DNA of 64,000 nt from an uncultured delta proteobacterium. Its GTDB lineage: Bacteria; Myxococcota_A; Polyangia; Polyangiales; Polyangiaceae. The number at the start of each line of letters is the position of its first letter. The stretch's first letter is position 1. This document shows, one piece after another, positions 1 to 64,000 of the stretch. The translations under genes and the position numbers were made by a program. The notes beneath the pieces are model-generated. The model did no database searches. It had not been told where the DNA came from and worked only from the letters and a program-made list of their open reading frames with translations. The stretch lies in assembly GCA_963841435.1 (NCBI GenBank), contig CAWJCS010000006.1, positions 32,001 to 96,000 of the forward strand, given 5' to 3'.

Positions 1-1
1 C

Positions 2-643
<642 letters not shown>

Positions 644-816
644 CAAGGGGCGCCGGCGGACGGCGCGTGCGGCGCCGCGCGGACCGGGTCGCGCGGCCCG
701 GCAGCACGGGCACGTGCCGGCGACGGGCGTTCGTCACGGGTCCCCCGACGCTCGAGTGGAACGGCGCCGCACGCTGCCGTCTCGACGGAGCGGGAAGTAG
801 CCCGCCTGCAAACAAC

Positions 817-914
817 ACCCTCCCGCCCGCCTCTTTGAAGAAAGGGTGACCGCAGGCAGGCAAGGCGCGGAAAGAACGAAAACCCTCCCGCCCGTCTCTT
901 TGCAGCAAGGGGAC
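817..914. repeat. Pair of imperfect ~33-bp direct repeats (REP-like, weak hairpin) between convergent genes
   Basis: ACCCTCCCGCCCGCCTCTTTGAAGAAAGGGTGAC (817-850) vs ACCCTCCCGCCCGTCTCTTTGCAGCAAGGGGAC (882-914). Confidence 0.5.
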
Positions 915-921
915 GAAATGC

Positions 922-2091
922 TTAAAAGCACCCGATCGTCGAAGTCGCGATCACCACGTCATCGATGTACGCCGTCCGCGCGTCGTCGGCCTGGTAGGAT
1001 TCCCAGCCGAGGTCGAGCTCGGAGAAGGTCGGCGCCGTCCAGGCGAAGTCGCTCGCTGCGTTGACGCAGCCTTCGCCCGTGCCGGTCATGGTCACATCGG
1101 GGACCGGGGTGCCGTCGAGGGAGAGGCGCATCGTAGCGTTCGGGCCGTCGAACTCCCATTCGACGCAGGTCCACTTGCCCGTCGGTAGCACGGTGCCCTG
1201 AGCGTGCTTCCAGCAGTCGCTGCCCGGCGTGCTCATGTTCGAGTACCAGTCGGGCGTTTCGTAGTTTGCCATGAGCTGGCTGCCGACGAAGGTTTGCCCC
1301 TGGGTGACCGGGTGCTGGCCGCCGTAGCGGTAGAGCGCGTGGTAGGTGTCGTTCGGCACGACGCCGCCGCCCGCGATGATGGTCCAGTGCACCGACTGGG
1401 TCGGCGCGGACTCGAGGAAGTACATCATGCGGCCGAACAGGTGATTTCCGGGCACGGGGAAGATCGATGCGTCGGTGATGCGCAAAAGTGCCGTCCGGCT
1501 CGTGCTCGAGCCGCTCACGGTGAATTTCACGGCCTGGCTGCCCGAGACTTTTTCGGTGGTGTCGATGGCGACCGTGCCCGAGCTCTGCTTCGCGGTCCAT
1601 TTGCCGTTCGGCGCTTGCCCCGCCGTGTAGCTCTCGAAGTCGTCGCAGAAGAGCGCCGTCGCGCAGGGGTCGCCGCTCGTGCCGGCGCTGCCGCTCGCGC
1701 CGGACGCACCGCTCGTGCCGGACGCGCCGCCTGCTGCCGAGCCCGCGTCGCCGCTCGCGCCGCCGGCACCGCTTCCGCTCGTGCCACCGTCGCCGGCGCC
1801 GGCCGCTCCGGCACCCGCCCCGCCGCCCCCCGTGCCCGACCCCGCCGTGCCCGCCGTGCCCGCCGTGCCCGCCGTGCCCGCCGTGCCCGAGCCGCCGCCG
1901 ACGGTGCCGCCCGAGCCCCCGCTCCCCGAGGCGCCGCCCGTCGCGTCGGTGCCCGAGCTGCCGCCCGTCGCACCCGACCCCGCCGCGCCGGTTCCGCCCG
2001 TCGCGGGGGCGCCGTCGTCGCCCGTGGAGCCTCCCGTGCAACCCGGAAAGAAGAGCAAGCTGAGCGGCAACGCCGCGTGCTGTAAGCGCAT
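922..2091 (-). CDS. Lipoprotein with Gly/Ser/Ala/Thr linker and C-terminal Cip1-like (cellulose-induced protein 1 / polysaccharide-lyase-like) domain
   Basis: Signal peptide ending LFFPGC; long GAG/GTA linker; domain starts LFCDDFE and ends LGWESY...YIDDVVIATSTIGC, resembling the Cip1 core. Start reassigned to ATG 2091. Confidence 0.65.
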   Translation of the reverse strand: MRLQHAALPLSLLFFPGCTGGSTGDDGAPATGGTGAAGSGATGGSSGTDATGGASGSGGSGGTVGGGSGTAGTAGTAGTAGTAGSGTGGGGAGAGAAGAGDGGTSGSGAGGASGDAGSAAGGASGTSGASGASGSAGTSGDPCATALFCDDFESYTAGQAPNGKWTAKQSSGTVAIDTTEKVSGSQAVKFTVSGSSTSRTALLRITDASIFPVPGNHLFGRMMYFLESAPTQSVHWTIIAGGGVVPNDTYHALYRYGGQHPVTQGQTFVGSQLMANYETPDWYSNMSTPGSDCWKHAQGTVLPTGKWTCVEWEFDGPNATMRLSLDGTPVPDVTMTGTGEGCVNAASDFAWTAPTFSELDLGWESYQADDARTAYIDDVVIATSTIGCF

Positions 2092-2153
2092 CACTTCAGT
2101 ATCGCGCGACCGGAGGGCCGCTGCCAGGCGACCGCCGTCCGGGCTTTTTGCGG

Positions 2154-3380
2154 TCAATGGCGTCGCTGGCGCCGGGCGTCGCGGCGGGCGTCGCGGTCGT
2201 CGTCCCACTCGCGTTCGCGTTCGCGTTCGTCGTCGAGCGCTTCGCCCTCGGTGTCGATCACGCGGTAGCGCTCGCGACGCCGGCGACGCCGCGCGCGCTG
2301 CTCGCCGCGCAGCGCGTCGCGTGCCTGGCGCAGGCCCCGATCGCCGTCCTGGCCGAGCTGCCTGAGTCGCTCTGCTGCGCGCCGCAGCCCCCCGCCGAAG
2401 AAAATCGACAGGAGGGTGAGCACCACCGGTAGGAACACGCGGAACAACAACGCGGTCGAGACACGCGCAATCGCCAGGCCGATGAGCACGAGCAGGAAGA
2501 TGCCCGGGGTCGGCGGGAACCAGTGCGGACGCTCGACCGCCGCATCGCGGCGCTCGTCGCGACGGTCGTCCGCGTGCGGGCGCGCTTTGGGTGGCTCGCG
2601 CCGCGGCCTGAGCTCGGCGAGCAGCGGGCGCACGCGCGCTGGGCGGCGGTCGGGATCCGGATCGAGCATGCGGCCGAGCACGCGCGCGAGCGCGCGGTCG
2701 TGCGGGAGCACGGCGCCCACGTCGATGGCAAGGCCCCGGTGCGGCAAATCCTCCGGCTCTTTGCCGCTGGCGAGCGCGAGCGCCGTCGCACCGAGCGCGT
2801 AGACGTCACTCTGGGGCAGAGCGCGGCCCTGGAACTGCTCGGGCGCCATGTAGCCGAAGGTGCCGACGACGGTGCTGCCGCCCTCGGGTTTCAGGCTGTC
2901 GCGCACCGAGCCGAAGTCGACGAGCGCAAACGAGCCGTCCGGGCGCCGGATCACGTTGCCGGGCTTCACGTCGCGGTGGATGACGGGCGGCGCGCGACCG
3001 TGCAGGTACTCGAAGAGCTCGCCCATCTCCTCGAGCAAGCGCGTGATCTCGCCGGGGCCGAGCGTGCCGCCCCGCTTGCGGATGCTCGCGAGCGACTCTC
3101 CCTCGACCTTCTCCATCACGAGAAAGAGCGCGCCGTTCTCCTCGAAGGCGTCGAGGTAGCGCGGCAGGTGCGAGTGCGACAGCTGGGACAGGACGCGCGT
3201 TTCTCGCTCGGCCAGCTCGACGTCCTTCCAGGATTTGGCGCCGCGCACCGAAAAGCGCTTGAGCGCGACGCGCTTTTCGTCGGTGGTGTCCTTCGCCTCG
3301 AACGTTTCGGCCTGCGAGCCGCCACCGAGGAGCCCCAAAAGCTCGTAGCGTCCCGACCCGAAGCGCTCCGGCTCGCTCAC
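2154..3380 (-). CDS. Ser/Thr protein kinase (Pkn2/Hanks type) with C-terminal membrane segments
   Basis: LGGGSQAETF, VALKRF, HRDVKPGN, DFG, GTFGYMAPE motifs; two hydrophobic helices near the C-terminus. GTG start at 3380 overlaps the upstream stop. Confidence 0.9.
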   Translation of the reverse strand: MSEPERFGSGRYELLGLLGGGSQAETFEAKDTTDEKRVALKRFSVRGAKSWKDVELAERETRVLSQLSHSHLPRYLDAFEENGALFLVMEKVEGESLASIRKRGGTLGPGEITRLLEEMGELFEYLHGRAPPVIHRDVKPGNVIRRPDGSFALVDFGSVRDSLKPEGGSTVVGTFGYMAPEQFQGRALPQSDVYALGATALALASGKEPEDLPHRGLAIDVGAVLPHDRALARVLGRMLDPDPDRRPARVRPLLAELRPRREPPKARPHADDRRDERRDAAVERPHWFPPTPGIFLLVLIGLAIARVSTALLFRVFLPVVLTLLSIFFGGGLRRAAERLRQLGQDGDRGLRQARDALRGEQRARRRRRRERYRVIDTEGEALDDEREREREWDDDRDARRDARRQRRH

Positions 3381-3802
3381 GATGCGACGGCCTCCGCCTC
3401 GCGCCGCCGGACGCCCCGCTCGATGAAGGCCGCGATGACCGGCACCGCGAGCGAGACGCCGATCGCCGCGAGCGTCACGCGTTCCATGCCGAGGAGGCGT
3501 CCGCTCGGTTCCGCCGTGAGCAGCGCCGAGGCGCCGAGCGCGCCCGCGGCCGACGACAGGTGCTGCACCGCGTTCTGCGCGGACATGAAGCGCGCCCGCG
3601 CGGGCGTGGACGGAACGCGGGTCGCGAGCGCGTTGAGTGGCACGCCGCGTAGCGTCGCCGAAAGCATCATCAGCGAAAAGACCCAGATTAGGTGGGAGCG
3701 GGCGACGGGATTCAAGAAGCCGAGGTAGAGCGCGAGGCAGAACGCGAGGATGTTCACGAACTGAACCGCCGCGACCAGGAGCACGATCGTGCGTTCGTTC
3801 AT
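3377..3802 (-). pseudogene. Internally deleted MFS transporter (141 aa)
   Basis: N-terminus ERTIVLLVAAVQFVNIL is a typical MFS start, joined directly to C-terminal MFS motifs (ALATRVP...RARFMSAQNAVQHLSSAAG). Far too short for 12 TM helices. Confidence 0.6.
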
Positions 3803-3865
3803 GCCGTTCGCGCCCCGGGGATAGCATCCGGCGCCCGCCGCGCTAAAAAGTGGGCGGAAGCAGGC

Positions 3866-5032
3866 TTACTTCAGTGCCTGCGCGACGGGCAGCGCGGCTT
3901 TTCGCACGCCGTCTGCCACGAAGCCGGCCATGAGCGCAGCGCCCGTCTTGCTGAAGTGCGTGCCGTCGATGCGCGTGCCGTCGTCGAAGAAGAACTCCGC
4001 CGACGCGAGGCAGCCGATCATGTTCAGGTAGTCGAGCGTTTTCTGGTTCAGGTCGATGACCGCCGTGCCCGTCTCGCTGGCGAGCTCCTTCATGGCGGTC
4101 GCCCAGCGCGCCGTGCCGTTGCCGAAATCATGGCTGTCGCCCGAGCAGGAGCGCCGCGGCGGCGGCGTGACGAAAACGGGCGTGGCCTCGTGCTCGCGCG
4201 CTCCGTCGACGTACACGCGAAGCCAGGTTTTGAAGTCGGTATCGGGGTCGAGATAGTAGGGGATGCTGTCGCCGTCGACGTTCGTGTACATCGCGGTCGA
4301 GTTGCTGTCGTTCGTGCCGAACTGGACGAACAGGTAGTCGCCAGGTTTTATCACCTGATAGATGCGATCGAGCGACTGCTCGTCCTCGGCGTCGATGAAG
4401 CGGCGCGCCGTGCGGCCGCCGCGCGAGCGGTTGTCCACCTTGACGCTCGAGTCGAAATGGTCGGCGAGGAACTGGCCCCAGCCACCCTGCGTCGTCGATG
4501 CGGCGTACGTCGAGGCCGTGGAGTCGCTGGCGATGTAGATCGTCGGCTGATCGGAGATCGGTGGTGCACCGGCGCTCCCAGCGCTTCCGGCGCCGCCGCC
4601 CGATTGGCCCGCCGAGCCGGAAGCACCGGCGGTGCCGCCCCCCGCCGCCCCCGCCGCCCCGCCTGCCGCGCCTGCCTGGGCAGTGCCGCCCCCGCCGCCC
4701 GACGCTGCACCCGCGCCGGCCGTCCCGGTGCCCGCGCTTCCTCCTGTGCCGGAGCCGCCCCCGAGCGCGCCGGCGTTGCCGACGCCCGAGGACCCTGCCG
4801 CGCCCCCGGGCGAGGCACCGGCGCTTCCGCTCGCGCCCGCTGCGTTGCTGCCCCCTGTGCCGCCAGCTCCCGCCGTGCCGCCGGCCGCGGCGCCGGCCGC
4901 GCCGCTCGCCCCGACGCCAGCCGTGGCACCCGTGCCGACGGTCTTCGGCAAGCCGCTCGGATCCTCCGCGCCGCACGCGAAGAGCACCGGAAGTGCGAGG
5001 AGCAGACGCGCGATCGCCGAGCGGGTCGTCAC
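3866..5032 (-). CDS. Lipoprotein, SGNH hydrolase of rhamnogalacturonan acetylesterase (CE12) type
   Basis: Lipobox LFAC, Gly-rich linker, IYIASDST, GWGQ, NRSRGGRT, VQFGTND, DGTHF. Confidence 0.85.
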   Translation of the reverse strand: MTTRSAIARLLLALPVLFACGAEDPSGLPKTVGTGATAGVGASGAAGAAAGGTAGAGGTGGSNAAGASGSAGASPGGAAGSSGVGNAGALGGGSGTGGSAGTGTAGAGAASGGGGGTAQAGAAGGAAGAAGGGTAGASGSAGQSGGGAGSAGSAGAPPISDQPTIYIASDSTASTYAASTTQGGWGQFLADHFDSSVKVDNRSRGGRTARRFIDAEDEQSLDRIYQVIKPGDYLFVQFGTNDSNSTAMYTNVDGDSIPYYLDPDTDFKTWLRVYVDGAREHEATPVFVTPPPRRSCSGDSHDFGNGTARWATAMKELASETGTAVIDLNQKTLDYLNMIGCLASAEFFFDDGTRIDGTHFSKTGAALMAGFVADGVRKAALPVAQALK

Positions 5033-5126
5033 GCAAGGTCCGTTGCCCTCGGGCGCAGAGACCAATCACCGGACGTATGCCAGAAGCAGGGTGACCGATC
5101 ACGGGCATGTCGAGCAACAGTCCCCT

Positions 5127-6376
5127 GTGCGCTCTTCGCTCGGATGGATCGCTCCCTGGTTGGCAATCGCCGTGGTCGCCGGCTGTGGCGGCGGCACCGA
5201 CGAGTCGCCTGCGGGGGCCGGGGCGGCCAGCACCAGCGGTGGCGCTCCTGCTGGCTCCGCCGGCGTCGCGACCTCCGGTGCCGCCGGGACGGTCGCCGGT
5301 TTCGGCGGTAGCTCGTCGGGGAACGGCGGCGCCCTCAGCGGCGGTGTCGGCGGACAGGCCGCGGCTTCCGGCGCCGGTGCGGGGCGACGGCGGGCGGCGC
5401 CGGCTTCGGGGGCGCCGGCTTCGGCGGCGCTGGCGGAATCTTCCCGGATGGCGGCTCGGCGGGCGAGGTCGCCGGGAGCGCAGGCGCTGGCGCGAGCGGC
5501 GCTTCGGGCGCAGGCGGTGTCGGCGGCGGCGGCGCCTCGGGCGGGAGTGGCGCCGGCGCGGGCGGCGCGGGGTCCGGCGGCGGTGCTGCAAGCGCGGGCA
5601 AGGGCGGCGGTGCGGGGCAGGGCGGCGGCGCCGGAGCCTCGACCGGTCCGATCACCGTTTGGATCGCCGGCGACTCGACGGTCGCCAACGGCAACACGCC
5701 GTGCCCCGTGGGCTGGGGGAAATCCTTCGACTCGCTCTTCGACGACCGCGTCACGGTGGTGAACAGCGCGGTCGGTGGCCGGAGCGTGCGCACCTGGCTC
5801 TACAACGTGGGCACGACGATGGACAGCACCGGCGAGTGCGTTCTCGCGAAGGACTCGCTGGGAAACCCCACGATCCAGAGCCGCTGGCAGGCCATGCTCG
5901 ACGGCATGAAAACGGGTGACTACCTGTTCATTCAGTTCGGCATCAACGACGGCGATTCCACGTGCGATCGCCACGTGGGCATCGAAGCGTTCAAGACCAC
6001 GTACGGCGTCATGGCGGCGGCGGCGAAGGAGCGCGGCACCGAGCCCGTGTTCATCACGCCCGTGAGCGCCATCGCTTGCAACGGCTCCACGGCCCGCGCG
6101 ACGCGCGGCAGCTACGTGACGGCGACCAACGACGCCGGGACGACCTACGACGTTCCCGTCATCGACCTTCACCAGCTCAGCATCGACCTTTACAACATGC
6201 GCGGCTTTTGCCCGATCCCGGGCGGTGACGTGAGCGCGAGCACGACCGGACCCGTCGGCGATTTTTTCTGCGACGACCACACGCACTTCTCGGCCTCGGG
6301 CGCGCCGGATATCGCCGCGCTCGTCGCGGGTGGGATCCGCACCGAGAGCCTCGGCCTCGCGGCGTATCTGAAGTAG
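5127..6376 (+). CDS. Second lipoprotein CE12-type SGNH acetylesterase, with a one-base frameshift at ~5382-5384
   Basis: Lipobox VVAGC in one frame. Adding one G to the G-run at 5381-5384 joins it to the linker and WIAGDST, GWG, NSAVGGRS, IQFGIND, DHTHF. Confidence 0.8.
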
Positions 6377-6410
6377 CCGGGTGGACCGCGGCGGCGCCGG
6401 GCGCTTTCGT

Positions 6411-9177
6411 TCAGCCGGTGTTGCGCATCGCCTGGGCGATGCCGTTCAGCGTCGTGCCGAGCGCCTGGTCGAGGAGCGGGCGCGTCGGATGCCCTTCGGG
6501 GAGCTTGCGCTTCTTTTCGAGCAAGCTGACCTGCAAGAGCGAGAGCGGATCGACGTAAGGGTTTCTGAGCTGAAGCGACCCCTGCAAGAAGCGATGATCC
6601 GCGATGAGCTCGCGCGAGCGAATGGCGTGGAGGGCGTTCACCGTGAGGTGGAAGTCTTCGAGGATGCGGGCGGCGAGGTCGGGATGCTCGCCGAGCCTGT
6701 CGAGGTAGAGGCGCGCGATGTCGAGATCCGCCTTCGCGAGCACCATTTCGAGCTTGTCGCAGAGGTCGACGAAGAACGGCCAGCGCGCCGACATCTCCTT
6801 CAGGACATCGAGGCCGCCCGGCGACTTCATGACGTCGTCGAACGCGGCGCCCGCGCCGAGCCACGCTGACGTCATGAGGCGGATCTGCGTCCAGCCGAAA
6901 TTCCAGGGGATCGCGCGGATGCCGCGGATCGTGCCCGCGCCGCGCTCGCGGTACGCGGGCCTGGAGCCGAAGTGGACGTGCGTGAGCTCACGCACGGGGG
7001 TCGAACGAAAGAAACAGCTCGAAGAGGTGCGGGTCCTCGTGCACGAGACGGCGGTAGGCGGCCTGCGAGACCTCCGCGAGCCGTTCCATCACCGAGCGGT
7101 AGCGATCCTCGCTGCCGGGCGGCAGGGTTTCGCGAAAATCCGTGACGGCCGCCATGATGGTGCCCGTCATCATCACCTCGAAGCTGCGCTCGGCGATGCC
7201 GGGGAGACCGAACTTCTGGGAGATGATTTCGCCCTGCTCGGTGATCTTGATGCGGCCGGTGACCGTGCGCGGGGGTAGCGCGGTGAGCGCGCGGTAGACG
7301 GGCGAGCCGCCGCCACGGCCGACCGTGCCGCCACGGCCGTGGAACAGCGTGAGCGCCACGGAGTGGTCGCGCGCGATCGCCGCCAGCGACTCCTGCGCGC
7401 GATAAAGCTCCCAGGAGGCCGCCATCACGCCTGCGTCCTTCGCGGAGTCGGAGTAGCCGAGCATGATTTCCTGGTGGCGGCCGCGCGCCGCGAGCTGGCG
7501 CCCGTACACCGGATCCTCGAACAGGCTCTTCACGATGCCCGGCGCGTTGACCAGGTCGTCGCGCGTCTCGAAAAGGGGCACGACGTCGAAATCGGAGCGC
7601 GGCGGATCGGACGCCAGGTCGACGAGCCCCGCCTCCCGCCCGAGCAAGAGCACGCGCAAAAGGTCCTCGGCGCTCCTCGTCATCGACACGATGTAGGTCG
7701 GCGCCGCGGCCTCGCCGGCTTCGCGCTGGATCGTGCGCATCGTGAACAAAACGTCGATCGCCTTCTGCGAGGCCTCGTCGAGACGGGCGTTGGGCGAGTA
7801 GAGCGGGCGGCGCCCGGCGAGCTCGTTGCGGATGGCGGCTCCGTCGAGCGGCGGCAGAGCGGCGTTCTTCGCAATCGCGTCGAGCGCGCGCGTGTGCACT
7901 TCCGAGTCCTCGCGCAGGTCGAGCGTGTAGCCGTGGAAGCCGAGCGCCTCGACCATCACGATGAGCGGTTCGATGAGCGCCTCGCGCGCGTGATCGGCGC
8001 CGCTCGCGATCATGGTGCTGCGGACGAGCCCGAGATCGCCGAGCAGCTCCGCGGGGCTCTGGTACGCGCCGGGCACGCGCTCGGGGCGACCGGCGTCGCG
8101 CGAGGCGATCTCGCTCCTCAGCGCCTCGAGCCGCCCCGCGATGAACGTCAGCTTGAGGCGCAGCGGCTCGTGGGCGTCGCGCCGTCGATTCGCTTCCCAG
8201 ATGTGCGGCAGGAGCTCCTTGTCGCTCTCGAGTGACGTGCGAAGCGCTTCGCTTTCGGGCGTGAGCCGGTCGGAAATGCTGAGCCGTTCGACCAGGTCTT
8301 CGACCTTCTTGCGGTAAACGGCCAAGAGCGCGTGGCTCGTCCGGCGCACCGTCGCGAGCGTGATCTCCGGTGTGACGTAGGGGTTGCCGTCGCGGTCGCC
8401 GCCCACCCAGCTGCCGAGCGTGACCTTGAGGCCCACGCCGAGGTCGCGTCCGAACACGTCGTGGAAGGCGCGCTCGGCGCGTGCCCGCACCGCGGCCGCC
8501 GCGCCCACGAGCCTATCCTCCAAATAGTAAATCGCCGAGCTCACCTCGTCGAGCACGCTCGGGCGATCGCGACGCACCTCGTCGGTGAGCCACAACAGCT
8601 CGATGTCCGTCTCGATGGCGGCTTCAATCTCTTTTCGTTCGCTCGCCGAGACGTGGCCGCGCAGGATGAGCGCTTCCGAAAGCCGCGACTGCAACGAGAG
8701 GAGCGTGCGGCGCGTCGCTTCGGTCGGGTGCGCCGTGAGGACGGGTCTCACCTCGAGCACCCGCAAGAGCTCGCGCAGATCGCCCGCGGACTTGCCGCGC
8801 TCGGCGAGTCGCTCGAACGCCCAGCGAAAGCTGCCGGGCTGCGCCGTTCGCTGGTCGGCGATCTCGTAGGCTTGCCGGCGACGCACGCGGTGCACTTGCT
8901 CGGCCGTGTTGATGAGGAAGAAGAAGAGCGTGAACGCGCGCGCGACAGGTGCGGCAATCTCGAGCGGCAGCGCGTCGATCTCGACGAGCATGGCGTCGAG
9001 CGTCGGCGCGTCAGGGAGGCCGCGACGCCGGTCTCGCGAGGCCGTTCGCAGGCGTTCTACGGCCTGGAACGTGGCCTCGCCCTGGAGGCGGCGCACGACC
9101 CCGCCGAGAACGCCGGCGAGGTAGCGCATGTCGTCGTGGAGCGCGCGATCTTCGGGACGGACTTCGATGCTCGGCAC
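6411..9177 (-). CDS. ppc: Phosphoenolpyruvate carboxylase, with a one-base frameshift at ~7004
   Basis: VLTAHPTE, GSWVGGDRDGNP, MLGYSDSAKDAG, FHGRGGTVGRGG, RAIPWNFGWTQIR, C-terminal MRNTG. Two overlapping ORFs join if one base is removed. Confidence 0.93.
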
Positions 9178-9311
9178 TCCAACGCTTGTCGCACGGCACG
9201 CGGACGAACGGAAGCGGGGGCGAGCGCGCACGCGCTGCAATCCACGCTTTTTCTCCGGACCAATCTTCGCTATAGCGAGGAAACAAAGGAGCGCGCCGCC
9301 GGGCAATCGAG

Positions 9312-10364
9312 ATGAGCGACGAGGACAAGACCAGCGCCGACCAGCCGGCAAGAGCACCGCTTCCTTCCGGTGCCGTCGCACCTCGGCCATCGTTCGCGCC
9401 CCCTCGTCCCTCCGGCTCCCCTGCACACCCGCAGGTGCCGCGCACCACGCTGCCGGGGATTTCCCCGATACCGCCGCCGGTTTCAGCCCCACCGCACGTG
9501 GGGCCCGCGCCGCATGCCCCACCCGCGCCGTTCGCGCCCGTCCCGGCCTATCCGTCGGCGGCAGCGCCGCCGGGCCCGCCCCCGCCGCCTTCGCGTGGCG
9601 CGCCGCCACCTGCTCCTTCGCGCAGCGGTGGCCCGCCTCCGCCCCCGGTCCGCTCGCGCCCCGCGAACGCCGCGCCCGAAGCGCCGGCGGCGCCGACGCC
9701 TCGCCTCCTGACGCCGTTGCCCGGCCACCGCCCGCCGCCGCCCAGCATGCGGCCCGATCGCCCGACCCCGCGTCCGTCGAACCTGCCGGGCTTGCCGCCG
9801 CCCATGGCCTCGAGCTCGTCCATGCCGCCCCGCACCGTGCCGTCGGTGAACGTTTCGGTCACGCCCGAGCAGCGCGCGCTGCAGCTCTCCAACCAGCTCG
9901 TGCAGTCGCGACAGGACCTCGCGAGCGCCCACGCCGATCTGCGCAACGCTCGGAGCGAGCGCGACAGCCTGCGAGCCGAGCTCGGCCGCGCCCGTGCTCG
10001 CATCGACGAGCTCGAGGCGGCCGCGCAGAAACCCCCGGAATTGCCGCCTATCCCCGCGATCGACCCCGATCTGGAGCTGAAGCTGCTGGGCCGCATCAAC
10101 GAGCTCGAGGCCGCCCTCGCCAAGGCACGCTCCCAGAGCGTGCCGCCGCCCCCTGCCGCGGGAGACGACCTCAAGGTGGTGCGCGGCATCGGGCCCAAGT
10201 TCGAGCGCATGCTCAAGGCCGAGGGCATCACGAGCGTGCGGCAGATCGCCGACTGGTCGGACGCCGATGTCGAGGCGGTTGCCGAGAAAATTGGCGTCAA
10301 GCTCGCGCGCATCCGGCGCGAGGACTGGATCGGCAGCGCCCGACGTGCCCTCGAGGGCGCGTAG
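9312..10364 (+). CDS. Pro-rich disordered protein with coiled coil and C-terminal helix-hairpin-helix domain (COG3743-like)
   Basis: ~170-aa Pro-rich N-terminus, heptad segment, DDLKVVRGIGPKFERMLKAEGITS..QIADW...EDWI. Confidence 0.75.
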   Translation: MSDEDKTSADQPARAPLPSGAVAPRPSFAPPRPSGSPAHPQVPRTTLPGISPIPPPVSAPPHVGPAPHAPPAPFAPVPAYPSAAAPPGPPPPPSRGAPPPAPSRSGGPPPPPVRSRPANAAPEAPAAPTPRLLTPLPGHRPPPPSMRPDRPTPRPSNLPGLPPPMASSSSMPPRTVPSVNVSVTPEQRALQLSNQLVQSRQDLASAHADLRNARSERDSLRAELGRARARIDELEAAAQKPPELPPIPAIDPDLELKLLGRINELEAALAKARSQSVPPPPAAGDDLKVVRGIGPKFERMLKAEGITSVRQIADWSDADVEAVAEKIGVKLARIRREDWIGSARRALEGA

Positions 10365-10376
10365 AGCCAAACCCCG

Positions 10377-11669
10377 ATGCTCGGCCTCACGCGCTATCAA
10401 TGGCTCGTTCTGTTCGCGGCCTGGCTCGGCTGGGGCTTCAACGTCTTCGACGGGCTGCTCTTCAATTTCGTCGCGCCCATCTGCGTGCCGAACCTGCTCG
10501 GGCTGTCGCCGTCGGATCCCGCCACGCGCCAGCAGACCGTGTTCTGGACCGCTTCGCTCACGAGCCTCTTGCTGCTCGGCTGGGCGCTCGGGGGCATTCT
10601 GTTCGGCAAGATCACCGACCGGCTCGGTCGCACGCGGACGCTGCTCGTCACGATGCTCACCTACGCGCTCGCCACGGCCGCGTGCGCGTTCGCCCCGAAC
10701 ATCTGGGTGCTCGCGGCCTTTCGCTTCGTCGCGAGCCTCGGCATCGGCGGTGAGTGGGCCGCCGGCGCGGCGCTCGTCGCGGAAACCGTACCCAAGGAAA
10801 AACGGGTGCTCGGCGGCGCGCTGCTCTACACGTCGGCGCCTGCGGGTCTGTTCCTCGCGACGTTCGTCAACGACCTTTTGACGCGCCAGATCGGCGTGAT
10901 CGCCTCGGACCCGAGCCGCTCCTGGCGCGTGGTCTTCCTGACGGGCCTCATCCCCGCCGCCGTCGCGATCGCCATCCGCCTTCGCATCCAGGAGCCGGCG
11001 GTCTGGAAGCCGGAAAGGGAACCGCGCATCGCCGAGCTGTTCGCTCCGGACCTCCGGCGCCGCACGCTCGGCGGGATGGCGATGGCCATCGTCGCGCTCG
11101 TCACCTGGTGGAGCTGCAGCGCTTTCATTCCCGTGGTGGCAAGCTCCCTCGCGGGCGACCTCACGCCGACGCTCGCTCCCGCCGCGCTCGCCCTCAAAAA
11201 GACCGAGTTCATCACGCGCGGGACCACCGCCTTCAACCTCGGCGGGCTGATCGGTACGCTTCTCACCGTGCCCGTCGCCGTCCACTTCGGACGGCGGCCG
11301 ATGTACCTCGTCTACTTCCTCTTGAGCGCGGGTGCGCTCCTGCTCACGTTTGGGCCCGCGTGGCCGCCCGAGATCCGTCTCCTGCTGCTCTTCACGGTCG
11401 GCCTCACGGTGTTCGGTGTCTTCGGCTCGTTCACGTTCTATCTACCCGAGCTCTTTCCGACCCGCCTTCGGGGCACGGGCTCGGGCTTCACGTACAACGT
11501 CGGGCGCATCATCACGGCCGCCTTTCCGTTCGCCGTGGGCGCGGTCGCCCGCGGGGGAACGGACCCGCTCCTCATCATGAGCGCCGTCGCCGCGGCTCCC
11601 GCGCTGGGCGCCTTGCTCGTGCTGCTCGGCGTCGCCGTGGAAACCAAGGGCGAGCGCGCCGAGGCCTGA
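10377..11669 (+). CDS. MFS transporter (sugar/sialate/aromatic-acid symporter-like)
   Basis: About 12 TM helices; GKITDRLGRTR, GIGGEWAAG, ELFPTRLRGTG. Confidence 0.9.
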   Translation: MLGLTRYQWLVLFAAWLGWGFNVFDGLLFNFVAPICVPNLLGLSPSDPATRQQTVFWTASLTSLLLLGWALGGILFGKITDRLGRTRTLLVTMLTYALATAACAFAPNIWVLAAFRFVASLGIGGEWAAGAALVAETVPKEKRVLGGALLYTSAPAGLFLATFVNDLLTRQIGVIASDPSRSWRVVFLTGLIPAAVAIAIRLRIQEPAVWKPEREPRIAELFAPDLRRRTLGGMAMAIVALVTWWSCSAFIPVVASSLAGDLTPTLAPAALALKKTEFITRGTTAFNLGGLIGTLLTVPVAVHFGRRPMYLVYFLLSAGALLLTFGPAWPPEIRLLLLFTVGLTVFGVFGSFTFYLPELFPTRLRGTGSGFTYNVGRIITAAFPFAVGAVARGGTDPLLIMSAVAAAPALGALLVLLGVAVETKGERAEA

Positions 11670-11697
11670 CGAGTCCTCGCCGCTCGCGTGGCCGCGG

Positions 11698-12361
11698 CTA
11701 AAACCTGAGCTTCCACGCGCGCACGAGCGTCATGTCTCCGAGCCGGGCGGGGTCGCGCGTCACCTCCCACGTCACGTAGAGCCGGCCGTCGCTCGACAAG
11801 AGCTCGGGGGCGATCTCCACGACCGGAAAGATGCCGGCGAACGTCGCGACCACGGCCGCATCGAACTCCGCGACCCCGCTCGAGCTCACGATGCCCTTGT
11901 CGGCGAGCGCGCCGGTCTCGCCGTCGATGACGAGCTCCACCGTCGTCGTCAGCGTCGGATCGGAGAGCCGGTGATCGGCCGGTAGCGATTTCAGCGACTC
12001 GAGGAACGAGCCCGCGAAAACCCGTTCGAGACAGGCGTCAACGCGCGCAAGGTACGCGTCGAGGCTCGCGCGCCCCTCGTCAACCGGCGTGGGGCGGCCG
12101 CCGTTCGCCTGCGCCTGGTAGCGGCCGAGCTCGTCGGCCCAGGCGTTGAACGTCGACCGATCCGAGCGTGGGCTTCGGGAGCTCGTGCGGAGCCTCGCAA
12201 TGGGGCAACGGCGGGGGCGCGGGCGCGCTCGGCGTGGCGCTCGCTCCGGTTTGTCCCCTCGGAGGTGTGCTCGGCGTCGCAGGCGCACTTTTCGGCGCTG
12301 GCGCGCTCCCGGCGCAGCCGCTCGCCACGAGCACGACGACGAGGGCAAGAGGCACCTGCAC
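11698..12361 (-). CDS. Lipoprotein with Pro-rich linker and TonB-C-terminal-like domain, with a one-base frameshift at ~12151
   Basis: Lipobox VASGC and Pro-rich linker in one frame; ELVIDGETG...IVSSSGVAEFDAAVV...SSDGRLYVTW in the next frame. Confidence 0.55.
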
Positions 12362-12426
12362 GGGACGGGCGCATCATGGCGTGTTTCGGACGAGGGGGCT
12401 ATGCTCGGCACCACACGTCCGTGGTC

Positions 12427-14316
12427 ATGAGCGCCGTAAGAATAGCCCTCTTGTACCCGCCGCCGTGGAAGATCCCCGCGCCCGGCGCTCCGCCCGATCC
12501 CTCGGGCGACGGCCCACCTCTGGACTTTCGCGCGGGCGACCTCGACGCGGATTTCTACCAGACACCGTACGGCCTGTTCGCCCTCGGCGCGCAGGCGGTT
12601 CGCGCCGGGCACCGCGTGAGGGTGCTCAACCTCTCCGCCTTCGAGTGGCCCCGCGTCGAGGCGGCGATCCGCGCGCTCGACGCCGACGTGTTCGGCCTGT
12701 CGTGTTGGACGGCCAATCGCCGCGGCGTCGCGCTCGTGGCGCGCGCCATCCGCCGCTTTCACCCGAACGCCCGCATCGTGATTGGCGGGCCGCATGCGAC
12801 GCCGCTCGCCCGCGAGATGCTCGAGCACCACCCGGAGATCGATTGCGTGACGCTCGGGGAGAGCGACGGCGCGTTCGCCGAGCTGGTCAACCGCGTCGGG
12901 GCGGGGCGTGATCTCGCGGGGCTCGCCGGGGCGCTCGTGCGCACCCCCACGGGAATCGAGGTGGGGCCGAAGCGAGAGAGCGTGAAGGATCTCGATACGC
13001 TCGAATGCCCACACCGCTACTACGGGACGCACATCGTGATGACGTCGCGCGGCTGCCCCTGGGCTTGCACCTTCTGCGGCGCCGAGACCACGTGGGGACG
13101 CGGTTTTCGCGGCCATTCGGTGCCCTACGTCCTCGACATGCTGGAGGCGGCGCTCGCCCGCGTGCGCGTGCGCATGATCCAGATCAAGGACGACACGTTC
13201 ACCACCAACAAGAAGCGCGTCATCGAGCTTTGTCGCGGCATCCGCGAGCGCAAGCTCAATTTCTTGTGGAGCTGCGACACGCGCGTCAACGTGCTGAACG
13301 AGGACCTGCTCCGCGAGATGCGCCTCGCCGGTTGCCAGCGGCTGTCGCTCGGCGTCGAATCGGGCTCACAGCGTATCCTCGACGCCATCCACAAGAACAT
13401 CACCGTCGACGAGATCGTCGAGGCCGCGGAAATGGCCAAGCGCTACGGCGTCCACGTGCGCTTTTACATGATGCTCGGCAATCGCGGCGAAACGCGCGAG
13501 TCGTTCGAGGAGACGCTCCGTTTTCTCGAGCGGGCCAAGCCTCATCAGTACATCTTCTCGTGCCTGTCGGTGTTTCCCGGAACGGGGGACTTTCACGAGG
13601 CGGAGCGCGTCGGCTGGCTCGATCGCGAGCTTTACTTCACGTCCGATTTCCAGGAGCTCAAGCTGCCGTTCGACGCCTCCGAGGAAGACACGCAGCTCTT
13701 GAACGACTGGTTCGTAAAGAATTGCGGCCTGCGCGAGGTGTTTCACCCGTCGGCCGACGATTGCCGCGCCGTGCTCGAGCGGCTCGGCGACCACCACGCA
13801 GCCCAGCTCGATCTCGCGGGAGCGCTGTTTCGCGAGGGCGATCTCGACGGCGCGGCGCGCGCGGCCCGCCGTGCCCTCGAGCTCGACCATCCGACGCCGG
13901 GCCTCGTCCACAATCTGCTCGCCTGTGTCGCGTATCGGCGCGGTGACATCGCCGCCATGCAGGACGCCTTCATGGTCGGCGCGAAGATCGACCCGCAGCA
14001 CCATGTGCTCATGAAGAACGTGGAGGCGGCGCGCGCCTGGTTTCGCGAGCGCGGTCCGGAGCGCGGCGTGCCGCTCGAGCTTTCGGCGCGCCACGATTTC
14101 CAGCTCTTCGAGCGCACGGCGCAGCCCACGCTGCCCGGTCCGCTGCCCGACGACTTCGCCGACTGGGCGGCGACGCCGGAGCCCGTCGGTACGCCGCCGC
14201 GCGCACGCGAGCACGCGCCGCTCGATTTCTTCCCCGACCCCGAGAGCGTGATGCGCCTCGACGTGGGCAACGAACCGATCGATTTTCGCGGCAAGAAGCT
14301 CAAGGTCCTGGCTTGA
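12427..14316 (+). CDS. Cobalamin-binding radical SAM protein (class B-like) with C-terminal TPR-like region
   Basis: B12-domain DVFGLSC...IVIGGPHAT; SRGCPWACTFC (CxxxCxxC); GVESGSQRIL; helical repeats at the C-terminus. Confidence 0.9.
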   Translation: MSAVRIALLYPPPWKIPAPGAPPDPSGDGPPLDFRAGDLDADFYQTPYGLFALGAQAVRAGHRVRVLNLSAFEWPRVEAAIRALDADVFGLSCWTANRRGVALVARAIRRFHPNARIVIGGPHATPLAREMLEHHPEIDCVTLGESDGAFAELVNRVGAGRDLAGLAGALVRTPTGIEVGPKRESVKDLDTLECPHRYYGTHIVMTSRGCPWACTFCGAETTWGRGFRGHSVPYVLDMLEAALARVRVRMIQIKDDTFTTNKKRVIELCRGIRERKLNFLWSCDTRVNVLNEDLLREMRLAGCQRLSLGVESGSQRILDAIHKNITVDEIVEAAEMAKRYGVHVRFYMMLGNRGETRESFEETLRFLERAKPHQYIFSCLSVFPGTGDFHEAERVGWLDRELYFTSDFQELKLPFDASEEDTQLLNDWFVKNCGLREVFHPSADDCRAVLERLGDHHAAQLDLAGALFREGDLDGAARAARRALELDHPTPGLVHNLLACVAYRRGDIAAMQDAFMVGAKIDPQHHVLMKNVEAARAWFRERGPERGVPLELSARHDFQLFERTAQPTLPGPLPDDFADWAATPEPVGTPPRAREHAPLDFFPDPESVMRLDVGNEPIDFRGKKLKVLA

Positions 14317-15146
14317 GCGCCGTTCCGCCCAATCCCGTCCCAAGCGCCGGCACAGACGGTGCGCTCGTCTGCCGGCCCATTGGTGTCGTACGCTCGCCGT
14401 TTCAGGAGCGTGCCGCTGCGCCGCGGCAGACCGCGAACGCGCGCGAGGTTCACGGCACCATCGAGCTTTTCCCGGGGCAGGGCTACGAGCACGCTGTCGA
14501 CGACCTCGATCGCTGGCCGTACCTGTGGGTGCTCTTCTGGTTTCACTTGAATCAGGGCTGGCGACCCAAGGTGCTGCCGCCGCGCAGCGCGCGACGCCGG
14601 GGGCTCTTCGCAACGCGCGCGCCGTACCGGCCCAATCCGATCGGCCTCAGCGTCGTGAAGCTCGAGCGCGTCGAGGGGCTCGTGCTCCACGTCAGCGGGC
14701 TCGACATGCTCGACGGGACGCCCGTGCTCGATCTCAAGCCGTACGTTCCGTACGCGGACGCGCTCGGCGATGCGCAGGGCGGCTGGCTCGAGAGCGCGCT
14801 CGATCCGCTCGCGCCGTTCGCCGTCGAGGTGGCGCCCGAGGCCGAGGCGCAGCTCGGCTACCTGAAGCAGACGTTCGGCATCGATCTTTTGCCGTCGCTC
14901 GAAAAGGTGCTGGCGCTCGGCCCGCAGCAGCATCCGTACCGCCGCATCAGAAAGCAGGGTGGCGGGCTCGTGCTCGCGGTGAAAGATTGGCGGGCACGCT
15001 TCGAGGTCGTCGATCGGGTGGTGCGCGTGACGGCGATCCACAGCGGTTATCGTGCGCGCGAGCTCGCGCTCGACGAGGACCCCGCGCTCGATCCGCACCG
15101 GGCGTTCGAGCGCGAGTTCGGCGCGAGCGCTAGCCGAGCACGCTGA
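14313..15146 (+). CDS. trmO: tRNA t6A37 N6-methyltransferase TrmO (TsaA/YaeB)
   Basis: PIGVVRSPF, APRQ, GLFATRAPYRPNPIGLSVV, GLDMLDGTPVLDLKPYVPYAD. 4-bp overlap with the radical SAM gene. Confidence 0.9.
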   Translation: MSAVPPNPVPSAGTDGALVCRPIGVVRSPFQERAAAPRQTANAREVHGTIELFPGQGYEHAVDDLDRWPYLWVLFWFHLNQGWRPKVLPPRSARRRGLFATRAPYRPNPIGLSVVKLERVEGLVLHVSGLDMLDGTPVLDLKPYVPYADALGDAQGGWLESALDPLAPFAVEVAPEAEAQLGYLKQTFGIDLLPSLEKVLALGPQQHPYRRIRKQGGGLVLAVKDWRARFEVVDRVVRVTAIHSGYRARELALDEDPALDPHRAFEREFGASASRAR

Positions 15147-15202
15147 GCGCGCGGTTCTCCAGTGACCCTTGGCTTCTTCGCGGCGTGACCGCTGACCGGG
15201 TG

Positions 15203-15218
15203 CGGCACGCTCCTTGCT
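15203..15218 (+). promoter_or_regulatory. Sigma-54 (-24/-12) promoter candidate
   Basis: CGGCACGCTCCTTGCT matches YGGCACG-N4-TTGCW immediately upstream of CDS 15232. Confidence 0.55.
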
Positions 15219-15231
15219 CCTGCCGCTCACC

Positions 15232-15855
15232 ATGGTGCGATCTTTTTGGTGGATGGCCGCGGTGCTTTCAGGGGTTCTCGTGGCGCCCCGCGCGGCAGCG
15301 GAGCCCGCTGTCGAGCTGAAGCCGCCGGCGACCGCCGACGAGCCGCGCGAGGCGCCGCCGCCGCCCGTGCCACCCCGCTACCTCGACTATCGACCCCACC
15401 TTTTGGGCTTGGATCTCGCGTCGCTCGGCCTCGTGGCCGCCGCGATCGCCGTGAATGGCAAGGGGTCCGAGGCGCTTGCGTGGTCGAGCCTCGGCCTTTA
15501 CGCGTTCGGAGCGCCGCTGGTGCACGTCGCGTACGAAAAGCCCGTGCGCGCGCTCGCAAGTCTCGGAATGCGCCTTGGTTTTCCCGTCGCAGGCGGCGCG
15601 CTCGGGCTTCTGCTCGCCGCACCGAGCTGCAACTCGTCGACGGACGACGAGGGTTGGAGATGCGTGGGCGCGGTGATCGGCCTCGGCGGCCTGGGCGTGG
15701 TCGCCGGCGGCCTGACGGCCATCATCATCGACGATGCTTTCCTCGGCAAAGTGGAGCTACCGCCAGTCGCCGAGCGTCGCCTGAGCCTGACCATGGCCCC
15801 GCTCTTGGATGCGCGCGCCCGCTCGGTTGGGCTTTCCGTCGCGGGAGCGTTTTGA
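15232..15855 (+). CDS. Hypothetical exported membrane protein (signal peptide, Pro-rich stretch, Gly-rich TM hairpins, C-terminal aromatic)
   Basis: Signal ending PRAAA; several hydrophobic Gly-rich helices; ends GLSVAGAF. Confidence 0.65.
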   Translation: MVRSFWWMAAVLSGVLVAPRAAAEPAVELKPPATADEPREAPPPPVPPRYLDYRPHLLGLDLASLGLVAAAIAVNGKGSEALAWSSLGLYAFGAPLVHVAYEKPVRALASLGMRLGFPVAGGALGLLLAAPSCNSSTDDEGWRCVGAVIGLGGLGVVAGGLTAIIIDDAFLGKVELPPVAERRLSLTMAPLLDARARSVGLSVAGAF

Positions 15856-15892
15856 GCACGTGCCCGCCCGGCACGGGAGCGTGCTCTTTTTG

Positions 15893-16648
15893 CTACAGCA
15901 GCCGTGTGGTTTCGATCACGGGGAACAGGCACGCGACGCGCCAGCCAACGTCGGCGGAGCCCTCGACGACGACCGCGCCGCCGTGCGCCTCCACCGTGCT
16001 CTTGACGACCGCGAGCTCGAACCCGAAGCCGCTCGCCGGGCCCGATGGCCTTTGCCGTCCGGCTTCGCCGCCCTCGACGCAAAGCTCGACGTAGCGTCCA
16101 CTCGGCAGCTCCGAGCAGGCGACGTTCCGCGCCTCCCCGAGGTCGACGGCCTGCACGCTGACGGCGAGCGTGGTGCCGGCGTCCGAGCGCTCCGCGGACC
16201 CGCCGATCAGGCTGATGAGGAGCTGGTGCACCGCCATCTCGTCGGCCAGCACCTGCTCGCGCAGGGGAAGCAACGCGACGCGAATGTTCACCTCGGTTGG
16301 TATCGTGACGCGCAGGAGCGCCACCGCCTCGCTCACGACGCGCGCGAGATCGAGCTGGGCTCGCGGCGCGCTCTTCTGCCGTGCACAGCGCTGGTAGAGT
16401 TCCACGATCGCCTTGCCCCGGGACGCGAGCGCGACGAGAGACGCACCACCTTCCCGCACGTCCGGGTCCGCCGCACCGAGCCACGCTTCGCCCGTCGTGC
16501 CGATCGCCACGAACAGCTCGCCGAGCTCCTCGGCGAAGGGGGTCGCGAGCGCACCGAGGGCTGCGAGCTTTCGGGTGGCAGCGAGCTCAGCCGCCAGGGC
16601 GGCATCTCGCGTCGGAGAACCCTCCGTCGTCGCCCTCGAATCGGTCAT
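15893..16648 (-). CDS. Histidine-kinase homolog with degenerate H, N, G1 and G2 boxes (pseudokinase)
   Basis: RKLAALGALATPFAEELGEL (H-box position has Glu), DLARVVSEAVALLR, QLLISLIGGSA, GRYVELCVEGG, GFGFELAVVKSTVEAHGG. Confidence 0.7.
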   Translation of the reverse strand: MTDSRATTEGSPTRDAALAAELAATRKLAALGALATPFAEELGELFVAIGTTGEAWLGAADPDVREGGASLVALASRGKAIVELYQRCARQKSAPRAQLDLARVVSEAVALLRVTIPTEVNIRVALLPLREQVLADEMAVHQLLISLIGGSAERSDAGTTLAVSVQAVDLGEARNVACSELPSGRYVELCVEGGEAGRQRPSGPASGFGFELAVVKSTVEAHGGAVVVEGSADVGWRVACLFPVIETTRLL

Positions 16649-16884
16649 CAGCTACCAGACACAGAATCCTAGGACGATAGCTCCGCCTGGCGCAAGTCTT
16701 TGGCCTGCCGATTTTGCGCGCAGTTTCGCGGGGTTCTTGCGTCCTCGTCGCCCTTCGGTCGCGCCCGGCCGCGGCGCTTGTGGGTCACGGCGACGCGGAA
16801 AGGTTTCGGCAGGTTTGCGACAGGAAAGCCCTCCGACATCGAATCGCAACATTGTCGGGGCGAGGGTTACCGCCGAGGTTCCTC

Positions 16885-17943
16885 ATGAAGAACATCCTTC
16901 TCGTCCTTGGCCTGCTCCTGCCTTTCTCCCCCGCCTGCAGCAAGAAGGAGCCAGCTCCGGAACCCGCGGCGGATACAGCTGCGGCGAGCGCGAGTGAAGC
17001 CCCCGCCCCCGCGCCGCCTCCCGAGCCGACGGGCCCGGCCCTCAAGATCGCCTACAGCGACTGGCCCGGCTGGATCGCCTGGGACATCGCCATCAAGAAC
17101 GGGTGGTTCAAAGAAGCCGGCGTTGCGGTCGACTTCGTGTGGTTCGAATACGTGCCGTCGATGGACGCCTTTGCGGCGGGCAAGGTCGACGCCGTGGCCA
17201 TGACCAATGGTGATGCGCTCGTCACCGGCTCGAGCGGCGCGCCCAGCAAGTGCATCTTGATGAACGACTATTCGAACGGCAACGACATGATCGTCGCCAA
17301 ACCAGGCATCAAGACCGTCGCCGACCTCAAGGGCAAGAAAATCGGCGTCGAGGTCGGCTTCGTCGACCACCTCCTTCTGCTCAAGGCGCTCGAGAGCGCC
17401 AAGCTCACGGAGAAGGACGTCACCATCAAAAACGTCACCACCGACCAGACGCCGCAGGCGCTCAAGTCCGGCGCAGTCGACGCCATCGCCGCGTGGCAGC
17501 CGAACAGCGGTCAGGCGCTCAAGGAGCTGCCGGGCTCCACTCCGATCTTCACGAGCGCCGACGCCCCCGGCCTCATCTTCGATCACCTCTGCGTGAACCC
17601 GAAGAGCCTTGCCGAGCGCCGCGCCGACTGGGTGAAGGTCGTGAAGGTGTGGTTCAAGGTCGCAAGCTTCATCAAGGACGAGAAGAACATCGACGACGCG
17701 GCCAAGATCATGGGCGCTCGCGTCAAGCTTCCCGGCGACGAGTACAAGGCCTTCATGAAGGGCACGTTCTATCTCGACTCCGCGGGCAACACGAAGGCCT
17801 TCGAGAAGGGTGAGGGCCTCGATTCCGTGTTTGGCTCGAGCAAGATCGTCGACGCGTTCTTCACGAAGTACAAGATGTACAAGGCGCCCGTGAAGTACGA
17901 GGACTATTTCGACTCGAGCGTCGTCGAGGAAGCGCTCAAGTAG
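16885..17943 (+). CDS. ABC substrate-binding lipoprotein, urea-carboxylase-associated (NMT1/SsuA-like); likely binds guanidine
   Basis: Lipobox [38 protein letters not shown]. First gene of the carboxylase cluster. Confidence 0.85.
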
Positions 17944-17952
17944 CTCGGAGCT

Positions 17953-19057
17953 ATGGCGCAGCCGAACGACGAGGAGCTCGACGCTTCCAGCTTCGACCCG
18001 ATGGCGAAGCCGGTGCGGCCGCGGCTCCTCGCCGTGCGCCAGCCGCTCTCGCCGCGAGCGAGCGCCCTCACCGGAGTGTTCGCGTTCCTCGTGCCGCTCG
18101 CGCTCTGGTGCATCGTCAGCTACGTGCCCTTCGTCTGGCACCCCGCCGTGCTCGTCACCGACGCGGGGGACACCAGCGTGCCGGGCACGTACTCGTACGT
18201 CGCGGAAGGGCAGCTCGTCGACAAGGAGGTCTTCGCCGCCCGCAACCAGGAGCTTTTGGCGAAGGGTGCGCGCCCCGCACGAGGAAAACGCTCGAACCCG
18301 ATCTACTTGCAGCCGCCGCACGCCGTCGCGCGCGCACTCTACACGGCGTTCACGACGCCCCCCGAGGGTCTGGGTGACGTTCTGGTTCCACGAGAGCCTA
18401 TGGCGGAGCTGCCAGGTCATCTTCTGGGGCTTCTTCTGGTCGGCATTGCTCGGCGTTCCGCTCGGCATCCTGTGCGGCACCTTCTCGCTGTTCTCGAGGT
18501 TGTTCGAACCGTTCGTCGACTTCGTGCGCTACATGCCCGCGCCCGTGTTCGGCGCGCTCGCCGTGACGGTGCTCGGTCTCGCCGACGAGCCGAAGATCGC
18601 CATCATCTTCATCGGCACCTTCTTCCAAATGGTGCTCGTCGTCGCGAACACGACGCGCTCGGTCGACGTGCAGCTCTTGCACGCCGCGCAGACGCTCGGC
18701 GCCAAGAACGTGAGGCTCGTCACGTCGGTCGTGATTCCAGGCGCGCTGCCAGCGCTCTACCGCGACATGCGCATTCTCATCGGGTGGGCCTGGACCTACC
18801 TCGTGGTTGCCGAGCTAATCGGCGAAAAGTCGGGGCTTTCGGCGTTCATCTACCAGCAGCAGCGCTACCGGCACTTCGACAACGTCTATGCCGCGATCGC
18901 CATCATCGGCATTGCGGGGCTCGTCATCGATCAGCTGCTCGCGTTCCTCGGGCGCCATATTTTCCCCTGGGAGAGCGGCAACACCAAGCTCCTGCGCCTG
19001 GCACGCGGCTTTCGGCGTGTGCTGCCCGGGGGTCTGGCGCCGGCGCGTGCCGCCTGA
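17953..19057 (+). CDS. ABC permease (NitT/TauT family), with a one-base frameshift at ~18380
   Basis: N-terminal half in one frame; [25 protein letters not shown] (EAA-loop), [11 protein letters not shown] in the next frame. Confidence 0.85.
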
Positions 19058-19068
19058 GGTCCCCGAAC

Positions 19069-19935
19069 GTGCGCGTCGACGACCAGCTTTCACTGCCGAG
19101 CTATCTCGATCACCCGCCGGAAACGACGGCGCGCATCGCCGAGCTCGCCGCGCGGCCCGTCGTGATGAGCGTCGAGGCGCTGACACGCGACTTCGAGAGC
19201 CCGGGCGGGCAGCTCGTGACGGCGCTGTCGCGCATCACCTTCGAGGTGAGAAAGCGCGAGTTCATCAGCGTGATTGGGCCGTCGGGCTGTGGCAAATCCA
19301 CGTTGATCCGCATTCTCGCAGGTCTCGACTATCCGACGAGCGGCGAGGTGCGGCTCGACGCGCGCCCCGTCGTCGGTCCCGGCGCCGATCGCGGCATGGT
19401 GTTCCAGGGTTACACGCTCTTTCCCTGGCTCACCGTGAAAAAGAACGTGATGTTCGGCCTGAAGATGAAAGGCGTGTCGGGCGCCCGGGCCGACAAGATC
19501 GCGCGCGACTGGCTCGAGATCGTCGGGCTCGGCGGCGTCGCCGACCAGTACCCCTCCCAGCTCTCGGGCGGGATGAAGCAGCGCGTCGCCATCGCGCGCG
19601 CCCTGGCGAACGAGCCGCGCATCATGCTCATGGACGAGCCGTTCGGCGCGCTCGATGCGCAGACGCGCGCGAGCATGCAGGCGCACCTCCTCCGGATCTG
19701 GGAGCAGGTGGACGTCACCGTGCTTTTCATCACGCACGACCTCGACGAGGCGGTGTACCTGTCCGACCGGATCGTCGTCTTGGGCGCGAATCCGGGTCGG
19801 ATCCTCGAGATCATCGACGTGCCCGTCGCCCGCCCGCGCCGACCCCAGCAGTTCCTTTCGGGGCACTTTTTGGCCACGAAGAAGCGCCTCGAGGAGCTGA
19901 TCCACCGACCCGAAGCCGCCGCCCCCGCTGCCTGA
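19069..19935 (+). CDS. ABC ATP-binding protein (NitT/TauT family)
   Basis: [31 protein letters not shown]. The start codon is approximate. Confidence 0.92.
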
Positions 19936-19994
19936 GTCGCGCCATCGCCGAAACCCGCGCGAAACACGCGCACTTTATGCTCCAGCCTCGGCTC

Positions 19995-20070
19995 GACCGG
20001 GACGACCCGGTCCGTCCCGGTCGCGGCTCGCCGCACCGGGTTGCAAGGGCCGTGGCCGGGACGACCCGGC
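19995..20070 (+). ncRNA. Guanidine-II (mini-ykkC) riboswitch with an extended, structured linker
   Basis: Two GC-rich hairpins with ACGA tetraloops: GACCGGG-ACGA-CCCGGTC (19995-20012) and GCCGGG-ACGA-CCCGGC (20055-20070), ~50 nt upstream of the cgdA start. Confidence 0.85.
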
Positions 20071-20117
20071 ATCGAATCGCCGGGGCTCCGCCAAAGCCTC
20101 GGTAAAGGAGCCCGTCG

Positions 20118-20852
20118 ATGCCGATCGAGCGACGAACAAGCGAGCCGGGCGCGCCGCTCTACACAGAGCTCTTGCGCGGCGGACAGATGTGGTCACGCGT
20201 GCTCTCGCGGGGCGAGCGGCTGAAGCTCGTCAACGTCGAGGGCGGGGCGACGGCGGCAGCATTGCTGTTCAACGCGGTGTCGCCCCTCGAACGCTACAAC
20301 ATGCCCGACACGCTCAAGGCGCAGCACATCGCGCGCCTGACGACCGACACCGTCCTCTACTCCGACATGGGCTGCGTGCTCTGCTCGGTCGTCGCCGACG
20401 ACTTCGGCTGGCACGACACCATCACGGGACACATGACGCGTGCGGCCTCCGAAGGGAAATTCGGGCCTGGCAGCTACCAGGAGCTTCGCAACGACTTTTA
20501 CCGCAACACCCGTGACAACTTCCTGATTGAGCTCGGCAAGCACGGGCTCGGCAAGCGTGACCTTCATGCCAACGTGAATTTCTTCGTCAAAGTGGTGGCC
20601 GACCTGGAAGGGACGCTCTCATTTTCGAAGAACGAGCGCCCGGGAGCGAGCGTCGAGCTGCGCGCCGAGCTCGACGTGCTCGTCGTGCTGTCGAACACGC
20701 CGCACCCGCTCGACCCTTCAGCGCGCTACGCGCCGAAACCCCTCGGGGTCGAGATTCGCGCCGGGCTCCCTGCCGGGCCCGACGATCCTTGCCGGCGTTC
20801 GTGTGCCGAGAACGAGCGCGGCTTCACCCTCACCGAACGAGCGGCGAGCTAG
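20118..20852 (+). CDS. cgdA: Urea-carboxylase-associated protein 2 (DUF1989) = carboxyguanidine deiminase subunit
   Basis: ERYNMPDTLKAQH, LYSDMG, GWHDTITG, NVNFF, SNTPHPLDP; SD AAGGAG. Confidence 0.85.
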   Translation: MPIERRTSEPGAPLYTELLRGGQMWSRVLSRGERLKLVNVEGGATAAALLFNAVSPLERYNMPDTLKAQHIARLTTDTVLYSDMGCVLCSVVADDFGWHDTITGHMTRAASEGKFGPGSYQELRNDFYRNTRDNFLIELGKHGLGKRDLHANVNFFVKVVADLEGTLSFSKNERPGASVELRAELDVLVVLSNTPHPLDPSARYAPKPLGVEIRAGLPAGPDDPCRRSCAENERGFTLTERAAS

Positions 20853-20861
20853 GAGGCAACG

Positions 20862-21503
20862 ATGACGCTCAAGGAAAGCCGTCTCGAGCCCGCCCGCGCC
20901 ATCTTCGACGAGATCGTGCTTTCGGGCACGGGCTTCAGCCGCCTCATTCACCATGGGCAGACGCTGCGCATCGTCGACCTCGAGGGCAACCAAGCGGTCG
21001 ATACGCTATTTTACGACGCCCACGAGCGCAGCGATCGCTACAGCGCGGTCGATACCATCCGCGAGCAGGGCAACATCTACCTCACCACGGGGTCGCGGCT
21101 GATTTCGACCGAAGGCAACCTGCTGCTCACGATCGTGGCGGACACTTGCGGTCGCCACGACACGCTCGGCGGTGCATGCGCCGCGGAGTCGAATCAGGTT
21201 CGCTACGCCATCGAAAAGAAGTTCATGCACAACTGCCGCGACACGTTCCTGCTCGAGATTCAGGAGCGTCTGTCGCCGATGGAGAAGCGGGACATCACCC
21301 ACAACATCAACTTCTTCATGAACGTGCCCGTCACGCTCGAGGGCGGACTGCGCTTCGAGGACGGCATTTCGGCGCCGGGCCGCTACGTCGAGCTGTTCGC
21401 CGAGCGGGATGTCACGGTCTTGATCTCGAATTGCCCGCAGCTCAACAACCCCTGCAACGGCTACGACCCGACCCCGATTCGCATCCTGGTCTGGGACGCG
21501 TAG
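20862..21503 (+). CDS. cgdB: Urea-carboxylase-associated protein 1 (DUF1989) = carboxyguanidine deiminase subunit
   Basis: [59 protein letters not shown]. Confidence 0.88.
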
Positions 21504-21517
21504 CCCGGAAGCGCGCC

Positions 21518-24500
21518 GTGTTCTCGAAGGTTCTGATCGCCAACCGCGGCGAAATCGCCTGCCGCGTGCTCGCGACGCTCCGGCGGCTGGGCGTGAGAAG
21601 CGTGGCGATCCACTCCGAGGCGGACCGCCACGCTCGCCACGTGCTCGAGGCCGACGAGAGCGTCTGCGTCGGGCCGCCGCCCGCGCTCGAGAGCTACCTC
21701 GACCAGCAGGCCGTCCTCGAGGCGGCGCGACGCACGGGCGCCGAGGCCGTCCACCCCGGTTACGGCTTTCTATCGGAGAACGCCCAGTTCGCCGAACGGG
21801 TGGAGGCGGCGGGGCTCACGTTCGTCGGACCCACTCCCGCCCAGATCCGCCGCTTCGGCACCAAGCACGGCGCGCGAGCGCTCGCCCGCCAGCTCGGCGT
21901 CCCGCTCTTGCCGGGCACCGGGCTCGTTGCCGAGGTCGCGGATGCCGAGCGCGAGGCTCTGCGCATCGGATTCCCGCTCATCGTGAAGAGCACGGCGGGC
22001 GGCGGCGGGATCGGCATGCAGGTGTGTCGCGAGCGGAGCACCCTCGCCGACCAGTTCCGCTCGGCACGCGCGCTCGCCGAGAAGAACTTCGGCGATGGAG
22101 GCCTGTTCCTCGAGCGCTTCGTCGAGCGGGCGCGGCACGTGGAGGTGCAGATCTTCGGCGACGGCACGGGCCGCGTCATTGCGCTCGGCGAGCGTGATTG
22201 CTCCGCGCAGCGCCGGCACCAGAAGGTGATCGAGGAGACGCCGGCCCCGCGCCTGACCGAGGACGCGCGCGGCGCGTTGCTCGAGCGGGCGGTCGCGCTC
22301 GGTCGCGCCGTCAGCTACCGCTCGGCCGGAACGGTCGAGTTCGTGCTCGATGACGAGTCGGGCGAGTTCTTCTTTCTCGAGGTGAATACGCGCTTGCAAG
22401 TCGAGCATCCCGTGACGGAAGAGGTCACGGGAGTCGATCTCGTGGAGTGGATGCTCAAAGTCGCCGCGGGTGATGCGCTCGAGCTCGTGGCGCCGCAGGC
22501 GAGCGGCCATGCCGTCGAGGTGCGCGTGTACGCCGAGGACCCCGAGCGCGGGTTCCGGCCGAGCGCGGGGCTGTTGACGGAGGTGTCGTTCCCTCCGGGG
22601 GTGCGCGTCGACACCTGGGTCGGCGCGGGTACGGAGGTGCCGCCTTACTACGATCCGATGCTCGCCAAGATCATCGTCCACGGCGCCGATCGCGAGCAAG
22701 CGCTCGCCCGCCTGTCCGCGGCGCTCCACGCCACCGAGCTCGGCGGCATCGAGACGAACCTCCGGTATCTGAGAGCGCTCGTCGACGCGGAGGTCGTGCG
22801 CTCGGGGCTGATCGTCACGAGCACGCTCGCGAGCTTCCGCCCGCCGAGCCTGAGCGTCGAGGTGCTGTCGCCGGGCACGCTGACGACGATCGCAGGATCA
22901 CCCCGGGCGCCTCGGCTACTGGGCGATCGGCGTGCCGCCGTCCGGGCCCATGGACGCTCGTTCGATGCGCCTCGCCAACCGGGCCGTCGGCAACGTCGCG
23001 GGAGCGGCCGCGCTCGAGATCACGGTGTCGGGCCCCACCTTGGTCTTCGCAACGGACGCCGTGGTCGCGCTCGCGGGCGCTCCGATGCCGGCGACGCTCG
23101 ACGGCGCGCTCGTCTCCTACCTCGAGCCCGTCCGTGTCCGCGCGGGCCAGAAGCTCGCCATCGGCTCGCTCACGGGCCCCGGCTGTCGCGCCTACCTCGC
23201 CGTGCGACACGGCTTCGACGTGCCGGCCTACCTGGGCAGCCGCTCGACGTTCACACTCGGCGGCTTCGGCGGCCACGGGGGCCGGGCCCTCCGCAAGGGC
23301 GACGTTTTGCACGTCGCAAAGAGCGGCTTCACCGACGGCGAGCCCCTCCGTCTCGACCCTCGGCTCGCGCCCGAGCTCGGCGACCACTTCACGATCGGAG
23401 TGCTCTACGGACCCCACGGTGCGCCCGACTTCTTCACGCCTCGCGACATCGAAACCTTCTTCGCGACCGACTGGGAGGTCCACTACAACTCGGCGCGCAC
23501 CGGCGTGAGGCTCGTCGGTCCGAAGCCCGAATGGGCCCGCCCTGACGGCGGCGAGGCGGGCCTCCACCCCTCGAACATCCACGATGTCGCCTATGCCGTC
23601 GGCACGGTGGACTTCACGGGTGACATGCCCATCGTGCTCGGCCCCGACGGACCGAGCCTCGGGGGTTTCGTGTGTCCCGCGACGATCGTCACGGGCGAGC
23701 TCTGGAAGCTCGGGCAGCTCCGGCCCGGCGCTCGCGTTCGCTTCGTGCCCATCGCGCCTGCGCAGGCCGCGCGGCTCGAGCACGCCGAGTCCGAGGCGAT
23801 CGCAACGCGGCGCCCGGTCGCGCCCGAGCCGCTGGCGTTCCAGATGCCCGAGCGCGCCGTGCTCCGCGAGCTCGGCGAGACCCAAGAGCACCCCAGCGTC
23901 TTTTACCGGCCGGCGGGCGACGGCTCTCTGCTCGTCGAATACGGCCCGCTCGTGCTCGACCTCGCACTGCGCTTTCGCGTGCACGCGCTCATGCAGTGGC
24001 TCGGCGCCGAGCGCGTGCCGGGTATCATCGACGTGACGCCCGGCATCCGCTCACTGCAGGTCCACTACGATCCGACCGAGCTCGGTCTCGCGAAGCTACT
24101 CGACGTGCTCGGGCACGCCGAGAGCGAGCTCCCCGTCGTCTCGAGCATGAAAGTGCCCACGCGCACCGTGCGGCTGCCGCTGTCGTGGGAAGACCCCGCG
24201 ACGCTGCTCGCCATCGAGAAGTACATGCAGAGCGTCCGGCCCGACGCCCCCTGGACGCCGAGCAACCTCGAATTCATTCGCCGCATCAACGGGCTCGACT
24301 CGATCGAGGACGTGCGCCGCATCGTGTTCGACGCGAGCTACCTCGTGCTCGGGCTCGGTGACGTTTACCTCGGCGCGCCCGTCGCCACGCCCGTCGACCC
24401 GCGGCACCGTCTCGTGACCACGAAGTACAACCCCGCGCGCACCTGGACGCCGGAAAACGCCGTGGGCATCGGCGGCGCCTACCTCTGCATCTACGGCATG

Positions 24501-25109
24501 GAGGGTCCGGGCGGCTACCAGTTCGTGGGGCGCACGCTGCAGGTCTACAGCCGCTTTTTACGCAGCCGCTACTTTACCGATCGCGAGCCCTGGCTGCTCA
24601 GGTTCTTCGACCAGATCCGCTTTTACCCGGTCGGCGCCGAGGAGCTCCTCGAGATGCGTGACGCCTTCCTCCACGGCAAGGTGGAGCTCGACATCGGCGA
24701 GGAGGTGTTCTCGCTCGCCGACTACCAGGGCATGCTGGGCCGCGAAGCCGACAGCATCGCGAGCTTCAAGCGCACGCAGCAAGCGGCGTTCGACGCCGAG
24801 CGGCAGCGCTGGGCCGAAGCCGGCGTCGCGTCGTCGCCCGTCGAGGTCGCGGGCGAGCCCGAGGAACGGCCTCTCGCACAGCGTCACCCCGGGGCGGAGC
24901 TCGTGGAGAGCCACGTTCACGGGAGCGTGTGGCAGCTCCGGGCCGAGGTCGGGCAGCGGGTGGCGCGAGGCGACACGCTCGTCGTCTTGGAGTCGATGAA
25001 GATGGAAATCGCGATCGAGGCGACGATGGAAGGCACCGTGGTGGAGCTCTGCGTGAGCGAAGGTCGTGCCGTGACCCCCGGGCAAGCGCTCCTCGTGGTG
25101 CGCCCATGA
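21518..25109 (+). CDS. uca: Urea/guanidine carboxylase (biotin carboxylase + carboxyltransferase + biotin carrier), with a one-base frameshift at ~22892
   Basis: [63 protein letters not shown]...[22 protein letters not shown], biotinyl site ESMKM. Confidence 0.93.
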
Positions 25110-26902
25110 TGAAGCTCCTCCCGACGCTCGAGCTCGGGCGCCTGTCGCGGCTCTACGCCGAAGGAACCGTGACCGCGAGCGCCGTCCTCGACGAGGTGTA
25201 TCGCCGCGTCGAGGCTCGCGGGCGAGCGCCGATCTGGATCGAGCTCGTGCCCAGGAACCGCGCGGGCGAGCTCCTCGCGCGTGCCGAGGAACGCCGCGCG
25301 CGCGGGGAGCGCCTGCCGCTCTACGGCGTGCCGTTCGCCATCAAGGACAACATCGATCTCGCCGGTGTCGCGACCACCGCAGGCTGCCCCGCCTTCCGCT
25401 ACGTGCCGGAAAAAAGCGCCACGGCCGTCGCGCGCCTCCTCTCGGCCGGCGCCGTGCCGATCGGCAAGACCAACCTCGATCAATTCGCCACGGGCCTGGT
25501 CGGCGTGCGCTCGCCCTTCGGCGCCTGCGGCTCCGCCTTCGACGAGCGTTACGTCGCCGGCGGCTCGAGCTCCGGGTCGGCGCTCGCCGTGGCGCACGCG
25601 CAGGTCTCGTTTTCGCTCGGTACGGACACGGCCGGCTCGGGTCGTGTGCCGGCTGGCTTCAACAACCTGGTCGGCGTCAAGCCGACGCGCGGGCTCGTGA
25701 GCACGCACGGGGTCGTTCCCGCGTGCCGGTCGCTCGATTGCGTCTCGGTGTTTGCGGGCAGCGTGCCGGATGCCCAGGCCGTGCTCGAGGTGCTCGCCGG
25801 GAGCGACCCGCTGGATCCGTTCTCGCGCGCGCCGGCCGTCGCGAGCTCGAGGCCCATCGGGCGCGTCGGCGTGCCCAAGACGCTCGAGTTCTTCGGCAAC
25901 GTCGCGTACGAGGCGCTCTTCGCGAGCGCGCGGCAGCGGCTCGCCGCGCTCGGTGCGAGCGTCGTCGAGGTGTCCATCGACGCCTTTCTCGAGGCTGCGA
26001 CGCTGCTCTACGGCGGGCCCTGGGTCGCGGAGCGCTACGCGGCCGTCGGCGAATTCATGGAAGCGCACCTCGGCGAGGTGCATCCGGTGGTGCGCGACAT
26101 CGTGCTCCGCGGCAAGGACGTGACGGGCGTCGAGACGTTCCGCGGCAGCTACCGCCTGCAAGCGCTCCGTCAGCGGACGGACGCCGTGCTCGCCGACGTC
26201 GACGCCTTGCTCCTGCCGACGACGGGTACACACCCGACCGTCGACGCCGTGCTCGCGAGCCCGGTGCAGGAGAACACGCATCTCGGCCGCTACACGAACT
26301 TCATGAACCTGCTCGACCTCGCGGCGATCGCCGTGCCCGCGGGCTTCACCGAGGATCATCTGCCCTTCGGCGTCACGCTCGTCGGTCCCGCTTTCAGCGA
26401 GGCACGCCTGCTTTCCTTCGCCGATCGGCTTCACCGTGCCGCCGGTGCCACCTTCGGTGCGACGGGCGTTGCGATCCTCGACGTGTCGACGCGCCCGGTG
26501 CCCGACGCGGCAGGCGACGAAATCCTGCTGGCGGTCGCCGGAGCGCACCTGAGCGGCCAACCGCTGAACGGCGAGCTCACCAGCCGCGGGGCACGCCTCG
26601 TCTGCGCGACGCGCACTGCCAGGAGCTACAAGCTTTACGCGCTCAGCGGCACGGTGCCGCCGAAGCCTGGGCTCGTGCGGGCACCCGACTTCGGCGGGCC
26701 GGGCATCGAGGTCGAGGTGTGGGCGCTCTCCGCGGCCGGCTTCGGTTCGTTCGTCGGCGGCGTGCCCGCGCCCATGGTGATCGGCAGCGTGGAGCTCGAG
26801 GATCAGAGCCGCGTCAAAGGGTTTCTGTGCGAGCCCTACGCGGTCGAGGGCAGTCGCGACATCACGGCGCTCGGCGGCTGGCGGGCGTTCCTCGCGTCCT
26901 GA
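25106..26902 (+). CDS. atzF: Allophanate hydrolase
   Basis: [39 protein letters not shown]-terminal domain [10 protein letters not shown]...GGWRAF. Confidence 0.93.
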
Positions 26903-26916
26903 TCTATAAGGGGCCC

Positions 26917-27627
26917 ATGGCCATGCTCGACGGCAGGCGGATCCTGCTCACGGGAGTGTCGCGCGGCGTCGGGCTCGAGGTCGCGCGCCTGTTCCTCGCC
27001 GAAGGTGCCGAGATCGTGGGGGTGGCCCGCGACCCCGTGCGACTCGACCGCGTGCGCCGCGAGCTCGACCCCGGTGGCGAGCGGTTCTCGGTCGTGGCGG
27101 TTAACCTCACGGCGCGCGATGCCGCAGAGCACGTGCTCGGCGCCGTGCGAAAACGCTTCGTTGCGCTCGACGTGCTCTTCAACAACGCCGGTGTTCAGAC
27201 CGACGGCGACACGCAGGGCATCTCCGAGGGTGACGAGGCGGTCTTCGAGCAGGCGCTCGCCGCGAACCTGCTTGCACCCTACCGCTTCTGTCGCGCGTTC
27301 TTGCCGCTACTGCTCGCGGGGCGCGAGCCGCGCATCGTGAACGTGAGCTCGGGGGCCGGCAACTTCGAGAGCATGCGTAGCATCGGCATTCCGACCTATC
27401 GTCTGTCGAAGTGGGCGCTGAACGGGCTCACCATGTTGCTTGCCACGGAGCTCGCGGGAAAAGTCAGCGTGAATGCCTTCGACCCGGGCTGGGTCAAGAC
27501 CGATCTCGGCGGACCCAAGGCCCCGGGCTCGCCGGTCGAGTCGGCGCGCGGCGCGCTCGCGCTCCTCCGCCTGCCAGTTTCCGAGACGGGGAAGTTCTGG
27601 AAGGACGGCGCCGAGATACCCTTCTGA
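26917..27627 (+). CDS. Short-chain dehydrogenase/reductase (carbonyl-reductase-like)
   Basis: [34 protein letters not shown]. Confidence 0.9.
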
Positions 27628-27704
27628 TTCGCTCCACCAACTGCTCCGTCACTCATCTGCTCCTGCCAAAGACCGGTGGAGTAGTGCTAAAAGCCGGTGA
27701 TCGC

Positions 27705-28136
27705 ATGTACGACGTTCTCTTGATGGTCCATTTTTTGGGTCTCGCCATGGGGGTCGGCACGAGCATCTCGATGCTCACGCTCGGCAAGGCCGCGCAAAAT
27801 CTCGCGCCGGAGGAGCGCGCGACGTTCTTCGCGCGCGTGGGCGGCCTCTCGCGCAACGGCTCGATCGGCCTGGCGCTCTTGATTGCGAGCGGCCTCGGCT
27901 TGTTGTTCGCGCGCGGCGCCTCGACGACCTTCGCGACGGCGGGTGGCGCGTTCCACACGAAGCTCCTGCTCGTCGTCGTGCTCTCCGGAATGCTCGGGTA
28001 CTCGCAGGTCTTGCGCAAACGTTTGCGCGAGGCAGGCGGCACGGGCCCGGCGGCGGCGAAACTCCCGAAGCTCGGCGCGGGTATGCTGCTCGTCAGCCTC
28101 GCGATCATCGTGCTCGCCGTGCTCGCCTTTCACTGA
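27705..28136 (+). CDS. Small 4-TM membrane protein (CopD/DUF2269-like)
   Basis: LMVHFLGLAMG...LLIASGLGL...FHTKLLLVV; four hydrophobic helices. Confidence 0.65.
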   Translation: MYDVLLMVHFLGLAMGVGTSISMLTLGKAAQNLAPEERATFFARVGGLSRNGSIGLALLIASGLGLLFARGASTTFATAGGAFHTKLLLVVVLSGMLGYSQVLRKRLREAGGTGPAAAKLPKLGAGMLLVSLAIIVLAVLAFH

Positions 28137-28201
28137 GCGCTCGGGCCGCGCCGCCCGGCCGGGGCTTTCGCCGCGGGCCACGCGTCTGCTTCGCGTCGGT
28201 G

Positions 28202-29752
28202 CTAGCGGCGTTGATCGAGGATCGAGCGCTCGTCGGGCGGCTTCGCAACGGGAGCGGCCGGCTTGGGAGCTGCGGGGGCGGCTTGGGCCACGGCGGCCTT
28301 CGGCGCGGCCACGGCGGGCTTCGGTGCCGCTGCCGTCGGCGTGACGCGCGGCGAGGACGGCGGGCGTCGCGTGGCCGGTGGGGGCAGAGGTGCGGGTTTC
28401 GGTGGGCTCGGGGGCTCGGGCATCGGCGTGATGGCGATGGCGGACGCCGCTGCGCGTACGGACGGCTCGGCCGTGGCCGCCGGTGCCGGTACGACGGCGA
28501 CGGCCGCGGGCGCCAGCCCCGGCTCCGCGGGCGTGGGAACGAGCGCGGCCGCGCTGGCCGCCGGCTCGTCGGTCGGGGCGTCGCGCCCGAACAAGAAGAG
28601 CGCCACCGCACCGCCGACGACGACCGCCGCCAGACCGGTCACGGCAATCCACGGGCCGCTCCGCCGGCCGCTCCCCGCCCTGGTGAGCGCGCCTTCGGCC
28701 GACGTTCGCGAGAGCGCGCTCAGGCTAGCCGCCGCCGCCTGCCCGGCGGTCGTGGGCGTGGGCGCTCCGGCGTACTGAATTGGGCTCGCAGTCGCGACGC
28801 CGGAAGGTCCGGTGCCGGGCCCCGCGGAGCGGCTGGGCGAGGTCTGCGCGGGAGTGGGCGCCGGCGCGTAGCCGAGCATCGGCGCCGAGCCCCGGCCGAC
28901 GCCTCCCTCTCCTGCACAGACCCGGCGAAGCTCTTCGGCGGCCTCGCGCGCTGATCCGAAGCGCCGGTTCACGTCGCGCGCCACCGCGCGCTCGAACCAG
29001 GCGTCGAAGCCCGGCGGCACGGGGCCGAAGGTCGAAGGCGGCGGCACCGGCTCGACGCAGATCTTCAGCGTCAGCCCGCCGATGCTGTCGGCATCGAACG
29101 GGCGCCGGCCCGTGAGACACTCGACGGTCATCACGCCGAGCGCCCAGAGATCGGTCCGAAAATCGACGTTCTTCGCGCCGCTGATCTGCTCCGGGCTCAT
29201 GTAATAGGGCGTGCCCATCACCGCGCCCGTGCGCGTCGCCGAGTCGGTCGCGAGCGCGCTCTGGGCCTTCGCAATGCCGAAGTCGAGCACCTTGGCGAGC
29301 TCCTCGTCCTCGTTTTGCACGAGGAAGACGTTGTCTGGCTTGAGATCGCGATGCACGACGCCACCCTCGTGGGCGCGCACCAGGGCGCGGCTCACGTGAG
29401 TGATCACGCGCGCCGTCTCGGCGGGCGAAAGCCGCCCGAGACGTGCGAGTCGCTGCGCCAGGCTCTCGCCTTCCATCAGCTCCATGGCGATGAAGGGCAC
29501 GTGGGTCGCCTCGTCGACGCCGTGATCGAGGATCTGCACGACGTGGGGGCTGCGGAGCCCCGCCGCGGCGCGCGCCTCGCGGTGGAAGCGACCAATCGCC
29601 TCCGGGTTCGACATCACGTGCGGATCGATGAGCTTTATCGCGACCGGGGCCTCGAGGCCCAGGTGGGTGGCCCGCCAGACGGACCCCATCCCGCCACGCC
29701 CGAGGAGTGACTCGAGCCGGTATTTCCCCGCTAAGACGGAGCCCGAATCCAC
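28202..29752 (-). CDS. Ser/Thr protein kinase with single TM and Pro-rich extracytoplasmic tail
   Basis: LGRGGMGSVW, VAIK, HRDLKPDN, DFGIAK, GTPYYMSPE; TM segment WIAVTGLAAVVVGGAVALFLF. Confidence 0.92.
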   Translation of the reverse strand: MDSGSVLAGKYRLESLLGRGGMGSVWRATHLGLEAPVAIKLIDPHVMSNPEAIGRFHREARAAAGLRSPHVVQILDHGVDEATHVPFIAMELMEGESLAQRLARLGRLSPAETARVITHVSRALVRAHEGGVVHRDLKPDNVFLVQNEDEELAKVLDFGIAKAQSALATDSATRTGAVMGTPYYMSPEQISGAKNVDFRTDLWALGVMTVECLTGRRPFDADSIGGLTLKICVEPVPPPSTFGPVPPGFDAWFERAVARDVNRRFGSAREAAEELRRVCAGEGGVGRGSAPMLGYAPAPTPAQTSPSRSAGPGTGPSGVATASPIQYAGAPTPTTAGQAAAASLSALSRTSAEGALTRAGSGRRSGPWIAVTGLAAVVVGGAVALFLFGRDAPTDEPAASAAALVPTPAEPGLAPAAVAVVPAPAATAEPSVRAAASAIAITPMPEPPSPPKPAPLPPPATRRPPSSPRVTPTAAAPKPAVAAPKAAVAQAAPAAPKPAAPVAKPPDERSILDQRR

Positions 29753-29965
29753 GATCGGCGCGAGTTTACCACGCAAGGCCCTAATCATTCGCCCGAAGCA
29801 GTCGTTCTACGGGCGCCGCCCACCGAAGGCTCCCGTGCCATTGGAAGGGCGGAGCCGAGGCGACGAACGAACCCCTAATGCCCAAAAATGCGGGGGGGCT
29901 CTCCCTTTGCGGCGCCGGCGCGAGACTGCTAAATTCAAGGATTTGGCGCGCACCCCCGCGCACGT

Positions 29966-32929
29966 TTGATGCCTTCTCACCTTACCCGTGACAGCTGGTC
30001 GCCCAGCACTGGCGACGTGGCGGCCTCCCCGCGTCGCCGGCGCATTGCGGTGCTGATCGACAACATCGACCACGTGAGTGGCGGCTACGAGCCCCAGCTC
30101 CGGGCGGCATTCGACGCCGCGTGCCAGGCTCGGGACCTCGAGCTCGTGATCGTCGTCGGCCGGCCATTCGACGACCCGGAGCCCGCGAGCGCGGTCCAGA
30201 ACCGGATCTTCGACCTTCTGACGGCAACGTCCGCCGACGGCGTGATCTTCCTCGCGGCCGGGCTCGCGGCCTTTTCGGGCACAGGGCGCCTCGCGGAGCT
30301 GCACGAGCGCCTTTCGCCCATGGTCGCCTGCAGCATCGGCGCCGAGGTCCCGGGTGTCCCGAGCGTGCTCGTCGACAACCGCCCCGGGATGGACCGGCTC
30401 TTCGACCACGTGATCGGCGTCCATGGGCGCCGGCGCGTCGCGTTCATCGCGGGCGCCCCGAAGAACCCGGACGCCGAGGCGCGACTGCACGCCTACCGCG
30501 ACGCGCTCGCGCGGCACCACATCCCCTACGACCCGCGGCTCGTCGGCTACGGCAACTTCAATACACCCGCGGGCGCTCGCGTCGCGCTCGAGATCCTCGA
30601 CGGCGGCGCCTCGTTCGACGCTCTCGTCGTCAGCAATGACGCCATGGCGCTTTCCGCCATCGAGGCGCTCAAGGGGCGCGGCTTGCGCATCCCACGCGAC
30701 ATCGCGGTGACCGGATTCGACGACCTCGTCCTCGCGCGCCTCGCGAGCCCGCCGCTCACCTCGGTGAGACAGCCGCTCGAGCGCATGGGAGCGCTCGCCG
30801 TCGAGTTGATCGTCGAGCAGCTCTCGGGCCGCCCCGTGCCGGCGCGCTTGTTCCTGCCCGTGGAGTTCGTGGTGCGGGAATCGTGCGGCTGCAGCTCGCG
30901 GTTGATCGGGCCTGCTCCGCCGACGGCTTCCACCTCGGGAGGGCCGCGCGTGCTCGACCGCGACGCGCTCGCGCGCAGCGTGGCCGAGCACGCACTCGAG
31001 CCGATCGATGGTTCGTCGGCGTGGATCGCCCGGCTCATCGAGGGCATCGAGGTCGAGCTCGCTGGCACCACCGGTGAGTTCCTGTTCGTGCTTCAGGACG
31101 TGCTCGACGAGATCGGCAACCTCGACGCGGTCTGCGAGAAGCTCCAGCGTGCGGTCGAGGCACTGCGCGACGCCCTCTTGGTGCCCGAGCTCGACGCCTC
31201 GTGGGTCGCCGCGCGAGGCGCGATCGATGCGGCGACCGCACGCCACCAAGCGCGCGAGCGGCTCGCCATCGACGTGGTCTTCCAAGGGCTCCTCCACAGC
31301 GCCGAGCGGCTCGCCACGGCGTCGCTCGAGCCGGAGCGTCTACCCCAGGTCATCGCCGAAGAGATGCTCAGGATGCGGCACAAAAACGTGGCGATTTCGC
31401 TCTACGCCGACGAGCGGCAGGTGGAGCTCTCGCCGCTTCTTTGGCTTCACGAGGGTCGCGCCGTCGAGCCCGAGACGGCGTTCTTCGCTGCCAGCGAGCT
31501 CATCCCACCCGAGGCGCGCGATCGCCGTCGCAGCTGGTTCGTGCTGCCGCTCACCGTCGAGCTCGAGCAGCTCGGCGTGGCGGCGTTCGAGCTCGGGCCC
31601 GGAGTCGTGATGTACGAGATGCTGCGGGGGCAGATCAGCACCGCTCTGAAGACCGCGGCGCTCCATCGCGAAATCGTGCGCACGACGAAGCTGCACGAGC
31701 GCAGTGTCCAGGAGCGCCTCGCGACCGCCGAGCGCATGAACTCGCTGAGTGTGCTCGCGGGCGGCGTCGCGCACGATCTCAACAACGCGCTCGGCCCCCT
31801 CGTCATGCTTCCCGACATGATTCTCGGCCAGATCGAGGACCTGCGGAGCGGGCGTCTTACGGACGACAGCGACCTGCTGCTGGACGTCCGCACCATCAAG
31901 TCCTCCGCGTCGCGCGCCGCGCAGACCATCAAGGACCTCCTTTTGATCGGGCGGCCCGGGCCCACGGCCAAGGAACCGCTCGAGCTCGGTCGAGCGGTTT
32001 CTCGCTGCCTCGACGGGGAGCCGCTGCGTTTTCTCATGCGCGGCCGGCTGGGCCTGTCGATCAAGCTCGAGCTCGACCCCGAGCCCTTGTCCATCATGGG
32101 CTCCGAAGCACACATCGGGCGTGCGCTAACGAACCTCGTGCGGAACGCGGCCGAGGCCATCCCGAACGAAGGCGAGGTCCACGTCACCACCGAGCGCGTG
32201 ATCCTCGCCGAGCCGCTGTTCGGCGCGGAAGCCATTCCGCCAGGCGACTACGCCGTCGTGCGCGTCTCCGACAGTGGCGCCGGCATCGCTACCGCGGACA
32301 TCTCGCGCATCTTCCAGCCCTTCTTCAGCCGCAAACAGCGTTCGGATCAGAGCGGCAGCGGGCTCGGGCTCGCCATCGTGCACGGTGTCGTGAAGGAGCA
32401 CGGCGGCTTCATCCACGTCGACAGCGAGCTCGGGCGCGGCACCACGTTCAGCCTGTATTTCCAGCGTGTGTCCTTGCTGGTGAGGCGTGCGAGCGACCGC
32501 GCGACCTCGCCGCGTGGCAGCGCCCGCATCCTGCTCGTGGACGACGAGCCGGCGCAGCTGCACTCCGCACGGCGCTTGCTCGCGCAGCTCGGCTACGAGG
32601 TCAACACCCTCGAGAGCGGCGAGGAAGCGTTCCGGGTGTTTTACGCCGCCCGCCAGGCCGGCGCCGCGCTAGGCCCCGCGCGCGGCCCGACCCCGTACGA
32701 CCTCGTGATTCTCGACTACGCGCTCAACGAGGAGCACGACGGCCTCGAGACCCTCGAGCGCATCCGCACGCTCTATCCCTGGCAACGCGGCATCATGGTG
32801 AGCGGGCACGGTCGCGAAAAGCCGGAGGGCGGCTCCCACGCCGGTCGCGTGCCCTGGCTGGCCAAGCCCTACAGCGCCGACGCCCTCGCAGGCATCGTGC
32901 GCGCCACACTGGACGCTCCGGGTCAGTGA
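29966..32929 (+). CDS. Cytoplasmic hybrid sensor kinase: LacI-type sugar-binding domain + HisKA + HATPase + receiver
   Basis: LacI effector motifs (VDNRPG, RRVAFIAG, SNDAMA, VTGFDD, PPLTSVRQP) without an HTH; AGGVAHDLNN, NLVRNA, VSDSGAG, GSGLGL; receiver LVDDE...ILD...KP. Confidence 0.9.
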   Translation: MMPSHLTRDSWSPSTGDVAASPRRRRIAVLIDNIDHVSGGYEPQLRAAFDAACQARDLELVIVVGRPFDDPEPASAVQNRIFDLLTATSADGVIFLAAGLAAFSGTGRLAELHERLSPMVACSIGAEVPGVPSVLVDNRPGMDRLFDHVIGVHGRRRVAFIAGAPKNPDAEARLHAYRDALARHHIPYDPRLVGYGNFNTPAGARVALEILDGGASFDALVVSNDAMALSAIEALKGRGLRIPRDIAVTGFDDLVLARLASPPLTSVRQPLERMGALAVELIVEQLSGRPVPARLFLPVEFVVRESCGCSSRLIGPAPPTASTSGGPRVLDRDALARSVAEHALEPIDGSSAWIARLIEGIEVELAGTTGEFLFVLQDVLDEIGNLDAVCEKLQRAVEALRDALLVPELDASWVAARGAIDAATARHQARERLAIDVVFQGLLHSAERLATASLEPERLPQVIAEEMLRMRHKNVAISLYADERQVELSPLLWLHEGRAVEPETAFFAASELIPPEARDRRRSWFVLPLTVELEQLGVAAFELGPGVVMYEMLRGQISTALKTAALHREIVRTTKLHERSVQERLATAERMNSLSVLAGGVAHDLNNALGPLVMLPDMILGQIEDLRSGRLTDDSDLLLDVRTIKSSASRAAQTIKDLLLIGRPGPTAKEPLELGRAVSRCLDGEPLRFLMRGRLGLSIKLELDPEPLSIMGSEAHIGRALTNLVRNAAEAIPNEGEVHVTTERVILAEPLFGAEAIPPGDYAVVRVSDSGAGIATADISRIFQPFFSRKQRSDQSGSGLGLAIVHGVVKEHGGFIHVDSELGRGTTFSLYFQRVSLLVRRASDRATSPRGSARILLVDDEPAQLHSARRLLAQLGYEVNTLESGEEAFRVFYAARQAGAALGPARGPTPYDLVILDYALNEEHDGLETLERIRTLYPWQRGIMVSGHGREKPEGGSHAGRVPWLAKPYSADALAGIVRATLDAPGQ

Positions 32930-32953
32930 CCGGGGTGGCGGCCGCGCCGCCCG

Positions 32954-34645
32954 TCAGTTCACGCTGACGCTGTACGAGTTCGTCACCATGCTCTGGTTCT
33001 GTTCCCAGATCTCGAATCCCGCCTGGATACCGAGCAGATAGGCGCTCGCCGTGGCGTAGCCGCGGGTGACGGCATCCGAGAAGAAGGGGTTGAGATCCAT
33101 GCCGGTCACGCTCGAGGTGTTGGTGGCTCGCACGTAGCTCACCGTCGAGAAGCCGTCGTGCGAGCCGTACCAGACGACCCACGACGTGCCGTTGATCATC
33201 ACCGTGCCCACCTGGCTGCCGATGGGCGTAGTGTCACGCTGGGCGAGCCACACCATGAGCTCGAGCGTGCCGCCGGTGTTGCCCGGCTTGGCCGACGAGT
33301 TGCTGATCCACACGTCGTACGAGGCGTTGTAGCGGCCGGCGCTGGGCGGGACCGTGAACGTCCAGCTCGTCGGGGCGGAGCCGACGGCGGAGAGCTGCTT
33401 GGCCGTCTGGTAGCCGCCGTACATGTTGCCATCGACGTGCCAGCCGTACACGATCGACGGATACGAGGCCGGGGCGCCGCCCGCTGGAATGTTCAGGCTG
33501 ACGGGGTTCACGGTGAAGCCCGCGTTGTTGCCGTTGTCCCAGGCCGCGGTGACGCACTGGCTGCCACCGCCCTTGTTGTACAGATTGTTCTGCACCATGT
33601 AGCGGCTGCCCAGGTTGATCTGCGAAAAGTCGCCGCACTGCTGGCTGCCGTACGGAGCGAGGGTACCGGTCACCGGTGGCGAGCCGTCGGTGATGGGGCT
33701 CACGCTCTCGACGCAGAAGTTGTAGTCGGCGTCGGCGCTCGCGCCCACGACCTGGATCTGCATGTCGTAGATCGAAGCCGGATCGGCGATGAGCCCGGCG
33801 TTCGGATCCGTCGTCCAAGTGGAGGGCACGTTGGCGTCGACGATGTTCACCATGTAGCTGCCGGCGCCCGGCACCTCGACGAAGGGTGCTGCGCCGACCT
33901 GCGGCGCTGCCGTCGTGAAGCCGATGCGCAGCGGCAGTCCGCCCGTGTCGCCCGAGATGACGACGTTGAAGCCCGTGACGCCGTTCATGGTGGCGTTGTA
34001 GGCGGATTTCACCGAGGCGGTCGTGCCGCCCATGTCGCCCGATTCATTGAGGCCGAGCGCGATGCCCGCGCCCCAGGCCTTGTAGGTCGTATCGAGGATG
34101 GTGTGCCCCGTGAGGCACAGGCCCATCCCGGCGACGTACGGCACGACATCCTGCACGCAGGTTGACAGCGCGAGGCTGTCGGCAGCGCGATCGTTCTTGT
34201 CGTCGTAGCAATACCAGGGGCCCTGGATGGCGCGCTCGTTGCACTCACGCGCGACCCAGCCGCTCATGTCGATTGGCAGCATCGACTTGTCCGTGTTCGT
34301 GCACATGACCGGCCCCGCACCCGCCGAGCCCGCGGCGGCGCCGCCAGCCCCAACGTCGCCCGCCGAGCCGCCGGTTGCGCCGCCCGCACCCACCGCGCCG
34401 CCCGTCGCCCCCGCGCCTCCGCTGCCGCCCGTGACCGCGCCGCCCGTCGCACCCACGCCGGCGCTACCGCCCGTCGCCGCGCCCGACGTTCCACCCTGGC
34501 CGGTGCCCCCACTTGCGGAAGTTCCACCTTGCCCGGTGCCGCCCGAGCTGTCGTCGTCATCGTCGCTGGACCCATTCGCGGGTGCGCACGCGTAGATGGA
34601 CAGGGTGGTGAGCAGGGCAAAGCTTGCGGACAAGGTTCGACGCAT
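32954..34645 (-). CDS. Lipoprotein: Gly-rich linker + uncharacterised beta-sandwich-like domain + GH12 endoglucanase
   Basis: Lipobox IYAC; YMVQNNLYN, PASYPS, YNASYDVW, catalytic ELMVW and GFEIW. Confidence 0.85.
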   Translation of the reverse strand: MRRTLSASFALLTTLSIYACAPANGSSDDDDDSSGGTGQGGTSASGGTGQGGTSGAATGGSAGVGATGGAVTGGSGGAGATGGAVGAGGATGGSAGDVGAGGAAAGSAGAGPVMCTNTDKSMLPIDMSGWVARECNERAIQGPWYCYDDKNDRAADSLALSTCVQDVVPYVAGMGLCLTGHTILDTTYKAWGAGIALGLNESGDMGGTTASVKSAYNATMNGVTGFNVVISGDTGGLPLRIGFTTAAPQVGAAPFVEVPGAGSYMVNIVDANVPSTWTTDPNAGLIADPASIYDMQIQVVGASADADYNFCVESVSPITDGSPPVTGTLAPYGSQQCGDFSQINLGSRYMVQNNLYNKGGGSQCVTAAWDNGNNAGFTVNPVSLNIPAGGAPASYPSIVYGWHVDGNMYGGYQTAKQLSAVGSAPTSWTFTVPPSAGRYNASYDVWISNSSAKPGNTGGTLELMVWLAQRDTTPIGSQVGTVMINGTSWVVWYGSHDGFSTVSYVRATNTSSVTGMDLNPFFSDAVTRGYATASAYLLGIQAGFEIWEQNQSMVTNSYSVSVN

Positions 34646-34736
34646 GGGAGGGACCTCCGGTGAGCGCTGGCGAGCCGCCACTCGATATGCGCTCGTTAAT
34701 AGATATGAAAAGGGTAGCACGGGAACCTACCCCGTG

Positions 34737-34750
34737 GGGGACCGGTTCCA
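34737..34750. promoter_or_regulatory. LacI-type operator-like palindrome upstream of the GH12 gene
   Basis: GGGACCGGTTCC is one mismatch from the palindrome GGAACCGGTTCC (central CG), next to an AT-rich promoter-like tract. Confidence 0.3.
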
Positions 34751-34916
34751 GGTTTTCTTGGCCTCCGCCTGGCATTGTCAGGCCGGGTCGCTCGCGACGC
34801 CGTGCTCCGCCTTCGCGCGAATCTTTTTCTGCCTTCTCTCTATAGGCTTTCGGTACTCAACGACGACGAGCCCGCCTGAGCGGGCGCGGCGGTGGGGGGG
34901 GTGTGCGCACGCTCCG

Positions 34917-36128
34917 TCAGTCCCGCATGTAGTGGCAGGTGTAACCACCTGGGTGCTTCTCCAAGTAGTCTTGGTGGTACTCCTCCGCCGGCGTGAACGT
35001 GCCGAGCGGATCGATCTCGGTGACAATCGGCCGTTTCCATTTGCCGCTCGCCTGGACGCGCTGCTTCACCTCTTCGGCAACCTTCTTCTGCTGCTCGGAG
35101 CCCACGAAAATCGCGGAGCGGTACTGCGTGCCGACGTCGTTGCCCTGCCGGTTCGCCGTCGTGGGATCGTGCATGTGGAAGAACCACTTCTCCAGCAGGT
35201 CGGCGTACGAGATCTTCTTCGGATCGAACACGATGCGGATGGCCTCGGCGTGGCCCGTTCGCCCCGTCTTCACGTCCTCGTAGCTCGGGTGCTCCGTGGT
35301 CCCGCCCGTGTAGCCGACCTCGGTTTCGACGATTCCCGGCACCTTGCGCAGGATCTCCTCCATGCCCCAGAAGCAGCCGCCCGCGAGCACGGCCGTCTCG
35401 AGCGTGGGCTCGCAGCCTGGGCGGTCGCCGGGGGCCGGCGTGGCGCAAGCGTTGTCGGTTGCCGAGGGCAGGGGGGCCGCCTGCTTTCCCTTTTCGAAGA
35501 GCGCCCGATAGTCACCGTAGCCTTCGGCCTCGAGCTTCGCCGCGGGGACGAAGCGCAGCGACGCGGAATTGATGCAGTAGCGGAGGCCGGTCGGCGCGGG
35601 GCCGTCCTCGAAGAGGTGGCCGAGGTGCGAATCGCCGTCGCGGGAGCGAACCTCCACTCGCGTCATGCCGAGCGACCTGTCCTTCTTCTCGACGACGCGC
35701 TTCGGGTCGACGGGGCGCGCGAAGCTCGGCCAACCCGTGCCGGACTCGAACTTATCGGTCGAGCTGAACAGTGGCTCGCCGCTCACCACGTCAACGTAAA
35801 GACCCGCTTGGTGGTTGTCCCAGTAGCGGTTGGAAAAGGGCGGCTCGGTTGCCTCGTGCTGCGTCACCTCGTACTCGAGGGGGCTCAGGCGGGCCTTGAT
35901 CGCGGGCTCGGGGGGCTTGACGAAGACGCGCTCGGACATCTTGGTATTCTCCAGGGTGGGGCGCTCGGAGGCGCTCGCGGAGGCGGTGACGCGCGTGTCG
36001 CTCGTCGCCGAAGTAGCGATACGGTCCTCGGCCGGCGACGAACGCCGCGTGCAGCCCGCGACGGCGAAAACGGCCGCGAGCAGCATACCGAGGAAGGAAA
36101 GGGAGCGGGAAAGGGACGAAGGTCGCAT
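34917..36128 (-). CDS. msrAB: Exported bifunctional methionine sulfoxide reductase, MsrB-MsrA fusion lipoprotein
   Basis: Lipobox VAGC; MsrB motifs [31 protein letters not shown]; MsrA motifs [31 protein letters not shown]. Confidence 0.93.
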
Positions 36129-36229
36129 GCGCCATACCTCGCTTTTTTGGACGATCCTTCTACGTTTAAAGGAGCCGCGAGGTTACCGGGTCGATCCCGG
36201 TTTTGCTGGAGCTAAAACCCCGCCCTGCC

Positions 36230-36518
36230 ATGCGTCGCTCGAAACCCACGCCGCTCGTGCTCGCGCTGCCGCTTGCGGCCTGTTCCGGCTGGGACGGAGC
36301 GCTCCCCGCGTCGAACGTCGCCGAGCCCGGCCCCGTGGATTTGAAGGTGGTCGACGGTCACGTCGAGAATGCGCTCGGCGAGCGCGTGGTCTTGCGCGGC
36401 GTGAACCGCTCCGGCACCGAGTACCAGTGCACGAAGGACTTCCACGTGCGCCGACGATTTCGTTGCCCCCTTGCTACAGTGGCTCGACGAGCACGAGGCC
36501 GGCCTATCGTCGCTCTGA
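36230..36518 (+). pseudogene. Remnant of a GH5 cellulase lipoprotein with most of the catalytic domain deleted
   Basis: Lipobox LAAC and GH5 N-terminus LKVVDG...VVLRGVNRSGTEYQC, followed in another frame by C-terminal-like CADDFVAPLLQWLDEH and a stop. Confidence 0.6.
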
Positions 36519-36575
36519 CGCGTGAAGCGACGAAGGCGCGGGCGGGCGACGACACACCAGGCGGGACGAGCGGAC

Positions 36576-37352
36576 CTAGTCCGTCGCCGCGGCCACGCGA
36601 TCGCCGGCCCGTAGCGCGCGGTACCAGCTCGGGAAGACGGTCATGCGCGTCGCACGAAACTTGCGGTAGCTCCGCACGCGCAGTCGCGCGTAGTCGCCGT
36701 GGCGATCGAGGGTGTGGCAGGCAAGGCCCGTGGCGTAGGCCGCGAAGATGGCGTAATCCGCCGGCCATTCGCGGCAATGCGACGTCGCGAAGCGGCGCGC
36801 GCGCACCATGAGCACGGCGCCGGCATCGAAGCAGCGCCTGAGCTCGGCGTAGCCCAGGCCGACCACCTTCGCCGCGAGCTCCTCGTCGGGGAGACTCGCG
36901 AGATCCCACGGGACGGCGGAGCGCAGCACCGCGGGCTGGATGTCCATGAGGCAGAGCTCGCCCGCGGGGCCTCGCGTGCGACCCGTCTGGATGTCCTCGC
37001 GCATTCCCGTGCTCCATCCGGATGCCGCGAGCATCGCACGCGCGAGATCGGTCGGTCCTTCGCGCCATCCCGCGCCCGCGTAAAGCGCGGCGTCGGCGAG
37101 CGCTTCGGCGACGACCTCGAGCCGTGCCGCACCCGTCTCGCGGCGTTCGGCGCGCGCCCAGGCGCCGAGGCCCGGGTTCCAGCGAGGTGCCCTGCACAGA
37201 ATGCTCGGCGCGGAGCACACCGGGGCAAGCTCGCACGCCGGCTGCTCGGGGTTCGTGCCGCAGCTCGGGACGGCCTCGAGCGAGAAGATGGAGCCGCCGG
37301 GAGGGAAGCTCGAAAGAATGAGGGAGAGAACGTAAGTACCAAGTGAGGTCAA
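36576..37352 (-). CDS. Hypothetical Cys-containing exported protein, possible lysozyme/lytic-transglycosylase-like fold
   Basis: Good coding frame, TTG start with a purine-rich SD; AMLAASGWSTGMREDIQTG...GELCLMDI...FAAYATG. Confidence 0.5.
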   Translation of the reverse strand: MTSLGTYVLSLILSSFPPGGSIFSLEAVPSCGTNPEQPACELAPVCSAPSILCRAPRWNPGLGAWARAERRETGAARLEVVAEALADAALYAGAGWREGPTDLARAMLAASGWSTGMREDIQTGRTRGPAGELCLMDIQPAVLRSAVPWDLASLPDEELAAKVVGLGYAELRRCFDAGAVLMVRARRFATSHCREWPADYAIFAAYATGLACHTLDRHGDYARLRVRSYRKFRATRMTVFPSWYRALRAGDRVAAATD

Positions 37353-38121
37353 TGAATCGATTCCTTCCCCCAACTCGGACGAGTGTCCAAATGCGCCGAC
37401 TTTTTGGCGCCTTCGTCGCGAATGCGCCAGTGGGAAAATTCAAAGTGTCGTGCTTTCGGTAGCTTATCGTTGTTTCGATTACCGCAGCAGCACCACGGAA
37501 GCGTCGTGCGAAGCGTTCTGCGTCGCCGAGCACGACATGCGTCCGGCGCGCCGGTGGGCTCCATCGAAAGCCAGGCGTCGAAGCGAGCATCGCGCGCGGC
37601 GAGCACGGCCGCCGCGCCACGTGTGACGCGGGACACGCGACGCGCAGACAGGCGACACACCACACGCCACACGCGTGTGCTGCCACCACGCTCGTGCTCG
37701 CTCGACACGAAACGTGTGCGGCACACGGGGTCGAAACCGTAGGAGCGACGCAAGCGACGTCCGACTCCATGCAAGCGGCGGCTCGCGCTAGAGGTGACCT
37801 GGTCGGGGCGTCACCTCTTGCACGGGGTCGCGGGGCGTCGACCGAACGAAGCGGCCCGTCGAGGAGGTCATGGTTGCTCACGCCGAACGTCGCCGAGCGC
37901 TCGCGTCATTGCGTCGTCGTTCTCTCGTTCCGGTGCGAGCCCGGCGACGGGAGCCGAAGTGATATCGAAGCGCGCGGTGGCGTCGGCGGGCGTGCCGGTT
38001 GACGCGACGTTGCCGCGCGCGTCTCGGGGCGCGGCTTTCGTGCTCGTGCTTTCGTTTGCTTCGGAGCCGTCGCGAAGAGCGCGCACAGAGCGAATTGGGT
38101 GCAGGTAATATTAGTAAGTGA

Positions 38122-38134
38122 TATCAAATGCTTG
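38122..38134 (+). promoter_or_regulatory. IHF-binding-site-like element
   Basis: TATCAA-ATGC-TTG is a perfect WATCAANNNNTTR match, preceded by the AT-rich tract TAATATTAGTAAGT in a very GC-rich background. Confidence 0.45.
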
Positions 38135-38818
38135 GCGTATCCGCGGCGCGTGTCGGCCGTGCGGGCAAACGGTTAACCGCGGTCCTCACACCCCGCGCGC
38201 GCGGACGCGGACCGCGTCGAGCTGCCGGATGCTCGCCTGGATCAGCGAGGCGCGTCGCGGCTCGACCGTCGCGCTCGTGCACGTCGAATCGCTCGACTGA
38301 AAAGGTATCGCATGATCCTCCGCTCTCACGCGCGAGCACCGGGTGGTCGCCTGCGACTCACGTGGCTTCAAGTCCTCGCTGCGGCCTGACGCGGAGCCTA
38401 CTCGCCCCGCGACGCTTGCAATGCGTTGCCGAGAGCGCACGGCATCGAACGCACCTGCCGCATCGGGCACGGCGTTGGTGCTCTTCGCGCGCTCGAGGCT
38501 GCCTTCCCCAGCCGGCCCGTCTCGACCGCGCCAACGTGCGGCGGAGCACGACCGACTGGCTCGCGTTGAGGCGTGAGCGTGGGCGTTCCGCCCTCGCGCG
38601 GGCGATGGACGAAGCGCGCGCGGACTTCAGGCCATTGACGCTTTCGAACCCGAATCCGGTCGTTGCTCTCGGGCCGCCGTCCGTTCGACGGGTCGGCGAT
38701 CGGTGCGCACCGGCGCTCGTTCTCGTGGGCGAGGTGCGCCCTCGCATCGATCCGGGCTGCCAGGTGCCTCTGCCGAAAGCTCTCTCTGAAAGTGCGACGC
38801 GTGCCGCTCGAGGGCGCC

Positions 38819-38926
38819 GCTGAAACGGAGCAACCGGAGCTCGCCGCCGAAGCGGAGCAGCCGGAGCTCCTCGCTGAAGCGGAGCAGCCGGAGCTCCCCG
38901 CTGAAGCGGAGCAACCGGAGCTCGCG
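38819..38926. repeat. Four tandem copies of a 27-bp unit
   Basis: GCYGAARCGGAGCARCCGGAGCTC-NNN x4 (starts 38819, 38846, 38873, 38900). Confidence 0.9.
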
Positions 38927-39085
38927 TCGACGCTGCCCCGGACCGTCGGCGCGTCAGCGCGTCCCACCGGCGGTTCTCCTTGCGCCTTCATCCGCTGCGG
39001 TTCGCGCCCGGGCGTTGGCTGGTCAGTGTGCAAATGTGCTGCCGTCTGCGCATGTCTGCCTGCGGTCATGCACAGCTACTGAAAA

Positions 39086-39121
39086 GTTCCATGGAACCGC
39101 CAGCTTGCACCGCCAGCTTGC
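39086..39121. promoter_or_regulatory. Perfect 12-bp palindrome overlapping a perfect 13-bp tandem direct repeat upstream of GH45
   Basis: GTTCCATGGAAC (39086-39097); ACCGCCAGCTTGC x2 (39096-39121). Confidence 0.45.
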
Positions 39122-39169
39122 ATTGTTTCAGGTACTGGCCAGGTCGTGGTCGGGATGATACCCCGAAGG

Positions 39170-40533
39170 ATGATGAAAGAGCTTGCTCGGCGCAGCCATG
39201 CGAGTCGTCCTCTTGGCAGCGCGCTCGGCCTCGCGGTGGCGGTGGGTGTGGCGGCGTGCGTCAGCGGTCAGGTCGGTGATGACGCTCCGGGCAGGGGCGG
39301 CAGCATGAGCGTTGGGGGTGCGGGCGCCGGCGGCGTCGCAGGCTCGCTGGCTTCGGGCGGCTCCGTCCAGTCCGGGGGTGCCGGCGCGCTTTCAACGGGT
39401 GGGAGCACGAGCGGCGCGAGCGGTACGGGTGCGACGAGTGGCACCGCTGGCCTCTCGAGCGGCGGCTCGTCTGGAACCGGTGCCGGGACAGGGGGCACGC
39501 TCGCGGGTAGCGCGGGTTTCGCCGGAAACTCGGCGGGCGGTACGAGCGGCGGGGCCGGTCTCGGTGGCGCGAGCGGCGGCTCGGGCGGCAGCTCTGGCTC
39601 GACCTCCTGCTCGGACACGCCGCCGAACAACGGCGGTACCTGCGAGGATGCCGTGAGCTTCGGCTGGTGCGGCCAGGACTGGATGGCCGGCGCCTGCATG
39701 CAGACCTGCGGCACGTGCACCGGCGGTTCGGGTGGGTCGAGCGGAATGGCAGCGGGGGGTCGAGCGGCAGCGGTGGCTCGAGCGGCAGTGGCGGGTCGAG
39801 CGGCAGCGGTGGCTCGAGCGGCTCGGGAGGCAATGTCGCCCCGCCACCCGACATCCAGGGAGGCCAGAATGCCTGGGCGTCACGCTACTGGGATTGCTGC
39901 AAGCCGGCGTGCGGCTGGAAGGCCAACGTTCGCAACGGCAACCCGATGCAGGCGTGTAGCCAACAGAACCAGCGCCTTTCGGACAACGACGCCAGGAACG
40001 CCTGCGAATCCGGAGGCAGCGCCTACATGTGCTGGGACGGCGCACCGTGGGACGTCGGTGACAGCCTTTCGTACGGGTTCGCTGCCGCCTCGTCCAACAA
40101 CTACGTTTGCGGGCGCTGCTTCCACATCCAGTTCACCGGCAGCACCCACAACGCTGGCAACAACGCCGGTGCGGCGGCGCTCAAGGGAAAGCACATGATC
40201 GTGCAGGTCATCAACAACGGTGGCGTCGCCGCCGATCAGTTCGACCTGCTCATCCCCGGCGGCGGAGTCGGCGCGCTCAACGCCTGCTCGACCCAATGGG
40301 GTTCGTCCGATCTCGGCGCGCAGTACGGCGGCTTTCTCGCGGGCTGCAATGGCGACAAGAGCTGCGTCCAGCAGAAGTGCAGCTCGGTGTTCGCGGGCAA
40401 GCCCGACTTGCTCGCGGGTTGTGACTGGTTTCTGGGCTGGTTCCAGGGCGCCGACAACCCGAGCTTCGTCTACCAGCAGATCGCGTGCCCGTCGGCGATC
40501 ACGCAGCGCTCGGGCCTGGCGGATCCGGGCTGA
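39170..40533 (+). CDS. Lipoprotein GH45 endoglucanase with Gly/Ser linkers and a small six-Cys module, with a one-base frameshift at ~39745
   Basis: Lipobox VAAC; catalytic motifs SRYWDCCKPACGW and QFDLLIPGGGVG, plus SYGFAA, GAQYGG. Adding one A at GGAAT restores the frame. Confidence 0.88.
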
Positions 40534-40547
40534 GCTTTCCGAGCGCG

Positions 40548-41966
40548 TCAGTGCATGATGCCCGCGCCGACGCTCCAGCCGAAATAGTCGCGCGCGCGGT
40601 CGATGGCGCCGCTCACGCGGAACATCGTGCCTTCGTCGTAGAGGCCGAACACCGAGGAGGTCAACACCTTCACGTCGAAGCCCCCCGTCCCGTGGACGCG
40701 GCGCGAGCCGGACACGAAACGGGTCGGCTCGAGGTACGAGCCGGCGCGCAGCACGAGCCAGGTCGGGATCACCTCCGCCTCGGCGCCCGCCCGGATCGCC
40801 AGCGACGCGTGCCGCCCTGCGCGCCGTACGGTCTGCGACAGCATCGACTCCATGCTCACGGCGTTGTGGACGGCGCCGCTCAGCAGCGCCGACGCCGAGA
40901 GCAGCACGCGCCGGCGCGGCAGCTTGGCGTAGCGGACCTTGAGCAGGCGCCGCGCGCCGCGGAAGGGGGGCTCACGGACGCTGTTCTTGGTGCGAACGTA
41001 GGGCTCGCTGTCCTCGCGTGGGATCGTGTCTTCGTTGACCCAGCGCAAGTTGAAGGGCCGCGGACCGAGCTGGACGGCGACGCCGCCCTCGACCTCCCAG
41101 GGGAGATCCAGCCGGCTCGGCAGGTAGATGTTGCCGACGACACGGTCGCCAGCCTGGTCCGGCGCGATTCGACCGTCATCGCCGAACACTCGCGCGACCG
41201 GTGAGCGGACCGCCACGCCGACGCGCACGGGCAGCGGGGCCGGCGCCCAGAGGAGACCGCCCTGAACGCCCGCGCTGTTCGCGTTCACGAGCAGCCGCTC
41301 GTCGCCGACGGGCTCGCCACCTGCCGTCGTGCCCCCGACGCCGAAGAAGCTCGCGATGCGCAGCCCGAGGCCGAGATGGATCTCCTCGCCCGGCAGCGCA
41401 TAGGAGATGACGGGCTCGGCCTCGAGCAGCCGGATCTTCACGGCCACGATGACCTCGTTCGTGTTCGCGAGCGGCACCGGCTCGCCGGGCACGCCCAGCT
41501 CGTAGTTCTGGAACGATCCGAGCACGCCCAAGCCCACCCGCTGGTGCTGAAGGAGGGCCCCGGCCGAGACCCAGACGAAACGGTCGTAGACGAAGCCGAC
41601 GTTGCCGTCGTTGTCGAAGTCGGTCTTGTTCACGGAAGCGGGCAGCGTGATCCCGGCCGTGAGATCGTAGTCGTCCGGCGTCGTCGAGTAGGGCGGCCTC
41701 AGCGAGACGGCCGCGGGGTTGTACTGGATTCCTTCGGTGCCTTCGGCGATGGCGGTGTACGCGCCCGAGAGCCCGACGATTCGCGTCGTGGAGAGCACGG
41801 GCCCCTGGAAAAGGTCGACGGCGTAGTTGCTCGTCGCGATGCGCGAGCCCTCGGGCCCGAGTGGACCGCCGGCTCGTGCTTTCGGGCCCACGCCGAGCAT
41901 CGCGAGCAGCCCGAGCGCGCAGGCCCGAACACGCTTCGCGCGACTCGTCCGGCGTCTTTCGGGCAC
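40548..41966 (-). CDS. Putative outer-membrane beta-barrel protein (FadL/PorV-like N-terminal hatch motif)
   Basis: Signal peptide ending PKARA; RIVGLSGAYTAIAEG..GIQYNPAA; alternating beta-strand pattern; ends WSVGAGIMH. Confidence 0.55.
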   Translation of the reverse strand: MPERRRTSRAKRVRACALGLLAMLGVGPKARAGGPLGPEGSRIATSNYAVDLFQGPVLSTTRIVGLSGAYTAIAEGTEGIQYNPAAVSLRPPYSTTPDDYDLTAGITLPASVNKTDFDNDGNVGFVYDRFVWVSAGALLQHQRVGLGVLGSFQNYELGVPGEPVPLANTNEVIVAVKIRLLEAEPVISYALPGEEIHLGLGLRIASFFGVGGTTAGGEPVGDERLLVNANSAGVQGGLLWAPAPLPVRVGVAVRSPVARVFGDDGRIAPDQAGDRVVGNIYLPSRLDLPWEVEGGVAVQLGPRPFNLRWVNEDTIPREDSEPYVRTKNSVREPPFRGARRLLKVRYAKLPRRRVLLSASALLSGAVHNAVSMESMLSQTVRRAGRHASLAIRAGAEAEVIPTWLVLRAGSYLEPTRFVSGSRRVHGTGGFDVKVLTSSVFGLYDEGTMFRVSGAIDRARDYFGWSVGAGIMH

Positions 41967-42050
41967 GTCGCGAGGATACGGCGAGCAGGGAGCGTGCGGC
42001 CAGCCGTCGGCGCTTGCCGTCCTCGGCCGTAGGGGCAAAGCTCCTCCGCC

Positions 42051-43946
42051 ATGGGAAAGCCGGTCGAACGTCACGAATTCATGGCCGAGGTGAAAGAGCT
42101 CCTCGACCTCATGATTCACTCGCTCTACTCGGACAAGGACATCTTTCTCCGAGAGCTCGTCTCGAACGCGTCGGATGCTCTCGACAAGCTACGTTTCGAG
42201 GCGCTCACGCGCCCCGAGCTCTCGAGTGACGCTCCGCTCATCGAGCTGACGATCGACGAGGAACGTCGGACGCTGTCGATCGCCGACAATGGCATCGGCA
42301 TGACGCGCGCCGAGGTCGTGTCCAACATCGGCACGATCGCGAAGAGCGGCACGCGCGAGTTTCTGGCCGCCGTCAGAAAAGGGGGACACAAGGACCTGCC
42401 CCCCGAGCTCATCGGACAATTCGGGGTGGGCTTCTATTCGGCCTTCATGGTGTCGGACAAGCTCGAGCTCACGACGAGGCGTGCGGGCGAGACCGAGGTC
42501 ACCCATTGGGAATCCGGCGGGGACGGCGCCTACACGCTCGGCGACGGCGAGCGCGCGACGGCGGGCACCACCGTGACGCTCCACCTCAAAGCAGTCAACA
42601 CCGAGCAGGGAATCCACGACTACACCGACTTTTTCGTGCTGCGCGGCATCGTCAAGCGCTACTCGGACTTCGTCGCCTACCCGATCCGCGTGAAGGGAGC
42701 GAAGGGAAAGAGCGCCGAGGCCGCCGACGAGCCCCTGAACTCGATGAAGGCCATTTGGGATCGCCCGAAGAACGAAGTGACCGAGGCAGAGTACAAGGAA
42801 TTTTACCACCACATCTCACACGATTTCGCCGATCCGCTCGCGACGATCCCGATTCGGCTCGAAGGCACGCTGGAGGCGTATGCGCTCGTCTACCTGCCGC
42901 GCCGCGCGCCGTTCGATCTCTACAATCCCGAGATGAAGCGCGGGGTGCAGCTCTACGTGAAGCGCGTTTTCGTGATGGACGAATGTCGGGAGCTCTTGCC
43001 GCCCTGGCTCCGATTCGTCCGTGGCGTCGTCGACGCGCACGACCTGTCGCTGAACGTGTCGCGCGAGATCCTGCAGAAGGACCGCCAGATCCAGATCATC
43101 GGCAAGCAGATCGTGCGTCGGGTGCTCGGCGAGCTCAGGGACATGAAACGCGACAAGCCCGACGACTACCTCTCGTTCTGGGCGGAGCTCGGACCCGTGC
43201 TCAAGGAAGGCTTGCTCGCACCGGATGCCGATCAGGAGGCCCTGCTCGGGCTGCTGCTCGCGCGATCGACGGCGAGCTCCTCGCTCACGAGCCTCGAGGA
43301 AGCGGTCGGGCGCATGAAGGAGGGGCAGGATGCGCTCTATTTTCTCACCGGTCCGACGGCGGAGCAGGTCTCGAAGTCGCCCGTGCTCGAGCGTTTCACC
43401 CAGAAGGGTTACGAGGTGCTGCTGTTCTCGGATCCGATCGACGAGATCTGGCTCGATCGCTCCTTGACCTTCCAGGGAAAGTCGCTGAGGTCCGTGGGTC
43501 ACGGCGAGATCGAGCTCGGGTCCGAAGAGGAGAAGAAGCGCGAGGCGGAGGCACTCAAGGAGAAACAGGAACGGTACTCCGACCTGCTCTCGTGTCTGCG
43601 CGTCCACCTGCAAGAGGAGATCAAAGAGGTACGGCTCTCGAACCGGCTCACCTCCTCGGCGGCGTGCCTGGTCGGCGACGAGCACGATCCGAGCCCCCGC
43701 GTGCAGCGGCTGCTCCAGCAGCTGGGACAGCAACCGCCGAAGACGAAGCGCATCCTCGAGCTCAATCCCACCCACCCGCTCGTCGAGAAGCTCGAGGGCA
43801 TCTTCCGGACGAACCCGGCCGACCCGCGGCTTGCCGAGGCCGCCGCCCTGCTGCTCGGCCAGGCGCACCTGGCCGAATCCGGGGAGTTACCCGATGCGGC
43901 GTCTTTCAGTCGGGCGCTCGGAGAAATGATGCTCCGCGGGCTCTGA
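42051..43946 (+). CDS. htpG: Chaperone HtpG (Hsp90)
   Basis: [61 protein letters not shown]. Confidence 0.97.
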
Positions 43947-43961
43947 GCCGTCCCCGGAGCC

Positions 43962-45368
43962 GTGCAGAGCAGGGAATCGAGCAGTCGCGGCTACGTGATC
44001 AGCGGCGACCGGGGCTTTTTGGATCACGCCGGCGCCGAGCTTCTTGCCTACGAGCAGAACCTCGCTGTCGCGCGCGAGCTGGTCCGGGATAGCCCGGCGC
44101 AGGCAAAGCGTATGAGCGAGCTCGACGCGCTCGCCCGCGGCAAGCTCGAATTCGTCGCCGCCAACGTGGCGCTCCGCGATGAGGGCGACACCGTCGTGGT
44201 AGCGCGGCGCGTGGCGGGTCGCCACGGCAAGCAACTGATGGACGAGCTGCGCCGCAAGTCCGCCGAGATGGAGGTGGCCGAGCGCCACGACCTCGAGCGT
44301 CTTTCGGCGACCGCTGCGCGAACGGAACGCGACGGCGTGCTGGCCGTCGGGGCCACGGCGCTCGCGATCTTGTTGTTGCTCGCGCAGAGCGTCGTCAGAG
44401 CGCGTCGCGACGCCACCGAGCTACTGCACACGAGCGAGGAGCTCCGGCGCAGTGAAGAAAGCTATCGAGTGCTGATCGAGCACTCCGGCGACCTCGTCAG
44501 GTTGCACGGCGCCGACGGCCACCCGTTCTTCGTCAGCCCATCGGCGAAGCACTTGCTCGACTACAGCCCCGCCGAATGCGTGGCAGCGGCGCCCTACGCG
44601 CTCGTGCACCCCGAGGACGCTGGTACGGCCAAGTACATGCTCGGCCGCCTGCAATCGGGAGAGCTGCGCGGCGGGTCGGTGACCTACCGCTTGCGGCGCC
44701 GCGACGGCGAATACCGCTGGTTCGAGTTCAACATGACGCGCGTGGACGCCGCCGACGGCAGCTTCCGCCACTACCAATCGTCCGGTCGCGACGTGACGGT
44801 GCGCCGGCGGCTGGAGCAGCGGCTGGCCGAGCAGACCGAGGCGCTGCGCAACCTCTCGCTGCGCGACGGCCTGACCGGTCTCTACAACCGGCGCGGGTTG
44901 CTCGAGCTCTCGGCGCAGGTGGTGCGCGTCGCCGAACGCGAGCAGCATTCGCTGCTCGTGTTGTTCGCCGACCTCGACGGGCTAAAGGCGATCAACGATC
45001 GCCTCGGGCACGAGCAGGGCGACTGCGCGATTCGCGAAGCCGCCGAGATCTTGCGGGCTACCTGCCGAGCCACCGACATCGTGGCGCGCCTCGGTGGAGA
45101 CGAGTTCGTCGTTTTGGCGAGCAACGTGGACGAAGCAGGCATCGAGATCCTCAAGCAGCGGCTCGGGCGGGCCGTCGAGGAGGCCAACGACACCCCGGCG
45201 CGCTCGTTCCCGTTCGCCTTCAGCCTCGGCGTTGCGCGCTACGACCCCACGGGGCCGCTGCCCATCGAGACGCTCATCGCCGAGGCCGACGCCCGCATGT
45301 ACGAGGCGAAAGTCGCGCGTCGTCGCGGCGAGGGACGTGACAGCCGTCCCTTGACGGGCGCCGTCTGA
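43962..45368 (+). CDS. Diguanylate cyclase (partial CHASE3 - TM - PAS - GGDEF), apparently 5'-truncated
   Basis: RGYVISGD, GKQLMDELR (CHASE3); PAS VHPED...DGEYRW; DGLTGLYNRR, RATD I-site, LGGDEF. Confidence 0.85.
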   Translation: MQSRESSSRGYVISGDRGFLDHAGAELLAYEQNLAVARELVRDSPAQAKRMSELDALARGKLEFVAANVALRDEGDTVVVARRVAGRHGKQLMDELRRKSAEMEVAERHDLERLSATAARTERDGVLAVGATALAILLLLAQSVVRARRDATELLHTSEELRRSEESYRVLIEHSGDLVRLHGADGHPFFVSPSAKHLLDYSPAECVAAAPYALVHPEDAGTAKYMLGRLQSGELRGGSVTYRLRRRDGEYRWFEFNMTRVDAADGSFRHYQSSGRDVTVRRRLEQRLAEQTEALRNLSLRDGLTGLYNRRGLLELSAQVVRVAEREQHSLLVLFADLDGLKAINDRLGHEQGDCAIREAAEILRATCRATDIVARLGGDEFVVLASNVDEAGIEILKQRLGRAVEEANDTPARSFPFAFSLGVARYDPTGPLPIETLIAEADARMYEAKVARRRGEGRDSRPLTGAV

Positions 45369-45472
45369 CCACGCGGTCGCGCGGTCTCGGTGTCGCAGGT
45401 TTTCCCACAGCGCCCGACTCATGCGCGCTCGAGTTGGAAAAATCGGCGCCGTGTCGCCACTTACCGGAGTGC

Positions 45473-46666
45473 ATGCACCCAGGCGACGCGCTCGAGGCCG
45501 GATCCCGCCTGAGCATCGGTCGCGAGTCCTGTGACGACGCCGTGCTCGTCGTTGACGACGACGCCCTGTCGCTCCGCGCGCTTTCGCGGTGCTTGCGCGG
45601 GCTGCCCTGCGTCCAAGCGTTCGAAACGGGCCGCGCCGCCGTCAACCGCGTGAGGCAGGGCGGCGTCACCGTCGTCCTGTGTGATATCCGCATGCCGGGC
45701 ATGTCCGGCATCGAGCTGCTCCGGGAGCTCCACTGGGTCGACCCCGACCTTCCCGTCGTGCTCGTGACAGGCTCGCCGACCATCGCCACGGCCCAGCTCG
45801 CGATCGAGCACGGTGCGTTCCGCTACCTGCCGAAGCCCTGCGAGGCGTCGCTCGTGACCGCGACCGTCGCATTGGCGAAGCAGGCCTACCGGTCGTCGCG
45901 CTCACGGCGCCTGGCTCTGGAACGCCTGGGGCGCACCATCGCCTCCGACCGTGTGGGGTTTCGTCCCACGTTCGACAGTGCCGTCGAGTCACTCTGGATG
46001 GCCTTTCAACCCATCGTGTCGGCGTCCGGGCGCTCGGTGTTCGGCTATGAGGCGCTGCTACGCGGTCCGGACGGCGCTCTCTCCGACGCCACGGCGCTGC
46101 TCCAGGCCGCGGAGCGACTCGGGGCAATCGAAGCCCTGGGTCGCCAGGCGCGCCGCCGCGCCGCGGAACAGTTCCTCTCGGCCCCTGGTGAGCCCCTCCT
46201 GTTCGTCAATCTCCACCCGAAGGATCTCGGTGACCCGGATCTGCTCGACCCCGGCTCGGCCCTCGCGAAAATGGCGCATCGCGTCGTGCTCGAGATCACC
46301 GAGCACGCGTCGCTCGACGCTCCGGCCGAGCTCAAGGCGCGCATCGCGGCGCTGCGCGCGCTCGGCTTCCGCATCGCGATTGACGATCTCGGCAGTGGCT
46401 ATTCGGGGCTGTCCAACGTTGCGCTGCTCGAGCCGGACATCGTCAAGGTCGATATGACCCTCACGCGAGACATCGAGCACAGCCCCGTGAAGCAGAAGCT
46501 GGTCTCGTCGCTCGTTGGCATGTGTCGGGACATGGGGATGGCCTGCGTGATCGAGGGCGTGGAGACGGACGCGGAGCGCCACACGCTGACCGGCCTGGGG
46601 TGCGACCTCTTGCAGGGATTCTTCTTCGCGCGACCCGAGCGCGATTTTCCGACGCCGAGCTTCTGA
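45473..46666 (+). CDS. Response regulator with EAL phosphodiesterase domain (REC-EAL)
   Basis: VVDDD, CDIRMPGMSG, YLPKP; FQPIV, YEALLR, LEITE, IDDLGSGYS, VKVD, EGVE, LQGF. Confidence 0.92.
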   Translation: MHPGDALEAGSRLSIGRESCDDAVLVVDDDALSLRALSRCLRGLPCVQAFETGRAAVNRVRQGGVTVVLCDIRMPGMSGIELLRELHWVDPDLPVVLVTGSPTIATAQLAIEHGAFRYLPKPCEASLVTATVALAKQAYRSSRSRRLALERLGRTIASDRVGFRPTFDSAVESLWMAFQPIVSASGRSVFGYEALLRGPDGALSDATALLQAAERLGAIEALGRQARRRAAEQFLSAPGEPLLFVNLHPKDLGDPDLLDPGSALAKMAHRVVLEITEHASLDAPAELKARIAALRALGFRIAIDDLGSGYSGLSNVALLEPDIVKVDMTLTRDIEHSPVKQKLVSSLVGMCRDMGMACVIEGVETDAERHTLTGLGCDLLQGFFFARPERDFPTPSF

Positions 46667-46696
46667 AGGCCCGAAGCCGCGGGCGCCCGGAGCGGC

Positions 46697-48184
46697 CTAC
46701 TGCGTCACTGTGTACTCGTGGAGCACCGTGCCGCCGAGCGCCATGAAGGAGACGTGCACGTCGTCGGGTGTCACGTCGACCTTGGCCCAGCCCGAGTCGC
46801 CCCAGTAGTCGATGTAACCCGTTTCGGAGGTGGTGAACGTCCAAATCGCGCCGGCGTTGCCCGGATCCGTGTAGTGGATTCCGTCGACCGCCATGTCGAC
46901 GAACACGTGGTCGTGGCCGTAAAAGAAGATCTGCACGCCGTGCTCGAGCATGAGCTCGTGCACGATCGCCTGCTCGCCGACGTATGCCGCCTGGCCGCCG
47001 CCGCGACCGTATGCCGAGTTCGCGTCGTTGCCGGCCATGCCACCCACGGTGTGGTGGATGAAGAGGAAGCGCCACTTGCTGGTCGCGTTCTCGAGCGTCT
47101 TCCTGAGCCAGGCGAGCTGCACGGAGCCGAGCGTCCAATCGTCGGGTAGCCCCGGGCTCGTCGAGAGCAGGTGCGCGGTCGGCGTGTAAGTCATCACGTT
47201 GAGCACGACACAGAGAGCGTCTCCCCAGGTGAAGGCGTAGTAGTCCTCGCCGGCGCCCCCGCCTTCGGGGTAGGTGGCGGGCGTGGGGCCCGGCACGTAG
47301 AGCATGCGCTCGGTGCGCGACCTTTGGATCTCCTCCTCGGTGTAGCTGCCGTTTTCGCCCTCCCAGTTGCCGATCACCGGGAAGTGGGCGGTGTTGGCGC
47401 CCGTATCGCCGTATTGCGCGCGGAAATTGAGGTACGCGAGCCGGCTGATCGACGTATCGGGCGGCGGCGAATTGAAGCCGTACTGGTGGTAGTCGAGCAT
47501 GTCGCCGAGGTGCACCATGAAATCCGGCGCCGCGCTGCCGATCTCGGCGCTCACCGCCGCCATGACGTTCTCGTCGCCCTGGTTCGTGTACGAAAGGTCG
47601 GAGCCGATGTGTGTGTCCGACAGCAGCGCGAAGCGGAAAGGCTCGCCCGGGGGCCGCGCCGTGACGGCGCTGCCCGTGGAGACGACGGCGCCGCTCGACG
47701 CGTCGATCACCTGGTACTCGTAGCTCGTTCCCGGCTCGAGCTCCTCGAAACGCCACTCGGCGAGATCCGGCGCCGGGGTCTCTGCCGCGAGGGACCTCCG
47801 GTAGCTCTGCTGGCCCTCGGGGCGCACGCGAGCGCGCAGGACGCTCGGATCGCCATCGGCGAGGGCCACGCTGACCCCAAAGCTATCGGGTGTCGGCGCG
47901 ATCACGAGCGGCGCGCCGACGAGCACGACGCTCGACGCCGTGGCGCCGCCTTCACCGCCGGCGCCGAAGGTCTCGCCCCCTTCACCGCCGGCGCCGGTCT
48001 CCGCCGCGGTGCCTGCGCCTCCGCCGACGGCGCCGCCCACGCCGTCAGCCGGGCCAGCGGGGAGCACGTCGACGCTGCTGGTACAGGCAGCGCCCACGAG
48101 CGCTCCGACGAGCCCGATATGCGCGAGCGGGCCGCAAAAAGGTCCGAAGACCACCAACCAAGCTCGAGCGAAGCGAGGGATCAC
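46697..48184 (-). CDS. Lipoprotein metallophosphoesterase (FN3-like + calcineurin-like / purple-acid-phosphatase-like)
   Basis: Lipobox GAAC, Gly linker; LEPGTSYEY; SDTH, LGD, GNWE, HH, GHDH. The start codon is uncertain. Confidence 0.8.
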   Translation of the reverse strand: MIPRFARAWLVVFGPFCGPLAHIGLVGALVGAACTSSVDVLPAGPADGVGGAVGGGAGTAAETGAGGEGGETFGAGGEGGATASSVVLVGAPLVIAPTPDSFGVSVALADGDPSVLRARVRPEGQQSYRRSLAAETPAPDLAEWRFEELEPGTSYEYQVIDASSGAVVSTGSAVTARPPGEPFRFALLSDTHIGSDLSYTNQGDENVMAAVSAEIGSAAPDFMVHLGDMLDYHQYGFNSPPPDTSISRLAYLNFRAQYGDTGANTAHFPVIGNWEGENGSYTEEEIQRSRTERMLYVPGPTPATYPEGGGAGEDYYAFTWGDALCVVLNVMTYTPTAHLLSTSPGLPDDWTLGSVQLAWLRKTLENATSKWRFLFIHHTVGGMAGNDANSAYGRGGGQAAYVGEQAIVHELMLEHGVQIFFYGHDHVFVDMAVDGIHYTDPGNAGAIWTFTTSETGYIDYWGDSGWAKVDVTPDDVHVSFMALGGTVLHEYTVTQ

Positions 48185-48377
48185 CAGGCGTTCTTAGGCT
48201 CACCAGCTGCTCGGGGCAACCTTGCGATCGTCGGGAGGCCGTGCGTCGCGTCGCGGGCTCGATCGAGCTCGGGTCCCCGCGCATCGCGTGGACTTTTTCC
48301 CCGAGGTTGAAACCCTCGCTCGCATTGCGCGATAACCAGTGGGTCGCGTCGGACGACCCACGCCGCGTCCCATTCGC

Positions 48378-49583
48378 ATGCCTCGCCCGGTCCTCAGCAC
48401 GCTTCGACGCGCGTCACGCTTGCGGTGCTCGCTGCTCGTTGGCGTCGCTCTCGAGCTTGCGGCGTGCCACGCGCCCGACGATTCGAAGTCACCCGGAGGC
48501 GCCGTCGGGGGCGCCGCGGGGACAGCAGGCGGAGCGGGCACGGCGGGCAGCGCGAGTGGCGGAGCGGGCACGGCGGGCAGCGCGGGCGGCGGAGCGGGCA
48601 CGGCGGGCAGCGCGGGCACGGCGGGCGGAGCAGGCACGGCGGGCGGCGGCGTCTGGGCGTGTCCGAAAGGCATCACCGGGCAGCCGACGCTCGGCGGCTC
48701 GCTCGCGCGGGTCGCGAGCGTCCCGCCCCCGGATGCGTTCAACATGGAAAATGCCAACTTCGGCAACGTCGAAGGTCCGGTTTGGATCGGCGACGCGCTC
48801 TACGTGTCGGAGATGAGCGACCTGTCTTACGACTCCGAAAATTCGGAGGTGAAAAAGGCCCGCATCCTCAAGGTCACACCGGGCGGCGAGACCACGATCG
48901 AGATCGCCGATTCGGGCAGCAACGGGCTCGCCGTCGACCGCGACGGCAACATCGTCGCCGCCGTCCACAGGGACGGCAGCCTCACCCGCTACGCCCTGCC
49001 TGGCGGGCAAGCGACGCCCATCGTCACGATGTTCATGGGTGCGCGCTTCGATTCGCCGAACGACCTCGCGATTCGCGCCGACGGCACGATCTACTTCTCG
49101 GACCCGAGCTTCCAGGCCCCGAGCACGCCGCCCCAAGCGGAGACGCGCGTCTATCGCGTGGCCCCGGGCGGCAGCACCGCCGAGCCCATCCCGAACGCGA
49201 CGAGCCCCGATAGGTTCTCCAACCCGAACGGTGTCACGCTGTCGATCGCCGAGGACTACCTTTACGTCGCCGCCGCAAGCGGCCGCCGCTATCCCGTGAT
49301 GGCGGACGGCACGCTCGGCGCGGGCGAAGACTTTCCCGCAACGTCGGGCGGCGACGGCATGGCCGTCGATTGCGCCGGGAACCTCTATGTCGCCCGCCAG
49401 CGCAGCGTCGTCGTCTACACGCCCACGGGCACGATGATCGGGACGATTAGCGTTCCGGAGGTGCAGTCGGCGACGAACGTCGCGTTCGGGGGCATCGACC
49501 ACGAGACGCTCTACGTGACCGGTCTCGGCAACAGGAAGGGCCTCTTCCAGATGGCGCTCGACCTTCCCGGCAGGCCGTACTGA
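48378..49583 (+). CDS. Lipoprotein SMP-30/gluconolactonase-family beta-propeller
   Basis: Lipobox LAAC; GAGTAGSA repeat linker; EGPVW, SNGL, SPNDL, YFSDP, PNGV, DGMAVDCAGNLY, TNVAFGG. Confidence 0.88.
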   Translation: MPRPVLSTLRRASRLRCSLLVGVALELAACHAPDDSKSPGGAVGGAAGTAGGAGTAGSASGGAGTAGSAGGGAGTAGSAGTAGGAGTAGGGVWACPKGITGQPTLGGSLARVASVPPPDAFNMENANFGNVEGPVWIGDALYVSEMSDLSYDSENSEVKKARILKVTPGGETTIEIADSGSNGLAVDRDGNIVAAVHRDGSLTRYALPGGQATPIVTMFMGARFDSPNDLAIRADGTIYFSDPSFQAPSTPPQAETRVYRVAPGGSTAEPIPNATSPDRFSNPNGVTLSIAEDYLYVAAASGRRYPVMADGTLGAGEDFPATSGGDGMAVDCAGNLYVARQRSVVVYTPTGTMIGTISVPEVQSATNVAFGGIDHETLYVTGLGNRKGLFQMALDLPGRPY

Positions 49584-49780
49584 GGGGCGCTGCACCCCGC
49601 AGCCTCGACCCGTGGCACGGCGACGAGGCGCTCGAGGGTGCAAGAACAAACGACCATTTCAAAGCGTCCAAAGTTCTTAGTAGCGTGGCATTCGGTGCGG
49701 CTCGCGGCCGTCGCGACGGGCGGACGCGAGCGAGCGCGCCGGGAGTCGGCGGAGCCGACGGGGCAGGAAGGAGACGACTG

Positions 49781-50509
49781 ATGGCAAGAGCGAAGAAGAA
49801 AAGGACGTTCGTGGGGGCCCGCGCAAGCTCCATCACGGCGCCGCGAACCGACATCGAGCAGCGTCTCGACTACGGCGGCGTCCGCATCATGAACCCGCCG
49901 AGCACCCAGGTGAGGCGCCTGTTGCCGGGGCGTGGCACGCGCGCCGAGCCCGTCGAGATGGACATTCGCGGCTTCGTCCCGTCGCGGCCTTCCTCCGTCG
50001 TGAGTCGCTTCGTCCGAGAGGAGCTCGAGCGCGCTCGCAAGAAGTACCCGCTTCTCGAGCCAACATTGGCCGATCGGCGCCAGCCCTCGTGGTTCGACAC
50101 GGTCGCGCATCTCGTCGCCGACATCGTCTTCGACCAGATCCCGTATGAGCCACGCGGCGGGGCCGCCTGGCAGCTGCCGGAAGAAACGCTCGCGCTCGGT
50201 TGCGGCGACTGTGAGGACCGCGCGACGCTGCTCGCCTCGGCGCTCGTCGCGGCGGGCATCAGCCCGTACAACGTGCGCGTCGCGCTCGGGACGATTCGCG
50301 TCCAGAGCCCCGGTCGTGGCGGCCGAAAGCGGCTCGCCCACGCCTGGGTGGTCTACCGCTCCGAGCACGGGGGTTGGGCGGCGCTCGAGCCGGTACCGAA
50401 AGAGCAGCGCACGCGGCACGCCGGTCTGAGCTTCGGCTACGAGCCCGAGATCGTCTTCAACGGCGACCACCAGTGGCGGCGAACAAAACCGCGTTGTGTG
50501 GTAAAATAG
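49781..50509 (+). CDS. Transglutaminase-like cysteine-protease-domain protein
   Basis: SD GGAAGGAG; WQLPEETL..GCGDCEDRA, AHAWV, WAALEP (Cys-His-acid triad). Confidence 0.75.
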   Translation: MARAKKKRTFVGARASSITAPRTDIEQRLDYGGVRIMNPPSTQVRRLLPGRGTRAEPVEMDIRGFVPSRPSSVVSRFVREELERARKKYPLLEPTLADRRQPSWFDTVAHLVADIVFDQIPYEPRGGAAWQLPEETLALGCGDCEDRATLLASALVAAGISPYNVRVALGTIRVQSPGRGGRKRLAHAWVVYRSEHGGWAALEPVPKEQRTRHAGLSFGYEPEIVFNGDHQWRRTKPRCVVK

Positions 50510-50531
50510 GGGGCTTGGTGGCGAGGGCGGG

Positions 50532-52811
50532 ATGAAACGACTCTTCAGCGCGCTGGGGCTTTTCGTGCTCGCCGTCTTTGCGGGCAACCGCGCGGCCGCG
50601 GCGCCCTTTCCGTTCACGGTCGAGCTCGAGCTCGCGGGCAGCCCGAGCGCGATCCTCGGGCTCATGCGGGCGCATGGGGTGTCGGCCGACGCCCTGCGCG
50701 AGGCCCTCGCGTGGGACTACCTTTTCATCGTCGCCTACAGCCTTTTCATCGCGAATGCGGCGTCGGCCGTCGGGCGTCGGCTCGGGGAGAAGTGGGACGA
50801 CGCCGGGGCGGCCGTCGCCTTCGCCACGCTGCTTGCCGGGGCGCTCGACGCTCTCGAAAACACGCTGCTCTTGCACGCGCTCGAAGGGCGCTTCGGAGCA
50901 GCCGGTGCGGCCGTCGCGGCGGCGCTAAAGGTCGTGCTCTTGATCGGGGCCGTCGCGTACACGGTGGTGGGGCTCGCCGTGCTTTCGCGCCAGGCGCTCG
51001 GTCGTCGGCCCGAAGCTCCCTTGCCGCGGCCGGAGCCCCTCGCGGCCGATGCTCCGGCGCGCTCGCGCGAATGCAACGTCGTCATGAAGGGCGGGATCAC
51101 CAGCGGCATCGTGTACCCGCGCGCGGTGGCTCGGCTCGCGAAGGAGTACGACTTCGTCAACGTCGGCGGGTCCTCGGCGGGCGCCATCGCGGCGGCGGCC
51201 ACGGCCGCGGCCGCCTACGCGCGCAAGAACGGGCGCGACGCGTTCGCGGTCCTCGAAAAGCTGCCGGCTTATCTGGGCGAGAAGGGACGGCTGTTCGGGC
51301 TGTTCCGGCCGAACCCCAGCGTGCGCGCGCCTTTCGAAGTGTTCTCGACGTTTCTGGGCAAGGCGCCGGTGCCGTTCAAGCTCGCGCGCTCGCTCGCCGT
51401 TTCCGGGTGGCACTTCCCGTTCGCCGTGGCGCTCGGCCTCGCACCCGGGGTGCTGTTCGCGGTGGGTGCGTTCTCGACGCCGGCGCCCGCGTGGGGTGTG
51501 ACCGCGGCCGTGGCGCTCGGGCTCGTCGGCGCGCCGCTTTTCGCCGTTGCGGCTTTCGTGATCGCGCTCGTGCTCCGGCTACCGAAGAACGGCTACGGGA
51601 TGTGCAGCGGCAGGCTCGACGGCGAGACGGTGCTGAGCGACTGGCTCGGAGAGCTCATCGATCGCCTTGCGGGCGTCGAGGGCCGCCCCTTGATCTTCGC
51701 CGACCTCTGGACGGCCGGCGAGTCGTACGCGACGCTCGACGAGCGGCGCGAGGCGGCGCGCGGGCGCCCCGTGGGCAAGCGGAAGGTCAATTTCGAGGCG
51801 CTCACGACGAGCCTCGTTCACGGCCGCCCGTACCGCCTGCCGGAGACCGAGCGCACCTTCTATTTCCGCCCCGAGGATCTGCGCCGCGTGTTGCCAGACG
51901 CCGCCGTGACCTGGATGGAGCAACACCCCGGATCGTCGGACGACGAGGTTCCGCCTGGCTTCCTAGCGCTTCCCGCACCGCAGGATCTGCCCGTCGTCTT
52001 CGCGGCACGCCTCAGCCTCAGCTTTCCGCTGCTCATCAGCGCCGTGCGCCTCTGGGGCATCGATCGCCGCAATGCTCGAAATCGCGGAGGCCGCGGCGTC
52101 CGGCAGCTCGACGCGTGCTGGATGTCGGACGGCGGCATCGCCAGCAACTTTCCGATTCACTTCTTCGACGCCTGGGTGCCGGGCCGTCCGACCTTCGGCC
52201 TCGATCTCGCTCCTTTCCACGCCGACGACGACCGGGACCCCGACGAGGCGAAGAACGTCTTCTTGCCGACCAACAATCGTGCGGGGTTTCTCGAGAGCTG
52301 GCAGCGCTTCGACGGTTTGTTCGGATTCTTGGGGGCGCTCGTCAACGCCGCTCAGGCGTTCCTCGACAACATGCAGGCGCGAGCACCCGGCTTCCGCAAT
52401 CGGATCGCGCGCATCCACCTCGCGAAGGAGGAGGGCGGCATGAACCTCGCCATGCCGTCCGACGTGCTCGCCCGGCTCGGAAAGCGCGGCGAGGTGGCGG
52501 GCGAGAAGATCGTGGAGCGCTTCGTCGGCGAGAGCCCGTCCGGCTGGGAAAACCACCGCTGGGTGCGCCTCCGACTCTTGCTCGGACAGCTCGACCCGCT
52601 TTTGCGGCAGCTCGCCCGCGAGGTGCGGCGCGTGCCGCCCCCGGCGGACCCGCCGAGCTATGATTGGAACAACGCGACCCAGCGACACCTGGCGGGCGCC
52701 GTCATGGACCGGCTGACGGCGCTCGGCGACGAGATCGAGGCTTCAGCGGCGACGCTAGAAGACGGCGCACCCCGCCCGCGCACCGAGCTCAAGGGCGCGC
52801 CACGCGTGTGA
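50532..52811 (+). CDS. Patatin-like phospholipase with N-terminal multi-TM domain and inserted TM hairpin
   Basis: KGGITSG, GSSAG nucleophile, ARLSLSFP, SDGG..SNFPIHFFD; N-terminal TMs with DYLFIVAY and ALDALEN. Confidence 0.85.
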   Translation: MKRLFSALGLFVLAVFAGNRAAAAPFPFTVELELAGSPSAILGLMRAHGVSADALREALAWDYLFIVAYSLFIANAASAVGRRLGEKWDDAGAAVAFATLLAGALDALENTLLLHALEGRFGAAGAAVAAALKVVLLIGAVAYTVVGLAVLSRQALGRRPEAPLPRPEPLAADAPARSRECNVVMKGGITSGIVYPRAVARLAKEYDFVNVGGSSAGAIAAAATAAAAYARKNGRDAFAVLEKLPAYLGEKGRLFGLFRPNPSVRAPFEVFSTFLGKAPVPFKLARSLAVSGWHFPFAVALGLAPGVLFAVGAFSTPAPAWGVTAAVALGLVGAPLFAVAAFVIALVLRLPKNGYGMCSGRLDGETVLSDWLGELIDRLAGVEGRPLIFADLWTAGESYATLDERREAARGRPVGKRKVNFEALTTSLVHGRPYRLPETERTFYFRPEDLRRVLPDAAVTWMEQHPGSSDDEVPPGFLALPAPQDLPVVFAARLSLSFPLLISAVRLWGIDRRNARNRGGRGVRQLDACWMSDGGIASNFPIHFFDAWVPGRPTFGLDLAPFHADDDRDPDEAKNVFLPTNNRAGFLESWQRFDGLFGFLGALVNAAQAFLDNMQARAPGFRNRIARIHLAKEEGGMNLAMPSDVLARLGKRGEVAGEKIVERFVGESPSGWENHRWVRLRLLLGQLDPLLRQLAREVRRVPPPADPPSYDWNNATQRHLAGAVMDRLTALGDEIEASAATLEDGAPRPRTELKGAPRV

Positions 52812-52865
52812 TCGTCAACGGCACCGCGCCGCCGGAGCCATGCGCCCCGGGCAAAGTGCCCCTCC

Positions 52866-53735
52866 TCAGTTCAGGCCGAGGCAGAGCTCTTCCGAGGCGA
52901 TGGAGCGGGGGCCGCAGATGCCCTCGGAGCAGCTCCCTTTCTGGCACTCGTCGTCCCCGACACACCCGGCACCTTCGGGCTTGCTCGCCGTGCAGCCCCC
53001 CTCACCTGTGTCGGGACAGTACGCTCCACTTTGGCAGTAGTAACCGGGGCAAGCCTCGCCGAGGGAGGGCGCCCGCTCGCAGGTGGCGCTGTCGAAGTTG
53101 CACACGAGGCCGTCCTCTACGTAACAGGTGCCCGGCGCGCCCGACCCTCCGACGGGCGTCACGCTGACGCACGAATCGCTGCTGCAAGTGCTGTCGCACG
53201 GATCGCCCAGGCTGCTCGCCGCTGCCCGCACATCGGCAGTGCATCGGCCGCCGGGCTCGGGGGTGTCGTAGAGGCATTGGGCACGCGCGCCTGCGATGTC
53301 GGCGCACTCGATGTCGTCCACGCAGCTCTGGCCCTCGCCGAGGGTGCCGCGTAGGGTGTGGCCGCAGCTCGCGGCGTAGTCGGCGGCGCTCTCGTTGCAG
53401 GAGCGCGCGATGACGCCGAAGTCTTCCACGCAGCGCCCGGCGGCATCGGCGTCCCAGATCGTGTTTTCGTGCGGGTCGTCCCAATCGAGCGAGCCCCGCA
53501 CGAACGCTTCACACCCCGTTCGATCGAGCGCGAAGCCTGCGCTCGCGCAGCAAGCGCCGATGTTGTCGCAAATCGCCGCCGCGGCGCGATCGGTGAAATC
53601 CGCCTGACTCACCGGCGTACCCGAGACGGAGTCGGAGTGGTCGTCGACGATGGACTTGCCGGCGCAGGCCCCCGTGAGCGCCGCGCACAGGGCGCCGAGC
53701 AGCAGAAGCACTCGCCGCCGCGAGACCCTGCGCAT
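52866..53735 (-). CDS. Cys-rich lipoprotein (disulfide-rich repeats)
   Basis: Lipobox TGAC; more than 20 Cys in GQSCVDDIEC / GDPC / GEAC-type repeats. Confidence 0.7.
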   Translation of the reverse strand: MRRVSRRRVLLLLGALCAALTGACAGKSIVDDHSDSVSGTPVSQADFTDRAAAAICDNIGACCASAGFALDRTGCEAFVRGSLDWDDPHENTIWDADAAGRCVEDFGVIARSCNESAADYAASCGHTLRGTLGEGQSCVDDIECADIAGARAQCLYDTPEPGGRCTADVRAAASSLGDPCDSTCSSDSCVSVTPVGGSGAPGTCYVEDGLVCNFDSATCERAPSLGEACPGYYCQSGAYCPDTGEGGCTASKPEGAGCVGDDECQKGSCSEGICGPRSIASEELCLGLN

Positions 53736-53912
53736 GACCTTGCTGGCTTCGGGTCGAACCGCCCCGATCGCGCCCTCCAGCTCGATCATCGAATCATCAT
53801 ACCAGGCGTCGCAGCCACGCGGGACCCGCGCGTTGGATGCGGGATCCAGCCGTGTTTCACTGCTTGCTCGCGCTCCTTGCCCGAACCGTCGGTCGGGAAC
53901 AGAATCCGCGGC

Positions 53913-55547
53913 ATGCGTGGTGTGGGTCTTTTCTTGGGAGTTCTGGGATTGTGTGGGATCGCCGTTTCGTGCGGCGGCAAGTCGGGGGGTGACGATGACA
54001 GTGCCGGGCAAGCGGGCGGAGCGGGCCGTGCGGGTGCCGGTGCGTCCGGAGCGTCGAGTGGCGGCGCGGCGGGCCGCGGTGGATCCGGCGGCAGCGGCGG
54101 GACTCGCGGGGGCTCCGGGGGCGAAGGCAATGCCGGCGCGGAGGCGGGGGCACCGTCGGCGGGCACGGGCAGCGGCGGAAGCGCCGGAGCCGGCGCGGGT
54201 GGTGGTGCGGGGACGGGAGGGATGGAGGGCGGTTCGGGCGGCGGCGCGACGGTGCCCACCGAGTACGCGACGCCCGGCATGGGCCAGGCGTGGCGGCTCG
54301 AGAGCGGCGACCCGCTGAACTCGACGCCGCCCGTGCTCGTTTCGCTCGACTCGGGCGTCGTCATTGCGGGCGCGTCGGCGGATCCGGCGACGGTGGGCGT
54401 CACCGCGTTCGACAGCGGCATCGAGTCGGAGGCGTTCGTGGCGCGCCTCGACGCGACGGGCATGCCGCTCTGGCAGCTGCCGTTGAAGCCCGCGGGCCTG
54501 CCCTGGGCGATGGCGCGCTCGGGCGACGACGTTGTGATCGTCGCGCCTTACCTGCCGGATCTGGCCACGGTGTCCACTTCCTACGTGTCCAAGGACATCT
54601 ACCTCGCGAAGGTCGGGATCGACGGCAACGTCCGGTACGAAAAGACCCTGACGTTCGACAACGACGACACCTTCACCTACGGTCTCGCCGTCGACGAAGC
54701 GGGCTCGATCTTCCTCGCGGGTGGCTATCAAGTCGTCGATCCCGTCACGGGGTTCGGCGAGCACCCCATCCTCGTGAAGGTCGACCCCGACGGCAACCTG
54801 GTCTGGCAAAAGACGTTCACCCACGCCGGCACGCAGGGGTACGCGAACGACGTTGCCGTGCTCGCGGACGGCGATCTCGTGATGACGGGCGACTTCGACC
54901 TCGATCTGTCGTTTGGCGGCGACACCGAAACCCTCACGAGCAGCGCCACTTTGATGGGGCTGCCGAGCGGCTTTCTCGCCCGCTTCACCAGCGACGGCGA
55001 GCCGGTGTGGAGCGCGGCCTTCGGCGGCGACGACTTCTCGGTCGGAACCGCACTTGCGCCGCTCGCCGACGGTGATTTCCTGCTGACGGGCGGGGCCGCG
55101 CTCGACCTCCACCTCGGCGGCAAGACCGTGCCGGGGGCGCCGTTCACGCCGAGCAGCAGCTCCTCGTTTCCCCCGACGGCCGCCTTCGTGGCGCGCCTCG
55201 ACGGTGACGGTGCGGCGCGCTGGGTGAACCTCGAGCTCGAGACGGACTTCGGACAGCTCGTCGCGTGCGACGATGGCGCCACCGTTTTCCTCGGCGGCAG
55301 CCTCGACGCCGAGATCCCGACGGACGGTGGCACCTATCTCCTCACCTACGACGCGGCGACGGGCGACCCCGTCCAGACCCTCCGCGCGAGTGGTGGCGCC
55401 GGCATCTCGAGTAGCGCGCTAGCCGTCGGCTCGGGCAAGATTTGGCTTTCTGGCAGGTTTACCTCGAGCGCCGACTTCGGTAACCAGAACTTACTCACCG
55501 ACACCGGGGCCGGGGTTTTCCTCGTCCGGCTCGACGCGAGCCCATAG
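53913..55547 (+). CDS. Lipoprotein with Gly-rich linker and beta-propeller (SBBP-like) repeats
   Basis: Lipobox AVSC; repeats FVARLDATG..LW, LVKVDPDGNLVW, LARFTSDGEPVW. Confidence 0.75.
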   Translation: MRGVGLFLGVLGLCGIAVSCGGKSGGDDDSAGQAGGAGRAGAGASGASSGGAAGRGGSGGSGGTRGGSGGEGNAGAEAGAPSAGTGSGGSAGAGAGGGAGTGGMEGGSGGGATVPTEYATPGMGQAWRLESGDPLNSTPPVLVSLDSGVVIAGASADPATVGVTAFDSGIESEAFVARLDATGMPLWQLPLKPAGLPWAMARSGDDVVIVAPYLPDLATVSTSYVSKDIYLAKVGIDGNVRYEKTLTFDNDDTFTYGLAVDEAGSIFLAGGYQVVDPVTGFGEHPILVKVDPDGNLVWQKTFTHAGTQGYANDVAVLADGDLVMTGDFDLDLSFGGDTETLTSSATLMGLPSGFLARFTSDGEPVWSAAFGGDDFSVGTALAPLADGDFLLTGGAALDLHLGGKTVPGAPFTPSSSSSFPPTAAFVARLDGDGAARWVNLELETDFGQLVACDDGATVFLGGSLDAEIPTDGGTYLLTYDAATGDPVQTLRASGGAGISSSALAVGSGKIWLSGRFTSSADFGNQNLLTDTGAGVFLVRLDASP

Positions 55548-55576
55548 GTGACTTCGCGCGTTCAGGACGAAAGACC

Positions 55577-56269
55577 ATGATGGAGATTCGACGCGCCGAC
55601 CAACGAGGGCGAACCGATGCCGGCTGGCTCGATTCACGCCATTCGTTTTCGTTCGCAGATTATTACGATCCCGCTCACATGGGCTTTCGCAACCTGCGCG
55701 TGATCAACGAGGATCGCGTCGCAGCGGGCGCGGGCTTTCCCACCCACGGCCATCGCGACATGGAGATCGTTTCTTACGTCCTCGAGGGCGCGCTTTCGCA
55801 CCGCGATTCGCTCGGCACGGGCGCCGTGATCCGCCCGGGCGAGGTGCAGCGCATGAGCGCCGGCACGGGCGTCCAGCATAGCGAGTTCAATGCCTCACGG
55901 ACCGAGCCCGTGCACTTCCTCCAGATCTGGCTGTTGCCGGCGCGGCGCGGTCTCGAGCCGGGCTACGAGCAGAAGCACTTCGAAGAGGCCTTGGGGCGCC
56001 TTCGCGTGCTCGCGTCACCGGACGGACGCGAGGGCAGCGTCGTCGTCAACACGGATGCCGTGCTGCGCGGAGGTACGTTCGAGGCGGGGCAGGCCGCCGA
56101 GCTCGAGATCCCGAGTGGGCGGGGCGTGTGGGTGCAGGTCGCGCGCGGTCGCGTGCGCGTCAACGGTGCCGATCTCGAAGCCGGCGACGGAGCCGCGCTC
56201 TCGACGGAGCCGCTCTTGCGCCTCGAGGGCAGCGAGCGAGGCGAGGTGCTCGTGTTCGAGCTACCCTGA
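55577..56269 (+). CDS. Pirin-family protein (YhhW-like)
   Basis: GWLDSRHSFSFADYYDP, LRVINED, FPTHGHRDMEI, HSEFN, LQIW. Confidence 0.93.
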   Translation: MMEIRRADQRGRTDAGWLDSRHSFSFADYYDPAHMGFRNLRVINEDRVAAGAGFPTHGHRDMEIVSYVLEGALSHRDSLGTGAVIRPGEVQRMSAGTGVQHSEFNASRTEPVHFLQIWLLPARRGLEPGYEQKHFEEALGRLRVLASPDGREGSVVVNTDAVLRGGTFEAGQAAELEIPSGRGVWVQVARGRVRVNGADLEAGDGAALSTEPLLRLEGSERGEVLVFELP

Positions 56270-56578
56270 CGGCGCGAGGGCCGGTCGAGCCTCGGGGGTC
56301 GTGCCGCGGCAGAGAAAGCGCACCGGGCGAGGCCGCTCGGGCTCGTAGGTGAGCAGCCAGTGCCTGAGGAGGCTCTTCGCTTCGGCGTCCGATACGCCGA
56401 GCCGCTCACTGAGGAAAGCGACGAAATCGTAGCGGGTCGCTGGCGAGTCGGAGCTCGCGTCCGTCCGGACGCTCTCGGTGGGCGTCTCCTCGAGGGCTCG
56501 CCGCCGCGAGTCGGGCTCGGGAGGGCGCTTTCCACGAGAGCTGTACGGTGTGGTCTCTTGGGATGCGTGCATCATCAC
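56261..56578 (-). CDS. Small hypothetical protein
   Basis: GGAGG SD, upstream sigma-54 motif, helical core FVAFLSERLGVSDAEAKSLLRHWLLTY. Confidence 0.55.
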   Translation of the reverse strand: MMMHASQETTPYSSRGKRPPEPDSRRRALEETPTESVRTDASSDSPATRYDFVAFLSERLGVSDAEAKSLLRHWLLTYEPERPRPVRFLCRGTTPEARPALAPSG

Positions 56579-56602
56579 GACGAGCCTCCGTGCGACCGAT
56601 AT

Positions 56603-56618
56603 TGCGAAACGCGTGCCA
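56603..56618 (-). promoter_or_regulatory. Sigma-54 (-24/-12) promoter candidate
   Basis: The minus strand reads TGGCACG-CGTT-TCGCA (GG-N10-GC), placing the TSS just upstream of the GGAGG SD. Confidence 0.6.
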
Positions 56619-56885
56619 TCGCTCTTGACGCCCCGAGCACTGGCTTTCCGCCATTTTTCGCCTAGTACCCTGCGGCAGACTGTCGCGCCCGGGCAAGCGG
56701 TGGGGCATGGCTGTCACACCGCCGGTGCTTCGGCTGGGGGCTGGGGCACCCCTCTCGGCGTACTCCCAAAAGCAGCGAGCCGGAGCGGCTTTTGCCGTCC
56801 GGCTCGTTGCGATTCCGTTCGTTGGGTCGTTCGTTTCGTTTCTCGGTGTTATGGCCGTGTGTCGGCGGCGGGGGTGTCAGAGCGC

Positions 56886-57800
56886 TCAGCGGCGGGCGAC
56901 GGCGTCTTGCTTGGCGGCAGCCTTGGCGTTGCGGACGAGGCGGTCCACGTCGCGACGGAACTGGGCCTCGTCGACCTGCATGCCGTTGAGCATCGTGCTC
57001 ATGTCGCGGGTGAACGAGGCGAGCCCGATGGCTTCGCTGATTTCCGCTTCGGTCGCGCCGTTCAACTTGGCAAACTCAGTATGGGCGATGATGCAGAACT
57101 TGCAGGGAACCTGCGCTGCCACGCCGAGGCCGATGAGCTCCTTGGTCTTGCCGTCGAGGGCCGTCTTCGGGTTTAGCTGCACGTCGCGCATTTGCTTCCA
57201 GGCGCCGGCACGACCCGCCGCGGGGAAACGGGCCAGAAACTCGGGAGCGAAGCCGAACAGCGTCGAAATCTCGCGCAGGGCCGAGGCGCCGTCCACGACG
57301 TTCACGGGGGCCGGTGCCGTACGCTTCGCGGACGCGGCCTGTTTGGCGTTCGCGACGAGCCGGGCGATCTCGGCGCGGAAGCGCGTCTCGTCCGTCTGAA
57401 TGCCGTTCAAGAACGTGCTGAACTGCCGGGTGATGGCGGCCATGGCGACGGCCTCGCCGACCTGCGCGTCGCTGGCGCCGTTGAGCTTGGCGAACTCGGT
57501 GTGGGCGACGATGCAGTAGCGGCAGGGGACCTGCGCTGCCACGCCGAGGCCGATGAGCTCCTTGGTCTTGCCGTCGAGCGCCGTGTTCGGGTTCAGCTGA
57601 AGGCCCTTCATTTCCTCCCAGGCGCCCGGCAACATGCCGTCCGGGAGCTTGGTGAAGAACTGCGGAACGAAGCCGAGCGTCTTCTGGATGTCGGCCTTGG
57701 TGGCCGCGTTGGCCATGGGGTCGGCGGCGGCCGTTGACGCGAAGCCGACGAGAGCGAGGAGCGTTGCAAGCAAGGTCGTGATGATTCGTGAGGGGGTCAT
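56886..57800 (-). CDS. Secreted tandem AhpD/carboxymuconolactone-decarboxylase-family protein (two CxxC domains)
   Basis: Signal peptide ending STAAA; two copies of LDGKTKELIGLGVAAQVPC(R/K)(Y/F)CI(V/I)AH. Confidence 0.85.
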   Translation of the reverse strand: MTPSRIITTLLATLLALVGFASTAAADPMANAATKADIQKTLGFVPQFFTKLPDGMLPGAWEEMKGLQLNPNTALDGKTKELIGLGVAAQVPCRYCIVAHTEFAKLNGASDAQVGEAVAMAAITRQFSTFLNGIQTDETRFRAEIARLVANAKQAASAKRTAPAPVNVVDGASALREISTLFGFAPEFLARFPAAGRAGAWKQMRDVQLNPKTALDGKTKELIGLGVAAQVPCKFCIIAHTEFAKLNGATEAEISEAIGLASFTRDMSTMLNGMQVDEAQFRRDVDRLVRNAKAAAKQDAVARR

Positions 57801-58357
57801 GATGCTTCCTTGGTGATCGTGAGCGTGGTTGAGAGAGGAGGGGAGTCGACGTTGATGATGGTGAGGGTCTGGACGCGCTCGATGGCGGGCGAGAGGTTTT
57901 GCAGCATCGGGCTCAGGCGATCGGCGTGCTCGACGACGCGTCGTACGTCGGCGACGGGTGCATTCGAGACGAGGCGCACCTCGAAGAGCAGGCGTTGCCA
58001 GCCGGGCGGCACGTCTTCGGCGAGGCCGAGCTGACCGCGCACGTCGAACTCGCACGTGACGTCAACCTCGACGGCGAGCAGATCCACCCCGAGCCGCGCT
58101 GCCCAGCTGCGGTAGCCCATGGTGAGGCAGGCGCCGATGGCCGCGCGCATCAGATCACCGGGCGTCGGCGCCGTGTCAGCGCCGCCTTCCTCCGCCGGCA
58201 GGTCCGCGCGGATGACGCGGCCGCCGCGACGCACGTCGCAGGCGAGGTCCCCGACGAGCTCTGCGCTCGCCTTGATGCTCGCCTTGCCGAGCCAGGGGTG
58301 TCCGCGGAGGGCGCGCGTCTTCTGCTCGAAGAGGTCGCGCAACAGTGAGTCGGTCAC
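57797..58357 (-). CDS. OsmC/Ohr-family protein, with only the first conserved Cys
   Basis: ADLPAEEGGADTAPTPGDLMRAAIGACL, FDVRG; the second-Cys position reads LSPM. Confidence 0.8.
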   Translation of the reverse strand: MTDSLLRDLFEQKTRALRGHPWLGKASIKASAELVGDLACDVRRGGRVIRADLPAEEGGADTAPTPGDLMRAAIGACLTMGYRSWAARLGVDLLAVEVDVTCEFDVRGQLGLAEDVPPGWQRLLFEVRLVSNAPVADVRRVVEHADRLSPMLQNLSPAIERVQTLTIINVDSPPLSTTLTITKEAS

Positions 58358-58590
58358 GGCGCCTCCGTCTGGGCGACGAGCTCACCGCCGCACGACGGGG
58401 CGCTCTCGACGAGCGCGGGCTCGGGGGCGCGCTCGCGGGCGGGAGCGGGTGCCGGCGCGACGGCGTCGAGACAGGCGGTGGCGGCAGCGGGCGCCGTGCG
58501 AGCGGCGGGGTGGCCGGAGCTGAAAAGCGCCAGGCCGAGCAGGATGGTGGTGACGAGCGTGGCGGCGAGCGCTGGAATCTTTCGGGTCAT
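58354..58590 (-). CDS. Small exported peptide (78 aa) with two Cys
   Basis: GGAGG SD, signal-like N-terminus, 4-bp overlap with the osmC-like gene. Confidence 0.55.
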   Translation of the reverse strand: MTRKIPALAATLVTTILLGLALFSSGHPAARTAPAAATACLDAVAPAPAPARERAPEPALVESAPSCGGELVAQTEAP

Positions 58591-58649
58591 CGTGGCCTCC
58601 AATCGGGGAGGCGTGACCTCGGTCGGAACGTTCGTTCCCCGGCGCGGAA

Positions 58650-61600
58650 TCAATCGGGAACGGGAATGAAAACGCAGTAATTCCCAGTTCTTACGGACCG
58701 CTCCAAAAACGTCGCGAGCTTTTGGTCGTGCTCGCCGAAGCGCTCGATGGCGTGCCGGATGCGGCGCTGAACGGCGCTCCGCGCTCGTTCGGCCGCGGCG
58801 CCGGCCTTGCGGGCCCGGCCGCCGAGCCCGACGGCACGGCTGAGCTCCCGCCCGAGAAACTCAATCTCCTCGCGCGCGCGTGCGGCGCGTGCCGTGTCGC
58901 CGAACGACTCGGCCTCTGCGAGCGTGTCTTTGAGATCCTCGAGTCTTCGCCGGTAGCTCTCCCTTGCCGACTCGTCGAGCAGCTCGCCCGCGTCGCCCTG
59001 GTCGGCGAGCTCGCTCGGGTCGCTCGTGCCCTGCCGCTCGCGGACGAGCTCGAGCACGTGCACCTCTCGGCCGGGCGCTTCGAGCAGCCGGGCGAGGTAC
59101 TGGAGCCCGAGGCTCGATTTGAGGCGGAGCGTCTCGGTCTGGTAGGTGACGCTATAGTAGTCGCCCTCCAGTACGAGGGTGACCGGCGAGCGCGGGGGAG
59201 ACTCACCAGTGCCGGGCGGCGCGCTCACGGGCGGGTCGCTCGGCGCACGCGCGGACGCAGTGCTCGGCGACGGGCCGGCGCCGAGCGCGGCGAGGCGCCG
59301 AGCGACGTGCCCCAGCAAGCCCGGCATATCGAGCGATTCGGCGCGGCCGCGCGCCGCTTCGAAGAGCGCGCGGGCCCGCTCGGCATCGCCCGGGGCGGCG
59401 CGCTCGGCGAACATTCGGCCGAATTCGTACTCGGTGCGCGCCAGGTAGGGCAGGGCGTCGAGCTTCCCGAGGCGCGCGATGGCGTCCTCGAACGCGACGC
59501 TCGCCTCGTCGTAGCGGCAGAGCCGCGCGAGCAACAGGGCGACGAAGCGCGCGCGCGGTCCTTCCCACGCGACGTAGCTCCAGCTGAGCGCCAGGTACTC
59601 GTCCGGGCACTGCTCGACGAGCCGCAAGAGCTTCGCCGCTTGCTCCTCCGTGCCACCAACCGCAGCCATCTCGACGAGGAAGAAGAGGGAAAACAGATTC
59701 ATCGGGAAGGCCGTCGGGATGATCTGGTAGTAGGCCGCTGCCTGCTCGGCCTCCTCGCGGCGCGCGTGGGCGAGGCCCGCGTGGAGCGCCTGCCACACGG
59801 ACGAGAAGCGGAAGTCGCTGCGCTCGCGTCGCGACATCGCGCCGCTCGTGAGAAGCTCGTCGTGACGCTCACGCGCGCGAAGGTACGATTCGCGGCACGA
59901 CAGGTAGAGCCCCTCGACGACGGGGTCACCGGCGGCCTTGCCGAGCTCGAGCGCTTCTTCGAGGTAGCGCTCGGCGTCGGCGAAACGCCCGTGCATGGTG
60001 GCGCGGACGGCTCGGAAGAAGCGGCTGCGAAAGGCCAGCCACGGCGCGGCAAGCTCCTCGGCGAGCGCCTCGTAGGCTTCCGTGCGTGCGTCGGCGAGCT
60101 CGAGCTCACCATGGCTCAGGTGCACGAAGAACAGCCGACCTTGCGTGCGGAGCAGGCGTTCGCGATCGCCGAGCTCGCGGCAGAGCTTGTCGGCTTCGAG
60201 ATTCAACGCGTAGACCTCGGCGGGCGGGGCGCAGTCCATCATCGCGGAGATCGAATCGTGCAGGACCTCGAGCAGCGTCTGCTTGTCGCCGAGCCGGCGC
60301 GCCGTCAGGATGGCGTCGCGCGCCACGCCCACGGGCTCGGCAACGACCGCTGCCGGTTGCAGCGCCCCCGCGAGCCGCCCGAGTAGCCGTGCGCGGAGCG
60401 CACTGTCGCCGGGCGGCAGCGCCTCGAGCGACGACTCGAGCATGCCGATCAGCACGGGGTCTATGTTGCCGAACGTGAACACCCGCCCATAGACGAGCGC
60501 CGCGTGCGCCGCGAGGTCGGCGTCGCCGAGCGAGCGCGCGATGCCTGCCGCTTCGCGGCAATGGCGCTTGCCCGCCGCCCCGTCGGCGCGACGGATGCAG
60601 GCCTCGCCGAGCGCCACGAGCACCGAGGCGCGGAGAGCCGGCGGGTTCCCCCGACTTTGGACCGATTCGAGTGCCCGTTCGAGGGCCTCCACGGCGTCGT
60701 CGTAGGCAAAAAGCTCCTGGGCCCGACTCGCGGCGAGGAGGGCGTGCTCGACGCCCCGTTCGAGGAGCTCGGGCGGCCCCTCGAGCGCGTGGTGCGCGAT
60801 CTTGTCGTGTGGGACCGCGTCGTCGACGAGCGCGCTCCGCTCGAGCGCCGTCGCGACGCTCCCGTGCAGCTCCCGGCGCCGCTCCGGCGAAAGCTCGCGG
60901 TACAACACCTCGCGGAAGAGCGCGTGGCCGAAGCGCCGCCGGTCACCGAGCTCGACGAGCAAACCGACGCGCGCCGCTTCGGCGAGCGCGCCCGCCACAC
61001 CGAGGGCGTCGGTGCCGGCGGCCGCTGCGACGAGCGCCGGGTCGATTTCGTCGCCGATGACGGCTCCGATCTCGAGCAGCCCTCGCGTCTCGGCGCTGAC
61101 GCGCGTGAGACGCTGGCCGATCACGTCACGAACGCCGTGCGGTACGACACCCGCTTCGATCGACCCCGGTCCCTGCTCGGCGTAGAGCCTGAGCATCTCC
61201 TCGAGAAAGAGCGGATTGCCCTGGGCCCGCTCGAGGATGCGGTCGCTCACGCGTCCGGCGACGTGCGCGGTGTGGGCCTTGACGAGGTCGAGGGCGTCCT
61301 GAACGTCGAGGCGGCCGAGCGACAGCACGCTGCCCTCCCGGCCGATGCGCGCCAATAGCTCGCTGGTTTCGGCGTCCTTGCGCGCCTCTGCGTCGCGGCA
61401 CGTCGCGATCACGAGCAGTTTGAGGCCGCGTAGCTCGCGTGCCAGAAAATGGAGCAGCAGCAGCGACGAGCGGTCTGCCGCGTGCAGGTCGTCGAGCACG
61501 ATGGCAAGACCGTGCCCCGACAGACGCGAGGCTTCGCGCGCGAGCGCGACAATCGCCCGGAAGACGCGAAAGCGCGCCTCGTCCGCCGGCGGGTGGGCGC

Positions 61601-61997
61601 CCGTCGACATTGGCGGCAGGCGACGGCGAAGCTCCGGCAGGATCTCCGCGAGCAGCGGTGCGCCGTCGCCGAGCGTAGCGGCGAGCACGGCGTCGTCGAG
61701 GTCGCGGGCTATCGACGAGAGCACGCCGAGCCATGGCCAGTATGCCGGCGCCCCGCCCGATTCCCAGCAGCGCCCCCAGTGCACGGTGAATCCGCGCGCC
61801 TTGGCGAGTGCCGTCGCCGCGTCGGCCAGGCTCGTCTTGCCGATGCCCGGCTCGCCCGCCAAGAGCAGCAGTCGACCTTTTTCGCTCTCGGCGTCCGCGA
61901 GCGCCCGAGCTATCGTCGAAAGCTCCCGCGTCCGCCCGATGAGCCTACGACCGTGAGGGTCGGCGACGGGCTCGCTTTCGGCGTTCGTGCGGGGCAC
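58650..61997 (-). CDS. STAND-class AAA ATPase / TPR regulator with C-terminal putative DNA-binding domain
   Basis: LIGRTREL, GEPGIGKT (Walker A), VLDDLHAAD (Walker B), GNPLF, helical repeats, C-terminal GLQYLARLL...ERARSAV...VRTG. Confidence 0.85.
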   Translation of the reverse strand: MPRTNAESEPVADPHGRRLIGRTRELSTIARALADAESEKGRLLLLAGEPGIGKTSLADAATALAKARGFTVHWGRCWESGGAPAYWPWLGVLSSIARDLDDAVLAATLGDGAPLLAEILPELRRRLPPMSTGAHPPADEARFRVFRAIVALAREASRLSGHGLAIVLDDLHAADRSSLLLLHFLARELRGLKLLVIATCRDAEARKDAETSELLARIGREGSVLSLGRLDVQDALDLVKAHTAHVAGRVSDRILERAQGNPLFLEEMLRLYAEQGPGSIEAGVVPHGVRDVIGQRLTRVSAETRGLLEIGAVIGDEIDPALVAAAAGTDALGVAGALAEAARVGLLVELGDRRRFGHALFREVLYRELSPERRRELHGSVATALERSALVDDAVPHDKIAHHALEGPPELLERGVEHALLAASRAQELFAYDDAVEALERALESVQSRGNPPALRASVLVALGEACIRRADGAAGKRHCREAAGIARSLGDADLAAHAALVYGRVFTFGNIDPVLIGMLESSLEALPPGDSALRARLLGRLAGALQPAAVVAEPVGVARDAILTARRLGDKQTLLEVLHDSISAMMDCAPPAEVYALNLEADKLCRELGDRERLLRTQGRLFFVHLSHGELELADARTEAYEALAEELAAPWLAFRSRFFRAVRATMHGRFADAERYLEEALELGKAAGDPVVEGLYLSCRESYLRARERHDELLTSGAMSRRERSDFRFSSVWQALHAGLAHARREEAEQAAAYYQIIPTAFPMNLFSLFFLVEMAAVGGTEEQAAKLLRLVEQCPDEYLALSWSYVAWEGPRARFVALLLARLCRYDEASVAFEDAIARLGKLDALPYLARTEYEFGRMFAERAAPGDAERARALFEAARGRAESLDMPGLLGHVARRLAALGAGPSPSTASARAPSDPPVSAPPGTGESPPRSPVTLVLEGDYYSVTYQTETLRLKSSLGLQYLARLLEAPGREVHVLELVRERQGTSDPSELADQGDAGELLDESARESYRRRLEDLKDTLAEAESFGDTARAARAREEIEFLGRELSRAVGLGGRARKAGAAAERARSAVQRRIRHAIERFGEHDQKLATFLERSVRTGNYCVFIPVPD

Positions 61998-62081
61998 GGC
62001 GCCATTGTACAGAAGGTGCGCGCTGCGGCGCGCTGGGACCGGTGTGCTAAACTGGGGCTTCCTTAAGGTCGGAGGGACTCC

Positions 62082-62858
62082 ATGGCATCGTCGAGCACAC
62101 CCGTTGCCCTATCGAGCGCAACGTTCATCCTTTTGCTTGCGGGCGGGGCCGTCGCTGAGCAGGCCCCGGTGGCCCCGGCGCCGACCGTGAGCGCCGCACC
62201 GGCGCCGAGCCCGCCGTCCGCCGCCGCCCCTGCAGGTTCGTCAACGCCGCCGGTCGGTGCCGCTCCGGCCGCGGCGGTCGCGACGGCACCGGCGCCGCCG
62301 CCACCTCCTGGCTACGCCGTCCCGCCGGGATACATGCTCGTCCCGGCTCCGACTCCCGAGGCCCAGACCCGCTACGACGTGCAGTATCCGCAGGGGCGCG
62401 GCGCGCTGCCGCCGGGCATGGAGCTTCCCTACGTCGAAGGCGAGCCGATCCCGCCGGGCTACCGCTTGGTGGAGCAACGTCGGCGGGGTCTCATCATCGC
62501 GGGCTCGATCGTGCTCGGGGTGCCATGGGTGTTCGGCGTCACCGCGGCGACCGCCGCGGATTTCAAAGACGGCACGGGGCTCCTGCTCATCCCGGTTCTG
62601 GGTCCGTGGCTGACGCTCACCACGGACGTCGCTCGCGATAAACCCTGCGACCCCGGGACTCTCGTCTGCGAGACACGGGCGGCCACGCGCGCTGTGCTCG
62701 TGCTCGACGGCATGGTGCAGGCGGGCGGCGCCGCGATGCTGGTCGTCGGGCTCTTCGTGCCGAAAAAGCGGCTGGTCCGTCGCAACGTCATCGTGAGCGT
62801 CGCCCCTCTGGCCGTGGGGCGCGACGGCTACGGATTGGGCGTCTCGGGCAGCTTCTGA
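62082..62858 (+). CDS. Hypothetical exported Pro-rich membrane protein
   Basis: GGAGG SD, signal peptide, Pro-rich region, LPYVEGEPIPPGY, Gly-rich TMs, ends GVSGSF. Confidence 0.7.
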   Translation: MASSSTPVALSSATFILLLAGGAVAEQAPVAPAPTVSAAPAPSPPSAAAPAGSSTPPVGAAPAAAVATAPAPPPPPGYAVPPGYMLVPAPTPEAQTRYDVQYPQGRGALPPGMELPYVEGEPIPPGYRLVEQRRRGLIIAGSIVLGVPWVFGVTAATAADFKDGTGLLLIPVLGPWLTLTTDVARDKPCDPGTLVCETRAATRAVLVLDGMVQAGGAAMLVVGLFVPKKRLVRRNVIVSVAPLAVGRDGYGLGVSGSF

Positions 62859-62889
62859 CGCCTCGCTCTCGCTCGACGCCGCTGGGGCT

Positions 62890-64000
62890 CTAGCTCGGCC
62901 GCGCGCGCCCCTGGAAGTCCACGGCCACGACGCTGTCGCCCGAGCTGGAAGCGCCGGGCTCTTGCGCTCGCCGGCTCCGGTCGAGCACCTCGGCCGCGCG
63001 CTCTTGCCACCAGCGCGCCGCGTCCGCCTCCGTCCACGGGGTCACGTCGTCGCAAGCGGTGAGGGCGCTCGAGAGGTCCACGGCGCTCACGGGTCGCGCC
63101 TCGGGCTTCTTCGCCAGGCAGCGCAGAATCACCGCTTCGAATTGGCTCGGTAGCGAACGCCCGAGCCGCTCGGAAGGCGGTTGGGGATCGACGTGCAGCG
63201 TGTTGGCGAGCACGGAAACCACCGTTTCGCCCCGGAAAGGCGGCGAGCCGGTTGCAAGGAAATAGCCGAGCGCACCGAGCGCGTAGATGTCGGTTCGCGC
63301 ATCGACGGTCTCGGGGGCCGTGACGGCCTCGGGGGCCATGTAGTGCGGCGTTCCGAGCGGGGTGTCAACGGCGGTCAGTAAGGGGTCCGGCCCCCGGAGT
63401 TGCTTGGCGAGCCCGAAGTCCAACACTTTCACGAAGTCCGGGATGTCGCCCCGCACGCAAAGTTGCAGGTTTGCCGGCTTGATGTCGCGATGAACGACGC
63501 CCCGGCGGTGCGCCTCGGCGAGCGCACCGCACGCCTGACGGAGCAAGTGCACGACGCGCCCGGGTGGCTGAGGGCCGTCGTGATCGACGAGTTGTTCGAA
63601 CGAGACGCCGTCGAGATACTCCATGGCGTAGTAGAAGCTTCCGTCCGCCGTGCGCCCAAAATCGTAAATGGCAACCGTGTTCGGGTGCGTGAGCCGGCTG
63701 GTTTCGAGCACCTCGCGCTCGAATCGCGCGAGCCCGGTTGCGCCAGCGCGTTGCATCGGCAGGAGCTTGATGGCCGTCGGGCGTCGCAGAAATGCGTGGT
63801 TCGCGCGGTACACGACGCCCATCCCGCCCTCGCCGAGCTTGCCTTCGAGCGTGTACTGGCCGAGTCGCTCGGCCGCTCGCACCTGGGCGCGAAGATTGTA
63901 GATGACTCGCGAGATCAAGACGGGGATCGGAATCACCACGACGCTCACGAGCGTCGTCCCGAGAGCGAAGTTCGCGGCGTCCAGCGTCCGATACTGGTGG
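62890..64000 (-). CDS. Ser/Thr protein kinase with N-terminal TM region; start lies beyond the window
   Basis: LGEGGMGVVY, TAIK, HRDIKPAN, DFGLAK, GTPHYMAPE. Confidence 0.92.
   Translation of the reverse strand, partial: HQYRTLDAANFALGTTLVSVVVIPIPVLISRVIYNLRAQVRAAERLGQYTLEGKLGEGGMGVVYRANHAFLRRPTAIKLLPMQRAGATGLARFEREVLETSRLTHPNTVAIYDFGRTADGSFYYAMEYLDGVSFEQLVDHDGPQPPGRVVHLLRQACGALAEAHRRGVVHRDIKPANLQLCVRGDIPDFVKVLDFGLAKQLRGPDPLLTAVDTPLGTPHYMAPEAVTAPETVDARTDIYALGALGYFLATGSPPFRGETVVSVLANTLHVDPQPPSERLGRSLPSQFEAVILRCLAKKPEARPVSAVDLSSALTACDDVTPWTEADAARWWQERAAEVLDRSRRAQEPGASSSGDSVVAVDFQGRARPS

Follow-up and report, generated by a model that had tools for sequence, protein, structure and literature searches.

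The window, i.e., the whole 64,000-nucleotide stretch of DNA that was analysed, contains on its plus strand an operon in which DUF1989 occurs twice, followed by urea/guanidine carboxylase and allophanate hydrolase. Genes of this DUF1989-carboxylase-allophanate hydrolase type are described in the cited part of PMC12186494 as the classic guanidine regulon. The first DUF1989 gene, cgdA, was matched by NCBIfam TIGR03425 with 300.6 bits, the cut-off being 205.95. In the carboxylase gene, profile positions 1-463 of TIGR02712 are found in one frame and positions 474-1200 in another, an apparent frameshift near 22892 that could be an assembly error. The leader of the operon is a predicted guanidine-II (mini-ykkC) riboswitch, guanidine-II being the smallest guanidine riboswitch. 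The features of the locus are as follows.

19950..19981, plus strand: conserved upstream motif, GAAAC (19950-54), N6, GAAAC (19961-65) and TATGCT (19976-81)
19989..19994, plus strand: 5' strand of helix P0, CGGCUC, which pairs with 20047-20052 when P1 and P2 are enforced in the fold
19995..20012, plus strand: hairpin P1 (sensor hairpin 1), 7 bp, ACGA loop at 20002-05
20013..20022, plus strand: the "decoy", CGTCCCGGTC, a 9/10 tandem copy of CGACCCGGTC (20003-20012)
20013..20043, plus strand: P1a, the inserted linker hairpin, CCCGGU (20016-21) and ACCGGG (20035-40) around GCGG-CTCG-CCGC
20047..20052, plus strand: 3' strand of P0, GGGCCG, inside the conserved linker-tail motif (A)GGGC
20055..20070, plus strand: hairpin P2 (sensor hairpin 2), 6 bp, ACGA loop at 20061-64
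20067..20075, plus strand: CGGCAUCGA, the last 4 nt of P2 plus AUCGA, 5' strand of a proposed start-codon-sequestering helix
20079..20084, plus strand: GCCGGG in the spacer, an exact copy of the P2 5' strand
20083..20113, plus strand: spacer hairpin, GGGCUCC (20083-89) with GGAGCCC (20107-13), covering the SD sequence GGAG (20107-10)
20115..20123, plus strand: UCG-AUG-CCG, 3' strand of the proposed start-codon helix, with the start codon at 20118-20120
20118..20852, plus strand: cgdA, the first regulated gene, DUF1989/UAAP1, carboxyguanidine-deiminase subunit type (PF09347, 177.5 bits)
20862..21503, plus strand: second DUF1989 gene, UAAP2 (TIGR03424, 327 bits; cut-off, 284.7)
21521..25109, plus strand: urea/guanidine carboxylase, split over two frames, with a seemingly extra base near 22892

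Both sensor hairpins, P1 (GACCGGG-ACGA-CCCGGTC) and P2 (GCCGGG-ACGA-CCCGGC), were read from the DNA and re-derived by script, and the sequences and complementarities listed in an initial annotation of this DNA all proved to be exact. The published description of guanidine-II, as cited from PMC5558903, includes 16 conserved nucleotides with two G-C pairs closing each tetraloop. These pairs are present as GGGACGACCC in P1 and P2 alike, and were unchanged in 25 related leaders, partly because the search patterns demanded it. The GGGACGRCCC core was found three times in the 64-kb window, where 0.78 copies would be expected, and 5 of 100 shuffles reached three; two of the copies lie 49 nt apart, directly 5' of cgdA. 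The 141-nt leader folded with a z-score of -5.2, and none of 200 shuffles folded as well. P1, P2 and the linker hairpin are not chance formations, since all of them recur in relatives. The element ends 47 nt before cgdA, which is followed by cgdB, and no terminator was found between P2 and the start codon.

The element was missed by the Rfam mini-ykkC model RF01068. Two partial matches of 18.9 and 16.4 bits, the latter at P1, were returned, both under the cut-off of 32, so that there were no matches at gathering; a search of the window's own genome gave 11 matches under the threshold and none over it. The miss is caused by the insertion in the linker, as short-linker homologues passed the cut-off in 11 of 11 cases (35.4-44.5 bits) and long-linker leaders in 0 of 9. 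The linker between P1 and P2 measures 42 nt (20013-20054), marginally past the 7-40 nt given for guanidine-II (Sherlock et al. 2017, as cited in PMC5558903), where it is called "variable" or "random", a range that is descriptive and not a functional criterion. Most of this linker is a conserved hairpin and the remainder pairs with the 5' flank. The two ACGR hairpins and the location in a guanidine regulon are common to the window and the known RF01068 members (E. coli sugE/gdx, P. aeruginosa, Gloeobacter violaceus), whereas the SD sequence of the window is situated 37 nt past P2 and does not adjoin it as in the canonical form.

Judged from its sequence, the window element is a member of a long-linker guanidine-II subclass with a structured linker. 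Among 47 congeneric genomes, 9 were found to contain a total of ten long-linker instances; together with 22 matches from soil metagenomes, these gave 25 distinct leaders with linkers of 35-44 nt. In all 25, a cgdA-type ORF with the RGG.MWS motif follows in frame, its start lying 45-59 nt past P2. It should be noted that the P1 3' side, CCG, P2 and the A after it were prescribed by the pattern used on the metagenomes, and the invariance of these parts is therefore partly constructed. With the subclass model R1, the window scored 76.1 bits and the other leaders 64.5-99.5 bits; short-linker forms were also detected, at 37-48 bits. A pattern scan of 401 genomes at the level of the order gave no long-linker cgdA form outside the genus among the matches listed, which there were mostly repeats or coding sequence. 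A scan of the whole collection gave at least 119 loci, and among the matches listed 46 passed the stem filter, most of them being repeats. One apparent long-linker case of the order-level scan (G423/L221) was rejected as a regularly spaced repeat array, probably CRISPR.

Upstream of the 25 leaders, the order GAAAC-N6-GAAACA-N~10-TAnnnT-N~11-P1 was recognised by eye, degenerate in a few of them (e.g., GAGAC in L155 and L181, GAAGC in L198). This motif probably represents an internal promoter accompanied by a regulator site, and transcription may begin near 19988. A scan with the sigma-70 consensus detected no promoter.

Comparison of the 25 leaders indicates that P1a is kept as a structure and not as a sequence across the subclass. 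In the leader alignment A3, which was fitted to the proposed structure and hence is biased towards it, 9 of the 11 pairs of P1a changed on both sides, with 87.5% of cells paired. The four-helix covariation score was 0.307, compared with 0.142 in shuffles (0/500 reached 0.307) and at most 0.077 when the partners were slid; 9 of the 11 covarying pairs of this four-helix structure are supplied by P1a. In a partner-swap test, the duplex energy of P1a was -15.7 with its own partner versus -10.6 with swapped partners, a difference attained in 0 of 20000 swaps, and likewise in 0 of 20000 when only 9 clade representatives were used. Conservation of the linker hairpin in related genomes had been set beforehand as a test, and covariation among homologous cgdA leaders had been suggested as a check; on both points the proposal of a guanidine-II variant with an inserted folding hairpin was supported. 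P1, in comparison, has 7 pairs, 100% paired with one covarying, and the 6 pairs of P2 are invariant, which is partly a consequence of the search pattern. In the window the P1a helix can be extended to C20013-G20043 and G20014-U20042 past a U-U mismatch. The single-sequence z-scores of the linkers are weak (-2.25 to +0.18; window, -0.15), and the case for P1a thus rests on comparison across sequences and not on the stability of a single one.

The second helix of the linker region, P0, was found by RNAalifold on a structure-blind MAFFT alignment, with one pair occurring as UA in 11, CG in 6 and UG in 4 leaders. It appeared in 16 of the 25 single-sequence minimum-energy folds. Its partner-swap test gave 0/20000 with all 25 leaders and 79/20000 with the 9 clade representatives, and changes on both sides were seen in only one of its four pairs. 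As the first ~30 nt after P1 form P1a and the 5' flank pairs with the linker tail, P0, P1 and P1a are predicted to constitute a three-way junction, with 2-5 nt left between P0 and P2.

The origin of this arrangement can be approached through the short-linker "type A" forms of congeners (e.g., L165 and L157), which occupy the same place between an ABC-transporter ATPase gene and cgdA. They share the GAAAC-N6-GAAAC motif, the GCCU ... GGGC complementarity of flank and tail, and a near-identical P1 and P2, whereas their linkers are 10-17 nt long and lack the hairpin that the window has. Their expression platform also differs: UCGAUGCCG is absent, and P2 lies 84-96 nt before the start, a figure limited to L165, L178 and L183, in which the earliest in-frame start codon is the true one. 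The window form resembles a type A element into which a hairpin has been inserted just past the CG on the 3' side of P1, and the subclass as a whole resembles the short-linker form with an extra hairpin in the bulge that separates P1 from the P0 3' strand. With the same locus, flanks and hairpin sequences in sister species, the window element is regarded as homologous to the canonical form.

Long linkers were also encountered in other phyla, among the matches listed in L036 Pseudomonas (36 nt), L065 Achromobacter (33), L072 Enterovibrio (50), L082 Caenispirillum (32), L091 Thauera (40), L125 (43) and L136 (57 nt). Like that of the window, these linkers contain hairpins, but their sequences are unrelated to it. 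L082 and L091, as single sequences, fold into the same P0-P1-P1a three-way junction. RF01068 at its cut-off missed all seven of these forms with linkers of at least 32 nt. The genes that follow the seven all belong to the guanidine regulon and encode SMR/Gdx five times, biotin carboxylase once and BTP once, mostly exporters, in contrast with the catabolic operon of the window. No literature linking guanidine-II with Myxococcota was found, and no guanidine-II variant with a three-way junction was among the titles listed.

Regarding expression control, the P2 3' strand together with AYCGA is complementary to UCG-AUG-CCG in all 25 leaders, at 9/9 positions in 5, 8/9 in 18 and 7/9 in 2. In the window, 20067-20075 and 20115-20123 are complementary at 9/9 positions and the helix forms in the minimum-energy fold. 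When partners of the P2 3' strand were sought without bias, the best one overlapped the AUG in 17 of 25 leaders. CGAUG is invariant and the U before it nearly so, and the strands of the start-codon helix are the sole conserved islands beside a hypervariable spacer. The helix displays no covariation, as its sequence never varies, and part of it is coding (AUG, CCG). A possible covarying pair next to the invariant CGA/UCG (P3) was discarded: nothing consistent was seen in alignment A1, and the invariant core is uninformative. Two states of near-equal energy (-1.1 to -1.7 kcal/mol) were obtained for four leaders, two of them with a 9/9 helix. In 20 of 25 leaders the ligand-free model preferred the P2-formed state by 2.8 to 11.9 kcal/mol, so the proposed OFF state would seldom be populated in those leaders.

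Translational ON control through guanidine-dependent loop-loop pairing is what the cited parts of PMC5558903 and PMC12186494 lead one to expect of guanidine-II, and the conserved start-codon complementarity suggests an ON switch rather than an OFF switch here too. In the proposed mechanism, guanidine would stabilise the loop-loop complex of P1 and P2, by which P2 would be locked. Without guanidine, the P2 3' strand and the five bases after it (CGGCAUCGA) would pair with UCG-AUG-CCG and the start codon would be hidden. Since the ligand would lock P2 and the ligand-free P2 strand would hide the AUG, the element would operate as an ON switch. The OFF-type behaviour contemplated in the initial annotation is not borne out, as this is the sole alternative pairing kept in 25 of 25 leaders and it predicts ON. 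On balance, the probable explanation is a functional guanidine-II riboswitch of the long-linker subclass, with an ON mechanism, acting on the translation of the cgdA-cgdB-guanidine carboxylase-allophanate hydrolase operon.

The pairings specific to the window have a different standing. CGTCCCGGTC (20013-22) is the exact reverse complement of GACCGGGACG (19995-20004), i.e., of the P1 5' half and loop, and complements those of P2 as well with one G-U. The decoy had been proposed to pair over P1, whereas nearest-neighbour folding pairs it with the P2 5' half instead, and in the minimum-energy fold the decoy region pairs with 20047-20063. P(P2 formed) in the model is 0.00 for the window and >0.9 in 16 of 24 relatives. 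The OFF fold, which combines the decoy-P2 helix with the start-codon helix, was calculated at -90.0 kcal/mol and the aptamer fold at -78.4 kcal/mol; the advantage of the OFF fold amounts to 9-11.6 kcal/mol, and an estimated refolding barrier of 19.4 kcal/mol separates the two. This advantage likely exceeds what ligand binding could repay in the model unless folding is kinetically controlled. The 10-nt tandem duplication of the P1 3' half, present in this genome only, would have supplied a segment able to capture the P2 5' half, and such capture would strongly favour the OFF fold according to the folding model.

It may then be asked whether the decoy is a working part that captures a sensor hairpin without guanidine (P2 in the model, P1 in the initial annotation), with the anti-SD stem and the spacer GCCGGG adding states to a bistable or kinetic switch of raised guanidine threshold. 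The complementarities are exact, and the single coherent OFF fold with its high barrier is as expected of a kinetic switch. Moreover, the E. coli sugE element can enter an "M" conformation, alternative to the kissing state, in which P2 is unfolded and base-paired to the linker; as reported in the cited part of PMC9094411, this is an 8-bp rearrangement supported by simulations and by smFRET at high Mg2+. The decoy-to-P2 pairing is of the same kind, although its helix of ~17 bp (20013-29/20047-63) is predicted and enabled by the local duplication. In two metagenome leaders (L191 and L194), the linker tail independently contains a mimic of the P1 5' strand, and modelling shows P1 disrupted by it. 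Against this, none of the 24 other distinct leaders contains the decoy, the 7-nt anti-SD or the spacer GCCGGG. They complement the P1 5' half and loop over 3-7 nt at most, compared with 10 here, so that the decoy fails the conservation test that the linker hairpin passed; they have a hairpin at the place of the anti-SD stem, but their longest exact complement to the 14 nt before the AUG is 3-5 nt, mostly CGAG/CUCG and no anti-SD; and GCCGGG as a competitor for the P2 3' strand has its spacer copy in the window only. The decoy itself is explained by the tandem duplication, 9/10 identical. The leader is 76-80% G+C and dense in CCGGG/CCCGG words, which makes extra complementarities cheap, and the window-only pairings are exact yet single observations. 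Selection on the leader may in addition be relaxed, as the carboxylase gene is apparently frameshifted. A multi-state switch is for these reasons rather unlikely, and the duplication is taken to be a lineage-specific by-product or tuning and not a defining part of the class. The same frameshift, an apparent +1 near 22892, and the favoured OFF fold could also be ascribed to a relic whose P2 is kept from forming by the duplication, within a decaying operon. P0, P1, P1a, P2, the SD sequence, the start-codon complementarity and both DUF1989 frames are, however, intact, the R1 score of the window falls inside the range of the other leaders, and the frameshift could lie in the assembly; loss of function in this genome is thus very improbable.

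A further possibility is that the SD sequence is sequestered by the 5' flank, the P0 5' strand acting as anti-SD without guanidine and being locked in P0 when the ligand is bound, which would free the SD. This corresponds to the model for P. aeruginosa, in which the anti-SD is placed in the linker and the P1 5' end (PMC5558903, as cited). A duplex of -16.8 kcal/mol is predicted between the flank CGAGCCGCCU and GGAGGCGAGCUCG in L155 and L181, and in the window GGCUC (19990-94) faces GAGCC (20109-13). An initial swap test, in which the flanks measured 12 nt and the targets 21 nt, looked positive (15/5000), but this vanished with tighter segments: 10-nt flanks against the 16 nt before the AUG were not significant (2438/20000 with the 25 leaders, 4036/20000 with clade representatives). 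The best duplexes cover at least 3 of 4 SD bases in only 8 of 25 leaders and are mostly weak, at -5 to -9 kcal/mol. Flank sequestration is accordingly quite improbable. SD accessibility was unchanged by enforcing P1 and P2 in the model (mean 0.33 versus 0.31), and in the window the SD is held in the GGGCUCC/GGAGCCC stem (z = -1.9) in both modelled states.

Communication between the hairpins and the expression platform of guanidine-II, and kissing within one molecule, are still debated according to the cited parts of PMC7544219 and PMC9094411. In this context the structured-linker subclass offers natural "experiments" on linker geometry, with a covarying hairpin, a helix of flank and tail, and 2-5 free nt before P2. 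A bolder interpretation is that long-linker guanidine-II forms a distinct unannotated architectural class, in which a three-way junction, closed by P0 around P1 and the inserted hairpin, would orient P1 towards P2 in advance, the P2 3' strand would toggle between P2 and the start-codon helix, and the duplication of the window would produce a bistable kinetic switch with a higher guanidine threshold; taken in full, this is distinctly doubtful. Guanidine-responsive genes are under-annotated, as Rfam misses the window, 9 of 9 other tested leaders of the genus and 7 of 7 examples from other phyla; a model such as R1 recovers the long-linker forms. The decoy of the window, finally, is a possible case of a small duplication that retunes or breaks a riboswitch.

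Judged from its sequence, the element preceding cgdA, the first downstream gene, appears to be a genuine guanidine-II (mini-ykkC, RF01068) riboswitch and a new structural variant. The conserved novelty of the variant is P1a, a hairpin in the linker between the sensor hairpins P1 and P2, plus P0, a helix between the 5′ flank of P1 and the linker tail. All sequence and complementarity claims of the initial annotation (P1, P2, the linker fold, a decoy, GGGCTCC/GGAGCCC and GCCGGG) proved exact when re-derived.

Elements of the riboswitch in the window
19989–19994 with 20047–20052: strands of P0
19995–20012: P1, ACGA loop on GGG/CCC
42 nt between P1 and P2: linker, holding CCCGGT/ACCGGG around GCGG-CTCG-CCGC
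20013–20022: decoy CGTCCCGGTC, complementary to GACCGGGACG (19995–20004)
20055–20070: P2, ACGA loop on GGG/CCC
20067–20075 with 20115–20123: strands of the proposed start-codon helix, 9/9 match
20079–20084: GCCGGG, copy in the spacer between P2 and the Shine–Dalgarno (SD) sequence
20083–20089: GGGCTCC, complementary to GGAGCCC (20107–20113)
20118: ATG, start of cgdA

The core GGGACGRCCC occurs three times in the window (0.78 expected), and the folding of the leader gives z = -5.2. Encoded 3′ of the riboswitch are two proteins of the DUF1989 type, UAAP1 and UAAP2, each of which exceeds its NCBIfam cut-off, as well as a urea/guanidine carboxylase and an allophanate hydrolase; the genes 5′ of it specify an ABC substrate-binding protein and an ATPase. 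According to a review (PMC12186494), this is the guanidine-assimilation gene set, and guanidine-II riboswitches inside operons are already known. The carboxylase (~21521–25109) is split over two frames, with TIGR02712 positions 1–463 in one and 474–1200 in another; a single additional base near 22892 (acg atc G cag gat cac; region 22880–22900) bridges them, and the break reflects an error of assembly or else a genuine frameshift. Moreover, the ABC ATPase domain of the ORF at 17953–19935 (660 aa) is confined to residues ~405–647; the first 400 residues may represent a permease fusion, or the ORF may have been called too long in DNA rich in G+C.

A cgdA homologue was present in 22 of 24 congeners sampled, and pattern matches occurred in 28 of the genus's 47 genomes, all of which were scanned. 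One locus occurs there in two forms, with 10–17 nt between the hairpins in the short-linker form and 39–44 nt in the long-linker form (10 instances in 9 genomes, including the window). A stricter pattern yielded 22 further long-linker leaders on metagenome contigs; removal of 6 exact duplicates and one leader truncated by a contig end left 25 distinct leaders, in all of which an SD and an ATG opening a cgdA-type ORF lie 45–59 nt 3′ of P2. Among the places listed for an order-level sample of 401 genomes, the long-linker cgdA form was not seen outside the genus. It should be noted that the tallies 28/47, 41/401 and 25/47 take in an unpublished genome (G046), of which the sequence-based claims are independent. 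The Rfam search proposed with the initial annotation gave no match in the window at its cut-offs; relaxed thresholds returned two partial RF01068 matches, both below the 32-bit cut-off, namely P1 alone (16.4 bits) and the linker hairpin read as “P1” with the true P2 (18.9 bits). This failure is due to the long linker: 11/11 short-linker loci tested passed (35.4–44.5 bits), as against 0/9 long-linker loci of the genus.

P1a was found in 25/25 leaders, starting 1–5 bases after P1 (at base 1 or 2 in 22) and ending 9–14 nt before P2, with stem sequences that differ among leaders. When all 25 were realigned with R1, a covariance model of the long-linker subclass built with our own structure, both partners had changed in 9 of the 11 P1a pairs, with 87.5% of cells paired. 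The whole-structure covariation score was 0.307, compared with 0.142 in shuffles (0/500 reached 0.307) and no more than 0.077 when partners were slid. The R1 alignment is fitted to its model, and the independent check was a partner-swap test on raw segments, in which P1a halves gave -15.7 kcal/mol with their own partner and -10.6 with those of other sequences (0/20000, also when collapsed to 9 clades). Covariation and partner swaps thus establish the inserted hairpin, as first annotated, as real and conserved.

P0, absent from the initial annotation, pairs the 4–8 nt before P1 (GCCU, CGGCUC or GCCC) with the linker tail before P2 (GGGC, GAGCCG or GGGU). It was predicted by RNAalifold on a structure-blind MAFFT alignment, with UA 11, CG 6, UG 4 at one pair and CG 19, UA 3, UG 2 at the next, and was seen in 16/25 single-sequence minimum-energy folds. 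Swap tests gave 0/20000 for all 25 leaders and 79/20000 for 9 clades, while both-side changes occurred in 1/4 pairs of the fitted alignment, so that support for P0 as a putative conserved pairing is moderate. P0, P1 and P1a are predicted to form a three-way junction. In the short-linker form the GCCU ... GGGC complementarity is also present, with a small bulge, so the long form looks as if a hairpin had been inserted there.

The other annotated features, although exact, were confined to the window among the 25 leaders: the decoy (10-nt complement to the P1 5′ half and loop; 3–7 nt elsewhere), the 7-nt anti-SD (elsewhere 3–5 nt, mostly a CGAG/CUCG pair) and GCCGGG in the spacer. These are singletons of this genome. 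The decoy repeats in tandem the ten bases before it (20003–20012, CGACCCGGTC; 20013–20022, CGTCCCGGTC), and the nearest-neighbour model pairs it with the P2 5′ half rather than with P1. The folding model gives the window a P(P2 formed) of 0.00, compared with >0.9 in 16/24 relatives; imposing P1 and P2 there costs 9.0 kcal/mol, the gap from the presumed transcript start is 11.6 kcal/mol (-90.0 vs -78.4), and the refolding barrier is heuristically estimated at 19.4 kcal/mol. The linker tail CGACCGGGTGA of two metagenome leaders (L191, L194) duplicates the sequence of the P1 5′ strand and displaces P1 in the folding model (P(P1) = 0.00), so that the subclass contains another mimic, independent of the first.

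Regarding regulation, the P2-SD spacer is hypervariable except for two islands, A-Y-CGA directly 3′ of P2 and UCG-AUG, which, once the last four P2 bases and the second codon are included, form complementary strands (CGGCAYCGA with UCGAUGCCG). Complementarity is 9/9 in 5 leaders, the window among them, 8/9 in 18 and 7/9 in 2; when the P2 3′ strand was searched without bias for its best partner downstream, the AUG segment came out in 17/25. This start-codon helix and P2 would be mutually exclusive, so that guanidine-dependent kissing, by locking P2, should free the start codon. Such ON logic agrees with the known behaviour of the family and with a catabolic operon, and the OFF-type behaviour initially considered is unsupported. 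Against the helix, it offers no covariation because its strands never vary; moreover, modelling without ligand favours P2 by 2.8 to 11.9 kcal/mol in 20/25 leaders, modelled SD accessibility is no different when P1 and P2 are enforced, and the window SD stays within the GGGCUCC/GGAGCCC stem in both states. An alternative in which the 5′ flank acts as anti-SD, proposed for P. aeruginosa in PMC5558903, was no longer supported when tested with tighter segments.

PMC5558903 also gives guanidine-II linkers as 7–40 nt, variable or “random”, and a P2-unfolded, linker-paired state is on record for E. coli (PMC9094411); in the literature listings and passages searched, neither a structured linker nor a three-way-junction form was described. 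The long structured-linker form extends beyond this genus. Among the matches listed in a whole-collection scan, at least 7 leaders with 32–57 nt linkers precede SMR/Gdx, biotin carboxylase or BTP genes, in Pseudomonas, Achromobacter, Enterovibrio, Caenispirillum, Thauera and two further records. Several of these listed leaders from other phyla have linker hairpins, two (L082, L091) adopt a three-way junction like that of the window subclass in the minimum-energy fold, and 0/7 with linkers of at least 32 nt reach the Rfam cut-off.

Upstream of the riboswitch, at 19950–19981 and the equivalent place in all 25 leaders, lies GAAAC-N6-GAAACA, followed by ~10 nt, TAnnnT, ~11 nt and P1. The arrangement suggests a promoter inside the operon, with a regulator site formed by a direct repeat, and may resemble the GAAAC half-sites of OmpR-type nitrogen regulators; a sigma-70 scan found no promoter. 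A consensus scan flagged a terminator-like hairpin, GCGCGAAACACGCGC (19957–19971), then ACTTTATGCT, with a weak T-run and overlap with the second GAAAC repeat. Riboswitch position in the operon varies within the genus: the ABC ATPase gene abuts cgdA almost directly, with no riboswitch between, in 7 congeners (L014, L015, L016, L020, L023, L026, L031), and at L021 and L022 an ACGA hairpin lies ~260 nt upstream instead of between these genes. The window's genome has one riboswitch only, by pattern and by R1; in six congeners a further guanidine-II riboswitch with a short linker (...GGGCATCTGCC...) lies at another locus (G041:C95, G011:C915, G042:C199, G045:C160, G051:C20, G001:C424). Furthermore, a regularly spaced repeat (...GCTCACCCCCACGTGCGTGGGGACGAC...) at L221 (G423:C18), probably a CRISPR array, matched the riboswitch pattern, and repeats of this type are a source of false positives in ACGR-hairpin scans.
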